Source of the DNA: Saprospirales bacterium
Lineage (GTDB): Bacteria > Bacteroidota > Bacteroidia > Chitinophagales > UBA8649
Length of the DNA: 64,000 bases
Direction of reading: 5' to 3'
Assembly (NCBI GenBank): GCA_002708985.1
Contig: PAPS01000018.1
Coordinates: 263 to 64,262 of the forward strand
Part shown: piece by piece, positions 1 through 64,000 of the stretch
Numbering within the stretch: the first letter of the stretch is position 1
How the letters are laid out: every line of letters begins with the position of its first letter
Notes under the pieces: generated by a model
The model's database searches: none
The model's input: the letters and a program-made list of their open reading frames with translations, nothing else
What the model was told of the DNA's origin: nothing
Translations under genes and position numbers: made by a program

Positions 1-257
1 TGGCTCAACACCGCAAACTACAAAATCCTCTTTCAAAAACAACTTGCCATCTCTATACAATTCGATAAATCCCCCCCCTCAAATTTTAAACTATTGCAGT
101 CGAGGCAACCGACATTGATACAGCATTCTCCTGCTCCCCCATTGTATTGCTTTATAGCGAGTATAGCCTTGTAATTGGAGTTGGTGTATTCCTACTTTTT
201 ATACTATACTTGAAGATAGGATTAGTTTAAAAAACCTTCTATAAACTGAAATATTTC

Positions 258-274
258 TATGTTAAAAAGTGATT
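258..274 (+). repeat. 17-nt exact direct repeat, copy A (tatgttaaaaagtgatt); copy B is at 3660..3676
   Basis: Identical 17-mer read at both positions. It lies 70 nt upstream of the 328 ATG and 76 nt upstream of the 3736 ATG. Confidence 0.6.
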
Positions 275-288
275 TCTGTGTATCACTT
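267..288. promoter_or_regulatory. Perfect inverted repeat AAGTGAT-N8-ATCACTT (possible operator or hairpin) upstream of the first surface-protein gene
   Basis: Arms 267..273 and 282..288 are exact reverse complements. The repeat overlaps the 17-nt repeat copy A. Confidence 0.35.
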
Positions 289-294
289 TAGGAG

Positions 295-302
295 TATTTT
301 TG
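295..302 (+). promoter_or_regulatory. Candidate Bacteroidota -7 promoter box TAttTTTG
   Basis: tatttttg matches the TAnnTTTG consensus and ends 26 nt before the ATG at 328. A TTTc (273..276) sits 18 nt upstream as an imperfect -33 TTTG. Confidence 0.35.
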
Positions 303-327
303 GTATGTTTCTAACAGAAAATTTTCA

Positions 328-804
328 ATGAAAACACTCTTTACCCTATTTGTTGCTTGTCTGATGCTACATTCAGTCAACGCACAGTCGAATATTGTTG
401 CTGGAGGAGGAGATGCTACTAGTGCAACAGGTAGTGTAAGCTACTCTATTGGGCAAATCGATTTTCAGTATAGTTCTTCAGCTGATTATTCTGTTTCTGA
501 AGGTGTCCAACAGACCTATTCCTTTGATACGGCATTGTCTATTGATGACATTCAATACGACTTTCAACTTTCTATTTGGCCTAACCCATCGGCAGATGAG
601 ATGAATCTAGAGTTCACTACCAACTATGAATTGCCTTTGTCATTGACAGTAACTGATGTAAAAGGAGCTATCGTTGCTTCTAAGTCAGTAACTCAAGGTC
701 AATACTCCTTTGATGTGAATACATGGGCAGCAGGAACCTACTATGTCAACTTAAATGATGGAGAGGCTGTAAGTATTATTAAACCAATTATCATAAACAG
801 ATAA
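328..804 (+). CDS. Small secreted protein with a T9SS type-A C-terminal sorting domain
   Basis: Signal peptide MKTLFTLFVACLMLHSVNAQ. The C-terminal ~80 aa (LSIWPNPSADEMNLEF...GTYYVNL...) look like a Por/T9SS sorting domain. The N-terminal part carries a GGG..S.TGSVSYSIGQ...GVQQ motif. Confidence 0.6.
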   Translation: MKTLFTLFVACLMLHSVNAQSNIVAGGGDATSATGSVSYSIGQIDFQYSSSADYSVSEGVQQTYSFDTALSIDDIQYDFQLSIWPNPSADEMNLEFTTNYELPLSLTVTDVKGAIVASKSVTQGQYSFDVNTWAAGTYYVNLNDGEAVSIIKPIIINR

Positions 805-806
805 CA

Positions 807-1380
807 ATGAAAAGAATTCTAACAATTGTAGGAGCCATTTTTATGGCATATAGTGCAATGGCTCAGGCACCTGAGCGAATGACCTATCAGGCAGTAGTTC
901 GTGATGCTCAAAATGAGATAGTAGCTAATCAAGGCGTAAGTGTTGAGGTAAGCATAACACAGACCACAGTATCAGGAACAGTTGTTTTTGAGGAACGTCA
1001 TAGTCCGTCAACTAATGTAAATGGCTTATTTACCATTAGTTTAGGAACAGGAACTCCACTATCAGGGTCTCTAGGCTCTATAGATTGGTCTCAAGGTCCA
1101 TACTTCGTAAACTCAAACATTGACCCAACTGGAGGAAGTAATTACTCGATACAGGCCAGTACGCAACTCGTAAGTGTGCCCTATGCCATGTATGCCGAGG
1201 CTGCAGGAAGTATAGCAAATATTGACGTATACCTACAGAATAATGCTTCTTTCGATAATGCGGTAACTAACATTATCAATAGTCTAGGTCTCTCTAATCC
1301 TGTAATTGATGCTTCTATAAGTAACGATTCATTGTTTCTAAGTTTAGGCGATGGAAGTACTGTTAATGTAGGATTCATTG
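807..1380 (+). repeat. Shared N-terminal module, copy 1 (paralogous to 2585..3150)
   Basis: The first ~130 nt are almost identical between copies. I estimate ~75% protein identity over ~185 aa by eye ([24 protein letters not shown]...TQLVSVPY...[14 protein letters not shown]). Confidence 0.85.
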
Positions 1381-2576
1381 GAGGTGGAGGTGCTGGAGGT
1401 AGTGATGACCAAAACCTAACTTCTGCAGTTTTAAGTGGAGGTCTGTTAACCCTCAGCATTGAAAATGGAAACAGCGTAACAGTTGACCTCAGTTCTCTTT
1501 CGGCAGGAAATACAATTCCTAATGGAGTATCTCAGGGTGATTTGTTGTATTGGAACGGAAGTTCATGGGTTGTTTTAGGTATTGGTAATGAAGGTGAAAA
1601 CCTTACTATCTGTGGTGGTATTCCTCAATGGACTGATGGGCCATTTTGCACCCCCACTGTGATAATTGACTCTTTGTTTGAGGTCAGTGGTTCTGCTGCT
1701 AAAGTTGCGGCTACAATTCAGAATCAAGGAGCTTCTGCGGTAACCTCTAGAGGACTTTGCTATAGCACCTCTCCCTTGCCGAGCTTATCTAGCAATGTGC
1801 TTGCTAACGGAAATGGCCTAGGAAGCTTTGTAGATACAATTTTAGGGCTTAATCAAGGTGTTGTATACTATGTGCGTGCATATGCAACAAATGGCTCAGG
1901 AACGGCTTACAGTGCAGAACGAGCGTTTGTGGCAGGTATTGACCCGAATCCATCCAACTTTACCTGTGGAGATACTGTACAGGATATAGATGGTAATGAC
2001 TATCCTACCGTCCAAATTGGGAATCAGTGTTGGTTTGCGAAAAATCTAATGACGACAAGATATAATGATGGTACGGATATTCAATATAACAGTAGCAGTT
2101 CCCTGTCTACGACTATCCCGGAGTGGGGTTACGCAAACCGAGATGCGATAAACAATTTCGAGTTTGGTAAATTGTATAATGCTTCGGTCTTGGATTCTTC
2201 ACTTTCAATTTCGAGGAATGTTTGCCCTACGGGTTGGCACGTTCCCTCTGTACTTGAATTTGATGCCCTTGTCTCATATGCGGTTTCAACAGGTGTAACC
2301 TCCTCCCAAGTTGGGCGAAGTCTAAGGTCAGCTTCTGGTTGGAATTCCAGCAGTGGATATACAGGAACGGATGATTTTGGTTTTTCATGGAAAGGTTCAG
2401 GTACTGTAGGTCTTGGGAATACCTCCAATTTGCGTCAGAGCGGCGTGATTTGGACTTCAACAGCGTCTTCCTCTACAGCATACTTCCGAAAGTCTACAGC
2501 ATACTCTAGTAACACAGTATCTCAAGGTACAGGTTCAGGGTCTGTAGGTTTTTCTATACGTTGCATTCAAGACTAG
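807..2576 (+). CDS. Surface-fibre-like protein with a C-terminal Fibrobacter succinogenes major paralogous (FISUMP) lectin-like domain
   Basis: Signal peptide [27 protein letters not shown] signature [22 protein letters not shown]...CPTGWHVPS...GFSIRCIQD. The first ~190 aa are shared with the next gene. Confidence 0.7.
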
Positions 2577-2584
2577 TTTTAACA

Positions 2585-3150
2585 ATGAAAAGAATTCTAA
2601 CAATAGCAGGAGCCATATTTATGGCATATAGTGCAATGGCTCAGGCACCTGAGCGAATGACTTACCAAGCAGTGGTTCGGGATGCTCAAAATGAGATAGT
2701 AGCTAATCAAGGCGTTACGTTTGAAGTGAGTATATCACAGACCAGTGCAACTGGAACTGTAGTGTTTATGGAGAGTCATAGCCCGATAACTAATGTAAAC
2801 GGATTGTTTACAGTCGTTCTAGGTACAGGTATTCCAGTAACGGGTTCTTTAGGAACTATTGACTGGTCTCAAGGTCCATACTTTTTGAACTCTACAGTTA
2901 AGACAGCAGGTAGCATTATTCAAGGAAGTACACAACTTGTGAGCGTTCCTTACTCGTTTTATGCTGAGTCAGCAGGGAGCATAGCAAACATTGATGTATA
3001 TCTACAGAATAATGCATATTTCGATACTGCAGTTACTAATGTTGTAAACAACTTAGGCATATCCAATCCAGTAGTAGGAGGGAGTGTAATAAATGATTCA
3101 TTGATTCTTACACTGAATGATGGAACAACGATTAATGCAGGACTTGCACA
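2585..3150 (+). repeat. Shared N-terminal module, copy 2 (paralogous to 807..1380)
   Basis: Same as copy 1. Even the aacaatgaaaagaattctaacaat stretch spanning the start codon is identical between copies. Confidence 0.85.
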
Positions 3151-3655
3151 AGGCCCACAGGGTCCTGCGGGAGCAGATGGACAGGATGGAGCACAAGGTC
3201 CTCAAGGAGTGGCAGGTCCACAAGGTCCAGCGGGAGCTGATGGCCAAGATGGAGCCCAGGGTCCCCAAGGAGTAGCAGGTCCTCAAGGTCCCCAAGGAGT
3301 AGCAGGTCCACAGGGCCCAGCGGGAAGTTCTAGTTCTAATCAAGTTTCAAGTTGCCTTGATTGCTTTACGGAAATTTCCACATTAAGAGGTAGTATGACA
3401 TGGAGTGATTGCAGAGACACATGTAAAAACTTTGCTTTTGCAGGTAACAATGATTGGAGATTACCTACAATGAATGAAGTTATGGTTTACATCACAACCA
3501 TGAATGTTCCAGACGTATGGAGTCAGGTGCATACAATGTCACCAATTTGGTCAAATGGCAATTATGGTCTTGCCGTTGTTTGGGAGAATAATGGAAAAAT
3601 AACAAATTATCAAGCTCTACAATCTTATAACACTCAATGTCGCTGTGTTAGATAG
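2585..3655 (+). CDS. Surface-fibre-like protein with a collagen-like triple-helix repeat and a DUF1566/Lcl-C-like C-terminal domain
   Basis: Start moved to [10 protein letters not shown], because the track ORF start at 2561 lies inside the previous gene. There are 19 GXY triplets. The C-terminus [12 protein letters not shown]...CRCVR is typical of DUF1566. Confidence 0.7.
3152..3325 (+). repeat. Collagen-like GXY coding repeat: two 63-nt tandem units (3161..3223, 3224..3286) plus partial units
   Basis: [58 protein letters not shown]. The two 63-nt units encode identical peptides. Confidence 0.9.
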
Positions 3656-3659
3656 GGTT

Positions 3660-3676
3660 TATGTTAAAAAGTGATT
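3660..3676 (+). repeat. 17-nt exact direct repeat, copy B (tatgttaaaaagtgatt)
   Basis: Identical to 258..274. It lies just after the stop of the collagen-like gene and upstream of the next ORF. Confidence 0.6.
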
Positions 3677-3759
3677 AGTATGTCTCTTCTCTACGCATTT
3701 TTTATATCTTAAATACACTCTAAAAGTGGAATCTTATGAAATAAATTCTTTTACCTTTC

Positions 3760-4230
3760 TTGCTTACATGTGCCACCTTGTATACGGGGTATTCTCAGTC
3801 GAAATCGCAAACCATTGAGTTTATTCACAGCTACTGTGGTAAAGGAGTTGGTCAGGTTTTAAACAAGGTCAATGAGTATGGCGATTATGAATTGAGACAA
3901 GTTCAAATCAATCTTTCAGGAAGCTATGAGATATATCAATGGGGAACCTTTTTGGGAGAAGAGGAGACGACTACATTTTCAGGGTATCTTAAAAACTTGG
4001 ACCCATCTTCTGTAAAAATAGAGAAGACTTGGGGAGGGAATTGGATAGTACTTGTAGATTGTACTAACAATAAAGAGTGTGTTGCCCAAGTCACTGTTCC
4101 CTCAAACCGCAGGGCTCAAAGTTTTCGTACATGTTTTGGTATTTTTCGCACTACGACGGAAGCCAATAAGGTCAGGGATGCTCTTAAACACCTTATTACT
4201 CTTTTTGGAGGTAAGAAATCACTCTTTTAA
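3760..4230 (+). CDS. Hypothetical protein; possibly a disrupted secreted protein (in-frame ATG AAA TAA at 3736..3744 precedes it)
   Basis: The ORF opens with TTG. Reading the same frame from ATG 3736 gives MK*ILLPFLLTCATLYTGYSQ, a signal peptide interrupted at codon 3. No family recognised. Confidence 0.45.
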   Translation: MLTCATLYTGYSQSKSQTIEFIHSYCGKGVGQVLNKVNEYGDYELRQVQINLSGSYEIYQWGTFLGEEETTTFSGYLKNLDPSSVKIEKTWGGNWIVLVDCTNNKECVAQVTVPSNRRAQSFRTCFGIFRTTTEANKVRDALKHLITLFGGKKSLF

Positions 4231-4285
4231 CTTGATGGAATTGTAGTACCATCTTAATCATTGAAGAACATTTTATCTAAAAACT

Positions 4286-4492
4286 ATGAAAAACTTACTT
4301 TTTTGTCTCCTGCTATCGCTATTTGCGGTAATATCTTGCCAAGATGCGTCATCTTCCATTAGCACAAAAATGAGCGATACCCAAGAGGACTGTTGTAAAA
4401 TATGTGTAAAGGGGAAAGCTTGTGGTGACTCCTGTATCAATAAGACCTACAACTGCACTAAGCCTAAAGGATGTGCATGTAATGGGTACTAG
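4286..4492 (+). CDS. Small Cys-rich lipoprotein (possible metal or disulfide module)
   Basis: Signal peptide plus lipobox (LFAVISC). There are 8 Cys in the last 33 aa (DCCKICVKGKACGDSCINKTYNCTKPKGCACNGY). Confidence 0.55.
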   Translation: MKNLLFCLLLSLFAVISCQDASSSISTKMSDTQEDCCKICVKGKACGDSCINKTYNCTKPKGCACNGY

Positions 4493-4521
4493 ATATTAAG
4501 ACTACGGAATTTGATATTTTC

Positions 4522-4818
4522 CTATTTATCTGTATTCCGTTCTTTACATAGTCTCTCTAATTCCTCGCATCGTTCTATTGCAGCATAACCATGTGATTCA
4601 CTCTCATACGGTCCATACTGCTCAAAATCATCTATATCTCCACCGAATTGGTCTACACCAACTACCCTGTATATCTCAATCCAATAATATTCTCCATCCC
4701 CATCAAGAAAAACTTCTTGCCCTGATAGTTTACAGCTGCATGTCTCAGTTCTGTCTTGACTGCTACATGAGGTGCATACTATAACTATCAGTAAGAAGTA
4801 TACAGAAATATTTTTCAT
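4522..4818 (-). CDS. Small hypothetical lipoprotein
   Basis: Start moved to MKNISVYFLLIVIVCTSCSS (lipobox). No family recognised. Confidence 0.45.
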   Translation of the reverse strand: MKNISVYFLLIVIVCTSCSSQDRTETCSCKLSGQEVFLDGDGEYYWIEIYRVVGVDQFGGDIDDFEQYGPYESESHGYAAIERCEELERLCKERNTDK

Positions 4819-5014
4819 TATTCTAAGATAATGCATGTGTTACATGAAGTCAATATAACCTCCCCCTACCGCGTGTAGAGTGTGTGAGGTATCCCCCTAA
4901 CCCAGTTTTTGAGGGGTTTATGGTCTCTCCAATTTCAAGATTCCCATAACTATAGATAATTACTAATAAGGGCAAAGTGAATGTTTTGTGTCAAAACTTT
5001 CACGAATAATTTCA

Positions 5015-5073
5015 CTACTGCTTATTTATGGCATACATTGACTTGATTGTCAATGTTTTGTGAAAATAAGTAG
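5015..5073 (-). other. Bipartite stem-loop immediately 3' of tRNA-Arg (possible tRNA terminator or structured element)
   Basis: Inner stem cattgac/gtcaatg (5036..5042 with 5049..5055). Outer stem cttattt/aaataag (5021..5027 with 5064..5070), plus cta/tag. Confidence 0.3.
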
Positions 5074-5147
5074 TGACCCAGGGAGGATTCGAACCCCCAA
5101 CCCTCAGAGCCGAAATCTGATATTCTATCCAGTTGAACTACTGGGCC
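5074..5147 (-). tRNA. tRNA-Arg, anticodon TCG
   Basis: Hand-folded cloverleaf. Acceptor GGCCCAG/CTGGGTC (one GU pair). D-arm GTTC..GAAT. Anticodon stem TCAGA/TCTGA with loop TTTCGGC. T-arm GGGGG-TTCGAAT-CCTCC. Discriminator A, CCA not encoded. Confidence 0.9.
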
Positions 5148-5202
5148 AGTGGATGTTGAAGATACATCAATTATTATGGACTACATAGAAGGATCTACCA
5201 AC

Positions 5203-5228
5203 AAAAAACGCCCCATAACGGGGCGTTT
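5203..5228 (-). terminator. Rho-independent terminator of mdh
   Basis: The minus strand reads aaacgcccc-gttat-ggggcgttt followed by a T-run, 25 nt after the mdh stop. Confidence 0.7.
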
Positions 5229-5252
5229 AATTCTTACTCCTAAAACACTTTA

Positions 5253-6188
5253 TTAGAAGAGTTTCATATTGTCGAGTACAGCCATAACCTCTTTGACGTG
5301 ATTTGCACTGCCTTCAACCATCGCTTTCTCCTCATCATTAAGATCAAGTTCGATGATTTTTTTGATGCCTTCCTTACCCAATACAACAGGGGCACCTAGA
5401 TAGATATTGTGTAAACCATACTCTCCGGTCAACCAAGCGCAACACGGGAAGATGCGTTGTTCGTCTTTCATAATGGCATCTACCATTTGGGCTGCTGCGG
5501 CACCAGGAGCATACCATGCTGAGGTACCGAGAAGTTGAACGATTTCGCCTCCTCCCTTCTTTGTGCGATTCACAATAGCTTCTAACTTATCGGCTGCTAC
5601 AAACTCCGTTACAGGAATTCCACCTACCGTAGTATATCTAGTTAATGGAGCCATCGTATCCCCGTGGCCACCCATAAGCACTGCTTGAATGTCTTTTGGT
5701 GAGCAACCGATTTCGTCGGCCAAGAAAGCTTTGTAACGAGCCGTATCAAGAATACCTGCCATACCGAAAACTTTACGGTGGTCGACCTTAGCAGCGAGGT
5801 AAGCGCAATACGTCATAACATCTAGAGGATTGGCTACTACGATAATAATGGCATTGGGAGAGGCACCAATGACTTGTTCTGTAACACTTTTAACAATGTT
5901 TGCATTTGTAGAGATTAAGTCGTCGCGGCTCATGCCGGGCTTTCTTGGCATACCGGAAGTGATAACAACGATATCAGAGTCTGCTGTTGCTCCATAGTCG
6001 TTAGTTGCCCCAACGGTTTTAGTCGAGTAGTTCAGAACGGCGGCCGTTTCCCAAATGTCGAGTGCCTTACCTTCGGCAAAACCATCCTTGATATCGAGTA
6101 GGACTACTTCTTTTGCTACATCATAATTTGCGAGTACGTTTGCGCATGTTGCGCCTACATTGCCGGCGCCAATAACAGATACTTTCAT
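5253..6188 (-). CDS. mdh: Malate dehydrogenase (LDH-like family)
   Basis: MKVSVIGAGNVGATCA Rossmann motif. Also GMPRKPGMSRDDL and GGHGDTM. Confidence 0.95.
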   Translation of the reverse strand: MKVSVIGAGNVGATCANVLANYDVAKEVVLLDIKDGFAEGKALDIWETAAVLNYSTKTVGATNDYGATADSDIVVITSGMPRKPGMSRDDLISTNANIVKSVTEQVIGASPNAIIIVVANPLDVMTYCAYLAAKVDHRKVFGMAGILDTARYKAFLADEIGCSPKDIQAVLMGGHGDTMAPLTRYTTVGGIPVTEFVAADKLEAIVNRTKKGGGEIVQLLGTSAWYAPGAAAAQMVDAIMKDEQRIFPCCAWLTGEYGLHNIYLGAPVVLGKEGIKKIIELDLNDEEKAMVEGSANHVKEVMAVLDNMKLF

Positions 6189-6298
6189 TTTAGTTCAATT
6201 TTGGAACAAATATCTACAATTATTGACTGTTTATGTCAAGACGATTATGCACAATTTCTTAATTTAAAGTAAAGATTTACGTATTTAATCCACTTTTC

Positions 6299-8242
6299 AT
6301 GAGGTTTCTTCTATTAAGCGCTCTAGTGCTGTTAATCAATCAGTTGTCTTTTGCTCAGCCCTGCGGTACGGTTTGGACCGAACAAGACCAGCTTGAACAT
6401 TTAGAGCGATTACAGACGATGCGCGCGAATCCTCAACCGAGGGCAGACATCGATTATGTGGTCCCCATTTTTTATCACATTATCGGCGATGATAATGGCA
6501 ATGGATATTTCTCTCAAGATGATCTCTGGCGATTGCATTGTGAGCTCAATGAAGACTTTGAGACCTTAGGCATACAGTTTTACATTTTTGATACAAACTA
6601 TACGGCGAGTAATAACTTCTATTACTACGAGCAGTCAAATGCGGGGAGTACCATGTTCAATACATTAAATGCTAGTAATGTGGTCAATGTATACATTACA
6701 GAAGCAGCTAGTAGTGGCGGCTCAGTCGTTTGTGGCTACTACAGCGGTTGGCCAAGCGGAGGGGGAGTAGTAGTCAACAAAAGTTGTAGTGGATTAGGAA
6801 GTACAACACTAACCCATGAGATGGGACATTATTTTGGATTACCCCACACATTTTCGGGTTGGGAAGGACGTGACTATGACACCAATCCCATTTCAGTAAA
6901 TAACTGGGAGCGTGTGAATGGATCGAATTGTTCGTCTGCAGCAGATGGTTTTTGTGATACGCCTCCAGATTACGAATCTGGCCGATGGGCGTGTTCGCCT
7001 GGTCCTACCTTTGCCGATCCTAATGGGGTAGATTTTATTCCGGATGCAACCCTCTTTATGTCATATTCATTGGATAATTGTCAAAATCGATTTAGTCTTG
7101 AGCAGCAAGCCTATGTCAGCTACGTGCTTACAGACTTTAGACCTAATCTCCTGAATTGGCAGATTCCTGATACAACATACTTTACGGCTGCAAATGGCAT
7201 TTACCCCATAAACAATGACAATCAAGTCAATACTGATGTTACTCTTGTATGGCCCAAGGTAGATGGTGCAGAGAGCTATCTGCTTCAAGTCACAACAACA
7301 AACTTTTTTAGTCCATTTATAGAGGTCATGGTCGAGGATACAATGTATGCACTATCTAATCTTAATTTATTGACAACATACCGTTGGCGAACAAAGCCAA
7401 TTAGTTTTGGAAACACATGCTCACCATACAGTGACGGAGATGTATTTAGAACAGCAGGATATGAGGCAAATCTTGATTTGACGAGTCCATCATGTGTTGG
7501 ATCTGATGGCGCGGCTTCTGTTACGACGAGTGGAGGTGGATCAGTGATATTTAATTGGTCTGCTGAAAATCCCGTAATCGATGCTCAGATTGGTGGTATT
7601 CTTACCAATTCAGTAAACAATCTACCAGAGGGTGACTACACGGTTACAGCTATCCGAAATCTTACTGACACCTTAGTAATGCCTTTTTATCTTGAGGCTG
7701 GTAATGATTTACAGATTACCATTATTCCTACAGCAGATTCTTTAGTAGCCACTGCTTCAGGAGGTGATGCGCCATATTACTTCAACTGGAATGATGGCTT
7801 GGATTATGGCACCGGTACTACACGCTTACGCATCGGAATTAACACCATCTCCGTATTTGATAATGTGGGTTGTCAGTATTCGACGACTTTCTTTTATTAT
7901 CCAGATTCTGTCTTGACTTATCCGAGTAACGGTAGTACAAATACGATTAACAACTTCGTATTTAATGGTGACTTGGTTAATACCTACAGCTTGGATTTAT
8001 TGGAGTCTTTAATATCAATTTATCCTGTACCTGCCGCAGGCAACTCGTTAGTAATGAGGTGGTCAGGGTCTATGGATGGTGCTTCTTACACTGTGGTGGA
8101 TGCCTTAGGTCGTGAGATGCTCAAGGGGTCCCTTAATGAACCTTCAGTTGTATTGGATCTAGAATCGATTCAGCCCGGGGTTTATCATGTTATCATTGAT
8201 CTTAATGGTCAGCAGGTTAGCAAAGTATTCTTGCGGCAATAG
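6299..8242 (+). CDS. Secreted zinc metalloprotease (M43/pappalysin-like) with a T9SS sorting domain
   Basis: Signal peptide, HEMGHYFGLPHTF zinc motif, and C-terminal IYPVPAAGNSL...GVYHVIIDLNG T9SS-type domain. Confidence 0.8.
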   Translation: MRFLLLSALVLLINQLSFAQPCGTVWTEQDQLEHLERLQTMRANPQPRADIDYVVPIFYHIIGDDNGNGYFSQDDLWRLHCELNEDFETLGIQFYIFDTNYTASNNFYYYEQSNAGSTMFNTLNASNVVNVYITEAASSGGSVVCGYYSGWPSGGGVVVNKSCSGLGSTTLTHEMGHYFGLPHTFSGWEGRDYDTNPISVNNWERVNGSNCSSAADGFCDTPPDYESGRWACSPGPTFADPNGVDFIPDATLFMSYSLDNCQNRFSLEQQAYVSYVLTDFRPNLLNWQIPDTTYFTAANGIYPINNDNQVNTDVTLVWPKVDGAESYLLQVTTTNFFSPFIEVMVEDTMYALSNLNLLTTYRWRTKPISFGNTCSPYSDGDVFRTAGYEANLDLTSPSCVGSDGAASVTTSGGGSVIFNWSAENPVIDAQIGGILTNSVNNLPEGDYTVTAIRNLTDTLVMPFYLEAGNDLQITIIPTADSLVATASGGDAPYYFNWNDGLDYGTGTTRLRIGINTISVFDNVGCQYSTTFFYYPDSVLTYPSNGSTNTINNFVFNGDLVNTYSLDLLESLISIYPVPAAGNSLVMRWSGSMDGASYTVVDALGREMLKGSLNEPSVVLDLESIQPGVYHVIIDLNGQQVSKVFLRQ

Positions 8243-8249
8243 CTGTTCG

Positions 8250-9575
8250 TTATACTTTCCAGCGAATCTCCAAAGTAGGAGCATTCGGTTTTGGTGTAAA
8301 TCGTGCGTCCACCCTTTGTCCAAGAATACCGACAATTCGTTCCTCTGCATCGCATAAAACAATACGGTCCTCCCTTAGGGAAAGTGGAGTGGAGTGATCA
8401 TTAAAATAAGCGCCTATTTTTCTTTTTTTAGGCTTATTGTCTTTGTTGGTTAGATATAGATAATCACCCGGTTTTCGAACACGGAGACAAATTGGCCAAG
8501 TGATCTTATTGGCGTTCAAGTGCATAATACCTTGGGTGTAAATACTCTTCATTCGTTTACCATCGCGCAGACGAAGCGATAAACTTCCCTGGGATGCAAG
8601 GTCTACTTTATTATCAGCTTCGCTGAAAAGTATTGGCCTCTTTCTGTCGAGCAGATTTGTGGATAGCACAAGATGGCGATGGTCAATAAGAAGTCGAGCA
8701 GAGCGCCCTTCAAGCACAGCTCCATAGGATGCTTCATCCATCATCTTTAGTAGGGATTCGATTTGCTTGGCGGTATATCCGTTGGCCTTAAGCCAAGCTG
8801 ATAATAGAATGTAACGATGCTGATGGGTTTTAATCCAGGCTAAATTGAGCGATTCTTGTCCGTGATGAATTTCAATCTTTTTTTCAATCAATTGCTTAGC
8901 CCGTTCTTCGGCAAAGGAGCTCCATTTCTGAAGTTTTTCACTTTGACGTGCTAATCCATTGAACCATCGAGAGTGCCGCTCACGCAGGGAGGGAAGTATT
9001 TCGTGCCGTAGGTGATTACGATCATATTCCAACGAGGAATTCGAGATATCCTCTCGCCACGAAAGGCCATGTTTCTCGGCATAGGCAAGCAGATCGGCAC
9101 GGGGTATATGGAGTAGTGGTCTACAATGATTTCCTTCTAAGGCTGCCATGCCTGCTAAGCCTTTGATTGTTGATCCACCAAAAAGTTTGAGTAATATAGT
9201 TTCTGCTTGATCATCTAAATGGTGAGCTGTGGCAATCCAATGCGCATTATGGGCTTTGGCTGCTTCTTGAAAAAAATCGTAGCGCATTTGGCGTGCTACG
9301 TCTTGAAAATTGCCAGAGGACTTAAGGGATTTCCCATTCACCTCTTGTAGCACAAACGGAAAGCCATAGGATTCGGCAAGTTGCTCAACAAACTGGGCAT
9401 CTTCATTACTATCCTTTCCCCGTATGGTATAGTTAACATGGGCAACAATACAGCGAATATTTTGCTCGTACAAAGCATGTAGAAGTACACATGAATCCAT
9501 GCCCCCACTAACACCGAGAACGACCTTCTGGTTAGATGGGAAACATACTTCTATGGCGTGACGAATCGTATTCAC
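8250..9575 (-). CDS. tilS: tRNA(Ile)-lysidine synthetase
   Basis: PP-loop VLGVSGGMDSCVLLH. Typical length and C-terminal domain. Confidence 0.9.
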   Translation of the reverse strand: MNTIRHAIEVCFPSNQKVVLGVSGGMDSCVLLHALYEQNIRCIVAHVNYTIRGKDSNEDAQFVEQLAESYGFPFVLQEVNGKSLKSSGNFQDVARQMRYDFFQEAAKAHNAHWIATAHHLDDQAETILLKLFGGSTIKGLAGMAALEGNHCRPLLHIPRADLLAYAEKHGLSWREDISNSSLEYDRNHLRHEILPSLRERHSRWFNGLARQSEKLQKWSSFAEERAKQLIEKKIEIHHGQESLNLAWIKTHQHRYILLSAWLKANGYTAKQIESLLKMMDEASYGAVLEGRSARLLIDHRHLVLSTNLLDRKRPILFSEADNKVDLASQGSLSLRLRDGKRMKSIYTQGIMHLNANKITWPICLRVRKPGDYLYLTNKDNKPKKRKIGAYFNDHSTPLSLREDRIVLCDAEERIVGILGQRVDARFTPKPNAPTLEIRWKV

Positions 9576-9745
9576 ACATTAAAGATACAGCAGATAGTAT
9601 GGATACTTTTTTGTTATTTGACCAAACGTTTGGTAAATTAGAAGAGTCGTGGACAAAATCCCGATATTTTGACTTCAAAATGATAGTTGCTGATGTATCT
9701 TTCTTTTATAGATGTAACAATTCGCAAACATTAAAAAAATAAGTA

Positions 9746-10486
9746 ATGAATATTCTTGTTCCTGTGCGTAAAGTGCCTGACACAACGGCAAAAATCGCCT
9801 TTACACCAGACGGTAAATCGTTCGATGCCAATGGTGTGCAATTTGTAATGAATCCTACCGATGAGTGGTACGCCCTAGTGCGTGCTGTTGAGCTTAAAGA
9901 GAGTCTCGGTGGTACGATAACTCTAATTAATATTGGTGGTGCGGACAATGACCAAATCATTAGAAAAGGCCTTGCAATTGGGGGTGACGACGCAGTGAGA
10001 ATAGAAGGAGATGATCGAGATGCGCATTTCTGTGCCAAAGCGATTTCAGCCTATGCTAAAGCGAATGCCTTTGATCTCATTATTACGGGAAAAGAAGCCA
10101 TTGATGACAATGGTTTCCAGTTGGCTGCAATGATTGCTGAGTTTATGGATTGGCCTTTTATTTCTCAAGCTACACGTCTTGATGTAGAAGGAGATGTATG
10201 TCATCTATCCCGTGAGATTGAGGGGGGGCATGAGGATGTCGAGGTGTCAAAGCCGCTTGTAGTTTCAGCAAGCAAGGGTATGGCCGAACAGCGTATTCCC
10301 AATATGCGAGGAATTATGATGGCGAGATCTAAGCCACTCAATGTAATTCAAGCAGAGGATTCCTCAGTATCTAGCGAAGTAGCAAAGTACGCTCTACCTC
10401 CAGAAAAGGGTGATGTCAAATTGATTGATGCAGATAACATTGATGAGTTAATCACCTTATTGAAAAACGAAGCAAAAGCAATTTAA
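9746..10486 (+). CDS. etfB: Electron transfer flavoprotein, beta subunit
   Basis: MNILVPVRKVPDTTAKI start is typical of EtfB. The gene is followed by etfA. Confidence 0.9.
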   Translation: MNILVPVRKVPDTTAKIAFTPDGKSFDANGVQFVMNPTDEWYALVRAVELKESLGGTITLINIGGADNDQIIRKGLAIGGDDAVRIEGDDRDAHFCAKAISAYAKANAFDLIITGKEAIDDNGFQLAAMIAEFMDWPFISQATRLDVEGDVCHLSREIEGGHEDVEVSKPLVVSASKGMAEQRIPNMRGIMMARSKPLNVIQAEDSSVSSEVAKYALPPEKGDVKLIDADNIDELITLLKNEAKAI

Positions 10487-10496
10487 ACGAAGAATC

Positions 10497-11462
10497 ATGA
10501 ATGTATTAGTATATCTAGATAGTGCTGATGGCAGAGTTAAAAAGCCGGTCTATGAAGCAATCAGCTATGCCAAAAGGTTAACTCAATCTTCAGGTGGGCA
10601 AGTGCATGGTCTCGTATTAGGAGCGTCGGACGAAGCCGATCTTAAATCACTTGGTAAATATGGTCTCGATGTAGCTCATCATGTCGATGATGCTCGGTTT
10701 TCTTCTTTTGATAGCCGTGCCTATACAATGGCTATTGGCAAGTTTGTCGAAGCGAATCCATGCACTCACGTCGTGTTTGCATTTAATCATCGCGGTAAAG
10801 CATTAGCGCCCCGAGTGGCTGCTCGACTCGACTTAACTTATGTACCCGGCGCAATGGCACTTCCTGCTGAAGATGGCACAGTAGTTCGTGGGGTAAACTC
10901 AGGGAAAGCCTTTGCCCACGTTAAGGCAAACAAGTCAGGTATGGTTTTGGCTGTCACGGGTAATGCTACAGAACTCCTTAATGAAGAGGTAGAGGCCTCT
11001 ATTTCTGCTTTTGATGCAGGCTTAAGCGATGGTGATTTTGCCATCAAAGTGGTTAAGGTTGAGAAAATGGGGGGCGGCATAATCTTGACAGAAGCTGATC
11101 GCGTGGTAAGCGCTGGTCGTGGGCTTAAAGGGCCAGAAAACTGGGCTATGATCGAAGAACTTGCGGGCACATTGAAGGCAGCTACCGCGTGTTCTCGCCC
11201 TGTCTCTGATGTTGGATGGCGACCCCATCGTGAGCATGTTGGCCAGACAGGTACCACAGTCCGTCCTAACCTTTACTTTGCTATTGGTATCTCTGGTGCG
11301 ATACAGCACTTAGCTGGAGTCAATCAGAGTCGCACTATTGTAGTAATCAATACCGATCCTGAGGCTCCATTCTTTAAGGCTGCCGATTATGGAATCGTCG
11401 GTGATGCCTTTGATGTTGTGCCTAAGTTAAACGCGGCCCTCAAGGCTCACTTTGCTGCATAG
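10497..11462 (+). CDS. etfA: Electron transfer flavoprotein, alpha subunit
   Basis: C-terminal FAD-binding region VSAGRGLKG...YFAIGISGAIQHLAG. Confidence 0.9.
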   Translation: MNVLVYLDSADGRVKKPVYEAISYAKRLTQSSGGQVHGLVLGASDEADLKSLGKYGLDVAHHVDDARFSSFDSRAYTMAIGKFVEANPCTHVVFAFNHRGKALAPRVAARLDLTYVPGAMALPAEDGTVVRGVNSGKAFAHVKANKSGMVLAVTGNATELLNEEVEASISAFDAGLSDGDFAIKVVKVEKMGGGIILTEADRVVSAGRGLKGPENWAMIEELAGTLKAATACSRPVSDVGWRPHREHVGQTGTTVRPNLYFAIGISGAIQHLAGVNQSRTIVVINTDPEAPFFKAADYGIVGDAFDVVPKLNAALKAHFAA

Positions 11463-11521
11463 TGCAATGGTGATGCTTTTTGCCAAGGTTTTGTAAGTTT
11501 TAATCATTACTTTCAAGACTG

Positions 11522-12133
11522 ATGAATCGTGTAGAGCTAGAAATATTAGCCCTAACCAATAGTTTGGCGCATAACAACTCTTTCACAATTATCCTTGGTG
11601 AAAAGGATGGCCCAAGACGATTACCAATCACTATTGGGCAAATGGAGGCTCAAGCCATTGCAATAATCATGGATGATTTAAAGCCATTTCGGCCGCTGAC
11701 CCATGATCTCTTTATGCAAGTATTGCGTAAACTCAATGTTAAGGTTAAGGAAGTCTCTATAGAGAATCTTATTGATGGCATTTTTTATGCCCATTTAACT
11801 ATTGATTATGCCGGTCAGGTTTCTTCGCTTGACAGCAGGACATCTGATGCCCTTGCGCTGGCCATTCGTGATAAGGCGCCGATATACATCGAACACAAGC
11901 TTTTCGATGAGATAGCAGTACGTTTTAAAGAGGAGGAGGTCGATGAAATCGACACAGGGGAGGAATTAGAAAATAAACTATCCGATATAGAGGAACAGCT
12001 TCGTGGCGATAATACAGGACAAAACTTATCCAAGCTTTCAATTGATGAGCTTGAAAAGTTATTACAACAGGCTCTAGATCAAGAGGACTATGAACGAGCA
12101 GCAATTATTCGCGACGAACTCTCCAAACGATAA
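11522..12133 (+). CDS. Bifunctional nuclease (BFN/DUF151) family protein with a C-terminal UVR motif
   Basis: LPITIGQMEAQAI...RPLTHDL core, plus C-terminal EDYERAAIIRDEL (UvrB/C-like). Confidence 0.75.
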   Translation: MNRVELEILALTNSLAHNNSFTIILGEKDGPRRLPITIGQMEAQAIAIIMDDLKPFRPLTHDLFMQVLRKLNVKVKEVSIENLIDGIFYAHLTIDYAGQVSSLDSRTSDALALAIRDKAPIYIEHKLFDEIAVRFKEEEVDEIDTGEELENKLSDIEEQLRGDNTGQNLSKLSIDELEKLLQQALDQEDYERAAIIRDELSKR

Positions 12134-12136
12134 ATC

Positions 12137-13702
12137 ATGAAACACCGGATCAACAAAACTTTATTTCTTCTCTTTCTTTGCCTACCTCTGGCACTCTTGT
12201 CTCAAAATGAAGATTCTGTTATAGCTGATGGCGACTCTCCCGCTGACATAGAATCGTTGGCTGATAGTCATATGGATTCTGCTGTGAACATTCTCGAAGC
12301 AGAGGTCGAAAATACTTCAGCCGAGGATATATCAGGTGAAACTATTCAAGCGGATATGGATCTGCAAAGGACAGATGTGATAATACACAGTGAAGGCTTC
12401 ACCTTGAAAGGCCTTGCTAGGGGAATGTTGGGGATGGCTATGCTTATCCTACTTAGTGTTGTCTTTAGTAGCAATCGTAAGGCTATTGGCTGGCGCAGCG
12501 TGGGCATTGGACTTTTTGCTCAATTAGTGCTGGCTGTTGGGGTATTAAAGGTGAAAGTCGTGCAAAGTGCCTTTGAATTTGTAAGTAAGCTCTTTGTTAA
12601 AACGTTAGAATTCACAGAAGCGGGCAGTACATTTCTTTTAGGGAATATGATGAATGATGCACCATCTGCTCCTTTTGGCTACATATTCTTGTTTCAAGTA
12701 TTGCCTACGATTATCTTCTTTTCTGCGCTTACCTCGGTATTGTTTTATCTCGGAATCATTCAAAAGGTAGTCAAGTTTATGGCTTGGATTCTTACGAAGT
12801 TGTTAGGTATATCTGGTGCTGAAAGTCTAAGTGTAGCTGGAAATATCTTCTTAGGTCAGACCGAGGCGCCTCTAATGATTAAGGCCTACTTAGAAGATAT
12901 GTCAAAGTCGGAAATACTTCTTGTAATGGTTGGCGGTATGGCGACTGTAGCAGGTGGTGTTCTGGCAGCTTATATCGGCTTCTTAGGAGGCGGTGATCCA
13001 GAACTTGAACTCTTTTATGCAAAGCATCTTCTAACAGCGTCGGTAATGGCTGCTCCTGGAGCGATTGTAGTCTCTAAAATTCTCTTTCCTCAGGAACAAG
13101 AAGTGAACAATGATATTGTTGTATCCAACGAAAATATAGGATCAAATTTATTGGATGCTATTGCAAACGGAACAACGGAGGGAATCAAATTAGCGGCTAA
13201 TGTAGGCGCGATGCTTTTAGTGTTCATTGCCTTTATTGCTATGGTAAATTTCGGCTTAGGTAAACTTGGTGATGTCACTTCTTTAAATGCTTGGGTTGCA
13301 GCAAATACTACGTATTCTTCCTTTTCCCTTGAGTTTATCTTGGGCTATACCTTTGCTCCATTGATGTGGCTCATTGGCGTCCCGCTGCAGGACATGGCAT
13401 TAATGGGTCAGCTGCTTGGGATTAAGCTCGCAGCAAGCGAATTTGTGGGATACATCCAATTGTCGTCTTTGAAGGATATGGCAAGCGAAGTGCATTTTAG
13501 CTACCATAAGTCAGTGATTATGGCTACTTATATGCTTTGTGGATTTGCGAACTTCGCTTCGATTGGTATCCAAATTGGGGGTATTGGTTCGTTAGCTCCT
13601 GGACAGCGCAAAACACTGTCGGAGTTTGGTCTGAAAGCACTGATAGGTGGGACCCTTGCCTCATTGTTGTCCGCTACGATTGCGGGGATGATAATAGGCT
13701 AA
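12137..13702 (+). CDS. Concentrative nucleoside transporter (NupC/CNT family) with an extra signal-peptide and acidic N-terminal extension
   Basis: GNIFLGQTEAPLMIKAYL and a multi-TM CNT core. The first ~90 aa are a signal-like segment followed by a D/E-rich stretch. Confidence 0.85.
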   Translation: MKHRINKTLFLLFLCLPLALLSQNEDSVIADGDSPADIESLADSHMDSAVNILEAEVENTSAEDISGETIQADMDLQRTDVIIHSEGFTLKGLARGMLGMAMLILLSVVFSSNRKAIGWRSVGIGLFAQLVLAVGVLKVKVVQSAFEFVSKLFVKTLEFTEAGSTFLLGNMMNDAPSAPFGYIFLFQVLPTIIFFSALTSVLFYLGIIQKVVKFMAWILTKLLGISGAESLSVAGNIFLGQTEAPLMIKAYLEDMSKSEILLVMVGGMATVAGGVLAAYIGFLGGGDPELELFYAKHLLTASVMAAPGAIVVSKILFPQEQEVNNDIVVSNENIGSNLLDAIANGTTEGIKLAANVGAMLLVFIAFIAMVNFGLGKLGDVTSLNAWVAANTTYSSFSLEFILGYTFAPLMWLIGVPLQDMALMGQLLGIKLAASEFVGYIQLSSLKDMASEVHFSYHKSVIMATYMLCGFANFASIGIQIGGIGSLAPGQRKTLSEFGLKALIGGTLASLLSATIAGMIIG

Positions 13703-13708
13703 ATCCTC

Positions 13709-14431
13709 TTAGTTCGTTGTAGGAATAGAAATCATATCTACAACAAGAAAGCGATCTTTTGGCTTAATCATTTGGAAAAGAAGGATATCTCCAGATTCTG
13801 TTCCTACATAAACTTCATAAAAGAACATACCGCTCTGTGGATCTTGTAGCTGAGAATAATTACTAAAGCTAAGTCCTCCAGATTTACCCACTTCATCAAC
13901 TACATATTCAGCTTCGTATACGGCTGATTTGTACTCTATGCTTTTACCAGGATCAAGGCTTGTGCGCATAACACGCGATTCATCATTTCCAGTATATGCT
14001 TTGTGCCTAGCAACCTCCTTATACTTCTTTTCTCGACAAAAACTCAGGTAATCAAATACAGCCTGCTGGGCGGGTAAAAGATCTGCGGTCGCTAAGGAAT
14101 CGATGTATTTTCCTGTTTGATCGAATGCTCCTCGAAAATTGTATGCTGTAAAGCTATCGAGCGCTGGCGTCATCGTTGCCAAGGCATTCACACCTACCTC
14201 GATGAGCGGAGTAGTGATAACTTCCGGGCTACTGCTTTGAATGTGCTGTGCAATAGCTATGATATCGTACTTGTCAAGTGCCTCACCACTTATGAGCTTT
14301 TCTCCGGCAATGGAGGTTGGAGTTTCTGCTACATCATCCTCAGAGATGACTTCTTTTGCTTGGTCATCCTTGCATTGCACTAGGCACACTAGGAATACAA
14401 AACAGCCAATTGGTAACGATTTATGCGGCAT
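13709..14431 (-). CDS. Hypothetical lipoprotein
   Basis: Hydrophobic N-terminus with Cys (FLVCLVQC). No family recognised. Confidence 0.4.
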   Translation of the reverse strand: MPHKSLPIGCFVFLVCLVQCKDDQAKEVISEDDVAETPTSIAGEKLISGEALDKYDIIAIAQHIQSSSPEVITTPLIEVGVNALATMTPALDSFTAYNFRGAFDQTGKYIDSLATADLLPAQQAVFDYLSFCREKKYKEVARHKAYTGNDESRVMRTSLDPGKSIEYKSAVYEAEYVVDEVGKSGGLSFSNYSQLQDPQSGMFFYEVYVGTESGDILLFQMIKPKDRFLVVDMISIPTTN

Positions 14432-14454
14432 GTAATCAATTAAAAATTTTTGTG

Positions 14455-16773
14455 TTAAACTGGCTCTTGGCTCGCGCGATTCTTTTGATTGAGCGCTTCA
14501 TCAATAGCCCATGTGTCATCAGATGGAGTAAGATTTATGGCCTCTTCAACAGTAGCTTCTACTTCTGTCGCTGGCGCGCCATGACCTTTTGCATCCTCCA
14601 TTCCCCAGAAATCTTTTAGAATAGGGGCAATGACTAACCCTAAGAGACATGTTAATTTGATTAAGATGTTCATTGAAGGTCCTGAGGTATCTTTGAAAGG
14701 GTCACCCACAGTATCACCAGTCACAGCTGCCTTGTGTGCTTCAGAACCTTTATAGGTCATCTCCCCATCAATCATTACACCTTCTTCAAAGCTCTTTTTG
14801 GCGTTATCCCACGCACCTCCTGCGTTGTTCTGGAAAATAGCCCAGAGAACACCGCTTACGGCTACACCTGCCATATATGCTCCTAATGCCTCAGGCCCCA
14901 TGGTAAAACCTATGAGAATTGGCATAACTAGGGTAAGTGCGCCAGGTAAAAGCATTTCTCGAAGAGCAGCCTTAGTTGAAATTTCAACGCACTTCTCATA
15001 TTCTGGTTTTCCTGTTCCCTCCATAATACCGGGAATCTCGCGGAACTGACGGCGAACTTCTTTGACCATATCCATAGCAGCTTTTCCTACTGAATTCATA
15101 GCTAATGCCGAGAAGACAACTGGAATCATTCCGCCTATAAAAAGTGCAGAAAGCACTTTGGCTTTAAAGATGTTGATTCCATCAAGAATCCCTGCCATTG
15201 GGACATAGGCCGCAAATAGGGCGAGAGCCGTTAATGCTGCTGAGGCAATTGCAAAGCCTTTGCCAATGGCAGCTGTTGTATTACCAACAGAATCCAAAAT
15301 ATCTGTACGTTCACGCACCTCTTCTGGTAGCTCACTCATTTCGGCAATACCTCCTGCATTATCTGCAATAGGTCCAAAGGCATCAATTGCTAATTGCATG
15401 GCGGTAGTAGCCATCATAGAACAAGCGGCAATTGATACCCCGTAAAATCCTGCACATTCATAAGCTCCCCATATGGCAGCAGCAAACAAAATGATTGGTC
15501 CGAAGGTTGAAATCATCCCTGTAGCTAGTCCTGCGATAACATTTGTACCTGCTCCTGTTGCCGATTTTGCCACAATATCCATGACGGGTTTCTTACCCTT
15601 ACCTGTGTAGAATTCTGTCAGATAGCTAATCGCTCCCCCAACACCGAGTCCAATGAGCACAGACCAGAAAACGTTCACGCTACTTATTTGTCGAGAATCC
15701 TCTCCAAAGAAGTCCATCGTCATGGTTTCAGGCAGAATCATTTTAATCAATAAGAAGGACGCGATAGCGGTAAGTCCTATAGAAATCCAGTTACCGAGAT
15801 TAAGGGAGGCTTGAACACCACTTTCCTTTGAGTCGTCGTTAGCTCGAACAAAAAGTCCTCCGATGTAGGAAAATATGATTCCTACAGCCGAAATTAAAAG
15901 AGGTAACAACATGGTCGCTAAGCCCCCGAATGCATCGTTGTAGCCTTCGCCAATTACGAGGTAGTTCCCTAGTACCATTGCAGCCAAAACAGTGGCAACA
16001 TAAGATCCAAATAAATCAGCACCCATCCCTGCAACATCACCTACATTGTCACCAACGTTATCGGCAATGGTTGCAGGATTTCGAGGATCATCTTCTGGAA
16101 TACCTGCTTCTACTTTACCTACAAGATCAGCCCCTACGTCAGCAGCTTTAGTATAAATACCCCCACCAACACGGGCAAAGAGGGCAATAGATTCAGCGCC
16201 TAAGGAGAAACCAGCTAGTGCCTCTAGGATAAGAGTTGCAAGGTGAAATCTTTCCGATGCTGATTCACCGCTAAAGTTTTCGACTCCAGGGATAATAGAT
16301 GTCTTCAACAATACAATGAATAAGATACTAAGACCAAAGACCGCAAGTCCAGCAACACCTAGTCCCATTACCATACCTCCGCTAAAACTCACTTTAAGCG
16401 CCTTACTTAGGCTAGTCCTAGCCGCTTCTGTCGTACGTACATTTGCCGCTGTCGCAATACGCATACCGATGTTTCCTGCTAATGCTGAGAACACGGCGCC
16501 GATAACAAATGCTACTACAATAAACCAGTGGGTTGTGTCAACCACGGTACTTAGAAGCCCAAGTAAGGCTCCAGCAACCACTACGAAAATGGCTAACAAA
16601 CGGTACTCGGCACTTAAGAAGGCGAGTGCCCCTCGGCGGATATACATTGCGATTTCAGCCATTCGCTCGTTCCCCATAGATTGTTTGTTAACCCACGAGG
16701 ACTTCAAGTACATTACTACTAGAGCTAAAAAGGCTACTGCCGGTACGGCAAACAGAAGGCTATCTACTGTCAT
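14455..16773 (-). CDS. hppA: Membrane-integral pyrophosphatase (K+-dependent subfamily signature)
   Basis: 772 aa and multi-TM, with DNVGDNVGD and [13 protein letters not shown]. The Ala rather than Lys after GNTT marks the K+-dependent type that includes the Na+ pumps. Confidence 0.95.
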
Positions 16774-16864
16774 GATATAAAAGTTTAGCGCTCAAAAGTA
16801 CTATATGCATAAGAACTAATGGAACATTAGCACCAAAAGATTGCGCGATATAAGGAAAATATTT

Positions 16865-17569
16865 TTAGCGAACTGGAAAGTCAAATGACATCTCTCTTAC
16901 ACCACTATTGTATTTAGAGATGAAAGAATCGTTAAAGCGCATCGGGCGGATGATTTGAATGAATTCTGCCGCTTCTTCAGGAGAGGAGAAATCACCAAGA
17001 GAATAGCGCATAGTTCCATCCACATTTTCATAACGCATTACAAGACCGTTATCAATTAAATGGGATAAATCACGCTTATCATAAAATCCAATCTGAATGC
17101 GATAAGATTCTCCAGATGGTGCGTCAGTGTTAATGGCAATGGATTCATTGTCTTGGTTGCCATCAGCACTTCCCGTATTTGATCCTTCGGCGCCTTCAGC
17201 CACAGATCCTCCCTCTGCGCCTTCACTTGAATTTGCGATGTCACCAATGATGCCGTTATTAGCACCCATGCCTCCTTGCTTACAATTTTTTAACTGTTCG
17301 TCTTGGAAGGCAACAACTTCTTCTAATTGAGCAATTTCTGCCCTAGCGTTATCAATTTCTTGATAAAGCTCTTCAACCTCAACGCGATAGGATTTATTGG
17401 TTTCAATGAGGTTTTTATACCGCTCAGGATTTTTCTTTAGCTCTTTGATTTGTTTGATTAAATCTTTACGTTCCTGTTTACTTAATTCTTGGCCAAATGA
17501 TTGTTGGCTAATGAGTAAACAGATAAGGATAGAAAAAATGGTAAAGTAAGAACGCTTCATGGTATGCAT
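16865..17569 (-). CDS. Coiled-coil protein with a SPOR-like C-terminal domain
   Basis: Signal peptide (the start may be the MKRSYF Met at 17560). The coiled coil is K/E-rich. The C-terminus YRIQIGFYDKRDLS...SLGDFSSPEEAAEF resembles a SPOR domain. Confidence 0.5.
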   Translation of the reverse strand: MHTMKRSYFTIFSILICLLISQQSFGQELSKQERKDLIKQIKELKKNPERYKNLIETNKSYRVEVEELYQEIDNARAEIAQLEEVVAFQDEQLKNCKQGGMGANNGIIGDIANSSEGAEGGSVAEGAEGSNTGSADGNQDNESIAINTDAPSGESYRIQIGFYDKRDLSHLIDNGLVMRYENVDGTMRYSLGDFSSPEEAAEFIQIIRPMRFNDSFISKYNSGVREMSFDFPVR

Positions 17570-17595
17570 TTTTAATTTTTCGTTGTTATTTGATG

Positions 17596-18879
17596 TTATT
17601 GAACCTCGATTGCATCGAGTTTCTCCTTCAGTGGTTGAATATACTTTAAATAATCTTGGATTTGATTAGTTGGCATAGGTAAGCTTTCCTTTCCGATCTC
17701 ACTATATGGATCAATTTGCACGCCATCCTTCCAAAATCGATAGCAAACATGGGGCCCCGTTGAAAGTCCTGTGCTGCCCACATATCCTATGATTTGCCCT
17801 TGTTGCACCGGAGCCCCTTTGGTTAACCCCTCCGCAAATTTAGACATGTGCAGGTACTGTGTGGAATATGTACTGTTGTGTTTGACTTTGACATAATTAC
17901 CATTACCACTTGTGTATCCGAAGGTTTCTATTGTCCCATTAGCAGTTGATACAATGGGTGTTCCCATGGGTGCGGCATAATCAGTGCCAAGGTGCGGAGA
18001 GTTACGTCCAGTTACAGGGTGTCTTCGGCTGTGGGTGAAGCGCGAGCTGATACGTGAAAACTCAACAGGGGCTTGCAGAAACATTTGCTTCATGGTATGC
18101 CCCTTTTCATCAAAATATTGAAAGCCACTAAGAGAGTCTCCATACGCAAAGGCGTAATAAGGTTTCCCAAAGTGCGTAAACTTAACCGCCGTTATATTAT
18201 CAGCATCAAGGACTTTCCCGTTTTGAGCAACGACTTCGTCAAATAGTACTCGAATCGTATCATTGGTCTGTATTCGATAAAAGTTAATGGACCATGCAAA
18301 TATATTGGCCAGTTTGACGGAAAGCACTCCATTACTTCCCTGATTTTCAATGGTTGCCCATAAGGACGACTTGATTACTCCTCCAAGTTGTTTAGAACGA
18401 CTCGTAGTTGGGATTTCAATAATTTCTCCCACTACATCTTCCCAATAGATTTCATAGCTATAGTAGGAGAGTGCATCGCGCTCGACAAATACATGAGTCA
18501 CCTCATCAGTCGAATCACGGAGAACGGCAAACTGTTGACCAGGATAGACATTTTTCAATGACGGTACTTCTTCATATTGAGGTTTTTCAAGCCGAAGAAT
18601 AGCGTTGTAAGGCAGATGATCTTGGAGCAGTTCGGAAAGTGATAGCCCAGGAGATACTGTTATAGTATCCAAGAGACTTTTGGGGTAAGTACCATAAAAC
18701 CCACTTATTGAGTCAGGAATCAGATTTAGGGTATCGGTTCTGATACTGGTGTCAATGTAACTTTCTTCACTATTAGTATTCGAAGCATCCGTTTTTCCTT
18801 TCTTATCGGAAGACATGCAATGATTCCCCAAAAGGAGAGTACTAATTAGCCAAAGGATGTGGAGAAATTTATAATGCAT
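17596..18879 (-). CDS. M23 family metallopeptidase
   Basis: HLGTDYAAPMGTPI...GNYVKVKHN...YLHMSKF...GYVGSTGLSTGPHVCYRF. Confidence 0.85.
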   Translation of the reverse strand: MHYKFLHILWLISTLLLGNHCMSSDKKGKTDASNTNSEESYIDTSIRTDTLNLIPDSISGFYGTYPKSLLDTITVSPGLSLSELLQDHLPYNAILRLEKPQYEEVPSLKNVYPGQQFAVLRDSTDEVTHVFVERDALSYYSYEIYWEDVVGEIIEIPTTSRSKQLGGVIKSSLWATIENQGSNGVLSVKLANIFAWSINFYRIQTNDTIRVLFDEVVAQNGKVLDADNITAVKFTHFGKPYYAFAYGDSLSGFQYFDEKGHTMKQMFLQAPVEFSRISSRFTHSRRHPVTGRNSPHLGTDYAAPMGTPIVSTANGTIETFGYTSGNGNYVKVKHNSTYSTQYLHMSKFAEGLTKGAPVQQGQIIGYVGSTGLSTGPHVCYRFWKDGVQIDPYSEIGKESLPMPTNQIQDYLKYIQPLKEKLDAIEVQ

Positions 18880-18900
18880 AAAGCAGTAACAGCCGGTTGT

Positions 18901-19341
18901 CTATTCGGAAGCCCGTGTCCAGTTTTCCGTTCGACCTAATGCAGGTATACCCACATAGCCTCTTACGTCGAGTTTATTGTCACTAACGACGGTAATCACG
19001 CACTTGTATGTTTTACCATTTTTAGGATCATAAATCGTGCCGCCGGAAAACTTGCCATCTCCATCAGCAGTAAAGTCACGCAAAACGCGTAATCCAATGA
19101 TTGGCTCTTTTTGATCAGAGGTATTGGGTGCATTTTTGTTAACCTTTGGTTTGCCGTTTTCGTCATTGGGTTCTTCCAACCATACAATCTCTCCGAAGTA
19201 TGCGTTGCCCTCCTTGAAAATTTCGATTTTACCTGATTTTTCAGTGTTATACCATGTTCCTGAGATGTCTTGCGCCTGAAGGATATTGTTGAATGCCAGG
19301 AATATTAACGTTGTGCTGATGACGATTAAACTTCTTTTCAT
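18901..19341 (-). CDS. DUF2147 domain-containing protein
   Basis: Signal peptide, then GTWYN..SGKIEIF..G.YFGEIVWL and GGTIYDPKNGKTYKC...VRGYVG..LGRTENWTR. Confidence 0.75.
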   Translation of the reverse strand: MKRSLIVISTTLIFLAFNNILQAQDISGTWYNTEKSGKIEIFKEGNAYFGEIVWLEEPNDENGKPKVNKNAPNTSDQKEPIIGLRVLRDFTADGDGKFSGGTIYDPKNGKTYKCVITVVSDNKLDVRGYVGIPALGRTENWTRASE

Positions 19342-19356
19342 AGCGTATTTTAAAGG

Positions 19357-20001
19357 TTATTTGTGCAAATGCATCTGTAAAATATCCAAAAACTCGGCCA
19401 GTTGTATCGGGTAGGCTCCAAAGTTTTCCATCAAGGTAGTGGGGATTTGTACATCAATCAGTTCAAAATCCATTTGAGTACATAAATGATGAAGCGCAAC
19501 TTTGGATGCCCCACTTTTAAGATGAAACATAGATTCTCCAAAGAAGATAGGATCCATAGCTACTCCATATAGGCCTCCTATCAAGTCATCTTTTTCCCAC
19601 ACCTCTATAGACTTTGCGTAGCCCATTGTATGCAATTGACAATAGGCTTCAATCATTTCAGGATGAATCCAAGTTCCTTCTTGCCCCTTTCTAGGAATAG
19701 AAGCACATTGTTGAATTACTGTATCAAAGGAAGTGTTTACACGGACAGTCCATTGGCTTTTTGCGATGAATTCACGCGCACTTTTCGGAAGATGGAACCG
19801 ATCTTTTGTAATAACGAAACGCGGGTCTGGTGCATGCCATAGAATAGGTCCTTTTTGTCCATACCATGGAAAGATTCCATTTTTATAGGCATAAATCAAT
19901 CGCTCGGGATGTAAATCTCCTCCAACGGCCACAAGTCCGTCTTCACCAAATAGTGGATTGGGTAGAGCATAGATGTCGTCATTTAGCATTACAATCGGCA
20001 T
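19357..20001 (-). CDS. aat: Leucyl/phenylalanyl-tRNA--protein transferase
   Basis: YKNGIFPWY and EVWEKDDLIGGLYGVAMDPIFFGESMFH. Confidence 0.9.
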   Translation of the reverse strand: MPIVMLNDDIYALPNPLFGEDGLVAVGGDLHPERLIYAYKNGIFPWYGQKGPILWHAPDPRFVITKDRFHLPKSAREFIAKSQWTVRVNTSFDTVIQQCASIPRKGQEGTWIHPEMIEAYCQLHTMGYAKSIEVWEKDDLIGGLYGVAMDPIFFGESMFHLKSGASKVALHHLCTQMDFELIDVQIPTTLMENFGAYPIQLAEFLDILQMHLHK

Positions 20002-20007
20002 GATATT

Positions 20008-20613
20008 CTAATGGCGATATGTGATCTTGCGATGTTTTCCTTTTACGTAGAAGTGCTCTAATCCTTGACTTAGTGCTAGGTCTTTCCAAGCCTCTTGGTG
20101 TTCGCCTTGATAGAGCGGCTCACGGATGATTACTTCTTGAATTCGTCCAATAACCAAAATTCCCTGACTCGATGGAATGGTAATATGCTCTTCATATTCA
20201 CAAAAGATTTGGACATCAGCATGTTGCAGGGCGGGAACGGAGTGGTTGTTAAGGGCAGTTGGCTGAATATGCTTCCCTATAAATTCCGAATGATCAGAAG
20301 GCAGGTTTTCCGAAGAGTTCACTACATCTTCAAGATCTTCCTCGCGCACGGAATTAATAGAAAAAGATTGATGCGCTATGATGTTTTGAAGGGTATGTCT
20401 ATGATTGTTGTCTGGTCGACTAATGTATCCGATTCTCGCTGGATTCGAACTGATATGAACAATCGAGTTAAACGGAGCAATATTCAGTGTGCTTCCACTA
20501 GAGGTGACAATGGCAAACAGCGATTTAATGCCTGATAGTCCTTGTACAAATTCTGTCCGCTGACGTTTGGGCATGGCTTGCAAATCATCTGCAAGGAAAT
20601 GCCGGTAGGACAT
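20008..20613 (-). CDS. Flavin reductase-like (split-barrel FMN-binding) domain protein
   Basis: The pattern KSLFAIVTSSGSTLNIAPFNS...SSNPARIGYISRP..HTLQNI resembles the flavin-reductase-like fold. Weak call. Confidence 0.45.
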   Translation of the reverse strand: MSYRHFLADDLQAMPKRQRTEFVQGLSGIKSLFAIVTSSGSTLNIAPFNSIVHISSNPARIGYISRPDNNHRHTLQNIIAHQSFSINSVREEDLEDVVNSSENLPSDHSEFIGKHIQPTALNNHSVPALQHADVQIFCEYEEHITIPSSQGILVIGRIQEVIIREPLYQGEHQEAWKDLALSQGLEHFYVKGKHRKITYRH

Positions 20614-20951
20614 TATTCTATAGTTGCTTGAATACCCCTTTCCGTTAAGGCCTCACGCTGAGCCTTAAGTTTGTCTTCACTTCCTGTTTTTACAGCATAC
20701 TTTCCTGTGAAATGGATAAGCATGGCACATTGCTCCGCTTGAATGGAACTGTGACCGCAGACTTCAATTAAGGAAGAGATTACCCAATCAAAAGTATTCA
20801 CTTCATCGTTGTGTACGATGAGCTTGGCGCCGAGGTCTTCTAGTACATCTTGATCATAACTTGGGCTGAAGTCAGTATTGGGATCTGAATGATTCAAAAT
20901 TATGGCAGTTCGCTCGCTGAAAACTAGATTGTTTTGGTGATTAATTAGCAT
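20613..20951 (-). CDS. clpS: ATP-dependent Clp protease adaptor ClpS
   Basis: LIVHNDEVNTFDWVISSLIEVCGHSSIQAEQCAMLIHFTGKYAVKTG. Confidence 0.9.
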   Translation of the reverse strand: MLINHQNNLVFSERTAIILNHSDPNTDFSPSYDQDVLEDLGAKLIVHNDEVNTFDWVISSLIEVCGHSSIQAEQCAMLIHFTGKYAVKTGSEDKLKAQREALTERGIQATIE

Positions 20952-20973
20952 AATATTTTGAATATACTATCTT

Positions 20974-21405
20974 TTACAAATAGGATTCTGCCTTTTTTCG
21001 TAAAGTTTGGATCATAGAATGTAAACCATTCGATCGCTGAGAACTCAGGTGTTCGTGTAGGCCTATCGCCTCAATAAAAGATAGGGGGTGCTGGTATACT
21101 TCAGCTGGGCTTAACCCATCGAGTACCCGCACTAACATGGCAATGATTCCTTTAGTTATGGCTGTGTTGCTGTCTGCTTGTAAAAAAATACGTTGAGCGC
21201 GGCATTGAACATCCAACCATACAGTGGATTGACAGCCCTTTACAATATTATCTTCTGTCTTTGCTGCTTGGTCCATTGGCGGAAGCTCCTCGCCAAACTC
21301 AATAATTACCCCATAACGATCTAGCGGATCATCAAAGGCAGTCACTTCATTGTAAATAGCTTGTTCTCTAGTATCCATATTATACCGCCTACCTAACTCA
21401 AACAA
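20974..21405 (-). CDS. sufE: SufE-like cysteine desulfuration protein
   Basis: VKGCQSTVWL active-site Cys context, ~140 aa. The start may be the internal MDTREQ. Confidence 0.8.
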   Translation of the reverse strand: MFELGRRYNMDTREQAIYNEVTAFDDPLDRYGVIIEFGEELPPMDQAAKTEDNIVKGCQSTVWLDVQCRAQRIFLQADSNTAITKGIIAMLVRVLDGLSPAEVYQHPLSFIEAIGLHEHLSSQRSNGLHSMIQTLRKKAESYL

Positions 21406-21902
21406 GCAAAAAGTTGTTCAAATCCCTTTGCAAATTGTTGCTGAGTGTGCTTTGAGCCATCTTTAGCCTGATTGGTTTGAGTTTTTTGCGCCAAGGTCAC
21501 ACAGCCCATTGTGGGATAGCTGTAGGATTCCCCTGAGAGAAGGCTTGCGAAATTGCTGATTCCAGGATTATGCCCTATAATCATGCAATGCTTTTCCCGT
21601 TCTACCTTATGCTCGTAAAAATCCAACAATTCATACTCGGAAGCATTGTAGAGGTTTTTAACAACTCTCAATCTGTCATAACTCAATTGCAACTCACGTA
21701 TCAATATCATGGCTGTGTGAATACTTCGCTGAGCTGGACTGACATAAAAAATATCAGGTTCAACGCGCTTAGCGCCCATCTTTTTCGAAAATGCAATGGT
21801 TTGCGTGATTCCGAAAGCTGACAGAGGCCGATCGATATCCTCCACACGGGCAATATGTGATGGCGTACTGTCGGCATGACGCGCAAGAGAAATAAAGTTC
21901 AT
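21393..21902 (-). CDS. Histidine phosphatase superfamily protein (SixA-like)
   Basis: N-terminal LARHADS (RH catalytic motif) and IIGHNPGIS. Confidence 0.7.
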   Translation of the reverse strand: MNFISLARHADSTPSHIARVEDIDRPLSAFGITQTIAFSKKMGAKRVEPDIFYVSPAQRSIHTAMILIRELQLSYDRLRVVKNLYNASEYELLDFYEHKVEREKHCMIIGHNPGISNFASLLSGESYSYPTMGCVTLAQKTQTNQAKDGSKHTQQQFAKGFEQLFACLS

Positions 21903-21911
21903 GAGGAGAAG

Positions 21912-21937
21912 TTATGGAATTTTTTATGGAATACCAT
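21912..21937. promoter_or_regulatory. Shared AT-rich motif ttatggaatt...aataccat just upstream of a minus-strand start codon (second copy at 51085..51104)
   Basis: The 10-mer ttatggaatt and the 8-mer aataccat occur in the same order 10 nt upstream of the 21902 start codon and 13 nt upstream of the 51072 start codon. They contain tatgg/ccata inverted arms. Confidence 0.3.
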
Positions 21938-21958
21938 CTATAGGTCAAATAGATTTCC

Positions 21959-22777
21959 ATGATTGCTAATCGACTTAGACCCTTTCTTCAGGATGCACGG
22001 CATTACCAAATGACCTATCTATCGCTCTTTTTACTGACAGGTATCCTGTTTCTCGAATGGTATGATAACTTATTGCATTACGCGGTCCTTATTGTTACCG
22101 CATTATGTATTCAGAGCATGGGGATACTCGCCGTCGCTAAGTACAATGATGGATGGTGGAAAAGTGCATTGATCACCTCACTGGGTCTTTGTTTACTATG
22201 CAAAACAGGATCACTTCAGACCACGCTTCTTGCCGCTACGCTTGCCATTGGATCAAAGTTCATCATACGATTTCGCGGCAAGCACCTTTTTAATCCAGTA
22301 AATTTTGGGTTGATTGCCACCAGCCTCATTACTCAAGACTCATGGGTTTCTCCGGGTCAATGGGGAAGCCACGTCATCCTTTTGCTTGTGTTGGGTGCAC
22401 TGGGCTTTATTGTATTAGCCAAAGTTCAGCGCTGGGATGCACCTCTTACATTCTTTATTGTGTTTGGTGGCCTTATGTATAGTAATATAGTTTGGTACAA
22501 GGGCTGGGACTTCGGCGTATTCCTTCACAGCATTACGAGCGGAACACTTGTCCTCTTTGCGTTTTACATGATTACGGATCCTATGACCACTCCGAATCAT
22601 CGGACTGGGCGAATTCTATGGATAGGTCTTGTGTCGCTTCTTTCTTTTGTCCTCGTAACTCAATACTATTTCTATTCTGCCCCGATTTGGGTGCTCTTCT
22701 TTATGTCTCCCTTAGTTCCTCTATTCGATAGGTATTGGAAGGCCCCAAAGTATGTATGGGCTCCTAAATCCCTCTAG
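21959..22777 (+). CDS. Stand-alone RnfD/NqrB-like integral membrane protein
   Basis: KHLFNPVNFG and SGTLVLFAFYMITDPMTTP match the conserved RnfD/NqrB segments. No other rnf or nqr genes are nearby. Confidence 0.6.
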   Translation: MIANRLRPFLQDARHYQMTYLSLFLLTGILFLEWYDNLLHYAVLIVTALCIQSMGILAVAKYNDGWWKSALITSLGLCLLCKTGSLQTTLLAATLAIGSKFIIRFRGKHLFNPVNFGLIATSLITQDSWVSPGQWGSHVILLLVLGALGFIVLAKVQRWDAPLTFFIVFGGLMYSNIVWYKGWDFGVFLHSITSGTLVLFAFYMITDPMTTPNHRTGRILWIGLVSLLSFVLVTQYYFYSAPIWVLFFMSPLVPLFDRYWKAPKYVWAPKSL

Positions 22778-22804
22778 TTATATATTCTTAATCAAATCAA
22801 TCTT

Positions 22805-24310
22805 ATGAAAACAATCGTTTATTTCTTTTTGTCCTGTATCGCTTTTATGCCTCATTATGTCTATTCGTTTTGCGGATTTTATGTAGCCAAGGCTAATACT
22901 GAGCTGTTTAATGAAAAATCAGAAGTCATCTTGACCCGTGATGGCTTTGAAACTGTACTCACAATGTCCAATGACTTCAAGGGAGATGTGAAGGATTTTG
23001 CCATGGTTATTCCGGTGCCAACTGTTCTTTCTCGAAACAATATCAAAGTCGTCGATCGATACATCTTTGATCGGTTGAATGGCTACTCTGGACCCAGATT
23101 AGTGGAATACTATGACGAGCATCCATGCTATCGTTACGACTATCGGATGATGGGAAAAATATCTATACCCGCAATGGAAGTCACGGAAGGCGCTAGCGGA
23201 TCCATAGAGTTTGATGATTATCAAGTAACTATTGAGGCATCCTATACAGTCGGCGAATATGATATTTTGCTTCTATCTGCTGAAGAATCATTAGGCCTCA
23301 AACGTTGGTTAACTGATAATGGCTACCAGATTCCAGAGAAAGCCGAAGCTATTTTAGAGCCCTATTTGAAGAGCGACATGAAGTTTTTTGTCGCGAAGAT
23401 TAACCTAGAAGAGTACGGTCAGTCCGACTACCAAAATCTAAGGCCAATTCAAATCCGATACAACCATCCACGGTTTATGTTGCCAATTCGCTTGGGTATG
23501 GCCAACGCAAGAGGAAGTCAAGACCTAATTGTGTATGCCATGACACCTTTGGGAAGAGTAGAGGCAACAAATTATCAGACAGTAGATATTCCCTCTAATT
23601 TTAACATACCAACATCTATTACTAGTCAGTTTAGCGAATTCTACAAGGATCTATTTGCCAAGGCATACCGTCGCAACGGCCGTAACGCGGTATTTGTGGA
23701 ATATGCCTGGGATCTTTCGTCTTCTAATTATACAAAATGTGACCCTTGTGCGACGACACCACCTGCCTATTCAGAACTAATTGATGCGGGTGTTCATTGG
23801 ATTGATTATGAAGATGTATCAGGGTGGGGTGGTGCAGATTACAGTGGAAATCTATTTTTTACTCGTCTACATGTTCGCTACGATAATCTTCACTTCCCTT
23901 CCGATCTAGAGTTTCATGTTACATCAAATATGACGAGCCATCAAGGACGCTATGTTATGAACCATATGTATGACGGCCCCATCGATTGTGAGGGAGATAC
24001 GGACCTTCATTATTATCTACAAGTCAAAGATCGAAGAGAAGATGAATTGGACAACCTTGCTTATTACGCCGGCTGGGATAAGAATAAGTATCGTTCCTAT
24101 ATATCAGCAATCGATAAGAACTTAGAGCGTGTTGACCCTGAAAATAAACGAAACAACCTATGGTTTGTAATCAAACATTTCGGTCGAAACATACTTGGTT
24201 ACAAAGCAACTCCTCACTACCAATACGCAGTCGTAACGTTAGTCGGAATCTTGGGGTTAGTCTTTATGCGTCGTTTTGCTCGCCGTAAAAAAGTACTTAG
24301 AGTGCAATAA
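22805..24310 (+). CDS. DUF2330-like secreted protein with a C-terminal TM anchor
   Basis: Signal peptide followed by FCGFYVAKANTELFNE..VILTRDG, as I recall for DUF2330. The C-terminus has a TM helix followed by RRFARRKK. Confidence 0.55.
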   Translation: MKTIVYFFLSCIAFMPHYVYSFCGFYVAKANTELFNEKSEVILTRDGFETVLTMSNDFKGDVKDFAMVIPVPTVLSRNNIKVVDRYIFDRLNGYSGPRLVEYYDEHPCYRYDYRMMGKISIPAMEVTEGASGSIEFDDYQVTIEASYTVGEYDILLLSAEESLGLKRWLTDNGYQIPEKAEAILEPYLKSDMKFFVAKINLEEYGQSDYQNLRPIQIRYNHPRFMLPIRLGMANARGSQDLIVYAMTPLGRVEATNYQTVDIPSNFNIPTSITSQFSEFYKDLFAKAYRRNGRNAVFVEYAWDLSSSNYTKCDPCATTPPAYSELIDAGVHWIDYEDVSGWGGADYSGNLFFTRLHVRYDNLHFPSDLEFHVTSNMTSHQGRYVMNHMYDGPIDCEGDTDLHYYLQVKDRREDELDNLAYYAGWDKNKYRSYISAIDKNLERVDPENKRNNLWFVIKHFGRNILGYKATPHYQYAVVTLVGILGLVFMRRFARRKKVLRVQ

Positions 24311-25721
24311 GTGCCTCAAAAAATCTATCGAGATAGAGTCGAAGGTTGGCGTTGCTACTTACGTGATTATTTATAATAAGGGAAAACGATAACCATTTGC
24401 CCCTATTTGTTTGGACTAAGCCGGTATAGGATAGGACACCGGTAAGCCCACCTGATTTGGCAAAAACTCGCCCAACAGCTGGGCTATTTTGAAGCACTAA
24501 TTCTTCTAAGGTACCTGACTTGCCGAGAACGGCGAGGGACTGCTGAAACGTGCTATTCGATGAGTTTTGTGCGAAGTGATTGACCAACTGGGTCATTTGG
24601 TTAGCAGATATAATGTTTGATCGACTGAGTCCTGAGCCGTCCATTATTCTGCAGCGTAATCCTTGAATTCCATGTTTTCTGGCATAGTTCTCTACCAATT
24701 CCTGTGGATTTGTAAGCCCTGATTTTATCAGCATTGTCTTCATAAGGGCATCGGCAAAAACGTTTACACTCCATGTATTTGTTTGCTTAGCAATGTCAAA
24801 CAACTCTGGACTTTTGTGGATAGATTCTTGAATCAATAAATGATGATCTTGGTCGAAGAGGTCTCCAAGAACAACTGCTTCGTTTCCCATTGCGCGAAGT
24901 TTGTCTTGTAGTATGGAAAGAGCGGCAAATTCAGGGTGGTGTAGGGCAGACTCTACCCGCATTCGCCAATGTCCATGTTTCATTTTGCCATGAACAAACA
25001 AGGCTTTAGAACCGATGGGATAATTTATGGATAGGGATGAAGTTGAGGCATCTGCCACTTCATATACAATAGTATCGAATTGAGCTTCAATGTTTGGGAC
25101 CAATTCTAAGGACCATGGCGCATCGAAATTCTTTTCTCTCTTCAGATAGGTACGCAGTACATTTTCATTGAGGTTAACAGAATGGGCAACTGCTCCATAG
25201 TACTGACCGAGGTCTTCATGCCCGTAATCCACAGGTACAGGATCAAGGGGCCACTCTCCTGGGTCATGATAAATTCGCTGGATGGCACTGGCCTCTGTTG
25301 TGAGGAGTAAATCATCAAGAAGATTATAGAGTATTTCTTGCCCATTAGCTTGGTGCGTAAAACGCATAGATCCAAGCGTTGGGTCTCCACTTCCCCGTAA
25401 GACTAAACAAGTGTCTCCATCTTCTATTGTAAGGGATAACGTGGTCTCATAGGTAAAGGATGATCCGAGTTCATCTAAGGCCATTCCAGTCGTAATGGTT
25501 TTTAGTGAAGAAGCTGGACACAGGTTAGCTGATCCATTGTAGTCATAGATAAGGTCATCGTTCGATAAATCTCGCACGCTGAGTCCTATGGTTGCCCCAT
25601 GGAAGGTGGATTTGTTTTTCCATGAATCAATTAAAGAAGATAAGGGCTGGGAAGAAACACTTGATTTAGCGAATACACCTATAAAAAAGAATAGGATAAT
25701 TTTACGAAAGCAACTTTGCAT
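24297..25721 (-). CDS. dacB: D-alanyl-D-alanine carboxypeptidase/endopeptidase (PBP4, S13 family)
   Basis: SxxK motif PASSLKTIT and a KSG(G) box (FAKSGGLTG). Signal peptide present. Confidence 0.85.
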   Translation of the reverse strand: MQSCFRKIILFFFIGVFAKSSVSSQPLSSLIDSWKNKSTFHGATIGLSVRDLSNDDLIYDYNGSANLCPASSLKTITTGMALDELGSSFTYETTLSLTIEDGDTCLVLRGSGDPTLGSMRFTHQANGQEILYNLLDDLLLTTEASAIQRIYHDPGEWPLDPVPVDYGHEDLGQYYGAVAHSVNLNENVLRTYLKREKNFDAPWSLELVPNIEAQFDTIVYEVADASTSSLSINYPIGSKALFVHGKMKHGHWRMRVESALHHPEFAALSILQDKLRAMGNEAVVLGDLFDQDHHLLIQESIHKSPELFDIAKQTNTWSVNVFADALMKTMLIKSGLTNPQELVENYARKHGIQGLRCRIMDGSGLSRSNIISANQMTQLVNHFAQNSSNSTFQQSLAVLGKSGTLEELVLQNSPAVGRVFAKSGGLTGVLSYTGLVQTNRGKWLSFSLIINNHVSSNANLRLYLDRFFEALIAL

Positions 25722-25805
25722 ACTCTTTAATTGTTAAGAAGTAAATAAACTTGTTTTTTATGAATTGTATTTATTTACAATGACGTTTTTACACAATTTA
25801 TACTC

Positions 25806-26111
25806 ATGGAACATTTGAAAAATGCCATCATTGAACAGATAAAAACAATCTTTGATCCAGAGATTCCCGTGAATATTTATGCTTTAGGCTTAATTTATGA
25901 AGTCAATGTAGATGAAAAAGGGCAAGCAGAAGTGATAATGACCTTAACTTCACCTGCATGTCCAGTGGCAGGAAGTTTGCCTGGTGAGGTAGAAGAGGTT
26001 GTTATGGGGGTTGACGGCGTGGAGGATGCGGTGGTTGAACTTGTTTTTGACCCACCATGGGATAAGGAAATGATGAGTGATGAAGCCAAGTTTGAGCTTG
26101 GCTTCGATTAA
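25806..26111 (+). CDS. DUF59 (SufT/MIP18-like) Fe-S assembly protein
   Basis: IFDPEIPVNIYALGLIYEV...MTLTSPACPVAG. Confidence 0.8.
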   Translation: MEHLKNAIIEQIKTIFDPEIPVNIYALGLIYEVNVDEKGQAEVIMTLTSPACPVAGSLPGEVEEVVMGVDGVEDAVVELVFDPPWDKEMMSDEAKFELGFD

Positions 26112-26146
26112 TAAAAATGTACGATTTGCAAAACTAAATTTACCAC

Positions 26147-26563
26147 ATGTACCCACAAGAAATAATCCTTCCGATGAAGGCTGAGTTAACCGATAAAGGC
26201 TTTCGCCAACTAGAAACCTCTAACGATGTAGATGCAGAATTGTCTGATCAAAAAGGAACCACGTTTGTTGTATTTAATTCGGTATGCGGTTGCGCAGCGG
26301 GATCTGCAAGACCAGCGGTGATTGATGCTATTCAAAATGACGTAAAACCAGATCATTTGGTTACCGTTTTTGCTGGAGTGGATAAGGAGGCTACCGATAA
26401 GGCAAGGTCTTACACTCAGCCCTATCCACCCTCTTCGCCTTCTATGGCGTTGTTCAAAGATGGGGAGCTCGTTCATTTTATTGAGCGACACCAAATTGAG
26501 AGCAATAATGCTGAAACCATTTCATCCCACCTCAAACAAGTATTTAATCACTTTTGTAAATAA
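26147..26563 (+). CDS. Bacilliredoxin (BrxA/BrxB, DUF1094 family)
   Basis: VVFNSVCGCAAGSARP contains the CGC redox motif, and the protein is ~140 aa. Confidence 0.8.
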   Translation: MYPQEIILPMKAELTDKGFRQLETSNDVDAELSDQKGTTFVVFNSVCGCAAGSARPAVIDAIQNDVKPDHLVTVFAGVDKEATDKARSYTQPYPPSSPSMALFKDGELVHFIERHQIESNNAETISSHLKQVFNHFCK

Positions 26564-27672
26564 TGCCCGATTTTCATTCTCTTCAAGTAAGCCGTATTGA
26601 TCGGTTGACCGAACAGGCAGTAAAAGTTACTTTGGACATTCCTAACGGTTTAGCCGATTCCTTTTCTTTTTTGCCTGGTCAATACGTGACGTTAGATGTT
26701 GCTGTTGGTAATGAGAAGGTACGGAGGTCTTATTCCATATGCAGTGCCCCAAGCACTAAGGGCACAATTAGTGTGGGCGTCAAAGAAATTCCAAACGGTA
26801 AGGTTTCTCCCGTGCTTAATCGACATATTAAGGTTGGTGATTCTATCGAGTGTATGCCTCCTATGGGTAATTTTACTTGGACAAAAGGGTCTCAAGGAAG
26901 CGCTCATATTGTGCTTATTGGCGGAGGTAGTGGCATTACTCCTTTATTTTCGATTGCAACCACTATTCTGGAATCCAATGATTCATCTAGGGTTTCGCTT
27001 GTATATGGAAACAAGAATGGGGATTCAATTATGTTTTTAGAGGATATCAAAACTTTTGAACAGCAATATTCTTCTCGTTTTGAGGTTGTTCATGTCTTCG
27101 ATCAACCTAGAAAGAAAAAAGGTTTCTTTTCTTCCAAAACAATGGAAACGATTCTACACAAGGAAGGTCTTATCGATAGATCACTTTTATTGGGAGTATT
27201 AAATAGTATGAATGTGTCGACCGATACAGCGCATTTTTATATCTGTGGTCCAAGTCCAATGATGCGTTCTTGTCAGCAGGCATTAAAAAATATTGAGGTA
27301 TCGGATGAAAGAATTCACGTTGAGTTTTTTACAGAAAAAACAGACGAAGACAAAGAAGCAGCAATTCTCGGGGATATGGATGATGCGTTTGATGGAAATG
27401 CCATGGTCCAAATTCAGCTTGATGGAAGTAGTCAATCAATTGAAGTGGAGGAGCGGGATACTGTGTTGAATGCTGCGCTTGATAATGGTATTGATGCTCC
27501 CTATGCTTGTATGGTCGGTGCTTGTAATACTTGTAAGGCAAAACTTGTCAAAGGCCAGATTGAAATGGATGATCAAACAGCACTTCTTCCTCAAGAAGTT
27601 GAAGAAGGATATATATTAACGTGCCAATCTCATCCAAAGTCCTCTTATATTGAAGTGGATTATGATGCATAG
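26563..27672 (+). CDS. Ferredoxin-NAD(P) reductase with a C-terminal plant-type 2Fe-2S domain (PaaE/PaaK-like)
   Basis: RRSYSICS (FAD), GGGSGITP (NAD), and C..GACNTC..C (2Fe-2S). The start overlaps the brx stop as TAATG. Confidence 0.8.
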   Translation: MPDFHSLQVSRIDRLTEQAVKVTLDIPNGLADSFSFLPGQYVTLDVAVGNEKVRRSYSICSAPSTKGTISVGVKEIPNGKVSPVLNRHIKVGDSIECMPPMGNFTWTKGSQGSAHIVLIGGGSGITPLFSIATTILESNDSSRVSLVYGNKNGDSIMFLEDIKTFEQQYSSRFEVVHVFDQPRKKKGFFSSKTMETILHKEGLIDRSLLLGVLNSMNVSTDTAHFYICGPSPMMRSCQQALKNIEVSDERIHVEFFTEKTDEDKEAAILGDMDDAFDGNAMVQIQLDGSSQSIEVEERDTVLNAALDNGIDAPYACMVGACNTCKAKLVKGQIEMDDQTALLPQEVEEGYILTCQSHPKSSYIEVDYDA

Positions 27673-28273
27673 AATTCGAGATTTCTTTATAACTGCCATT
27701 GTTGGGGGAATGATAGTTGTCCTACCAATTGCATTAATTGCCTTTGCTTTTAGATGGCTCTTTTCACTAATCTATTCTGTGACGGCGAGTCTTGCTAAAT
27801 CTCTACATATTGTAGAAGCCTATCCAGATGGAGCAGCCTACATTACGATGGTACTCATTGTTGTTGCTATGTTTTTTATAGGGCTAGCCGTCAAGACGCG
27901 TATTGGTAAATTTCTGTATCACTATTTGGAGAAATACCTTCTGAGCAAGATTCCATTGTATTCTGTGTTGAGTGAAACAGTATCGACTATTGCAGATAGG
28001 GATCAAAAAGCTTTTAGTAAAGTGGTGCTAGTGGACGTTTATGGTTCGGGTATTTATATGACAGGCTTTGTTACCGACGAGACGAATTCAGAGTGGTATT
28101 CCATTTTTGTTCCAACTGCACCTAATCCAACCAACGGTTTTGTATTATCCACTCGTCGTGATGCTGTTATTGAGACTGATCTCAAGCCAGAAGATGCCGT
28201 GCGAACAGTAGTAGGCATGGGGGCTGGATCAACCGAAATACTAGGATACCTAGCGAATGCAAAGAAGGGCTAG
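27650..28273 (+). CDS. DUF502 family membrane protein
   Basis: N-terminal TM pair (FFITAIVGGMIVVLPIALIAFAFRWL) and PTAPNPTNGF. The start may be the internal MHRIRD. Confidence 0.7.
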   Translation: MKWIMMHRIRDFFITAIVGGMIVVLPIALIAFAFRWLFSLIYSVTASLAKSLHIVEAYPDGAAYITMVLIVVAMFFIGLAVKTRIGKFLYHYLEKYLLSKIPLYSVLSETVSTIADRDQKAFSKVVLVDVYGSGIYMTGFVTDETNSEWYSIFVPTAPNPTNGFVLSTRRDAVIETDLKPEDAVRTVVGMGAGSTEILGYLANAKKG

Positions 28274-28281
28274 GATAATTT

Positions 28282-29070
28282 TCACTTTATCGCACGTACA
28301 AATCGATATATACTATTAGTATCCTTATACATAGAAGTAGTATATCCCTGATTAGTAAATAACTCACTAACAGGACGTCCTTGCTTAAAACCACATTCCA
28401 CCCATATTTCCCCTTTGGGCAGTAGGGCTTTTTGGCCAAGTAATCCAATATGTCGGTAAAAGATTAGCGGATCCTCTTCGTCAGCAAATAAGGCAAGTGG
28501 CGGCTCGTACGATAGGGGGGTAAGCGCCATTATTGGACGTTCAGAGGGCGGAATATAGGGTGGATTAGAGACGATATACTTCAATTTTTCGACCTCCCAG
28601 TCATTTAGTTTCAAAATATCGCATTCTCGGAGGCTTAGGTTTAAATCATGCATTTGGCTGTTCTTTTCAGCAATGGCAAGGGCTTTAGGGCAAATATCTA
28701 TGGCATGTACTTGGGATGTTGAATAGCGCTGCTTAAGGGCTAGCGCGATACATCCAGATCCTGTGCCAATGTCTAACATACTTATCTTGTCAGTCGCTGA
28801 TAATGGTATTTGTTGAAAAAAATGGGCCACTAAATCTTCTGTTTCAGGTCGAGGCAGTAAGACATCCTTAGAGACATGAAGTTTTAGATTCATGAAGTAA
28901 TCGTAGCCCGTGATATGCTCAATGGGTTCGCGATCGAGCAGACGTTCAGTAATCGATGGCCAACAAACATCCCCCTTGCAGTCCTCATTTATAACGTTCA
29001 TTACGTGAGATATTTGTCGCGAGGTCCATCCCGCATTATGAAGCCTTTCTATAGATTCTTGTTTAGTCAT
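28282..29070 (-). CDS. prmC: Release factor glutamine N5-methyltransferase
   Basis: DIGTGSGCIA SAM motif and SNPPYI catalytic motif. Confidence 0.85.
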   Translation of the reverse strand: MTKQESIERLHNAGWTSRQISHVMNVINEDCKGDVCWPSITERLLDREPIEHITGYDYFMNLKLHVSKDVLLPRPETEDLVAHFFQQIPLSATDKISMLDIGTGSGCIALALKQRYSTSQVHAIDICPKALAIAEKNSQMHDLNLSLRECDILKLNDWEVEKLKYIVSNPPYIPPSERPIMALTPLSYEPPLALFADEEDPLIFYRHIGLLGQKALLPKGEIWVECGFKQGRPVSELFTNQGYTTSMYKDTNSIYRFVRAIK

Positions 29071-29102
29071 GGAATACTCTAGTAAGGTTGTATCTTACCA
29101 AA

Positions 29103-30179
29103 ATGCAAGGTAATAAACGTCATCAGTATTATATGGATCGTGCTTTCGAACTTGCAGAGCTTGGCAAGCCCTATGTTCGGTCAAATCCTGCGGTAGGATG
29201 CGTAATTATTCATAAAGATACGATTATAGGTGAGGGCTTTCATCGTGAGTTTGGAGGGCCTCATGCGGAAATAAATGCTATTTTGTCTGTGCAATCAGGT
29301 GATATCGACAAGTTAAACGAGGCTACTTTTTATATCACTTTAGAGCCATGCTCTTTTGTGGGGAAAACCCCCTCCTGTGCTAATCATCTAATTGAAACTG
29401 GGGTGAAACATGTCGTCATTGGTAGCTTAGATCCTAATCCAAAAGTACATCGTCGAGGTGTACAGATGATGCGTGAACAGGGAGTCTATGTCGAGGTGTT
29501 AAATTATGCCCAGACTAATGCAAATTTGAATCCTGGATTCTATTCTGCGATGCTGCATGGCCGCCCCTACGTTACCCTGAAATGGGCCCAATCTAGCGAT
29601 GGTTTTATAGGGCAAATAGGTCAGGGGTCTGTGCCAATCTCAGGTCAGAAGAGCCGGCGCTTTACGCATACATGGCGAAGTGAGCATCATGCAATCTTAG
29701 TAGGAAGCAATACTATTCTTGAAGATAATCCTCGTTTGGATGTTCGATTGATAGAAGGGGAAAGTCCACAAGTCATCATTTTAGACCGTCGAGGGTGCCT
29801 CACAGGCAATGAAATGATATTCTCACTTGGTAGGGAGGTTTGGATATTTTCCTATGAAAAAAAAGAGATTAAGCATCATCGGTGGATCACGGTAGATTCG
29901 GATAAACATTTGATTATCAGTGTTTTTGAGGCGATGTTAACAGAAGAGATGAATACACTTTTTGTCGAAGGTGGACGACAGACTCATCAAGCTTTTTTAG
30001 ATGGTCCTATGTGGTGGGATGAACTTCGTTGCTTCACAAGCAAAAAGAGTCTCGGTGAAGGTATTCAAGCACCAATGTTACCCGACGACAGTGCACCATA
30101 TAAAACGCTAGATGTGGGCGACGATGAATTGATAATTTTACGATCTAAGCAAACATGGCAGAATTTTATCTCATTGTAA
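29103..30179 (+). CDS. ribD: Bifunctional riboflavin biosynthesis deaminase/reductase
   Basis: HAEINAI...TLEPC deaminase zinc motif plus a C-terminal reductase domain. The first ATG is used instead of the TTG at 29088. Confidence 0.9.
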   Translation: MQGNKRHQYYMDRAFELAELGKPYVRSNPAVGCVIIHKDTIIGEGFHREFGGPHAEINAILSVQSGDIDKLNEATFYITLEPCSFVGKTPSCANHLIETGVKHVVIGSLDPNPKVHRRGVQMMREQGVYVEVLNYAQTNANLNPGFYSAMLHGRPYVTLKWAQSSDGFIGQIGQGSVPISGQKSRRFTHTWRSEHHAILVGSNTILEDNPRLDVRLIEGESPQVIILDRRGCLTGNEMIFSLGREVWIFSYEKKEIKHHRWITVDSDKHLIISVFEAMLTEEMNTLFVEGGRQTHQAFLDGPMWWDELRCFTSKKSLGEGIQAPMLPDDSAPYKTLDVGDDELIILRSKQTWQNFISL

Positions 30180-31042
30180 GTATTCTATCCTCGGTTGCTA
30201 TCATGCTTGTTTTCGGCATGTTTGATCGCTATAAAGTTGATACTTTTCAAGCAGTCGTTGTGAATTATCTCACGTGCATTGGCTGTGGAGTCGTCCTCAA
30301 TGAAGGGATGCCTCAATATTCTATAGAATCTACGACATGGTTGCCTTACGCCCTTTGTCTTGGCGTGTTATTTATTGGTTTGTTTGTGCTAATTGGTATC
30401 ACTGCCCAAAAGCAAGGAGCTGCTATCGCATCTGTCTCGATGAAATTGGGATTAATCTTTCCCATATTACTTGCCTATTTTCTTTACAATGAGGTCTTTA
30501 CAATTCAAAAATGGATAGGTATTCTATTTTGTTTGGCGGCCATCATTTTTGTGTCTATTCCCTCTAAGGATTCCAAGGCTGAAGGAAATTCCTTTGCATG
30601 GAATTGGTCCATGTTGTTCCCACTAATCATTTTTCTTGGAAGTGGTATATGTGATTCAACAGTGCAGTTCGTCGAACAACGATTCTTTGCAGAAGGTGAT
30701 TTAGAGCCACTGACGATCGCCCTTTTCGGGACAGCTTTTATTGTTGGAGGGAGTGTTTTGCTTCTACAAGTGATGCTTGGAAAGCGCTCTATCGACGGCA
30801 AATCGCTTCGAGCAGGAGTTATCTTAGGACTTCCCAATTATGCCTCCATTTACTTTTTTATGATGGCCTTATCTCATGATAAATTCGAAAGTGCCTCTTC
30901 TTTTGTATTTGTGATTAACAACATAGGAATTGTTGTCCTGACAACAATAATGGGCATACTCGTATTGAGGCAGAATCCCAATAAATACGTATGGGTTGGC
31001 CTCGGACTCGCAGTAATGTCTGTACTTCTTCTGTCCTTTTAA
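30155..31042 (+). CDS. DMT/EamA-like 10-TM transporter
   Basis: 295 aa and uniformly hydrophobic, with two similar halves. Family call is weak. Confidence 0.5.
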   Translation: MAEFYLIVSILSSVAIMLVFGMFDRYKVDTFQAVVVNYLTCIGCGVVLNEGMPQYSIESTTWLPYALCLGVLFIGLFVLIGITAQKQGAAIASVSMKLGLIFPILLAYFLYNEVFTIQKWIGILFCLAAIIFVSIPSKDSKAEGNSFAWNWSMLFPLIIFLGSGICDSTVQFVEQRFFAEGDLEPLTIALFGTAFIVGGSVLLLQVMLGKRSIDGKSLRAGVILGLPNYASIYFFMMALSHDKFESASSFVFVINNIGIVVLTTIMGILVLRQNPNKYVWVGLGLAVMSVLLLSF

Positions 31043-31049
31043 AATCAGT

Positions 31050-32381
31050 CTATTCGAATACCCGAATATCATCGACTTCCCATGTACTTCCGTCTTGGTT
31101 ACTACCAGTGTAGCGGAAGGCGATGTGCACATTTGAACTGATGAAATTGCTCAAGTCTACCGTGGCAGTTACAAAGGCAAATCCGCCTTGTGATTGGGTG
31201 TAGCTCAACTCCGTCCAAGAGGCGTCCCCAACAGCTGATTGGTTGTCAAAATCTGTGCTGACATAAAGTTGCATTGTCGGTCCTCCATAGTTGTAAGCAT
31301 TTCTAAACTCTAAAGTGGCTGATTGCACTCCTGATAAGTTCATAGATGGTGAGATGAGCCAAGCTTCGCTTGCATCATTTCCTTGCCCATTCCAATTAGA
31401 AAGGACTGCATAATAGGAGTTGCTTCCACCTTGGTTACTAGTCGACCAGTCATGAGGCCCTTCGAGAACTTGAGTAGTCCATCCTCCTGAACTGATTTCT
31501 TGGTCTTCAAAATCCTTGTTTAAAATGAGGTTATCCGCACCATCACAACGTGGATTTTTCATGTCTACGTCGTTGGTGTCGCGAATGGTAAATTGATATT
31601 CGTCATTGTAAATACCTAATATCCCGACAATTGAGCCGTTACCAATAGGGAGTGTATCTCCTGCAAAGGCAGCATAATCACTCATTCGTACGATAACACT
31701 TCCTCCATTACATCCATTGGTGATTACATCCTTCCCATAAGTGGGACTGACAGGAATATTTGCATAAGTCTGTCCGATAAATGAAGGATCAAATTCACAA
31801 TTTTCGATGATAAATAGCTTATTAATCATCGATGGATTTAATCCTCCGTTTAGTGCAAGCACTTCAGGACTTGGTTCTCCTACGATGTCTCCTTTAAGGA
31901 TGTGCTGATCGATGAGTGGTTCGGCGATACGCTCAATATCAGATCCATCAAGCCCTCCTCCAAGAGTGGGCTGACAGGCAAATACACCTGCATAAAGTCC
32001 TTCTAGCTTCACATATACCTCACGCCCAACTGGAAACTGCGCATTGAGGTTGGTAGCATCTAAACTTAACGCAATAGCACCAGTCGCATCTTGTACAACA
32101 AGCGTCTTGTAAAAGTTACCTGCAAAGTCATCAGAAGTCACCACTCCTTTAATGTATTTGCCTTCATAGGTTGCCCCCGTTAATTGAATGGGAGAAATTA
32201 GGTCACAGTTACCCAGTAAATTATTAGAGGTTAATAGGTCACCAATATTCATCACCTGACTTGCATCAATGCTTGGTGGAATATACACCGGAGGTGTATC
32301 AAAATCATCTTGAATGCATGAGGACAGCATAAAAAATGCTGCGAAGAGTATAATGAGGGAGTTTAATCGATTCATGGTCAT
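31050..32381 (-). CDS. DUF5689-like lipoprotein with a choice-of-anchor-J-like C-terminal domain (partner of the TonB-dependent receptor)
   Basis: Lipobox (MLSSC). OB-like KGVVTSDDFAGNFYKTLVVQDATGAI...VGREVYVKLEGL. The C-terminus FEDQ..GGWTTQ...AWLISP...LEF is MAM-like. Confidence 0.6.
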   Translation of the reverse strand: MTMNRLNSLIILFAAFFMLSSCIQDDFDTPPVYIPPSIDASQVMNIGDLLTSNNLLGNCDLISPIQLTGATYEGKYIKGVVTSDDFAGNFYKTLVVQDATGAIALSLDATNLNAQFPVGREVYVKLEGLYAGVFACQPTLGGGLDGSDIERIAEPLIDQHILKGDIVGEPSPEVLALNGGLNPSMINKLFIIENCEFDPSFIGQTYANIPVSPTYGKDVITNGCNGGSVIVRMSDYAAFAGDTLPIGNGSIVGILGIYNDEYQFTIRDTNDVDMKNPRCDGADNLILNKDFEDQEISSGGWTTQVLEGPHDWSTSNQGGSNSYYAVLSNWNGQGNDASEAWLISPSMNLSGVQSATLEFRNAYNYGGPTMQLYVSTDFDNQSAVGDASWTELSYTQSQGGFAFVTATVDLSNFISSNVHIAFRYTGSNQDGSTWEVDDIRVFE

Positions 32382-32386
32382 TGAGA

Positions 32387-34912
32387 TTAGCCGAAAATAA
32401 ATGAGATCATGGCGAAATAGTTTGTGCCAAATCCGTAGAAATATTTGTTTTGAAACTTATCAATACGTCGTTCATCAAAGTCAAAACGACGTTGTTCAAA
32501 GCCGTTGGTTATAAAGTTTTGATTATTAGTAAGGTTGTTTACTCCAAGCAGGAATCGTATTGATTTGCCGTAGCCAAGTGAGTAGGAATAACCACCAAAA
32601 AGGTCCATGGTAAATTGAGCGGGAGCCTTTTCTTGAGCGATGATTTCGTTGTATGTCGTTTCATCAAAAACATCTTGAGTGGCATCAAAGGTTCTTCGCA
32701 CAGGATTGAATTGCATCCAGATACGATCGGTCCAGTTAAAGCTTAAATTTACAAAGAAACCATAGCGACTTCGGTAATTTACGCTTGTGGTGGAGGCAAT
32801 CTCAGGTGTTCCGGAAACATGAAAGTTTCTTGCATATACCGTTTGTACATCGACTATCGTATCTACATTATCTTGAGTAATTGTCGCGTTGGGTCGGCTC
32901 GTGTATATATTCTCACCAAGACTTAATGCGGTATTTATAGACAATTCAGAATTGATCTGCCATAACGTGGCAAATTCTAGGCCATAGTGCCGCTTATCTA
33001 TACCTGTTTGGGTGTAATTAACGAAGGTTTGTTCTTCATCGTGATAGAAACCTATTGTTTCAATTTGGTCTTTAAACTCTACAAGATACCCTGTAGCTTG
33101 AATTTTAAATGGTTGGCTTCGATAGATGTAACCTCCCTCTAAGCTTAAAATCTTCTCGGGAACTAGATCTTCACTATTTACTGTTTGGTTGCGCGTGCGA
33201 GGACCTAAGAAGATATTTTGAAAGATTGGAGCGCGACTCTCTTGCTGGACGTTGACAAAGAGATAGTTTCGTCCATTGATCTTCCATGTTATGCCTCCTT
33301 TAAGACCATAAGTATAGAAATTAATATTATCCGATTTGCCAAAGGAGTTTTCTGGGAAAAGACCTACGCGATAATTTCCTATGCGTTGCATCATTTGGTG
33401 GGTAAAGCGGCCCCCCCAATGGAAATCAATTTTCGAAAAGCTATACTGCGCTTGGGCCCATGCTTCATTGCGGTACACTCTTGCATTGTAGTTATATCCG
33501 AACTCTTCGCCTTCATAGACAAGGTAGTTTGGATCGTCGACATTATTAAGTCCTGCCTGCGGATTTGTAGGGAAATCACGCTCAGCGAACTCGTTCAAAT
33601 CCACATAAAAGTCTCCACCAAGTAAGTCATCAAGGACTTTGTAATTTCTTGTGTCCTGGTATTGAAAAATCAATCCACCTTGAAACAAGGTGTGATCTCC
33701 AATGCTGGTATAATAGCGCGTTGCTAAGTTTGCCCGCTGAACATCCATAACCTGTTCCTCGATAACGTAACGTGAGGCAATACCTGTTGTAGAGTTTCCG
33801 TCAGGCAAGGTATAGGTCTGTGCGTTGGCAGGATCCGTGTTAATTTGATAAAACTTGTCCCAATCTAATTGAAGTTCATCCGGATTATTTTCAAAGAATG
33901 TTTGAAGTCTATTGAACTGATAAGGGTCATTGTAGTAGTAAGTTGGCAGATATCGATAGTAATCGGGTCTTGGATCGGAAGCATTGTACCAATCCATTCG
34001 CGTATTACTCTCTTTACCCCCTTGATACATTGCGGTAGTAATGAGCGAAGATTGCGGACTAAACTTAAGTTCATGGGTTAGCGCCACAACAGGTTGGATA
34101 CGATTATTAATTCGTGAATTCCTTTTTTCTCCATTTTGCCATCCCCAGTTTGGATTATAGAAATTACTTCCTGCTAAGTCATAGGCCTCTTGCGTGGTAG
34201 GCATCATCTTTCCCCGGCGAGTAGGGCTTCCAAAAGCCGTCATAGCGAGACGGTGGCGTTGGTTAAATTTCTTCTCAACCCCCACAAAGGCTGCATACCC
34301 TTCGTAAAAAGTTCCCTCGACATATCCTTCATTACCAAGACGAGTACTCAAACAAAAGCTTGCAGCCCAGCCTTTTTTATCAAAGCCAGACGACCATGCG
34401 GCCATGATTCGATGATTATAGCTTCGATTGGAGTTCATATAAGATGCTTGGATTCCGGTTCGTTGATTTCCAGCACGCACATCGAAGTAAGTATTTCCTG
34501 CAGTTGCTGAGAAAGCAAAGGTTGCAGGAGCAAGACCTTGTGTCCCATAGCTACGGCCGTTAAAGACGGAGTTTAAACCGCCCCAGACCCACCATTGGGC
34601 CCTACCTGTAATCAGATCATTCATTGGAACACCCATCAGCATGTTCTGTGTGTATTCCATGTCAAGTCCACGTCGACGAAACCAAGCTTCGCCTCCTAAG
34701 CCAAATCGAGCAACATCTCCATAGATGTCCCGCCAATCATTCAGCAAACTTGGGGCAAAATCAACAACTTCTGATTGGAGTTCCTGTAATTCGAAGAGAT
34801 TGGATCCTGTATCCGATTCGATAGTAATGGTGTTGACGGTTTGTGCACTGAGCATCGTTACCATGCTGCAGATTATTAAACTCAGCCAGGAGCGACAAAT
34901 CATGGTTTTCAT
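32387..34912 (-). CDS. TonB-dependent outer-membrane receptor
   Basis: 841 aa with a signal peptide. The sequence is beta-barrel-like and Y/F/N/G-rich, ending in ...YFAMISFIFG with a terminal aromatic motif. Confidence 0.8.
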   Translation of the reverse strand: MKTMICRSWLSLIICSMVTMLSAQTVNTITIESDTGSNLFELQELQSEVVDFAPSLLNDWRDIYGDVARFGLGGEAWFRRRGLDMEYTQNMLMGVPMNDLITGRAQWWVWGGLNSVFNGRSYGTQGLAPATFAFSATAGNTYFDVRAGNQRTGIQASYMNSNRSYNHRIMAAWSSGFDKKGWAASFCLSTRLGNEGYVEGTFYEGYAAFVGVEKKFNQRHRLAMTAFGSPTRRGKMMPTTQEAYDLAGSNFYNPNWGWQNGEKRNSRINNRIQPVVALTHELKFSPQSSLITTAMYQGGKESNTRMDWYNASDPRPDYYRYLPTYYYNDPYQFNRLQTFFENNPDELQLDWDKFYQINTDPANAQTYTLPDGNSTTGIASRYVIEEQVMDVQRANLATRYYTSIGDHTLFQGGLIFQYQDTRNYKVLDDLLGGDFYVDLNEFAERDFPTNPQAGLNNVDDPNYLVYEGEEFGYNYNARVYRNEAWAQAQYSFSKIDFHWGGRFTHQMMQRIGNYRVGLFPENSFGKSDNINFYTYGLKGGITWKINGRNYLFVNVQQESRAPIFQNIFLGPRTRNQTVNSEDLVPEKILSLEGGYIYRSQPFKIQATGYLVEFKDQIETIGFYHDEEQTFVNYTQTGIDKRHYGLEFATLWQINSELSINTALSLGENIYTSRPNATITQDNVDTIVDVQTVYARNFHVSGTPEIASTTSVNYRSRYGFFVNLSFNWTDRIWMQFNPVRRTFDATQDVFDETTYNEIIAQEKAPAQFTMDLFGGYSYSLGYGKSIRFLLGVNNLTNNQNFITNGFEQRRFDFDERRIDKFQNKYFYGFGTNYFAMISFIFG

Positions 34913-35043
34913 GGCCTAAATATAATTCTTGTTAAGCACTAATTTTTACATGAAGTGTTAAGTTGGTCTAGTTTTTGACTTCCCTTGTTCATATTGGTTA
35001 ATTCGCGGATAACTTACCTATATTTAACCCGTTAAGAAACCCT

Positions 35044-36243
35044 ATGAAATACTCACTCATACCTGCTCTTTTCCTTGTTTTGGCCTCAGGAAAAACATTG
35101 GCCCAGCAAGAATACCAAGTGGTCACTGTAGGCTTTTACAATGTCGAAAACTTATTTACCCCACAGGATGAAGTCGATGTTATTGTGGTGGAGGACATGA
35201 TTAGAGGAGATCGAAGCTCAACTCTTGTTCTTCCTAAAACATCGGAGCTCGAGGAAAAAATGCGTAGTCAGGAGTATTATAGTCTCTCATCTTCGAATTG
35301 GTCGGAGATTCCCTACGATACCATTTATCGGGATACTAAGGACAGCGATAACACTCCAGATGGCGATCGAAAATATGATGAGGCGGTTTATCGCGATAAA
35401 CTAGATAAGTTAGGGTATGCTCTTGGGCAAATGAAAACGGATATGGCGCCTGACGGTCCTGCGATTATTGGTATTGCAGAAATTGAAAATCGTGAAGTAC
35501 TAGAAGATTTAGCTGAGGTGATTAGTTCAGAAACAAGACATTATGGTGTTGTGCACTACGATTGCTTATACAGTAGAGGTGTAGATGTTGGCTTTCTCTA
35601 TGATTCAACCTTGTTTACGCCGATTTCAAGTCAGTCGGTGTATGTGCCACTCGATCGACATGAAACCAAGGACAAAGGACGAGTGCTTACACGAGATATA
35701 CTTGTCGTTGAAGGAGATTTGCTTGGAGAGCGTGTCCATATTTTAGTAAATCATTGGCCATCTCGCAGCGGGGGACAGGCTCGGTCGAATCGTCTTCGAG
35801 TTGGAGCTGCGGAAGTTTGTCGAAAAGTGGTGGACGAGATTTTAGAGGGTGATTCTGCCGCAAAAATTATCATTATGGGGGATTTAAATGATGATCCTGT
35901 AGATGAAAGCGTTGTAGACGCCCTAGGCACTACAGGAGATCGTGATGCTGTGGTAGATTTATACAATCCTTGGGTTGATGATTATAAAAATGGTCGTGGA
36001 ACGCTTGCCTATGGCGGCTCTTGGAATCTTTTTGATCAGATTATTGTCTCAAAGAGTTTTATCGAAGACGACACAAAAGGTTGGATGTTCTACAAAGAAG
36101 CACGCACTTTTGATGCGCAGATGCTCGTACAAGAGGGTACTTATAAAGGAGGACCTTTTAGAAGCTTTGCTTGGAACAACTATATAGGAGGATACAGCGA
36201 CCACCTTCCTGTTATGATCTATTTAGTCCGCCCAATGAAATAA
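35044..36243 (+). CDS. Secreted endonuclease/exonuclease/phosphatase (EEP) family protein
   Basis: Signal peptide, then VGFYNVENLF, VNHWPSRSGG, IIMGDLNDDP and YSDHLPV. Confidence 0.75.
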   Translation: MKYSLIPALFLVLASGKTLAQQEYQVVTVGFYNVENLFTPQDEVDVIVVEDMIRGDRSSTLVLPKTSELEEKMRSQEYYSLSSSNWSEIPYDTIYRDTKDSDNTPDGDRKYDEAVYRDKLDKLGYALGQMKTDMAPDGPAIIGIAEIENREVLEDLAEVISSETRHYGVVHYDCLYSRGVDVGFLYDSTLFTPISSQSVYVPLDRHETKDKGRVLTRDILVVEGDLLGERVHILVNHWPSRSGGQARSNRLRVGAAEVCRKVVDEILEGDSAAKIIIMGDLNDDPVDESVVDALGTTGDRDAVVDLYNPWVDDYKNGRGTLAYGGSWNLFDQIIVSKSFIEDDTKGWMFYKEARTFDAQMLVQEGTYKGGPFRSFAWNNYIGGYSDHLPVMIYLVRPMK

Positions 36244-36249
36244 AATGAT

Positions 36250-37647
36250 ATGAATAAAGTACTTGGAATACTTACCTCGGTTTTTTGTATATGCTCAGCG
36301 CTTTATGCTCAGCCAGGTCCACCACCGGCCTCGACTACAATTAATACATTCAGTATTGAATCGTGGCAGTTCAGCATCTCATGGCAGCCTTTTGATGAAG
36401 CAGATGGCTATGTAGTTGTTCGTTCCACTTCATCGATCACCGATGAACCTATCGATGGTGTAATCTATGATGTTGGATCACCTCTAGGACAGTCAAAAGT
36501 GATGTTTGTTGGAAATGCTTCAGGATGTATTATTCGTGAGGTTGTAGCCGAACAAGAATATTTTTTAAAAATCTATCCATACAAGGATCAAAATGGCTCC
36601 CCAAAATATTTTTTGGATACCGTGTATCTCGGCAGTGTGACCACAGGCGACGGGAGTCCTGGTAATTATTATGATGCCATTGATGATGGATCTTCCTCCT
36701 TTGTGATGGACTTGACAGCCCTATTAAGCAACCATTTAACCTTAGGTTATTTCCCTTTTACCTCGGACTATGCCGATATCTTTCTTCAGCGTGATACAAC
36801 GGGAATTGATAAGGTAATTAACTGTCAGTATAGCAACGAGTTAATCTTTTTTGATGAGGATTTTAGTGATGCTGGAACAGGGTATAATCGAGAACACCGA
36901 ATGCCTCGATCATGGATGAACTTCAATAATTTTTCATCCTCTGAAATGCAGAATTCAGCAGAAGGAGCTGATTATCATGGCCTTGCGATTATTAAGGGAG
37001 AGGTAAACTCCTCTCGCTCAAACTATCCCTATGGCGAAGTGACGGGTAATCCTTGGTCGGGTAGTTATATCGACTACACCAAAGGACAGGACTACCGGGG
37101 AGTAACTGTAGCGGAACCAAGGGATGATCGCAAAGGGGATTGTGCGCGAGCATTGATGTATATGATGGTAACCTATAATGGAAAGTATAGCCGAAACTGG
37201 GGGATGGATAATTTGATTTCAAGGGCTTCTGACCAAGAGTTAAGCGTATTGCTTCAATGGCACGTACAAGATCCGCCAGATGCTTTTGAGATCGCTCGAA
37301 ATGACTTTATAGCCTCTATTCAAGGAAGCCGAAACCCGTTTGTTGATTTTCCAGAGTGGGTGGATTGTATTGACTTTTCAAATGTCTCTATGAAGACTGA
37401 ATGTATTGACCCTTCGACTTCTATAGATGGAGTGCCAGATGAATTAATAATTCCGAACCCTATTTATCAAACCTACATTACGCTTCCAACTTCAGTAGAT
37501 GAATGGCAAATACTCAATGCTAGTGGTCAGACGATACTCAAGGGAAGGAATACCTACGTTCAACTATCTGAGCTTTCTGCAGGATTATATCAGTTGATAA
37601 CAAAAAAAGAAGGTCAAGTTGCTTCTAAAGCGATTCTCATCCCTTAA
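36250..37647 (+). CDS. Endonuclease I family nuclease with a T9SS sorting domain
   Basis: NREHRMPRSW and SRNPFVDFPEW motifs. The C-terminus IIPNPIYQ...GLYQLITK is T9SS-type. Confidence 0.75.
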   Translation: MNKVLGILTSVFCICSALYAQPGPPPASTTINTFSIESWQFSISWQPFDEADGYVVVRSTSSITDEPIDGVIYDVGSPLGQSKVMFVGNASGCIIREVVAEQEYFLKIYPYKDQNGSPKYFLDTVYLGSVTTGDGSPGNYYDAIDDGSSSFVMDLTALLSNHLTLGYFPFTSDYADIFLQRDTTGIDKVINCQYSNELIFFDEDFSDAGTGYNREHRMPRSWMNFNNFSSSEMQNSAEGADYHGLAIIKGEVNSSRSNYPYGEVTGNPWSGSYIDYTKGQDYRGVTVAEPRDDRKGDCARALMYMMVTYNGKYSRNWGMDNLISRASDQELSVLLQWHVQDPPDAFEIARNDFIASIQGSRNPFVDFPEWVDCIDFSNVSMKTECIDPSTSIDGVPDELIIPNPIYQTYITLPTSVDEWQILNASGQTILKGRNTYVQLSELSAGLYQLITKKEGQVASKAILIP

Positions 37648-37666
37648 AGCCTAGGGTCATTACCTA

Positions 37667-39319
37667 TTATCGCAAAGAAAATCGGGTAATGTGCTGAGAT
37701 CCATTTAATGTGCTTCGGACGACATAACTTCCCCTCGGCCAACTGTCCACCTCAATATATTGGTGCTCTTTTGCGTCAACGTATTTCTCTAGAACTACTT
37801 TGCCGAGTAAATCGGTAATGAGTAACTCCCCGGTAAATGGCCTGTTCCAACGAATTCGAGTGTAATTCGAAGCGGGATTAGGCATAATAGTAGCATTTAT
37901 GGTGCGCTTAGACAGATCATCGGGAATAAGATCAAGCGATAGAGTTGTTCTGCAACCAGAGCTTTTTTCTTCCACTTCTACTGAGATTTCATTTGATGAA
38001 ATGTCACTCAAACCGATAATCGTTCCACGGAGTCCGTTATTCCATTGAAATCTAAATTTATCAGGAGTTTCAATAGCCACTTTTACCTGACTTTGGGTAT
38101 AATCTATGGTTAAGGATGCATCGATGCCATTAGTTCGATAATCGTTAAAAAATTTTCTTGTAGCGAGAATCGCTGGAAGTACACATCCATCATGATTGAG
38201 CATGCCAAAGTCCAATGATTGAATGGATGGGGCCCCATTGGCTTTCCATGCAGAATCAGCAACTACACTATTTAAGTAGGTTACTTGATCATCGCCTTCA
38301 CAATAGTGTAAACTAACAGGAACTTCAGGAGCCCATTCTAAAAGAGAATTCTCCCGTAGGCTTCTTCTTAAAGGATGCTCTGGATTGACTTTGTAATCCT
38401 CTAATTCATCAATTTGCAGAACAAGATTTGGTGTGTCTGGGCATTGACTATTGATATATCCAATGCTTCGGTTGCCGTAGAACAACGCTGGCATAAGGGA
38501 ATCATATGGCTCAACAAATATGTCTTGGAAGCTGTAATCAGCAAAACGATCAGGATACATTTCCATGTAGCTCAAAATGATATATCCGACATATCCAGGG
38601 GTGGGATAGGGAGCATCTCTTGTTAGATATACCGATTGAACCCCGTCCATGTCATAGGCTCCGGACATTGGTGCCGCACAACTGACTGTAAATTCATCTG
38701 CATACATTTCTTGCATATATTTTAAGGATGCCATAGTAGAAAACCCTCCTTGTGAATATCCTGTCAACATGATTTCATGTCCAAGATATAGATCAACTTC
38801 ATTGGAATTAATTTCTCGTATTGCGCGTGCGAGATTTATGGAACTGTGTGCCTGAGAAAAGGCATGCTGATATGGATGAATTCGAATGTCCGAGGTGCCT
38901 AATCCAATATAATCTGGAGCTCCCACAACATATCCTTCTCCGGCTAAAAGCATACAAATCAAAGCTTCTCCAACGTAAGGGCTTGTCGAAGGATTATTGT
39001 AGTTAGCGGCTTGGGTTCCATGATGGTATAATAAAAGAGGAGCCTTGCATGTGGGATTAAGAGGCCGCGCAAGTAGACCAGAAACTTCTGTTAAAGAATC
39101 TTTGTATTCGCAGAGATAGAGCACTTGATAGAGCTCTACTCCATAATCAATATTCATAAACTCTTCAGGAATGCCTTGTTCAGTTAAAAATTCTAAGACT
39201 TCTTGGCGGCTAAAGCTATCGATTCGATTCATCGAAACGAAGCGGTCTTGACTGTAGGATAGGGAAAAGGAAAGAAGCCCCGTAAAGATTAACAGAGATT
39301 TTAGACAAGGGATTTTCAT
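37667..39319 (-). CDS. Secreted alpha/beta-hydrolase (lipase-like) with a T9SS sorting domain
   Basis: Start moved to MKIPCLKSLL, because the track N-extension overlaps folD. Nucleophile elbow GYSQGG. The C-terminus MPNPASNYT...GSYVVRS is T9SS-type. Confidence 0.65.
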   Translation of the reverse strand: MKIPCLKSLLIFTGLLSFSLSYSQDRFVSMNRIDSFSRQEVLEFLTEQGIPEEFMNIDYGVELYQVLYLCEYKDSLTEVSGLLARPLNPTCKAPLLLYHHGTQAANYNNPSTSPYVGEALICMLLAGEGYVVGAPDYIGLGTSDIRIHPYQHAFSQAHSSINLARAIREINSNEVDLYLGHEIMLTGYSQGGFSTMASLKYMQEMYADEFTVSCAAPMSGAYDMDGVQSVYLTRDAPYPTPGYVGYIILSYMEMYPDRFADYSFQDIFVEPYDSLMPALFYGNRSIGYINSQCPDTPNLVLQIDELEDYKVNPEHPLRRSLRENSLLEWAPEVPVSLHYCEGDDQVTYLNSVVADSAWKANGAPSIQSLDFGMLNHDGCVLPAILATRKFFNDYRTNGIDASLTIDYTQSQVKVAIETPDKFRFQWNNGLRGTIIGLSDISSNEISVEVEEKSSGCRTTLSLDLIPDDLSKRTINATIMPNPASNYTRIRWNRPFTGELLITDLLGKVVLEKYVDAKEHQYIEVDSWPRGSYVVRSTLNGSQHITRFSLR

Positions 39320-39324
39320 ATATA

Positions 39325-40206
39325 TCAATATACGGCTTTCTGTGCCGCGAGTAGGGTGTTTTGAAGTAGAGAAACCACGGTCATTGGGCCTACACCTCCA
39401 GGTACTGGGGTTATCCAGCTGCATTGTTCACGAACATTATCAAAGTGAACATCACCTACAAGACGAAAGCCACGCTTCATGCTGCTATCCTCGATACGTG
39501 TTATGCCCACATCAATGATTACGGCACCATCTTTTACATGATGTTTGTCGATGAACTCCGCTTTACCCAAAGCGACAATGAGAATATCTGCAGCCTTTGT
39601 GTATTGCTCAAGGTCTTGAGTTCTAGAATGGCAGAGAGTAACTGTGCAGTTTCCAACTTTTGCTGAACGTGACATCAAAATAGACATCGGTCTTCCAACA
39701 ATATTGCTTCGCCCTATGACTACACAGTGCTTACCACTGGTTTCAATATCATTCCTATCGAGTAAGGTGATAATACCCATGGGGGTAGCAGGCAGGTAAC
39801 TTGGGAGATTCAGCGTCATACGACCGATATTAATGGGATGAAAACCATCTACATCTTTTGCTGGATCAATGGCTTGTAAGACTTTATCGCTATTGATGTG
39901 GTTGGGAAGGGGGAGTTGGACAATAAAACCATCAATAGAATGATTTTCATTTAGCTTTTGTACTTCATCTAATAAGGCATCTTCTGTTATATCCTGTTCA
40001 AACCTTAAAACCGTAGAATTCATTCCGACATATTCACAGGCCTTAACTTTGTGATTGACATAGGTTCGACTCGCTCCATCATCTCCTACAAGAATTGCGG
40101 CAAGGTGAGGCGGGCGTCCATTGGGAAAGTTTGTTTGAGCGACGGTTTCTTTAATTTCATCTTTGATTTGTTGGCTTAAAACTTTGCCATTGAGTAGTTG
40201 AGTCAT
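39325..40206 (-). CDS. folD: Bifunctional methylenetetrahydrofolate dehydrogenase/cyclohydrolase
   Basis: LAAILVGDDGASRTYV...GRSNIVGRPM...TPVPGGVGPMTV. Confidence 0.95.
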   Translation of the reverse strand: MTQLLNGKVLSQQIKDEIKETVAQTNFPNGRPPHLAAILVGDDGASRTYVNHKVKACEYVGMNSTVLRFEQDITEDALLDEVQKLNENHSIDGFIVQLPLPNHINSDKVLQAIDPAKDVDGFHPINIGRMTLNLPSYLPATPMGIITLLDRNDIETSGKHCVVIGRSNIVGRPMSILMSRSAKVGNCTVTLCHSRTQDLEQYTKAADILIVALGKAEFIDKHHVKDGAVIIDVGITRIEDSSMKRGFRLVGDVHFDNVREQCSWITPVPGGVGPMTVVSLLQNTLLAAQKAVY

Positions 40207-40212
40207 AACAGA

Positions 40213-41127
40213 TTATTTTTTGCTACGCTTTTTGAGATAGGGTAATAGGATTTGGCCAAACTCACGCCGGATGTCTGCCTCAACTCTATCTATTTTTAGT
40301 TTTCGGCAGGCTAGATCGAGCGCTTTGAATTTAGCCTCCATCATTTTTCGGTATTCCTCCTTAATTGCATGGGGTTGCACTTTAACCATTTGGCCTGTTT
40401 CCATATCAATCATGCGCAAGGGGCGATTGGGAAACTTAAAGTCCATTTCATATTCGCTATCCATTATATGGAACAGTATGACTTCGTGCTTTTTGAAGGT
40501 TAAATGCCTTAAGGCCTCAATAAGTTCTTCGCTATTTTCTTCAGCCAGCCCATCCGTTAACAGGACAATTAGTGATCGATTGGGGAGTTGTTCTGCAAGT
40601 ACATGGAGATTGCTCGAGAGTTTTGTTCCACCATATTCGGATTCACCTTGGATGAGTTGCTCTAGGTTATGATAGATTCTTGCGATGTTAGCGCGATTAC
40701 TCGTGGCAGGAATCCATTCTTCAATGTTATCGGCTAATAGCGTGAGCCCCACTGCATCCCGCTGTTTTTGCATCATTTCCATGAGCGCTGCTGCTGAGAC
40801 GGCCGAAAAATGCATTTTGTTTGTGCGGTGTTCACCCTTTGGAAAAAACATGGAGTTTGAAACGTCCAATACCAATTGGCAACGCAGATTGGTTTCCTCC
40901 TCGTAGCGTTTGACATACATTCTATCGGTACGTGCAAAGACCTTCCAATCTAAATGTTTGATTGATTCACCTTGATTGTATAAGCGGTGTTCGGCAAACT
41001 CTACTGAATATCCATGAAATGGGCTTTTGTGCAGACCCACCATAAACCCTTCAACCACTTGTTTGGCAAGAAATTCTAGGTTGTCAAACTGCCGAACTTC
41101 TTTTAATGAACGAAGGTATTGAGACAT
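40213..41127 (-). CDS. DUF58 domain protein (vWA-like, MoxR-associated family)
   Basis: SPFHGYSVEFAEHRLYNQGESIKHLDWKVFARTDRMYVKRYEEE. Confidence 0.85.
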   Translation of the reverse strand: MSQYLRSLKEVRQFDNLEFLAKQVVEGFMVGLHKSPFHGYSVEFAEHRLYNQGESIKHLDWKVFARTDRMYVKRYEEETNLRCQLVLDVSNSMFFPKGEHRTNKMHFSAVSAAALMEMMQKQRDAVGLTLLADNIEEWIPATSNRANIARIYHNLEQLIQGESEYGGTKLSSNLHVLAEQLPNRSLIVLLTDGLAEENSEELIEALRHLTFKKHEVILFHIMDSEYEMDFKFPNRPLRMIDMETGQMVKVQPHAIKEEYRKMMEAKFKALDLACRKLKIDRVEADIRREFGQILLPYLKKRSKK

Positions 41128-41254
41128 TACGGCAAGGTAAGAAGTTTGGCTCTTTTGTAAGGGCTTTTTACTTTTTTGACATATAGAAAAAATTTCCCTT
41201 ACTTTTCAAGTAGGTTGCAAATATTGTTATCTATTAAATATCAAATCTATTAAT

Positions 41255-41875
41255 GTGATACACAAAGATTTTTTTGATTATGAGTTGTCAGAAGCTTTGA
41301 GGGATTTAGCCTTCTTTAAGGCTGACGAGTCCATAAATTATATCAAAATTCATGACATCTGTCTTTCGGAGTTCACTAAACCAACATTTAATAAAGAGGG
41401 CAGATTTTCTGAAGGTCCTCGCGGGTTTAGAAATGAATATGAAAAATATGTTCAAAGCCACTTAATGGAGCCTTCAAAAAGTAGAAACCCATGTATATAC
41501 ATTTTTGAGGTAGTAGAATCGGATACTGATATTCTAAGGACTTATGTTGATTTTATCGATTCACAAAAAGCATCACCTAACAGAAGGAATTGTTCTAGTA
41601 TAAATCTGAACAGAAAGAAGGGATTGAACAAACATGAACAAAGCATATTATACGTTGGTAAAAGTGAAAAGCCAATAGATGGTAGAATTGTTGTTCATTT
41701 CGGGTATTATGAAAAAGGTGTTGCCGGACTGCAATTGGTGTATTGGGGCAAAGACATTAATCTGAAGATAAACCTGCACGTATTTGAGTTTATCGATAAA
41801 AAATCACAGCGATATTTAGAAGTTATAGAAAAGTTATTTTTCGTTCAACTTAATCCTATTATTGGTAAGAGATAA
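41255..41875 (+). CDS. Orphan hypothetical protein, AT-rich, with weak GIY-YIG-like motifs
   Basis: GTG start. PCIYIFEV ... ILYVGKSEKPIDGRIVVHFG ... E..L....NPIIGK. No confident family. Confidence 0.4.
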   Translation: MIHKDFFDYELSEALRDLAFFKADESINYIKIHDICLSEFTKPTFNKEGRFSEGPRGFRNEYEKYVQSHLMEPSKSRNPCIYIFEVVESDTDILRTYVDFIDSQKASPNRRNCSSINLNRKKGLNKHEQSILYVGKSEKPIDGRIVVHFGYYEKGVAGLQLVYWGKDINLKINLHVFEFIDKKSQRYLEVIEKLFFVQLNPIIGKR

Positions 41876-42017
41876 GAAACAATCTGCAAAGCTACTACGA
41901 TTCAATTCTCCCTGTTTTCATACACCTGCCTGTCTGCGTTAGAGGAATACTCATTGTGCCTTGATATTGTAAAAAGTAAGTTCGATCTTCCCCGAAGGGA
42001 GGCGGGATGTGGTGGGC

Positions 42018-42992
42018 TTATTTATCCCCTTTTGGCGGCTCCGAAATCGAATTACGCATAGAAGTATCCGCTTGAATGTTCTGCAGTCGGTAATAGTCCA
42101 TAACACCAAGATTGCCACCTCGGAAAGCTTCTGCTAACGCTCTAGGTACTTCTGCTTCTGCTTCAATAACTTTAGCGCGCATCTCTTGGGCTTTCGCCAG
42201 CATCTCTTGCTCTATGGCAATCGCCATTGCTCGACGCTCTTCTGCTTTTGCTTGGGCAATATTTTTGTCTGCATTGGCTTGGTCTATCTGTAGCTCCGCA
42301 CCAATGTTTTTTCCTACATCCACATCGGCAATATCAATGGATAAAATTTCAAATGCTGTTCCAGAGTCTAGTCCTTTCTCCAATACCAATCGAGAGATTG
42401 TGTCAGGATTTTCAAGCACCGCTTTGTGGGAGTTTGCTGAACCAATTGACGTGACAATACCTTCTCCTACACGCGCTAAGATGGTTTCTTCTCCAGCACC
42501 ACCTACGAGCTGTCGGATGTTGGCACGAACCGTAACGCGTGCTTTACCAATCAATTGGATTCCATCTTTTGCTACGGCGGTAACCGGAGGTGATTCAATA
42601 ACCCTTGGGTTTACCGAAAGTTGAACGGCTTCAAAGACATCACGTCCAGCTAGATCTATAGCTGTGGCATCATTAAAGGATAACTCAATGTTTGCCTTGT
42701 CTGCTGAGATTAATGCATTAATCACTTTAGATACATTTCCACCTGCAAGGAAGTGAGCTTCTAACAAATCCCTTTCAACGGTAACTCCTGCTTTGGTAGC
42801 TGTAATCATAGCATTAACAATTGTTGAAGGCGGAACTTTCCGAAGACGCATAGCAAAGAGTGCCGCAATGCCTACCCGCACTCCTGAGAAAAGTGCTGTA
42901 ATCCAAAGTCCAATCGGTATGAAGTAAAAGAATAATATCAAAAAGAGTATCGATAAACCGACTGAAACAAAGAGTAAAATTGAAGGGTCCAT
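42018..42992 (-). CDS. floA: Flotillin-like protein FloA (SPFH, YqfA/UPF0365)
   Basis: N-terminal hairpin [19 protein letters not shown]..., SPFH core, and an A/E-rich C-terminus. Confidence 0.9.
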
Positions 42993-43022
42993 AGGATATT
43001 TAGTTTATATATGAAAATAGCT

Positions 43023-43499
43023 CTATTCTTGAACTATTTGGACAATTAATTTTTGATGTTGTATTTCGACTACCGTCACATGGGCACCCGACTGAATGTA
43101 GCCATTTTGGGCTTGCGCTTCGAAACGATGACCGTTGATTTTAATGGTTCCGTTTGGTCGCAACGCACTAATTGCAGTTCCCGTATTACCAAGCTGAACC
43201 TCCTCAAAATATTCTTGCTCATTCACCCTGCCTTTGATTTCTTTTTCAACGAGTGATAGGGATTGACTTTGCCCCATTTTCTTTCCTAAGAAAAACATGA
43301 GTATAGATAGTCCAACAGTAGAAAGAAGTGCGACATTTCCCAACCATGCGGGTTCATTGGTATAGGCAAAGTATAAGGCAGCTACAATGGCACCTGCTCC
43401 TGCCACGCCGAAAATTGTTGTTCCAGGTATCAAAAAGACTTCGATCATTATAAAGAAAACACCCAGCGCAATGGTGAAGAGTATAAGTCCAGTAATCAT
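43023..43499 (-). CDS. nfeD: NfeD family membrane protein
   Basis: N-terminal TM helices plus a C-terminal OB-like domain (GTAISALRPNGTIKINGHRFEAQAQNGYIQSGAHVTVV). It sits directly upstream of floA. Confidence 0.8.
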   Translation of the reverse strand: MITGLILFTIALGVFFIMIEVFLIPGTTIFGVAGAGAIVAALYFAYTNEPAWLGNVALLSTVGLSILMFFLGKKMGQSQSLSLVEKEIKGRVNEQEYFEEVQLGNTGTAISALRPNGTIKINGHRFEAQAQNGYIQSGAHVTVVEIQHQKLIVQIVQE

Positions 43500-43537
43500 T
43501 CTTCTATAATACGTGTTTTCTTTGAAACTTAGGTGTT

Positions 43538-44014
43538 CTATTGGGGTTTACGTACCCAAGTAATGATACTTGTAAAGCCATTGCTCGATGAGGTTAAAAT
43601 CAAGTGATGATCGCTACATTGTTGGATAAGCGATGTGTCGTAGGCAGGTGATTCTAAAGCGATGGATCCTTTAGTTTCGTAAAAGGAATCAATTCGAACT
43701 ACAAGTAGTGAGTCTTCGACGACGGACCAAGAGCCCCGCTGTTCAATTCCTGCTGTATTTCTGACTATGGTGCCGTCCTCATTCCAACGACATTTCATAT
43801 CTATGTCTTGTTCTCCAAAAACAGGATAATCTGCGCTATCAATAGTTGTACTAAATAAATCAAACTCCCCGACAAGACAGGCTAAATCGTTTGGCGAAGT
43901 AAGCTCATCCATTCCCTTATCGGGTTTTTTTTCGTTGGAATTTGAGTTGCATTGAAACAAAAGCATTAGCCCAACGAGGCATAAGCAGAAGAGGATTGTA
44001 TTTTTAATTTGCAT
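43538..44014 (-). CDS. Hypothetical lipoprotein
   Basis: Start moved to MQIKNTILFCLCLVGLMLLFQC (lipobox). No family recognised. Confidence 0.45.
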   Translation of the reverse strand: MQIKNTILFCLCLVGLMLLFQCNSNSNEKKPDKGMDELTSPNDLACLVGEFDLFSTTIDSADYPVFGEQDIDMKCRWNEDGTIVRNTAGIEQRGSWSVVEDSLLVVRIDSFYETKGSIALESPAYDTSLIQQCSDHHLILTSSSNGFTSIITWVRKPQ

Positions 44015-44015
44015 C

Positions 44016-44489
44016 ATGATTGAATTATGGACCATAGGGAAACCGAAATTTACCTTTATAAACGAAGGTGAGCAAGAATTCGTTCGAAGAATTCGTCATT
44101 ATTCGAAGTTTTCCGTTGAATCCATAGAGGTAAAGTTGTCTTCTAGAAAAAACTTGTCATCATCCGATGTAAAAATTGCGGAGTCCGAAGCTATTCTCAA
44201 ACGCCTTGGAGATAAGAAAATATTGATTCTTCTCGATGAGCGAGGAAGGCGATATGATTCAATTGAATTTGCAAAAAAACTTGAGCACTGGCGGATGAAT
44301 GCACGGGATGGTTTAGTCTTTTTAATAGGGGGTGCCTATGGTTTCGATGAAGCGCTTTACTCAAGAGCTCACGATAAGGTATCGCTCTCCGACATGACCT
44401 TTAGCCATCAACTCATTCGGCTGATTTTTTTAGAGCAATTGTACCGTGCTCACACCATCTTGCGAGGAGAGAAATACCATAACCCATAA
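44016..44489 (+). CDS. rlmH: 23S rRNA (pseudouridine1915-N3)-methyltransferase
   Basis: 157 aa SPOUT protein: LLDERG...FLIGGAYGF...LSDMTFSHQL.R..LEQLYRA. Confidence 0.9.
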   Translation: MIELWTIGKPKFTFINEGEQEFVRRIRHYSKFSVESIEVKLSSRKNLSSSDVKIAESEAILKRLGDKKILILLDERGRRYDSIEFAKKLEHWRMNARDGLVFLIGGAYGFDEALYSRAHDKVSLSDMTFSHQLIRLIFLEQLYRAHTILRGEKYHNP

Positions 44490-44516
44490 TTACAGAATAT
44501 TTAGAAAGGCAGAAAT

Positions 44517-45344
44517 CTAGCCTTTTGATGCTTGCTTTTCTTTTTGCGCCTTCGCTTCTTCCATTATGACTTGGTAGTTGTTCAATATGGCACCTACTAC
44601 TAAGTTGAGTAGAAGAAAGGCAGAAAGGACAAACCAGGATACGTGATAAACATTCACTACGAGTTTGCTGGTTGGAATAATTTCAAGTTCTGCCGCTTTA
44701 TCGAGGTTATACTTTAAATCGGTCCAATCCTCTCCTGTGAGTATCCTAAAGAGCGTAAACATTGTCTCATCTAATGTGCCATAGGGGTCAGGAGACACAA
44801 CGGGCGCATTGGGTGCTAGCTCTGCATATATGTCAAGTTTTGTTTGCAATGTGGGCTGTGCCGAGTTATAGTCTGGTAATTTAAATAAGGTTACACCAAT
44901 CACGGCATAGAGATAAAGAAAGATTGAAAAGAATATAGCATTATAAAACAGCGATCGAAAAGAGCGTGCAAGGACTGAGACAATAAGCTTTATCTCCTCA
45001 GATGTTCGCAGTAATCGCAAGACACGAAATACTCGGAGTACTCGAATAGCTGAGATCATTTGAGCATTCTCAAACATAGACTCAGGTACAAAGCTGATGG
45101 CAACAATTGTAAAATCAAAAATATTCCAACCATCACTGAAGTATTCCTTGGCTGTATCGCTTGCCGCCATGCGCAGGACCACTTCAACGGTAAATATTAC
45201 TAGGCATAGTAACTGAATTGAGGCAATGGTTGGGTTGGTCATGTAGGTTTCAACCCCAATCAACAATGAATTTATCAGAATGACACCGATTATTGCCGAC
45301 TCAAAAAATCGGTCAGCCACGAGGGCCTTAAGCGTATTTTTCAT
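44517..45344 (-). CDS. Single-domain 6-TM voltage-gated cation channel (BacNav/NaChBac-like) with a Cav-like TGEDW filter
   Basis: S4 is IRVLRVFRVLRLLR (5 Arg at every third position). The pore is FTLFRILTGEDWTD (codons 44718..44741). The S5-P loop is long. Confidence 0.85.
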   Translation of the reverse strand: MKNTLKALVADRFFESAIIGVILINSLLIGVETYMTNPTIASIQLLCLVIFTVEVVLRMAASDTAKEYFSDGWNIFDFTIVAISFVPESMFENAQMISAIRVLRVFRVLRLLRTSEEIKLIVSVLARSFRSLFYNAIFFSIFLYLYAVIGVTLFKLPDYNSAQPTLQTKLDIYAELAPNAPVVSPDPYGTLDETMFTLFRILTGEDWTDLKYNLDKAAELEIIPTSKLVVNVYHVSWFVLSAFLLLNLVVGAILNNYQVIMEEAKAQKEKQASKG

Positions 45345-45363
45345 GTCTTACGAACTATGGTTG

Positions 45364-45711
45364 TTATTCACTGAGTCGGCTAACGATTCCGGCACTCAAG
45401 GAAACGAATACAAGCAAGGTTATTCCTGTCACAATGATATACATTTTTTCGAAGGGTAGCTGAAAAGCAAATACAATATGTTCAACGAGAAGCACAACAA
45501 AAAATAGCAGCCCAAGCACTCTTAGATTTGTTTTGGCACCATAGGCTTTAAAACTTAATGCTAAGGCGCTTATAAGGGTTAGGAAGCTAGATGCAAAAGC
45601 GCCTACTGTAACAAGCGTTTTGATATTAGGCGCAGCCACAGTGTGAATGCCAAAGGCAATGAGTGCGGCAACACCAAATACAACAATGGATTGAGCTAAA
45701 TTAACTTTCAT
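45364..45711 (-). CDS. Small 4-TM membrane protein
   Basis: Start moved to MKVNLAQSIVVFGV. Four hydrophobic helices. It overlaps the upstream gene by 11 nt. Confidence 0.5.
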   Translation of the reverse strand: MKVNLAQSIVVFGVAALIAFGIHTVAAPNIKTLVTVGAFASSFLTLISALALSFKAYGAKTNLRVLGLLFFVVLLVEHIVFAFQLPFEKMYIIVTGITLLVFVSLSAGIVSRLSE

Positions 45712-46072
45712 GGTTTGTGTCGTGGTTTGATTTGGGAATAGGCGGGGGTAGGAGGGCAACAAGCTTGAGCACTTCTGGAAGTTGCTCTGCAATTTCCCAG
45801 CTAGCCATACCAGGTTTCCACATGTAGGTATGTCGATTGATGGACTTATTTTCTACAAGCTTTAGCATTTCAGCATTGGTCAGCGGGCCAATTCGATCAC
45901 CATTCACCACGGCATAGTAGTCAGATGATGGAGGACTCATAGCATTCATCGCACCTGGTACATGCATGTTTTGCATGGTTTGATTCATCGACTGAATCAT
46001 TTGCTGGGCTACTGCCATACTCATACCAAATTCTATCAGGCGGTCAACGGAAAAAAAGTCGCTATCATTCAT
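45701..46072 (-). CDS. Met/Gln-rich protein with a GYF_2 (DUF4339) domain
   Basis: The first ATG (MNDSDFF) forms a TAATG overlap with the upstream stop. GYF_2-like YYAVVNGDRIGPLTNAEMLKLV...TYMWKPGMASWEIAEQLPE is followed by LLPPPIPK. Confidence 0.65.
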   Translation of the reverse strand: MNDSDFFSVDRLIEFGMSMAVAQQMIQSMNQTMQNMHVPGAMNAMSPPSSDYYAVVNGDRIGPLTNAEMLKLVENKSINRHTYMWKPGMASWEIAEQLPEVLKLVALLPPPIPKSNHDTNHES

Positions 46073-47031
46073 TATCTGCAATTAGTGGTTAAGGTTCGTT
46101 TAAGTGACCCTGTAAAAATGAGCAAAGTTCTCCATCGATAGAACGCTACTCCTGGAACTTCCATATGAATTCCCCCTCCTTCTCCGGTTCGTGCATCTCG
46201 CCTGTGGCCATCTATAATAATGGGCGCAAAAAGTTTTAACCAACCGTCTTTTTTAAAAGATGTAATGTCTTCGTAAGCCAAAAACCTAAGTTCTGCACTG
46301 CCTACCTTTTTATTGCCTTTCCAAAACACGCCTTTAGACGTGACTAAAAAAGATGGTGAGTTTAGCCCCCGTTTGCCGCTAAACAACGCTGGTTTGTAGG
46401 CTTTACCCCTTTCCGAAGTAACATTTTTGGCTTTCAAAGTCTTTTTGATTTGCTTAAAGGCACTACTAGACAGTGCTTCGTGAGGTGCTATGGTTACATC
46501 TCCTAGTAAACGAATTTTTTTTCCAATAATCCCTTCGTAGGTAAATACTTTAATAGACTCATAAGGCAGGAATGAACTTCTTGTCTTAAACCATCCCTTT
46601 CTTATATGACTCACTCCTTTGTCTCCTAAAACAATTACTTCTCGTTTGGAAAGCCATCGAGAGGGCGACAAAATAGGGAACATAGTAATGAGCTTTTCAC
46701 CTTCTGTTTCAGCGTGGCTTGCAGATCCACCATTTTTGGAGATATGGTCTTTAATCGATTCAATCGTTGGTCTTGAACAGACAAATTTAATCGTGTTAGC
46801 ACTGCCGCCTCCCGCTTTATATCCCGTCTCCATTTTACTACCTAGTAACCCAAGTGAGGTGTCAAAATAGATGATGTTTTTGATGGTCAAACTTCGCTGA
46901 CTAGGCTTCCAGAAGAATAGGCCAAAAAGCTTAAAACGATAGGTTATCTGATTACTATCCAACTCTAAACTCTTTATCCCGAATGATCGCAGGGAGACGA
47001 TTATATTACTTTTGATTGTTTGGGTTTCCAT
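46072..47031 (-). CDS. Hypothetical protein; apparent triple bacterial-PH-like repeat
   Basis: Three ~100-aa modules share the same pattern: ITYRFKLFGLFFWK..LTIKNIIYF, VSHIRKGWFKTRSSFLPYESIKVFTY and VFWKGNKKVGSAELRFLAYEDITSF. Confidence 0.4.
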   Translation of the reverse strand: METQTIKSNIIVSLRSFGIKSLELDSNQITYRFKLFGLFFWKPSQRSLTIKNIIYFDTSLGLLGSKMETGYKAGGGSANTIKFVCSRPTIESIKDHISKNGGSASHAETEGEKLITMFPILSPSRWLSKREVIVLGDKGVSHIRKGWFKTRSSFLPYESIKVFTYEGIIGKKIRLLGDVTIAPHEALSSSAFKQIKKTLKAKNVTSERGKAYKPALFSGKRGLNSPSFLVTSKGVFWKGNKKVGSAELRFLAYEDITSFKKDGWLKLFAPIIIDGHRRDARTGEGGGIHMEVPGVAFYRWRTLLIFTGSLKRTLTTNCR

Positions 47032-47049
47032 ACAATAGTTAGTTTGACT

Positions 47050-48420
47050 TTATTGCGGTGGCGGTGGTGGAGTTTCCCCTGCTGGTGGAGGAGGTGGTGG
47101 TGGGGGCGGGGTAGCAAATAACGGAGCGAGCTCTTGAACTTCTCCGGCTAATGCCCAATTAGCCATTCCTTGCTTCCACACATGTGTTTCTTTTGTAAGC
47201 TGACCACTCTGACTGAGCTGTTGTAGCTGCTGCCATTCAAATGGACCACTTTGCTGGCCATTGACCGATATATTGTACTGTACCTGAGGTGGTGGTGGGG
47301 GCGTCTGATTTGGCTGATTCATACCCTGCATCATGTTACCCATCATGCCTGCCATTCCTGAACCTACTGCGCCACCCATAGCCATGCTTGCCATCATAGA
47401 GCCTGGATCCATACCTCCCCCTGCTCCGGTACCGCCACCACTGCCCATTTTTCCTAAGCTTTCTGCAGCGGTTTTGGCAACATCGGTTTGTTGATTGAGT
47501 TGATGGGCACCCATAAAGTTGGTCTCTGTTTGAAGTTTTTGTGCTCGTTGGGCCTCTTCTCTTTGAATACGCAATGCCTCTGACATATTTTCTGCATTAA
47601 TCTCTTGTGTGTCCTTCAGATTCTTGATATTGACGTCGGTCTGCGCCGTGATGGTTTTGCTCGTTTGATCAGCTGTTACCTTACGCAGTTCAGCATATCC
47701 TGCAGATTCTTTATCCACTTCAAGCGTAGCAATGTCAAGCCCCTTCATGTTTACACCGAAATCATTGACTAGTCGGCTGCCTAAGTAATTGGCGACAAGG
47801 TCATTAATCTCTAGAATTTTGCGTTCCATTTGTATGACTGGGATGCCATTATCTGCCGGGATATTGGTAACCACGGCTTTAATATATTTCGTTACCGCAT
47901 CTTTTACCTGTTTTTTGAAATCATCAAGTTCAAAGTTGATTAGGCGATTCAATTTTATAAAGCCCTTATAATCTGTCACATTAAACGTTAGGGTTCCCCT
48001 GACCGCCATAGGAACTGCAAAGTCAGCAAATCGCGGATCAAAAACATCGAAGTAAGGAATTCCAAAGCGTATCTGTACATTCCCAGAAAGATTGATGAAG
48101 TAAATCTCGGCTTGAAATGGTGAAGCACCTCCAAAGGCTGTCCCAACAAGGCTGGTTAAGATTGGAAAGTTGGCCGTTTGGATGGTTTGATCATGAGGGC
48201 CCATGATGTAGTCTTGGTTCTCTCCATCTTTTTGGGGATAGACAAATACCGCCATTTCTCCATCCTTGACGCGTAAACTACTTCCATAACGTATGGCGTT
48301 CTCTTTGTTTGTGGAGTTTGCCTCTCCAGAGGGTCTCCACTTCCACACGAGGTATTCTTGCTCATCACATCGGATGACGTCCATCATCCCACCTTCTTTT
48401 TTATTTCCAAATAGTCCCAT
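47050..48420 (-). CDS. SPFH protein of the YdjI/COG4260 (Band_7_1) type fused to a coiled coil, a Gly/Met-rich segment and a GYF_2 domain flanked by polyproline
   Basis: MGLFGNKK...LVWKW..., GGASPFQAEIYFIN, and GTLTFNVTDYKGF. The GYF_2 region is YNISVNGQQSGPFEWQQL...HVWKQGMANWA. The tail is PPPPPPPPPAGETPPPPPQ. Confidence 0.75.
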   Translation of the reverse strand: MGLFGNKKEGGMMDVIRCDEQEYLVWKWRPSGEANSTNKENAIRYGSSLRVKDGEMAVFVYPQKDGENQDYIMGPHDQTIQTANFPILTSLVGTAFGGASPFQAEIYFINLSGNVQIRFGIPYFDVFDPRFADFAVPMAVRGTLTFNVTDYKGFIKLNRLINFELDDFKKQVKDAVTKYIKAVVTNIPADNGIPVIQMERKILEINDLVANYLGSRLVNDFGVNMKGLDIATLEVDKESAGYAELRKVTADQTSKTITAQTDVNIKNLKDTQEINAENMSEALRIQREEAQRAQKLQTETNFMGAHQLNQQTDVAKTAAESLGKMGSGGGTGAGGGMDPGSMMASMAMGGAVGSGMAGMMGNMMQGMNQPNQTPPPPPQVQYNISVNGQQSGPFEWQQLQQLSQSGQLTKETHVWKQGMANWALAGEVQELAPLFATPPPPPPPPPAGETPPPPPQ

Positions 48421-49166
48421 TATTTAATTTTTAGAGTTGAAGCATATTGGTTAATTTCTTCTAATGTTTTTTTGTCATCCTTCATAGAAAATCTTGCCTT
48501 CATGATAACTTGTTCGCATTTCGCATGCCACACATTGACAAAGGTATTATGCACTTTGTTTTCAGGCTTTTCAGCTGTAAAAAAGTTTCCTTTTTTCTGC
48601 GCTCTTGGTAGTGCGAGTGAAAGGAATTCAAGCATATCTTCTTTGGTGGTAGGGATGGGAAAATTTGATATAATAGCCATTTTTTTTCGGTCTACCTTGC
48701 CAGGTCCTGATATATCAGAAAGTACGTCTGAGAAAGCCCCTCCAATCGCTGAGAATGGATTGTCCGTTTGTTTTTCCATGACTCTCATATCCTCGGCTTC
48801 ATTGAGCATCTTAAATAGACGTTCAATGGATGAGTTGGCATCGACATTGGTAAATGCATGGTTGCAGTAACCGCAACTTGTTTTAAATGATTCTACCATG
48901 GCGCCACATGAAGGACATTTTTTTACATCACCATATTTGTCTGACTTGGGTGCTGCAGGGGCCGGAGAAGGAGTAGGTGGGGGCGGAGCACTGACTTGCA
49001 TCGCCTGCTTTTTTTCAAACAGTCTTGCATCGAGCACCATTTCAAACTCATCCAAGTCGATGCCCATGGCTTCGGCTTTTTTAAAGAGAACTTGTTTTTC
49101 TTTTTCGGTGAGTTCTCCATCCATAAGGGCCATTTCGATAAGCTTTTCTATTTGTTCGTTGTACAT
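48420..49166 (-). CDS. TerB-like helical motif plus zinc-ribbon protein
   Basis: MALMDGELTEKEKQVLFKKAEAMGID, then the Pro-rich linker SAPPPPTPSPAPAAP, then KCPSCGA...CGYCNH. The stop overlaps the SPFH start as TAATG. Confidence 0.5.
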   Translation of the reverse strand: MYNEQIEKLIEMALMDGELTEKEKQVLFKKAEAMGIDLDEFEMVLDARLFEKKQAMQVSAPPPPTPSPAPAAPKSDKYGDVKKCPSCGAMVESFKTSCGYCNHAFTNVDANSSIERLFKMLNEAEDMRVMEKQTDNPFSAIGGAFSDVLSDISGPGKVDRKKMAIISNFPIPTTKEDMLEFLSLALPRAQKKGNFFTAEKPENKVHNTFVNVWHAKCEQVIMKARFSMKDDKKTLEEINQYASTLKIK

Positions 49167-49182
49167 AGTTTAAATATATCTA

Positions 49183-51072
49183 TTATTTGACTGCCTTTTC
49201 CAAGGGAAACTCTTGCCTTCTTATTTCTTCAGTAACGCTCAGAACTTGGTCGCTTGCTGTACGAGTGATTTCGAAAAGATTTTCCTCAATGATTGTCTTT
49301 GAGTTGATTTCAGAATCATTTTCAAAAGTCAATACTGGAAGTTCATCACTTTTCTTGTAAAATGCAATGTAATCCTTATGATATATTTCCTTAGAATAAC
49401 CTGATCGATATTGTTTATTTATGAATGTTTCCTTAGTATTAATAGTGAAGTTTATTTTGGAGTTGAGCGGTATTTGAAATCCATAAATATTGCTTAGGAT
49501 ATGTTCTTGGGCTAAAGCACTATAGCCTTCATCAAGCGACTGACCTTCATTGTTGAACGTGAAACTATGTTCGCCATCATCAAGCCTATCCAGCGAATCC
49601 TTATTATCTTTTATGAAACTTAGTGTGGCTTCATGATTTGGTCCAAACTCTAGAATTTCTGAATCATTCTGTTCAATCAGCAAGTTAGTGATTTGTGATT
49701 TTAGCTCCTCATTTTCATAGGATGATTCATTGTTATAAATTAAAGCCGCGGAATCAATTTTACCCTGATCGATAAGGCTAGTAATAAATCGATTAACGAC
49801 ATCATCATATAGACCATCATCCCACTGCATACTATCATTTTGATATAAACTAATGGTTGCATAAGCTGAATTCTCTTGGTTTTCGTCTACGAGCGATTGA
49901 ACGTATTTGTTGATGATTATATTGAAAAGAGTTGCATCATTAAAGAGCTCTTGATCTATGTATAGATTAAGAGCTTGTAGATAGTTTTCTGACGGGATTT
50001 CACTGTAGGATGTTGTTGATACATCTTGGTCATAACCCCAACCGCCATTGTTATAAGAATCATTTCTGCTCCAATTATCAGGATTAAGATAGTTGTTAAT
50101 CTCTTTTCTAAGTGTTTCTATCTCAAGCGCTAATCGTTCCTCCGCTTCTCTTTTTTCTCGGGCTATGCGCTGATCTTTTGTTTCCTGCTCTACAAGTTCA
50201 ATAATGTTGAAAGCATCCCATAGGTAACTATGATAATAATCTTGGGTAGCCGAGAGGTCTCCTGGGGTTGCTCCTGGGAAGTTGTAGTCCATAAAACTCG
50301 ATTTATAATTATCGTAGATCCCGTAGTGTCGGGTGTATTGAAATGTATAGGGTATATTTTCGAGTGTAGCCGTATCTTGATTTTGCATGGCATTCGATAT
50401 TTGGCTGAAGTAGGCAATTTGCTCTTCACTTGCCTCTTCTCGTTCTGTAATCTCTCCTGTCTGGGTGTTTTTTGAGATGTAACTGAGCTGAAATCCGTTA
50501 TCATAGGTAATCGTAGTCCTCCATTTACCCTCCAAAAAGACAATATCTCCGTCGAGTAATCCCTTGTCATTCATTTTTCCTGTTATGGAAAAGTCTCGTG
50601 TTTTGTAGCTAAAGCTTCCGCTACCTACGTTATTTACAAAACTTACTGATTTCGCTTCTCCAGACTCTGTAATACTCCAAAGACCGTTGGCGTACCCCAT
50701 TGCGTAGTCCGTTTTGCAGGTGGCTGACGAGGTTCTTCCCGATTCTGTGAAAGAATATGTAGTCGTAAAGTCTCCGTTTCGTAAATGATCCTTGTAGGTA
50801 CCTTTAACGGATACTTTTATCTTATCTCCTGTACTTCTGCCATCCCATGTGCTGATGTTTTTAGTTACATCATAACGAAAACTTCCGTCATATAAACGAT
50901 TGCCTTCCTCATCTTCGTAATAGCTATAGGTAGCCCTGCCGGTAGTAAATTCAAGACTTATTTGTGACCCACTACCTGATGCTGTGTATTCTCCGGTGTA
51001 GGTTTTGCGAGATTGAGCATACGTGGTTAAGGAAAAGAGAGCTAAGACTATGAGGGTTATTTTTGATTTCAT
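49183..51072 (-). CDS. Secreted 629-aa protein of unknown family
   Basis: Signal peptide MKSKITLIVLALFSLTTYAQ. The N-half is G/T/Y-rich and beta-like (weakly MORN-like). The C-half is acidic and helical. Confidence 0.5.
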   Translation of the reverse strand: MKSKITLIVLALFSLTTYAQSRKTYTGEYTASGSGSQISLEFTTGRATYSYYEDEEGNRLYDGSFRYDVTKNISTWDGRSTGDKIKVSVKGTYKDHLRNGDFTTTYSFTESGRTSSATCKTDYAMGYANGLWSITESGEAKSVSFVNNVGSGSFSYKTRDFSITGKMNDKGLLDGDIVFLEGKWRTTITYDNGFQLSYISKNTQTGEITEREEASEEQIAYFSQISNAMQNQDTATLENIPYTFQYTRHYGIYDNYKSSFMDYNFPGATPGDLSATQDYYHSYLWDAFNIIELVEQETKDQRIAREKREAEERLALEIETLRKEINNYLNPDNWSRNDSYNNGGWGYDQDVSTTSYSEIPSENYLQALNLYIDQELFNDATLFNIIINKYVQSLVDENQENSAYATISLYQNDSMQWDDGLYDDVVNRFITSLIDQGKIDSAALIYNNESSYENEELKSQITNLLIEQNDSEILEFGPNHEATLSFIKDNKDSLDRLDDGEHSFTFNNEGQSLDEGYSALAQEHILSNIYGFQIPLNSKINFTINTKETFINKQYRSGYSKEIYHKDYIAFYKKSDELPVLTFENDSEINSKTIIEENLFEITRTASDQVLSVTEEIRRQEFPLEKAVK

Positions 51073-51084
51073 ATGGAAAATATT

Positions 51085-51104
51085 TTATGGAATTAAAATA
51101 CCAT
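51085..51104. promoter_or_regulatory. Second copy of the ttatggaatt...aataccat motif, 13 nt upstream of the 629-aa gene start
   Basis: See 21912..21937. The tatgg/ccata arms are separated by 10 nt. Confidence 0.3.
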
Positions 51105-51274
51105 AAATCCATCATTAAATACTGTCTAAAGCTTTTTGTTTTGTATTTAATTATCAAGGCCATAAAGAAAGGCCGCTATGCAATGGCAGTCTTTTTTCTT
51201 GTAGTACTCCAACCATAATCAATAATTACACGGTATAATCTTTTGCTAACCTATACTTTACCGATATTTACTAC

Positions 51275-52303
51275 ATGAGTAAAACAATTGATCTACGTTC
51301 CGATACCGTTACTCGGCCTACGCCCGGCATGCTTGAGGCCATGATGCGCGCCTCTGTCGGAGATGATGTTTTTCATGAGGACGAAACGATAAAAGCGCTA
51401 GAGGCGGAATGCGCTAGTCTTTTTGGTATGGAGGGAGGCTTATTTTGTCCAAGTGGTACAATGTGTAATCAAATTGCCATTAAGGCACACACTCGGCCAA
51501 TGGATGAGGTGATATGTGATCATTTAAGCCACATTTATTACTACGAGACGGGTGGCTATGCATTTAACTCAGGGTGTTCGATAAAGCTTATACAAGGTGA
51601 CCGTGGACGGGTAACCGCTGAACAAGTTAAGGCCTCGATTCAGCCTGATAATGATTGGTTACCCATATCAAGGCTTGTAGTATTGGAAAACACTTGTAAT
51701 AAAGGAGGCGGAACCTGTTACGATTATGATGAAATTGAACGGATTGGGGATGTATGTCATGAATATGGTTTAGCTCTCCATCTTGATGGCGCAAGAATAT
51801 TTAATGCCTTAGTAGCTACAGACACATCTGCCAAAGTGCTCCACGGTAAATTTGATAGTATTTCAGTATGTCTTTCCAAGGGCTTAGGAAGTCCTATTGG
51901 ATCGGTATTATTGGGTGACACATCTTTTATAAAATATGCTCGAAAAATTCGCAAGGCCTTTGGTGGTGGAATGCGACAAGTGGGCTATTTAGGTGCTGCC
52001 GGACTCTATGCATTAGAGCACCATGTTGATCGTTTAAAAGATGACCACAACAAGGCTAGAAGGATACAATCGATGTTAGCGGAGCAGGACTACATAGACT
52101 CAGTAAGTCCAGTATCTACAAACATTGTCTTAGCGGATGTTACGACAGCTTATTCAGTGCAAAGTGTACTTAATCATTGGAAGGATAAAGGACTTTTGGC
52201 AGTTCCCTTCGGGCCTCAAACCATTCGACTTGTCACCCACCTTGATGTTGCAGAGGACGATATGTTTTTGCTAGAGGAAATTTTCAACTCCACACATAAA
52301 TAG
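51275..52303 (+). CDS. ltaE: Low-specificity L-threonine aldolase
   Basis: DLRSDTVTRPT...DDVF.EDET...GTMCNQIA...SKGLGSPIGS (PLP Lys context). Confidence 0.85.
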   Translation: MSKTIDLRSDTVTRPTPGMLEAMMRASVGDDVFHEDETIKALEAECASLFGMEGGLFCPSGTMCNQIAIKAHTRPMDEVICDHLSHIYYYETGGYAFNSGCSIKLIQGDRGRVTAEQVKASIQPDNDWLPISRLVVLENTCNKGGGTCYDYDEIERIGDVCHEYGLALHLDGARIFNALVATDTSAKVLHGKFDSISVCLSKGLGSPIGSVLLGDTSFIKYARKIRKAFGGGMRQVGYLGAAGLYALEHHVDRLKDDHNKARRIQSMLAEQDYIDSVSPVSTNIVLADVTTAYSVQSVLNHWKDKGLLAVPFGPQTIRLVTHLDVAEDDMFLLEEIFNSTHK

Positions 52304-52322
52304 CTTATTGTAAAGGAGAAAA

Positions 52323-53072
52323 CTAGCCTTTTTTTAATGCTTTAATAACAAGGTTAGGCGTGTAGGAAACGGCAGATGTTCTTCTACCCGTGGCAAATAG
52401 TGCAATCTTCAATGCAGTTTTTACCGTTATCCATACAAGCTTTCGAAGGACATTCTTTGCCAGCCCTTTGACTCTCAATGAGGAGGGATATATGGATACC
52501 TCTTGTGCACCACAAGTTAAAAGGAGCTGAATCGCTGAATGTTTGTTTAGGAACACACCGTGGGTGAAGTCACCGAAGGCGTAAAAACTGCCAATCGGTG
52601 CATCGATATTTGGTGTTCTAATAATAAGTACACCTTGCGGATTAAGCTGGCTAGTCATTTTTTTAAGAAGCTCTACGAGCTCTTCCTTATCGAAATGTTC
52701 AATGAAATCAATGGCAAAAATGCAGTCATAGGTATCTTCCCTATCTAAAGCAGTTTGCACGTCACATAATTCAACGGATACGCCGAGATCCTTGGCTCGT
52801 TGAACTTGTTCTGGACTAGTATCTATTGCTTTTACATTCTTGTAGCCTTTATGTTGAAGCCAGTGGCATAAACTGCCGTAGCCCGCTCCCAAATCAAGAA
52901 TTGATACAGAGCGATTTACAGGTAGTAAATGCGAAAGCTCGTCCATGTAGATCTTGTAATCCCACTCGAGTTTTTTCTCAAGGCTGTTCGATAGTGTATT
53001 TCTCCCAGCTTGTCGTTGGAAGTAAACTTCATAAAAGGTGTCTCTGTATGGCATGAGAGAGGAAAGATACAA
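52323..53072 (-). CDS. Class I SAM-dependent methyltransferase
   Basis: ILDLGAGYGSL SAM motif followed by AIDTS.... Confidence 0.75.
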   Translation of the reverse strand: MYLSSLMPYRDTFYEVYFQRQAGRNTLSNSLEKKLEWDYKIYMDELSHLLPVNRSVSILDLGAGYGSLCHWLQHKGYKNVKAIDTSPEQVQRAKDLGVSVELCDVQTALDREDTYDCIFAIDFIEHFDKEELVELLKKMTSQLNPQGVLIIRTPNIDAPIGSFYAFGDFTHGVFLNKHSAIQLLLTCGAQEVSIYPSSLRVKGLAKNVLRKLVWITVKTALKIALFATGRRTSAVSYTPNLVIKALKKG

Positions 53073-53096
53073 TAGCCAAAAATCTTATAAAAACAA

Positions 53097-53126
53097 GAAG
53101 GCCCTCTTGGGGAGGGCCTTCGTTTT
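53097..53126 (-). terminator. GC-rich hairpin terminator after the cupredoxin/T9SS gene (T-runs on both strands)
   Basis: aaggccctc-ttggg-gagggcctt, followed by cgtttt on the plus strand and by cttgttttt on the minus strand. Confidence 0.6.
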
Positions 53127-53193
53127 GGTTCGGTGCGTCGTAGCTTGATTTAAAGGATTTTTAAACCGTGCCAAACAAATATCTATTTCAGCG

Positions 53194-55134
53194 CTATTTC
53201 ACAATGAACATTGCATTGAATGTAGTATTATTCGTACTTAAAGTCAAGATATATTGGCCATTTGTTAGCGCAGAGACATTAAAATTGACAAACCCATTAG
53301 TGATTTCGGTTTTGCCGTAGTCGAGCTGTTTACCTGAAAGGTCATTTATTGAGAAGTTTGCCTCTGCATTGATATTCTCGCGTAACATTACTGTAAGCTG
53401 GCTTATGGCAGGAATAGGGAATGCTAAAATGTTAATAGATTCGATTTGTTCAATGCTCGATGTTGGATTCAGTGAAAAATCTGTATCAAAACGAGGAAGA
53501 ATCTGATAGCCCTCCGTACGCGGAGCAGATGGATCAAACTGAGAACCGATACCGACAACATCAAAGCTACCCTGTAGGGTAAGCACATTATTAAAGATCA
53601 CTTCGCGGTTGGCATCAATTCGAATATCATAAGTATTGCTTCCGTCCGTAGCATTTACATTAAAACTTGATCCGGATGCAACGTCCCATAGTCCTTGTAG
53701 ACTAAGGTTGTTGATTCGGATTAGTTCTGCTTCTTCAACCTCTCCGAGAGGACCTGTAACTACAGTAGTGTCATAGTTGCTGCTCACTCCTCCTTGGAAA
53801 AGGTTGTTCAAGAACGAAAGTCTTGTAACACCACTCGACATGGTAATGCGTCCTGCAACAACCACAGAATCTCCCACGGTGGGCATGTAACTAATGGATG
53901 AATCTGGGGTATATACCCAAATACTTCCGGTACCATCGGTCATTGAAAATTCAACTCCATCGAATCCTTCTCTAAAATCCGGACTTGTCACAACGCCTTT
54001 CAGGGTATGGGTGTTGCCAAAGGAGTCAACATCTCCGTTAGCATTAACCGAGGTGACAGCACCAATTGTTGCATCTGGATACGTAACAAGATTAACACAT
54101 TGTCCTGAAGGACTTGCTGTAATATCAATATTGTAGTAGGGTTGAAGCTGATATCCAGTATTGTACGGCGTGTTAAAGGTAAATTGTCCGACCGTTCCTT
54201 GGATATCAACTGTATCAGAACTAGGTGCTGACGCTGAAAATAATTCGGTATTATTATCAATCCTAATAACATATGAATTACCTGCGTTATCGATTGCATC
54301 AACATTAAAACCAGCACTGACTGCAGGATCTGGCGGCGAGGAAGGCCAGTCGGAAGTGTCCAACACCAAACAACTGACTTTTACAAACTGAGATTCAATA
54401 TCCTCTCTAAGCTCTTGATTGTAATTCTCTGCGACAATAGTTGGAGGAGTATTATCTACAATAGTAATCGTTGCTACCATTTGGGGATGGTATTCACAGA
54501 TGTAGTAGTATGTGCCTGGAGTACTGGGAATCCACTCTATAACTCCCGATACCGCACCATTATTTGGGATAGCAGGGATTTCAGTAGGTGGTAAAACACC
54601 CGTTGTCGAAAGCACGAATGGATGTCCTGGCGCACCAACATTAAAAGTTAGTGTATCACCTAAATATGCTAGTAACGAAGGGTCATTGCCATTTACTGAA
54701 CCTGCTCTATCAGCACCTACAACAGTGTAGTTGAACATGCTAGACGCGGAGACATCATAGGTATGATTTTCAGGCGTGGTGGTTTGAACTTCGTACATCG
54801 TATCGATTAATACTTGAGTTAGCCCATTGTAAAATCCGATTTCTCCTCTAACTACAACCAAATCTCCGCGATTTACATTGTAGCCAAAGTTGTTGGTGCT
54901 ATTAAATGCACTTATTCCACCTGATGAATCTTGCATACCAAAAAGTAATCCAGGAGGTCGGAAATTCCCGCTGTTTACAATACCTCTTAATTCGACAAAG
55001 GCTCCTGAACTGTCAGGTTCTCCAGTTGAACTCGTCGTATTTATTTCATTAATAAAATAGGGCACGTATTGCGCGAAACTTACACTTACATTGAGCGCGA
55101 GTGCAGTTAAAAGGGTAGGTATAAAATATTTCAT
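53194..55134 (-). CDS. T9SS-secreted multidomain protein: LTD/OB-like modules with an inserted cupredoxin domain
   Basis: Start moved to MKYFIPTLL (signal peptide). Cupredoxin ligands are GAPGHPF ... YYYICEYHPQM. OB-like segments are RGDLVVVRGEIGFYNGLTQV and VGDSVVVAGRIT. The C-terminus is T9SS-type. Confidence 0.65.
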   Translation of the reverse strand: MKYFIPTLLTALALNVSVSFAQYVPYFINEINTTSSTGEPDSSGAFVELRGIVNSGNFRPPGLLFGMQDSSGGISAFNSTNNFGYNVNRGDLVVVRGEIGFYNGLTQVLIDTMYEVQTTTPENHTYDVSASSMFNYTVVGADRAGSVNGNDPSLLAYLGDTLTFNVGAPGHPFVLSTTGVLPPTEIPAIPNNGAVSGVIEWIPSTPGTYYYICEYHPQMVATITIVDNTPPTIVAENYNQELREDIESQFVKVSCLVLDTSDWPSSPPDPAVSAGFNVDAIDNAGNSYVIRIDNNTELFSASAPSSDTVDIQGTVGQFTFNTPYNTGYQLQPYYNIDITASPSGQCVNLVTYPDATIGAVTSVNANGDVDSFGNTHTLKGVVTSPDFREGFDGVEFSMTDGTGSIWVYTPDSSISYMPTVGDSVVVAGRITMSSGVTRLSFLNNLFQGGVSSNYDTTVVTGPLGEVEEAELIRINNLSLQGLWDVASGSSFNVNATDGSNTYDIRIDANREVIFNNVLTLQGSFDVVGIGSQFDPSAPRTEGYQILPRFDTDFSLNPTSSIEQIESINILAFPIPAISQLTVMLRENINAEANFSINDLSGKQLDYGKTEITNGFVNFNVSALTNGQYILTLSTNNTTFNAMFIVK

Positions 55135-55281
55135 AAGTCTAATTGACCTAAATATATTAAATGAGTTTGGTGTCCTGTCTATCGGAGGATTATCATATTG
55201 TAAACAAAATGTGCTACGCGTGGATAAGTCTACTACATTTGCAATGCAATGCAAGATTCTTCGATAAAGAGTTATCCTGTG

Positions 55282-55863
55282 ATGGAATCGTTTCTCTCCA
55301 TACAAGGGGAAGGCGGACACCAAGGTAAAACAGCCCATTTCATTCGATTAGCAGGATGTGATGTGGGATGTCCCTTTTGTGATGTACCCGAGTCGTGGGA
55401 ATCTGAAGGCCACGAGACTCGGACAATTACTGATATATCGCGAGAAGTCGAAGAGAGTCCTGCTCCTTTTGTGGTAGTTACAGGTGGAGAGCCAGCAATG
55501 CATGATTTAACGCAATTGACAGACATAGTTCATGGGCACAAACGTCAGACACATATAGAAACATCTGGAGCATATCCATTGAGTGGATCTTGGGACTGGA
55601 TATGTGTATCTCCCAAAAGATTTAAAAAACCGCTCGATAGTGTCTTATTGCAGGCTCACGAAGTTAAAGTAGTTATAGCCCATCGTAACGACTTGCGCTG
55701 GGCTGAGAAGTTTGCCAATGCGGGAAATGAATCTACTCGTTACTTTCTACAACCTGAGTGGTCGGTAGTGGATGAAGTAATGCCACAAATTCTTTCTTTT
55801 ATGAATGAAAACATCCAGTGGGAGCTCAGCCTTCAAATTCATAAATACATAGGACTGCCATGA
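55282..55863 (+). CDS. queE: 7-carboxy-7-deazaguanine synthase (radical SAM)
   Basis: MESFLSIQGEGGHQGKTAHFIRLAGCDVGCPFCD. Confidence 0.85.
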   Translation: MESFLSIQGEGGHQGKTAHFIRLAGCDVGCPFCDVPESWESEGHETRTITDISREVEESPAPFVVVTGGEPAMHDLTQLTDIVHGHKRQTHIETSGAYPLSGSWDWICVSPKRFKKPLDSVLLQAHEVKVVIAHRNDLRWAEKFANAGNESTRYFLQPEWSVVDEVMPQILSFMNENIQWELSLQIHKYIGLP

Positions 55864-56303
55864 GATGTATCGTCCAAAGAGTATCGTCCGCAGCAGTTTA
55901 TGTTGAAGGTAAAGAGGTTGGCTCTATTGATCAAGGACTGCTGGTATTCGTAGGATTTGGACATAAAGATGATGAAGCACTTTTAGAACCTATGATTAAT
56001 AAGCTTCTTAAGCTCCGCATATTTTCTGATAAGGATGGCAGGATGAAGCGTAATATAATAGACATTAATGGGGAGATCTTACTTGTAAGTCAGTTTACTC
56101 TCTATGGGTCGCTAAAAAAGGGACATCGTCCAAGTTTTACTGAGGCATGCCCACCAGAAAGAGCCCAAATGCTTTACGATGCTTTGATAGGCAAAGCCGA
56201 ATCTATTTATCCCGGTATGATTCAGTCCGGAATCTTTGGTGCCGATATGAAGGTCAGTTTGCTAAATGATGGTCCGGTAACCCTATCTTTAGAACTCGTA
56301 TAA
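55860..56303 (+). CDS. dtd: D-aminoacyl-tRNA deacylase
   Basis: MRCIVQRVSSAAVYV...GLLVFVGFGHKDD...SQFTLYG and a C-terminal NDGPVT. Confidence 0.9.
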   Translation: MRCIVQRVSSAAVYVEGKEVGSIDQGLLVFVGFGHKDDEALLEPMINKLLKLRIFSDKDGRMKRNIIDINGEILLVSQFTLYGSLKKGHRPSFTEACPPERAQMLYDALIGKAESIYPGMIQSGIFGADMKVSLLNDGPVTLSLELV

Positions 56304-56314
56304 ATCATTGGAAA

Positions 56315-56788
56315 GTGAAAATCAAATTACTCATTCTTGATGTTGATGGCACGATGACCAATGGTCAGATTCATGTAAGTGCACAAGGAGAACTGTTTAA
56401 ATCCTTTAATGCCAAAGACGGCCACGGTATTCGTTCGGCTATGCAGAAAGGAGTAGAGGTTGCTATCATTTCGACAAGTAACAGTCGAGATATTATTGGG
56501 GCTCGCATGCATATGCTAGGTATCTCCCGCTGGTATGCTGGTCCACAAGATAAGCTTGAAGTCTTACGATCATGGATGCAAGAGCTTGACGTCGAAAAAG
56601 AGTCTATTGCTTTCATAGGTGATGATTTAAATGATCGGACCATCATGGAGTATATAGGACTGGCCGCATGTCCACAGGATGCAGTAGAAGAAATTAAGCT
56701 TCTCGCTGACGTAGTTTTGAATAAGAAGGGCGGGGAAGGTTGTGTACGAGAGTTTATTGATCGATTTATCCTTTCAACCAAAGATTAA
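56315..56788 (+). CDS. kdsC: KDO 8-phosphate phosphatase (HAD family)
   Basis: GTG start, LDVDGTMTNG and IGDDLND. Confidence 0.8.
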   Translation: MKIKLLILDVDGTMTNGQIHVSAQGELFKSFNAKDGHGIRSAMQKGVEVAIISTSNSRDIIGARMHMLGISRWYAGPQDKLEVLRSWMQELDVEKESIAFIGDDLNDRTIMEYIGLAACPQDAVEEIKLLADVVLNKKGGEGCVREFIDRFILSTKD

Positions 56789-56806
56789 TACTCGTAGTAC
56801 CACATA

Positions 56807-57640
56807 ATGGAGGACGGTAAGCATTCTACTCATCTTCGAGTTATATTGGATAACAGGGGCCGTAGGCTGACAATGCTCGACCTATGTCGTATTGATTCAT
56901 TCGGTAACAAACGATTTAAACTGGAGGGCTTTCTGTTGGAGGCACAGCGACAAGGAAATACGGCGCTCATTTCTGTAGGAGGTAACCGCTCAAATCATCT
57001 CCATGCTTTGGCAAATATCGGACAAGAAGTTAATCTGACCACTATTGGGATCGTTCGAGGTGAAGAGATAAGTACGCCAACATTAGACGACTGTAAAGCC
57101 AAGGGAATGATTTTACACTTTATTTCTCGAAATGAGTTTAATGAGCGGCATTCATCGGCCTTTAAAAAGTCATGGTTGAAAAGATATCCAAGGGCATTAT
57201 TTATTCCTGAAGGAGGAAGCGGTTTTTTAGGGACATTGGGTGTCGTTAACATACTATCGGGAATCAATTTATCAGTATACAATCGCCTAGTCTTACCTGT
57301 AGGTAGTGGTGGCACCTATATGGGGCTATCGGAACTGGTGGGCGACAGGCTATGGGGATATCCAATGGTTCGCGATGCTTCACTTCCAAAACGTATGCAA
57401 GACTTTCTTCCAACGGCCAATTTATCTGACATACAATTGGATTACTCTGCGGCAGGTAGAGGATTTGCCAAGCTTCGCCCAGAAGACTTGAAATTTCAAC
57501 ATTACTTTCTTGAAGAAATAGGTGTTTTACTAGATAAAACCTATAATCTAAAGCTTGCTCGGCATCTGTTTCAAGACGAGTCTTGGTCAGGGCATTGGCT
57601 TTGGATAAATACCGGTGGCTTACAGGCGGACAGGGATTGA
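56807..57640 (+). CDS. ACC deaminase/D-cysteine desulfhydrase family PLP enzyme
   Basis: FGNKRFKLEG (PLP-Lys motif) and GGNRSNH. Confidence 0.7.
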   Translation: MEDGKHSTHLRVILDNRGRRLTMLDLCRIDSFGNKRFKLEGFLLEAQRQGNTALISVGGNRSNHLHALANIGQEVNLTTIGIVRGEEISTPTLDDCKAKGMILHFISRNEFNERHSSAFKKSWLKRYPRALFIPEGGSGFLGTLGVVNILSGINLSVYNRLVLPVGSGGTYMGLSELVGDRLWGYPMVRDASLPKRMQDFLPTANLSDIQLDYSAAGRGFAKLRPEDLKFQHYFLEEIGVLLDKTYNLKLARHLFQDESWSGHWLWINTGGLQADRD

Positions 57641-57721
57641 GAAATACCGGATACTTATTTGTTCAGCGGCACATTTTTTGGGGAACATATCTTACCCGCA
57701 GGGAGGGGGTGGATTGGGTGC

Positions 57722-58573
57722 CTACTCCTCAACGCGCAAAATATCAGCTAGCGACATCATATCACTTGCACGAAAGCCTTTTTTGGTTTGAATAACCCGA
57801 CTGCATTCAATGACTGGATCGTGCTCATAGAAAAGAATAAAGTTATTTTCAGCAGCTTCTGCTAAAAAGGCCTCTTTTTCTCGGATAGTTTGCAAAGGAT
57901 CAATATCATAGCCCATGACCCATGCCAAAGGAATGTGCGTAGGGGACGGTAACAAATCAGCCATGAAGACTAGGGTTTCCTCTCCAATTTCAAGATGGGG
58001 GATGAGCATACCATGGGTATGTCCATCGGCAATGGCAAACCACAACTCTGGAATAATCTCTGTATCGTCGTTGATAAATTTCAGCATGCCACTTTCTTTA
58101 ATGGGCAAAATATTCTCCTTGAGAAATGATGCGCGCTCCCTTGGATTAGGGTCAGTAGCCCATTTCCAATGATTTTCTTCGCTCCAATGAATGGCGTTGG
58201 GAAAGGTCAACTCCAAGTCGTCGTTCGGCCGCCTTTGAACGGCGCCACCACAATGGTCGAAGTGAAGGTGGGTTAAGACAACATCGGTAATCTCTTCTCT
58301 TGTGTATCCAGCACGCGCAATGGAGGCCAATAAATCGCCTTCTCCATGGGGTTCAAAATGTGAACGAAATTTATCATCTTGTTTATTTCCCATCCCGGTA
58401 TCAATGAGGATAACCCTTCCATGGGCTTCAATGAGGAGGCATCGCATCGCCCATGTGCAACGATTGTTTTCGTCAGCAGGTTGATGTCTATTCCAAAGGG
58501 TTTTAGGTACGACACCGAACATAGCTCCCCCATCGAGTTTGAAATGTCCTGTGTCGATAACATGAAGATTCAT
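57722..58573 (-). CDS. MBL-fold metallo-hydrolase
   Basis: LTHLHFDHCGG. Start moved to MNLHVIDTG, which forms a TAATG overlap with the ribH stop. Confidence 0.75.
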   Translation of the reverse strand: MNLHVIDTGHFKLDGGAMFGVVPKTLWNRHQPADENNRCTWAMRCLLIEAHGRVILIDTGMGNKQDDKFRSHFEPHGEGDLLASIARAGYTREEITDVVLTHLHFDHCGGAVQRRPNDDLELTFPNAIHWSEENHWKWATDPNPRERASFLKENILPIKESGMLKFINDDTEIIPELWFAIADGHTHGMLIPHLEIGEETLVFMADLLPSPTHIPLAWVMGYDIDPLQTIREKEAFLAEAAENNFILFYEHDPVIECSRVIQTKKGFRASDMMSLADILRVEE

Positions 58574-59019
58574 TACGTTAGTTTGGATTTGAGTTGAATC
58601 ATTTCCATCAGAGCATGCGCACAATCCTCACCCTTATGCGACTTTCTTTCTACAGAATAATTGCCTCCTGCACGAGCCCAAGCTTGATCTTTTGTATTCG
58701 TGGTTAGTACTCCATTAATAATGGGTTTACCATAATCCAAGGCGAGCATTGTAAAATGATGAAAAACACTTTGATTGATGTAGGTATCGTGATCGGTTTG
58801 ACCTTTAATCACACAACCCAATGCTATGATTCCATCGAATTGTTTTGAGTCTAGAGCCCATTTTGCCACAAGAGGTAGTTCATAAGCTCCTGTTACGCTG
58901 TAAGTAGTAATCGAGGAAGCTTTTATTCCATAGTCTTCTCTCAGGGTATTGATAACACCAGAATGAAGGGCAGCCGAAATTTCCTTGTAGTATGCGGCTT
59001 CTATAATGGCAATTCGCAT
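58573..59019 (-). CDS. ribH: 6,7-dimethyl-8-ribityllumazine synthase
   Basis: VTGAYELPL...IIALGCVIKGQTDH. Confidence 0.9.
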   Translation of the reverse strand: MRIAIIEAAYYKEISAALHSGVINTLREDYGIKASSITTYSVTGAYELPLVAKWALDSKQFDGIIALGCVIKGQTDHDTYINQSVFHHFTMLALDYGKPIINGVLTTNTKDQAWARAGGNYSVERKSHKGEDCAHALMEMIQLKSKLT

Positions 59020-59039
59020 TGCAGGAGAAAATCTATTAA

Positions 59040-59774
59040 TTACTTGGTGTAGTTCAGGAGACCGTCTATAGAATACTCTGCAACACCACCGCCCGCGTCA
59101 TATTGAAGATAGAGATGGTGATCTGGAAATTCATTGATTTCTTGACATCTGCTATGGGCAGAAGGCATATCATTCATACGGATATGATAGAGTACATCTT
59201 TAAGTAAAAGAGATAACAAGATCTTGGGACGGTCTGTTGGCGCATTGGTGATCGCTTCATCGTAATGCTTACCAGCAGATTCCATATCTCCTAGACTTGA
59301 TACAATATCACCTTCAAGAGAATGTCGGATCCAAGAATACCCTTCTGGAGCCTCCCATTGATTGAGGAAAGTAAGTGCTTCTTCGAAATTTCCGTTATCA
59401 AACTCGCGTGCGGCGGCTAAGAGCTGTGCACTTTCCTCCGAAGCATTTTCTATACCTGCTGGTATAGTATTGAAATACCCAGCAACTTTATTTGCATTCG
59501 TCAACGAACTGTCGTTGGCATAAGCCTCTCCGAATTCACCACTACCACCAGCGGACATGCCATTGGGAAGTTCGTCAGCGGTGTTTTTGTTTGACATAAA
59601 CATGAGGACTGCCACAGCAATGCCTATGGCTAACACACCAAGAATCATCGTCTTATTGTCTTCATATAACTTACCTAAGCCCTCAGCCTCGTCATTAGAC
59701 GAATCGACTTGAGTTTCTTCAACTTGATGTTGAGCATTTTCATGGTTGTCTTTAGGTGTCTTATCGTTTTCCAT
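59040..59774 (-). CDS. Membrane-anchored TPR-like (YfgM-like) protein
   Basis: Acidic N-terminus, one TM helix (ILGVLAIGIAVAVLMF), and a helical-repeat C-domain. Confidence 0.45.
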   Translation of the reverse strand: MENDKTPKDNHENAQHQVEETQVDSSNDEAEGLGKLYEDNKTMILGVLAIGIAVAVLMFMSNKNTADELPNGMSAGGSGEFGEAYANDSSLTNANKVAGYFNTIPAGIENASEESAQLLAAAREFDNGNFEEALTFLNQWEAPEGYSWIRHSLEGDIVSSLGDMESAGKHYDEAITNAPTDRPKILLSLLLKDVLYHIRMNDMPSAHSRCQEINEFPDHHLYLQYDAGGGVAEYSIDGLLNYTK

Positions 59775-59795
59775 TGCACGTTAATTTACAATTGA

Positions 59796-60803
59796 TTAGA
59801 AATCATCAGTTAAAAATGGATATTCATCTTGATAAATATCCTTATATACTTCCGCGTTATCCGGCCAAGGACTGTTTTCAGCGAATTCTATGCAATCAGC
59901 CACTTCTTCTTTCACCGCTTGATCGATGGCTTTGATCACATCTTCTTTTACTTTATACGTCTCAAGGAGATAACCTTTTACCACTTGGATTGGATCCTGA
60001 TCGCGATAACTGTTGAGCTCATCTCGTGTTCTGTATTTCTGGGGGTCAGACATTGAGTGTCCTTTAAAGCGGTAGGTTTTTATCTCCACTAAACTTGGTC
60101 CTTTGCCACTTCGCGCGTGCTCTATAACTTCAGCCATTGTGTCTGCCACGGCATCTGGATCCATACCATCGCATACTGGTGTTGGCATCCCTTGATAGGA
60201 TGCTATAGAAGCAAGGTTGTCTACTACAGTTGTTCGAGCTTGGGATGTTCCCATGGCATAGCCGTTATTTTCACAAACAAAGACTACTGGTAGATTCCAA
60301 AGTTTGGCAAGATTGATGGATTCATGGAGCATTCCCTGCCATGCAGCGCCATCTCCGAAAACACAAACAGTTACACGATTAGTTTTATTGTATTTGTCAG
60401 CAAATGCAATTCCTGCGCCAAGACCAATCTGACCACCCACAATTCCGTGTCCTCCAAAAAAGCGATTCTCTTTATCAAAGAAATGCATGGAGCCACCTTT
60501 TCCCTTACTACATCCTGTTGCTTTCCCAAAAAGCTCTGCCATAGCTTCTCGCATAGACATTCCCTTGGCTATTGCAAGACCGTGGTCTCGATAAGCTGTA
60601 ATAAGATTGTCATCCTTGTCCATTGCTTCCATCATGCCTGAAGCAATTGCTTCTTGACCGATGTAGAGGTGACAAAACCCTCTTATTTTCTGTTGTCCAT
60701 ATAGTGAACCTGCTTTCTCTTCAAAACGACGAAGTCTAAGCATTAATTCGTACCACGATAAGTAGGTTTCTTTAGAACGTGGTAATTTAACTTTCTTGGC
60801 CAT
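59796..60803 (-). CDS. pdhA: Pyruvate dehydrogenase E1 component, alpha subunit
   Basis: YRDHG...GKGGSMH...VCVFGDGA...ENNGYAMGT (TPP-binding). Confidence 0.9.
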   Translation of the reverse strand: MAKKVKLPRSKETYLSWYELMLRLRRFEEKAGSLYGQQKIRGFCHLYIGQEAIASGMMEAMDKDDNLITAYRDHGLAIAKGMSMREAMAELFGKATGCSKGKGGSMHFFDKENRFFGGHGIVGGQIGLGAGIAFADKYNKTNRVTVCVFGDGAAWQGMLHESINLAKLWNLPVVFVCENNGYAMGTSQARTTVVDNLASIASYQGMPTPVCDGMDPDAVADTMAEVIEHARSGKGPSLVEIKTYRFKGHSMSDPQKYRTRDELNSYRDQDPIQVVKGYLLETYKVKEDVIKAIDQAVKEEVADCIEFAENSPWPDNAEVYKDIYQDEYPFLTDDF

Positions 60804-60836
60804 GGTTAAAACATCAAAATTTGATACCCAAAAGTA

Positions 60837-61916
60837 ATGTTTCTTAAAGAACTACACCTAAAGCATTTTAAGTCCCACGAATCCTTTGATGTTGATTTTA
60901 CAAAACGTATTTCATTGATATGTGGTGTGAATGGTTCGGGAAAAACGAATGTGCTAGATGCTTTAGGTCTGATTGGAAAGGGAAAACCTTTTTTTGCAGA
61001 ATCTGACGTGCGTTGTATTCAGGATGAAGCAGCCTTTTTTCGAGTAGAAGGTATGGTAGAGGATAATGAAGGGCTGCTGAAGAACATTCTTGTGTTTCAC
61101 GATGGCACTAAAAAAAGAATTCAGCTAGATCATGAAGAGATAGCAAGTAGGTCAAGCATGGCATCATGGTTTCCAATGCTGTTGCACAGTCCCTACAGCT
61201 TTAAACTAATTACCGGTGGGGCAGAGGAGCGGAGGCGTTGGATGGATAGGATGCTATCAATGATTGACCCATCCTATCTGAGTTGTCGACTGAATTATCA
61301 AAAAGTACTTAACCAACGTACAGAATTTGTTAAAAAGAATGGTATGATGTCCCATAATCCGATAACGGATTTATTGGATGTCTATGATGAGCAGCTTTAT
61401 GAGCTTGGCAAATTAATCTTTGACACGCGCTTGATTTTTGTACAAGGGCTCAAAGAAATTTTTGATCAAACCGTTGATCAATTTGAGTTTGCTGGCCGCA
61501 AGTTGCAATTTGACTATCTGAGTGTTTACCATCATAATGACCCCAAAACTCAACAACGAAAGGCTCGGTCAAATGACTTAAGACTTGGGCGGTCTACCTG
61601 GGGAGTCCATCGTGACGACTTAAAGTTTACCTTAAAGGCGAGCAAGCTGCGATGGGAGGCATCGCAAGGCCAACAGAAAGTGTTTTTATTAGCTATGCTA
61701 TTTGCAGCAGCTCAATTTGTTGAATCCCGTTCAGGCAAGACCCCGTTGCTTCTATTTGACGATGTGTTTGATCGTTTGGATGAGCATCGCCAAAACTTAT
61801 TTGCTCAATCCATTGATGGCATTAAAAATCAGGTATTGCTTACCCATACATCGAAAAATTATCCAGCATCATTTTGTGATGGAATTGGGATTTTTGATTT
61901 GACTCCATTAACTTGA
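60837..61916 (+). CDS. recF: DNA replication/repair protein RecF
   Basis: Walker A GVNGSGKTNVLDAL, signature SQGQQK and Walker B LLLFDDV. Confidence 0.9.
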   Translation: MFLKELHLKHFKSHESFDVDFTKRISLICGVNGSGKTNVLDALGLIGKGKPFFAESDVRCIQDEAAFFRVEGMVEDNEGLLKNILVFHDGTKKRIQLDHEEIASRSSMASWFPMLLHSPYSFKLITGGAEERRRWMDRMLSMIDPSYLSCRLNYQKVLNQRTEFVKKNGMMSHNPITDLLDVYDEQLYELGKLIFDTRLIFVQGLKEIFDQTVDQFEFAGRKLQFDYLSVYHHNDPKTQQRKARSNDLRLGRSTWGVHRDDLKFTLKASKLRWEASQGQQKVFLLAMLFAAAQFVESRSGKTPLLLFDDVFDRLDEHRQNLFAQSIDGIKNQVLLTHTSKNYPASFCDGIGIFDLTPLT

Positions 61917-61920
61917 GGTA

Positions 61921-62196
61921 GTGAAATCTTTAGGAGAGTTATTTGACGATTACGCCCAAAAACCAGAATTAGACGGCAAGCTAAAAGAAACAAGAATTCG
62001 TCAGGCTTGGGCCTCTATTGCTGGAGAGTACATTGCAAAGTATACAACCTATTTGAGGTTGCGAGATGACAGTTTGCTGGTTGAGATTAATGATAGCACC
62101 CTACGTCATGAACTTTTTCTTCACAAAGAAGAGGTCATGAATAAGGTAAATGTTTTTTTAGGAGAGCAACTAGTCAATCAAATTCAAATACGATAA
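61921..62196 (+). CDS. DUF721 domain protein
   Basis: GTG start, 91 aa. The gene sits in the position after recF, and ...LLVEINDSTLRHEL... matches the DUF721 pattern. Confidence 0.65.
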   Translation: MKSLGELFDDYAQKPELDGKLKETRIRQAWASIAGEYIAKYTTYLRLRDDSLLVEINDSTLRHELFLHKEEVMNKVNVFLGEQLVNQIQIR

Positions 62197-63033
62197 ATGG
62201 TTATTCGCGGATTAATTTTTGTCATGTGCTGCTTGATGGTATCCTTCGTCGAGGCTCAAGATAGTTCTGAGGATAATTCGGCAGGTAAATCAATTGAGCT
62301 CAGTGATGGCACCCTTCTCTTTAACTTTTCATCGCTTGATGGTGCAACCCTTAAAAATGATAGATTAAGTTCTGCTGATTCATCACGTATTGAGTTTTTG
62401 TTGCTCCGAGCTCAATTAGAGATTGATGCAGACAACTTCAGAAAGGCTCAAAAATTTCTTAAGAAGGTCCTTCGTTTGGACGAAAATAATGGGGAGGCAT
62501 TTCGAAATCTTGGGGATATCCATGCCTTTCAAGAAAAGTACAAGGATGCTGTGTTATACTATCTCAAATGCCTTCCGCTCCTTGATTCTGCATCTATGGC
62601 GTATTATAATTTAGGTCAAACCTATATGCGCATGGAACGATGTCAAGATGCGTTGGAATGCTTTACGATACTGCGTCAATTAGAGGATGCACCGGAAAAC
62701 ACCTTGATAAGCCTTGCTCAGGCGAATGGTGCATGTGGTAATCTGCATGCTGCTCTCGGTAATCTTAGCGACTATTTACACCTTAATCCCACGTCTTTGC
62801 CAGAATTAAGATACCGAGCGCAAATCTATATGGAGATTGGTTTTTTTGCCGATGCGCTAGCTGACCTGGACCTCTATTTAACCGCTGTGGACGATGCCAA
62901 AAGTTACTATCTCAGAGGACTTGCAAGAATCCAAGGAGGTAAGGATCTTATTGATGCCTGTGAAGATTTTGTTCGATCGCGGGATTTAGGGAATTACGAG
63001 GCAGAGCGAGCGCTCAAAAAGTATTGTAATTAA
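62197..63033 (+). CDS. Tetratricopeptide repeat protein
   Basis: Signal peptide and several 34-aa TPR-like units (A..YYNLGQTYM..., AL..L..YL...P). Confidence 0.6.
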   Translation: MVIRGLIFVMCCLMVSFVEAQDSSEDNSAGKSIELSDGTLLFNFSSLDGATLKNDRLSSADSSRIEFLLLRAQLEIDADNFRKAQKFLKKVLRLDENNGEAFRNLGDIHAFQEKYKDAVLYYLKCLPLLDSASMAYYNLGQTYMRMERCQDALECFTILRQLEDAPENTLISLAQANGACGNLHAALGNLSDYLHLNPTSLPELRYRAQIYMEIGFFADALADLDLYLTAVDDAKSYYLRGLARIQGGKDLIDACEDFVRSRDLGNYEAERALKKYCN

Positions 63034-63037
63034 TCTT

Positions 63038-63640
63038 GTGTTTACCATTTTCGCAATACGTCATGGAGAGACTGAGGAAAACACGCTGAGGATCCTACAA
63101 GGTCAAAGCAAAGGTAGATTAGCTGAATCGGGACAGCACCAATCGCTGCGACTCGGTCTATATTTACAGAGTACTACATTCAATCATGTAATTATTAGTG
63201 ACTTACAACGAACTCAAGATACATGGCAATGGATGGGGCTAAATCAGCCGGTTAGTTTTGATGCGCGTTTAAGAGAAAGAGCTTTTGGCAGGTATGAAGG
63301 GCTCCCTCGTGATCAAGTAATGCATGCTGGTTTTGATGAATTAGAAATCGAACCAAAAGGTGCCTTCTTTCGGCGAGTTAGTTCGTTTGTCGATGAGCGG
63401 GTTGCCCATTACATGGCCAACAAGGATCAAGACGAATACCGCGAGCTGTGGGTCACCCATGGGGGAACCTTACGAATCATTCTGTATTACCTTTGCAATC
63501 GATTTCAGGTGGAAACACCACAAACTCGATTTGATAATACAGGAATAACGGAATATAGAATACAAGATGGTGCGCTACACATTGAGCGCCTCAACGATTT
63601 ACAGCACCTTCGCAGAGAAAAATCTTCCCAACGATTTTAG
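63038..63640 (+). CDS. Histidine phosphatase (phosphoglycerate mutase-like) family protein
   Basis: GTG start, with [10 protein letters not shown] and VTHGGTLR. Confidence 0.75.
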
Positions 63641-64000
63641 CGCACCTCGTCGCGACCGCTGAAAAAGAAGCTTCCTTCAATAATGGCGTTTTCATCCGAA
63701 TCAGAACCATGCACGGCATTTTCACCAATGCTCGAGCCGAATTGTGCACGAATACTTCCTTCAGCAGCTTCTGCAGGATTGGTAGCCCCAATAAACGCTC
63801 TAAAAGCCTCTACTGCGTTATCTTTTTCTAGGATGGCGGCGTAGATCGGCCCGGAGCTCATAAAGTCAGTTAACCTGTCATAGAACGGACGTTCTGCGTG
63901 AATTGCATAGAATTGCTCTGCCTCAGCTTTGGTAAGACGGGTATATTTAAGGGCCACCACTTTAAAGCCTCCTTTGATTATCTGATCTAACATTGCTCCT
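63637..64000 (-). CDS. ndk: Nucleoside-diphosphate kinase (N-terminus runs off the window)
   Basis: [18 protein letters not shown]...GATNP..A..GSIR..F......NAVHGSDS. Confidence 0.85.

Follow-up and report, generated by a model that had tools for sequence, protein, structure and literature searches.

A conserved membrane-associated gene module centred on a Band_7_1 SPFH protein, widespread in Bacteroidota and apparently undescribed

Our analysis of a 64,000-nucleotide stretch of a Saprospirales bacterium genome (contig PAPS01000018.1; hereafter the window) supports the view that seven of its genes, here g1 to g7, make up a conserved and tightly coupled module, associated with the membrane, around a soluble SPFH protein of the Band_7_1 type. 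Comparison with related loci showed that the conserved core consists of g2, g3, g5 and g6, and that g1, g4 and g7 are lineage-specific additions. The module is widespread in Bacteroidota and appears to be an undescribed system of the membrane-scaffold type: the searchable literature yielded no account of it, in keeping with the original prediction, which had not recognised the domain combination as a described system. The features discussed below are as follows:

49183..51072, minus strand: g1, 629-aa secreted or periplasmic protein; accessory
48420..49166, minus strand: g2, TerB-like hairpin plus C4 zinc ribbon, cytosolic adaptor; core
47050..48420, minus strand: g3, soluble SPFH hub protein, Band_7_1 plus GYF_2; core
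47710..48306, minus strand: SPFH (Band_7_1) domain of g3, aa 39-237 (PF13421, 81 bits, cut-off 24)
47128..47271, minus strand: GYF_2 domain of g3, aa 384-431 (PF14237, 65 bits, cut-off 25.8)
46072..47031, minus strand: g4, three PH-like modules; accessory
45701..46072, minus strand: g5, 123-aa GYF_2 protein; core
45364..45711, minus strand: g6, 115-aa 4-TM protein, presumed membrane anchor; core
44517..45344, minus strand: g7, 275-aa single-repeat 6-TM voltage-gated cation channel; recurrent accessory
44718..44738, minus strand: selectivity filter motif TGEDWTD of g7 (residue 203), shared by 90 of 122 family members
51073..51274, no strand: divergent spacer between g1 and a threonine-aldolase-type gene, 202 nt, AT-rich; presumed promoter region

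Five of the seven predicted minus-strand ORFs appear in the ORF list with exactly these ends, and for the remaining two, g5 and g6, the list gives longer versions with TTG starts. The ATG starts originally chosen are the better ones for this pair, since their homologues begin MNDSDFF and MKVN or MKIN. From g1 to g7 the successive junctions measure 16 nt, a 1-nt overlap, 18 nt, a 1-nt overlap, an 11-nt overlap and 19 nt, all as first described, and this tight arrangement is retained within the same population and in a relative of 90% identity (L104). The block ends convergent with rlmH (SPOUT_MTase) across a gap of 27 nt, and the upstream spacer, given earlier as about 200 nt, spans 202 nt up to a divergent Beta_elim_lyase gene. 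Terminator-like hairpins are no commoner within the block than in shuffled sequence (5 against 5.5±2.2 expected). Rfam gave no match in the spacer, and a sigma-70 scan of it is uninformative for Bacteroidota.

We counted each gene across about 90 related loci, scoring it only where the contig allowed a check. By this measure g2 was present in 68 of 68 loci, g5 in 70 of 71 and g6 in 38 of 42, and the order g2, g3, g5, g6 was constant in all of them; the four genes are thus not scattered but co-located in essentially every related locus. The fixed seven-gene unit originally envisaged was not borne out: g4 was found in about one third of the loci (14/42), a g1-like protein lay directly upstream of g2 in about one sixth of those with room for it (6/34), the closest sister genome, L001, lacks g7 (its g4 being 89% identical), and another close relative, L104, lacks g4. 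Accessory genes turn over even between relatives of about 90% identity, and the flanks differ at almost every locus. All the accessory products are membrane-proximal, comprising PH/bPH proteins, small TM proteins, Lys-rich amphipathic repeat proteins (LEA/YtxH-like by eye) and hairpin–zinc-ribbon proteins carrying TM or TPR regions. The module also extends to gut and rumen bacteria of the Prevotella type, and the g2–g3 dyad was recovered from contigs of phages of Firmicutes-like hosts. Many module loci, that of the window included, are surrounded by housekeeping genes, examples being rlmH, folD, proteorhodopsin/blh and a mur ligase.

The assignment of g3 to the YdjI/COG4260 type of SPFH proteins was upheld by Pfam searches, which recovered Band_7_1 (1.3e-22) and GYF_2 (4.3e-18); between them lie a helical or coiled region and a Gly/Met-rich low-complexity segment. 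Polyproline tracts bracket the GYF domain on both sides in 81-82 of 82 g3 homologues, an architecture of SPFH and GYF with flanking Pro tracts that had been noted earlier (PMC2034487). The only PDB sequence match of this GYF domain is that of GltJ (7z3c). Homologues of g3 fall into more than 8000 clusters, the 120 best-scoring of which share 81-97% identity and bear source names that include Bacteroidota, Flavobacterium, Nonlabens and Crocinitomicaceae; by comparison, identity falls to 60% for g2, 50% for g5 and 35% for g6. Such strong conservation of g3 alongside divergent partners is better explained by a structural hub under constraint than by recent transfer. The small GYF_2 protein g5 (GYF_2, 1e-13) consists of a conserved N-terminal helix (FFSxDRLxEFGM), a Met/Gln-rich stretch, the GYF_2 domain and a PPPF-type tail, the Pro-rich tail being present in 57 of 64 homologues. 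It aligns in tblastn to g3 residues 343-441, which marks it as a paralogue of the g3 C-terminal region, in effect a free copy of the g3 tail. Hydropathy of the window copy of g6 yielded the four hydrophobic segments predicted for it, and no Pfam family matched either this copy or 30 of its homologues.

In g2 the linker between a TerB-like hairpin (aa 6-42) and a C4 zinc ribbon (aa 84-101) is variable, and the protein ends in a helical domain that carries FPxP as an invariant motif. The zinc ribbon claim is solid, with CPxCG..CxxC invariant and Zn_ribbon_3 found in 41 of 43 family members. The description as TerB-like holds for one helical hairpin of about 40 residues, but this is a half-domain motif that aligns to no more than the final third of the TerB profile and falls below the Pfam cut-off (E<=0.01 in 27/43 members). 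Likewise, the Pro-rich linker is present in the window but is lineage-specific, being shared by 14 of 73 homologues. No TM segment was detected in the window copy, and paralogues of g2 fuse the same N-terminal hairpin to TM or TPR regions. The g1 protein, with a signal-peptide-like N-terminus (MKSKITLIVLALFSLTTYAQ), has an N-terminal region of about 200 aa made of Gly/aromatic beta-repeats and a helical C-terminal part; as anticipated, it matched no family in Pfam, NCBIfam, PHROGs, PADLOC or PDB. The g1-like proteins at L001, L041, L054 and L086-L088 share 20-30% identity over the N-terminal repeats, and in L104 a 257-aa lipoprotein takes the place of g1. The reading of g4 as a triple PH-like protein is corroborated by an AF2 model (pLDDT 72.8) with three beta-sandwich-plus-helix modules, whose best PDB matches in Foldseek are tandem-PH proteins, with FACT-containing RNA polymerase II elongation complexes ranking first, followed by Spt16M, Pob3M, Rtt106, BBS5 and a bacterial PH domain; Pfam gave bPH_2 only at E=0.028. 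The g4 family is tiny, with 72 clusters at 50% identity among 1.84e9 representatives; in L059 a single-domain bPH_1 protein occupies its slot, and in L003-L005 g4 occurs alone.

The voltage-gated channel predicted for g7 was readily recognised (Ion_trans, 3.3e-44), and its S4 segment (RVLRVFRVLRLLR, residues 101-113) carries five Arg, one at every third position. In the PDB it is best matched by Cav/Nav repeats, with a pore that aligns to ILTGEDW of Cav1.2 repeat II. The corresponding filters are TLEDWTD in NavPp and TLEGWVD in CavMr (PMC8677417); judged by sequence, g7 is an "ancestor-like" BacNav of the AnclNav/NavPp type with a NavPp-type filter. Its place in the module is real but facultative: a channel lies in the same operon at L036, L074, L104, L108-110 and L111-112, thus recurring in at least three other, unrelated lineages, Prevotella-type Bacteroidales included, but directly follows g6 in only 2 of the 41 loci reached via g3 or g4. 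Three of eight channel homologues looked up sit in the module and five stand alone. The L074 channel belongs to another lineage than g7, since it shares 68% identity with Prevotella-type channels, of which P0264 is itself module-linked, against 52% with g7. Given the absence of the channel from most loci and from L001, and its solitary occurrence elsewhere, the core works without it.

The best reading of these observations, which we hold with about even confidence, is that the module forms a scaffold of the SPFH type beneath the membrane, joined by GYF–polyproline contacts, which organises or regulates membrane effectors. In common with other SPFH proteins, g3 would oligomerise into a ring or cage under the inner membrane; as it has no TM segment, g6 would dock it there, a task that TM-bearing paralogues of g2 would take over in other lineages. 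Both GYF domains, in g3 and in g5, may bind their own flanking polyproline tracts, as the GYF domain of GltJ binds AglZ, creating multivalent, switchable cross-links for which g5 could act as a cap or competitor, and PH-like g4 might contribute membrane or peptide binding. The platform would then cluster or gate membrane effectors, here the NavPp-type channel in a stomatin-like manner. Physiologically, the module most likely responds when the membrane or the membrane potential is perturbed, a class of stress that would include phage attack.

The original prediction missed the defence islands in which many loci sit. At 11 or more of about 34 non-redundant loci, by a raw tally, known or candidate defence genes occur within 10 kb, and the generic label of "membrane stress" leaves these neighbours, at about a third of the loci, unexplained. 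They include a CBASS cyclase with E2, Type III RM and PglZ (L010-12), an IS element with AbiEi/Eii (L009), HEC-06/DUF262 (L007), Type I RM (L025), a ThsB-like TIR (L057, 6.5e-16), PDC-S01 (L074, L095), a GajB-like helicase (L093) and DUF499 (L068). PD-T4-3 follows g6 by 33 nt in six loci and by 54 nt in L025 (the L056 copy being a full-length match, 3.7e-53), and PDC-S26 lies between g2 and g3 in L091 (4.8e-104), whereas five channel-only control loci had no defence-type Pfam families. An abortive-infection-type anti-phage system, whose SPFH/zinc-ribbon/GYF assembly senses membrane or injection perturbation and frees a membrane effector (g6, small TM proteins or the channel) that collapses the membrane potential, would also suit the variable flanks, the accessory turnover and the dyad on phage contigs; TerB-like domains, moreover, are found in the Shango defence system. 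We nevertheless consider it rather unlikely. PADLOC-DB v2, candidate systems included, has no match for any of the seven proteins apart from a sole hit of the g2 hairpin to PDC-S48 (E=0.006), the module has no enzymatic effector, g3 exceeds 80% identity across orders, far above the usual conservation of defence proteins, and many loci have housekeeping surroundings. Further, the adjoining nucleases are self-sufficient single-gene systems, so that what they show is co-location and not function.

A narrower interpretation, in which g2-g6 are the sole functional unit and g1 and an independent channel are close neighbours by chance, could draw on the channel being absent from L001 as well as from 39 of the 41 g3/g4-anchored loci, the rarity of g1-like genes, and the unrelated housekeeping contexts of the five solitary channel homologues. 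It seems improbable to us, since a channel family found about once per genome lies on the same strand directly after g6 in four lineages (window/L104, L036, L074 and Prevotella-type L108-112), far beyond chance. The linked channels differ in sequence, sharing 52-58% identity with g7, and the intervening genes differ too. At L108 further operon genes lie on either side of the channel, and g1-like proteins recur in the same position despite their divergence. It is very unlikely that the module is a GltJ-type switch for Bacteroidota gliding motility or surface machinery. One operon does hold a zinc ribbon (g2) and GYF domains (g3, g5), zinc-ribbon–GYF proteins have been proposed as general switch modules (PMC11135422), and GltJ provides the sole NCBIfam matches, over the GYF region, in addition to the PDB match of g3. 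However, those matches lie far under the family cut-off (19.7 vs 450 bits), the two domains are here on separate proteins, genes for motility, T9SS or MglA-type proteins are not conserved beside the module, and its hosts extend to Prevotella-type gut and rumen bacteria, with the dyad in phages of Firmicutes-like hosts. Hardly credible is a TerB-type metal or metalloid stress system with the Met-rich stretches of g3 and g5 as Cu/Ag ligands: the g2 hairpin resembles TerB/DUF533/DjlA-N, but only below threshold and over one third of the TerB profile, and no other ter genes, metal transporters or metal regulators are conserved nearby. The Met-rich regions, moreover, are cytosolic low-complexity segments similar to one reported in YdjI.

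The scaffold reading has its closest precedent in YdjGHI/SamGHI of B. subtilis, in which two operon-encoded membrane proteins recruit a soluble Band_7_1 protein (PMC8581546; bioRxiv 10.64898/2026.02.06.704340); the predicted docking of g3 parallels that of soluble YdjI/SamI by YdjG and YdjH. However, YdjG combines two zinc ribbons, an NTF2-like domain and a TM segment, and YdjH is a TPM-domain protein (PMC11237479). The NTF2-like and TPM domains are absent from g2 and g6, so that the analogy originally drawn with YdjG and YdjH fails at the level of homology and the precedent stands only as an analogy; as had been stated, no PspA partner is encoded in the operon. For the GYF–polyproline contacts the model is GltJ, whose GYF domain has been shown experimentally to bind a Pro-rich sequence of AglZ (PMC11135422). 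Stomatin-family proteins tune eukaryotic channels, and we suggest that module and channel together may be a bacterial counterpart of stomatin-controlled ion channels.

The minus-strand block at 44517-51072 of the window, which belongs to a marine Saprospirales/Chitinophagales MAG, had been described in the original prediction as a tightly coupled operon of seven genes, here termed g1 to g7:

49183..51072, minus strand: g1, secreted protein
48420..49166, minus strand: g2, helical hairpin and zinc ribbon (ZnR) protein
47050..48420, minus strand: g3, SPFH-GYF protein
46072..47031, minus strand: g4, triple PH-like protein
45701..46072, minus strand: g5, small GYF_2 protein
45364..45711, minus strand: g6, 4-TM protein
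44517..45344, minus strand: g7, channel

All seven proposed stop coordinates were recovered in the ORF table, and the junctions measure, as predicted, 16 nt, a 1-nt overlap, 18 nt, a 1-nt overlap, an 11-nt overlap and 19 nt. For g5 and g6 a mechanical ORF caller runs on to upstream TTG codons; however, homologues start at MNDSDFFS and MK(V/I)N respectively, which shows that the predicted ATG starts (46072 and 45711) are right. A spacer of 202 nt separates the block from a divergent Beta_elim_lyase gene, and at its other end lies a convergent SPOUT methyltransferase gene (rlmH). Scans for sigma-70 promoters and for terminator-like hairpins, of a kind unsuited to Bacteroidota, remained at chance level within the block, and an Rfam search returned no match within or adjoining the operon. 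Its GC content is like that of the flanks, except in the Pro/Gly-rich tail of g3, and at least six further assemblies from this population have the same arrangement with an identical channel protein. About 1 kb past the channel gene we observed a second, unrelated SPFH system (42018-43499, minus strand), consisting of FloA (324 aa) and an NfeD partner (158 aa), a pair that is syntenic in the related locus L104. Elsewhere in the window, a 714-aa ORF (53194-55338, minus strand) has a signal-peptide-like stretch lying internally, at about residue 69, and a motif …YYYICEYHPQM… that is cupredoxin-like by eye; in relatives its neighbourhood includes Por_Secre_tail.

Related loci in other genomes and metagenomes (designated L001 and so on) were collected through searches anchored on g4 in the genome collection, on g3 in metagenomes and by exact-protein look-ups, and on g7, and the seven proteins were mapped by tblastn. 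After removal of near-duplicates 87 loci were available, and only contigs reaching far enough were counted for a given gene.

Presence of module genes at related loci with room for the gene in question
g2: 68 of 68 loci
g5: 70 of 71 loci
g6: 38 of 42 loci
g4: 14 of 42 loci
g1-like secreted protein, directly upstream: 6 of 34 loci
g7 channel, directly after g6: 2 of 41 loci (g3- or g4-anchored loci only)

These counts, together with a gene order g2–g3–(g4)–g5–g6 that is invariable across the loci, indicate that the stable unit is g2-g3-g5-g6, with g4 as a common insert. Thus, all seven genes do adjoin in the window and the core is co-located elsewhere, but the predicted seven-gene operon is not a fixed unit. 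The accessory genes turn over quickly among close relatives. The closest sister genome (L001; g4 89% identical) carries g1, a truncated g1 paralogue and g2-g6 without the channel, and has a different downstream neighbour. L104 (g3 91% and g7 90% identical) retains the rlmH/NfeD/FloA synteny as well as the channel; g4 is missing from it, and the place of g1 is taken by a 257-aa lipoprotein. The accessory genes are all membrane-proximal, and include small 2-4-TM proteins, a bPH_1 protein that fills the g4 slot in L059 and small Lys-rich amphipathic repeat proteins. The last of these, with KDxAKD(F/Y)AK repeats and LEA/YtxH-like by eye, are encoded within the operon of channel-bearing Bacteroidales versions (L074:11391-11606, L108:5666-5950). 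A plasmid search drew in only distant SPFH proteins (<30% identity), and the module is not plasmid-borne. Contigs from phage collections (L115:6579-8732, L116:9217-11275 (IMG/VR) and L017:13515-15881 (GenBank MT835670)) carry a g2–g3 dyad only, in which a g2-like gene with two ZnRs accompanies an SPFH–GYF gene whose identity to g3 is 47-52%; g5 and g6 are missing. By eye, the ORFs of L116 are phage-like; L017, an unverified record, has ABC-transporter- and LytTR-like ORFs and may be chromosomal.

The assignment of g3 to the YdjI/COG4260-type SPFH proteins with an added GYF_2 domain was borne out by Pfam, with Band_7_1 (PF13421) matching residues 39-237 at E=1.3e-22 (81 bits against a gathering cut-off of 24) and GYF_2 (PF14237) matching at E=4e-18 (65.3 bits against a cut-off of 25.8). 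Its homologues are named in the sources 'SPFH domain-containing protein' or 'virion core protein (lumpy skin disease virus)', the latter being the COG4260 name. No hydrophobic segment was found in g3, pointing to a soluble protein; it has no Cys pairs, and its C-terminus is a GYF_2 domain between polyPro tracts, with no Zn ribbon. The small g5 is likewise a GYF_2 protein as predicted (E=1e-13, 51.2 bits), and aligns with g3 residues 343-441, which makes it a free-standing copy of the g3 tail. The best 120 of more than 8000 g3 clusters are all 81-97% identical, with source names among them that include Bacteroidota, Flavobacterium, Nonlabens and Crocinitomicaceae; in the same loci identity is about 60% for g2, 50% for g5 and 35% for g6. 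This pattern of conservation fits a role for g3 as a structural hub under strong constraint. Among distinct g3 homologues, including a Firmicutes-like one at 52% identity, polyPro stands directly before the GYF domain in 81 of 82 and directly after it in 82 of 82, and 57 of 64 g5 homologues have a Pro-rich tail behind the GYF domain, typically LVALxPPPF. The combination of SPFH with GYF in one protein, as well as Pro tracts flanking GYF in bacterial proteins, has been noted before (Balaji and Aravind 2007; PMC2034487), and binding of a Pro-rich sequence (PRS) by a bacterial GYF domain has been established experimentally for GltJ–AglZ (PMC11135422). GYF domains flanked by their own probable ligands would amount to a built-in interaction logic.

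The zinc ribbon predicted in g2 is secure, with CPSCG..CGYC invariant in 43 sequences, whereas the 'TerB-like' label holds only in part: the hairpin of about 40 residues corresponds to just the last third of the TerB profile and never reaches the Pfam cut-off. Against TerB (PF05099), whose cut-off is 24.4 bits, g2 scores 18.6, and its match is confined to positions 78-114 of the 118 in the profile; 27 of the 43 family members attain E<=0.01 (best 9.7e-5) with the same partial coverage. The N-terminal hairpin also has a likeness to DUF533 and DjlA-N. Zn_ribbon_3 matches 41 of 43 family members (best 2e-6), single scores lying below the Pfam cut-off of these very short models, and the family profile detected only generic Zn ribbons of the bL32 type among PDB sequences. 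An invariant FPxP motif marks the helical C-terminal domain; a single-sequence AF2 model was unusable (pLDDT 49, pTM 0.26). The hairpin is a portable module, recurring at many loci on extra paralogues with ZnR+TM, ZnR+TPR or TM-only bodies (L010, L024, L037, L051, L081, L093, L095, L108, L111).

As predicted, g1 belongs to no recognisable family: no match was found in Pfam, NCBIfam, PADLOC or PHROGs, its family profile was empty against PDB sequences, and a Pfam scan of eight g1-like proteins gave no family. It has a signal-peptide-like start and an N-terminal Gly/aromatic repeat region common to a few other upstream proteins. In L001 a second, shorter g1 paralogue (6498-7859; 453 aa) was observed between g1 and g2, with 59% identity across the N-terminal 300 residues. 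By sequence g4 matches bPH_2 weakly (E=0.028), and one homologue matches bPH_3. An AlphaFold2 model of moderate confidence (20-sequence alignment; pLDDT 72.8, pTM 0.67) predicts three beta-sandwich-plus-helix modules, and Foldseek related it to Spt16M and Pob3M (FACT), Rtt106 and bacterial DUF1696-PH at probability 1.0, with TM scores of only 0.25-0.48; its neighbours are tandem-PH proteins, BBS5 among them. The g4 family is tiny: clustering at 90% identity gives 81 clusters, and at 50% identity there are 72 in a set of 1.84 billion representatives. Homologues of g4 (47-48% identical) were also seen alone beside unrelated genes in three Flavobacteriales MAGs (L003:1018-1962, L004:3396-4340, L005:493-1437). 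The window copy of g6 has the predicted four hydrophobic segments, and a Pfam scan of g6 with about 30 homologues, and of six small accessory TM proteins, yielded no family. In PHROGs g1, g3, g4, g5 and g6 had no match, g2 weakly matched a tellurite-resistance family and g7 matched a family of unknown function.

Two non-coding elements were observed at related loci. The Rfam 'DUF805 RNA' cis-regulatory motif (RF03081) lies exactly in the g3–g4 spacer of four of them (L007:9911-9979, L022:2461-2530, L002:9909-9978, L031:3435-3504), at 76-79 bits against a gathering score of 51; neither the window, where this spacer is 18 nt, nor seven other scanned loci with g4 contain it. Separate regulation of the optional, PH-like g4 is a possible role. 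The other, of about 240 nt, stands upstream of g2, directly before the ATG in most loci, and its conservation exceeds that of the genes (L010:6448-6690; equivalents in L002, L021, L022, L029, L045, L048, L056, L061, L064, L069, L090 and L094). Within it, GAGTGTGGCTGC…GCAGCCACACAC form a terminator-like hairpin with a T-run behind it. The same loci carry a 72%-identical copy after g6 and additional copies at other places. The element is absent from the window and matches nothing in Rfam; being nearly invariant, it displays hardly any covariation. It could represent either a leader/attenuator or an intergenic repeat present in multiple copies.

The reading of g7 as a 6-TM voltage-gated channel is well supported by sequence (Ion_trans 3e-44, 151 bits). 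Its S4 is RVLRVFRVLRLLR, with five Arg and Arg at every third position, and its filter is TGEDWTD. In the PDB, eukaryotic Cav and Nav repeats match best, the pore corresponding to Cav1.2 repeat II (ILTGEDW), and NaChBac-/NavAb-type channels align with g7 over the voltage sensor and S5 only. One position separates this filter from TLEDWTD of NavPp, a member of the 'ancestor-like' BacNav group, to which the native Ca2+ channel CavMr also belongs (PMC8677417). Outside the window lineage, L036 and L074 have a same-family channel after g6, in L074 at a distance of 37 nt. Three of eight channel homologues looked up lie in the module (L104, L108-110 and the Prevotella sp. loci L111-112), the other five standing alone among housekeeping genes. 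The order in L108-110 is g2(TM)–g3–g5–g6–94-aa Lys-rich protein–channel–two small TM proteins, and that in L111-112 is g3–g5–g6–ZnR/TM protein–hairpin/ZnR protein–channel. The channel of L074 shares 68% identity with the Prevotella-type channels and only 52% with g7, and the genes between core and channel differ from lineage to lineage, which together imply that the channel–module link spans divergent channel and module lineages. Judged from the counts, a channel in the module is rare, yet its presence would be far above chance for a family present about once per genome, and the association does not look accidental. The channel's tie to the operon is genuine, if facultative: it recurs directly after g6 or further on in other lineages and is absent from L001 and most loci. 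This repeated independent capture of a NavPp-type channel is, as far as we know, the first genomic hint of cooperation between bacterial SPFH proteins and voltage-gated channels. It would parallel the pairing of stomatins with channels in animals, and bears on the long-standing question of the role of voltage-gated channels in bacteria.

We noted a further contextual signal in the form of defence genes. In at least 11 of about 34 non-redundant loci strong PADLOC matches lie within 10 kb, against none of five channel-only control loci, a small set, and this co-location is suggestive.

Defence-type genes near the module at related loci
L010-12: CBASS cyclase/E2, Type III RM, PglZ
L009: IS element, AbiEi/Eii
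L007: PD-T4-3, DUF262/HEC-06
L025: PD-T4-3, Type I RM
L057: ThsB-like TIR
L074, L095: PDC-S01
L093: GajB-like helicase
L068: DUF499
PD-T4-3 after g6: L007:11651-12154, L025:4977-5675, L056:11975-12676, L064, L068, L069, L070

At the loci with PD-T4-3 after g6, this gene encodes a 233-aa GIY-YIG protein on the same strand, 33 nt from g6 in six loci and 54 nt in L025. We considered it as an effector of the module and dropped it, since it is a full-length homologue of PD-T4-3, a single-gene, stand-alone defence system (L056 copy 3.7e-53). A PD-(D/E)XK gene between g2 and g3 (L091:4693-5871) is the PADLOC candidate PDC-S26 (4.8e-104).

Taken together, the prediction of an undescribed membrane system stands as far as a real, conserved SPFH-centred membrane module is concerned; it is not a fixed seven-gene unit or a YdjGHI homologue. 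Literature searches on the Band_7_1/GYF_2/TerB/bPH combination, on SPFH proteins in anti-phage function and on operons joining SPFH and voltage-gated proteins yielded no description of this module. In such a module g3 would provide an oligomeric platform, perhaps a ring or cage at the membrane as in other SPFH proteins, g6 and the TM-bearing g2 paralogues would, by analogy with YdjI/YdjG/YdjH, serve as membrane anchor, GYF–polyPro contacts might act as an assembly or switch element, and the voltage-gated channel could be one of several clients of the platform.

The main rival reading is that the module is possibly a defence system. The neighbourhoods listed for the related loci speak for it and make the module a candidate for phage-defence screens; in the window itself no defence genes lie near the module, whose surroundings are housekeeping, and in L013-16 it adjoins proteorhodopsin and blh, again in housekeeping surroundings. 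PADLOC-DB v2.0.0 had no match for g1 or g3-g7, and for g2 only PDC-S48 (E=0.0058), over the hairpin. We regard as unlikely a membrane-surveillance/abortive-infection system, in which an SPFH cage held by GYF–polyPro contacts would silence effectors and free or open them on breach or depolarisation, for example upon phage injection. Its effectors would be small TM proteins, the 4-TM protein and, where a lineage has it, the voltage-gated cation channel. Were this true, defence based on an SPFH scaffold would have its first example, and a bacterial voltage-gated channel would for the first time be assigned a physiological role, as a regulated effector.

The SPFH-centred membrane module can be set against several known systems. 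PD-T4-3 and PDC-S26 are frequent immediate neighbours of it in other genomes, but missing from the window, and g2 shares a TerB-type helical motif with Shango, a TerB-containing defence system. As in the two-gene operons FloA–NfeD and QmcA–YbbJ, an SPFH protein has a dedicated membrane partner; however, those combine membrane-anchored Band_7/FloA proteins with NfeD, and the module holds none of these families. In eukaryotes, stomatin-family proteins, oligomeric and on the cytosolic side of the membrane, regulate ion channels, as in MEC-2/MEC-4, stomatin/ASIC, STOML3/Piezo and podocin/TRPC6. The module similarly pairs, by genomic position, an SPFH protein with a cation channel, but this channel is a voltage-gated single-repeat one of BacNav type, and g3 is of another SPFH subfamily without a membrane hairpin. 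With NavPp and CavMr (Shimomura et al. 2020; PMC8677417) g7 shares a single 6-TM repeat and a canonical S4, and it differs from them in the Gly at position 2 of the filter, a long S5–P turret and its Bacteroidota clade; we found no report of an SPFH operon setting for NavPp or CavMr. GltJ of Myxococcus (PMC11135422) likewise has GYF_2 beside Pro-rich sequences and a ZnR in the same system. In the module, however, these domains are spread over three proteins and tied to an SPFH hub, and MglA, AglZ and a motility context are lacking.

Bacterial SPFH proteins are abundant and their function is mostly unassigned, and to our knowledge YdjI/SamI is the only studied Band_7_1 member. The YdjGHI analogy drawn in the original prediction extends to the SPFH hub only. 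In both YdjGHI/SamGHI and the module a soluble Band_7_1 (COG4260) hub with a low-complexity segment is encoded with a ZnR protein and an integral membrane protein. YdjI/SamI, itself soluble, needs the operon-encoded YdjG and YdjH to reach the membrane (PMC8581546), and forms dynamic foci under membrane stress (PMC8581546; bioRxiv 10.64898/2026.02.06.704340). In B. subtilis the operon starts with pspA, YdjG combines two ZnRs with a TM segment and an NTF2-like (YpeB-related) domain, YdjH carries a TPM domain, and YdjI has a Zn ribbon at its C-terminus (PMC11237479). In contrast, the g3 tail is polyPro–GYF–polyPro, g2 has one ZnR and a TerB-like hairpin with no NTF2-like match or TM segment, and the seven proteins have no TPM_phosphatase match, the familyless 4-TM g6 being present instead; g2 and g6 are thereby ruled out by domain content as YdjG and YdjH homologues. 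As had been predicted, the operon has no PspA/IM30 partner, with no PspA_IM30 match (Pfam, NCBIfam) among the seven proteins and none seen in related loci. The extra GYF protein, the PH-like protein and the channel have no Bacillus counterpart. Since no YdjGHI-specific feature was found, the module is not a member of that system. It is instead another partner set around the same SPFH subfamily as YdjI: the YdjI/SamI partners are absent, and the module represents a second set, far more widespread and found in Bacteroidota, whose g2–g3 dyad also occurs in Firmicutes-like phages.
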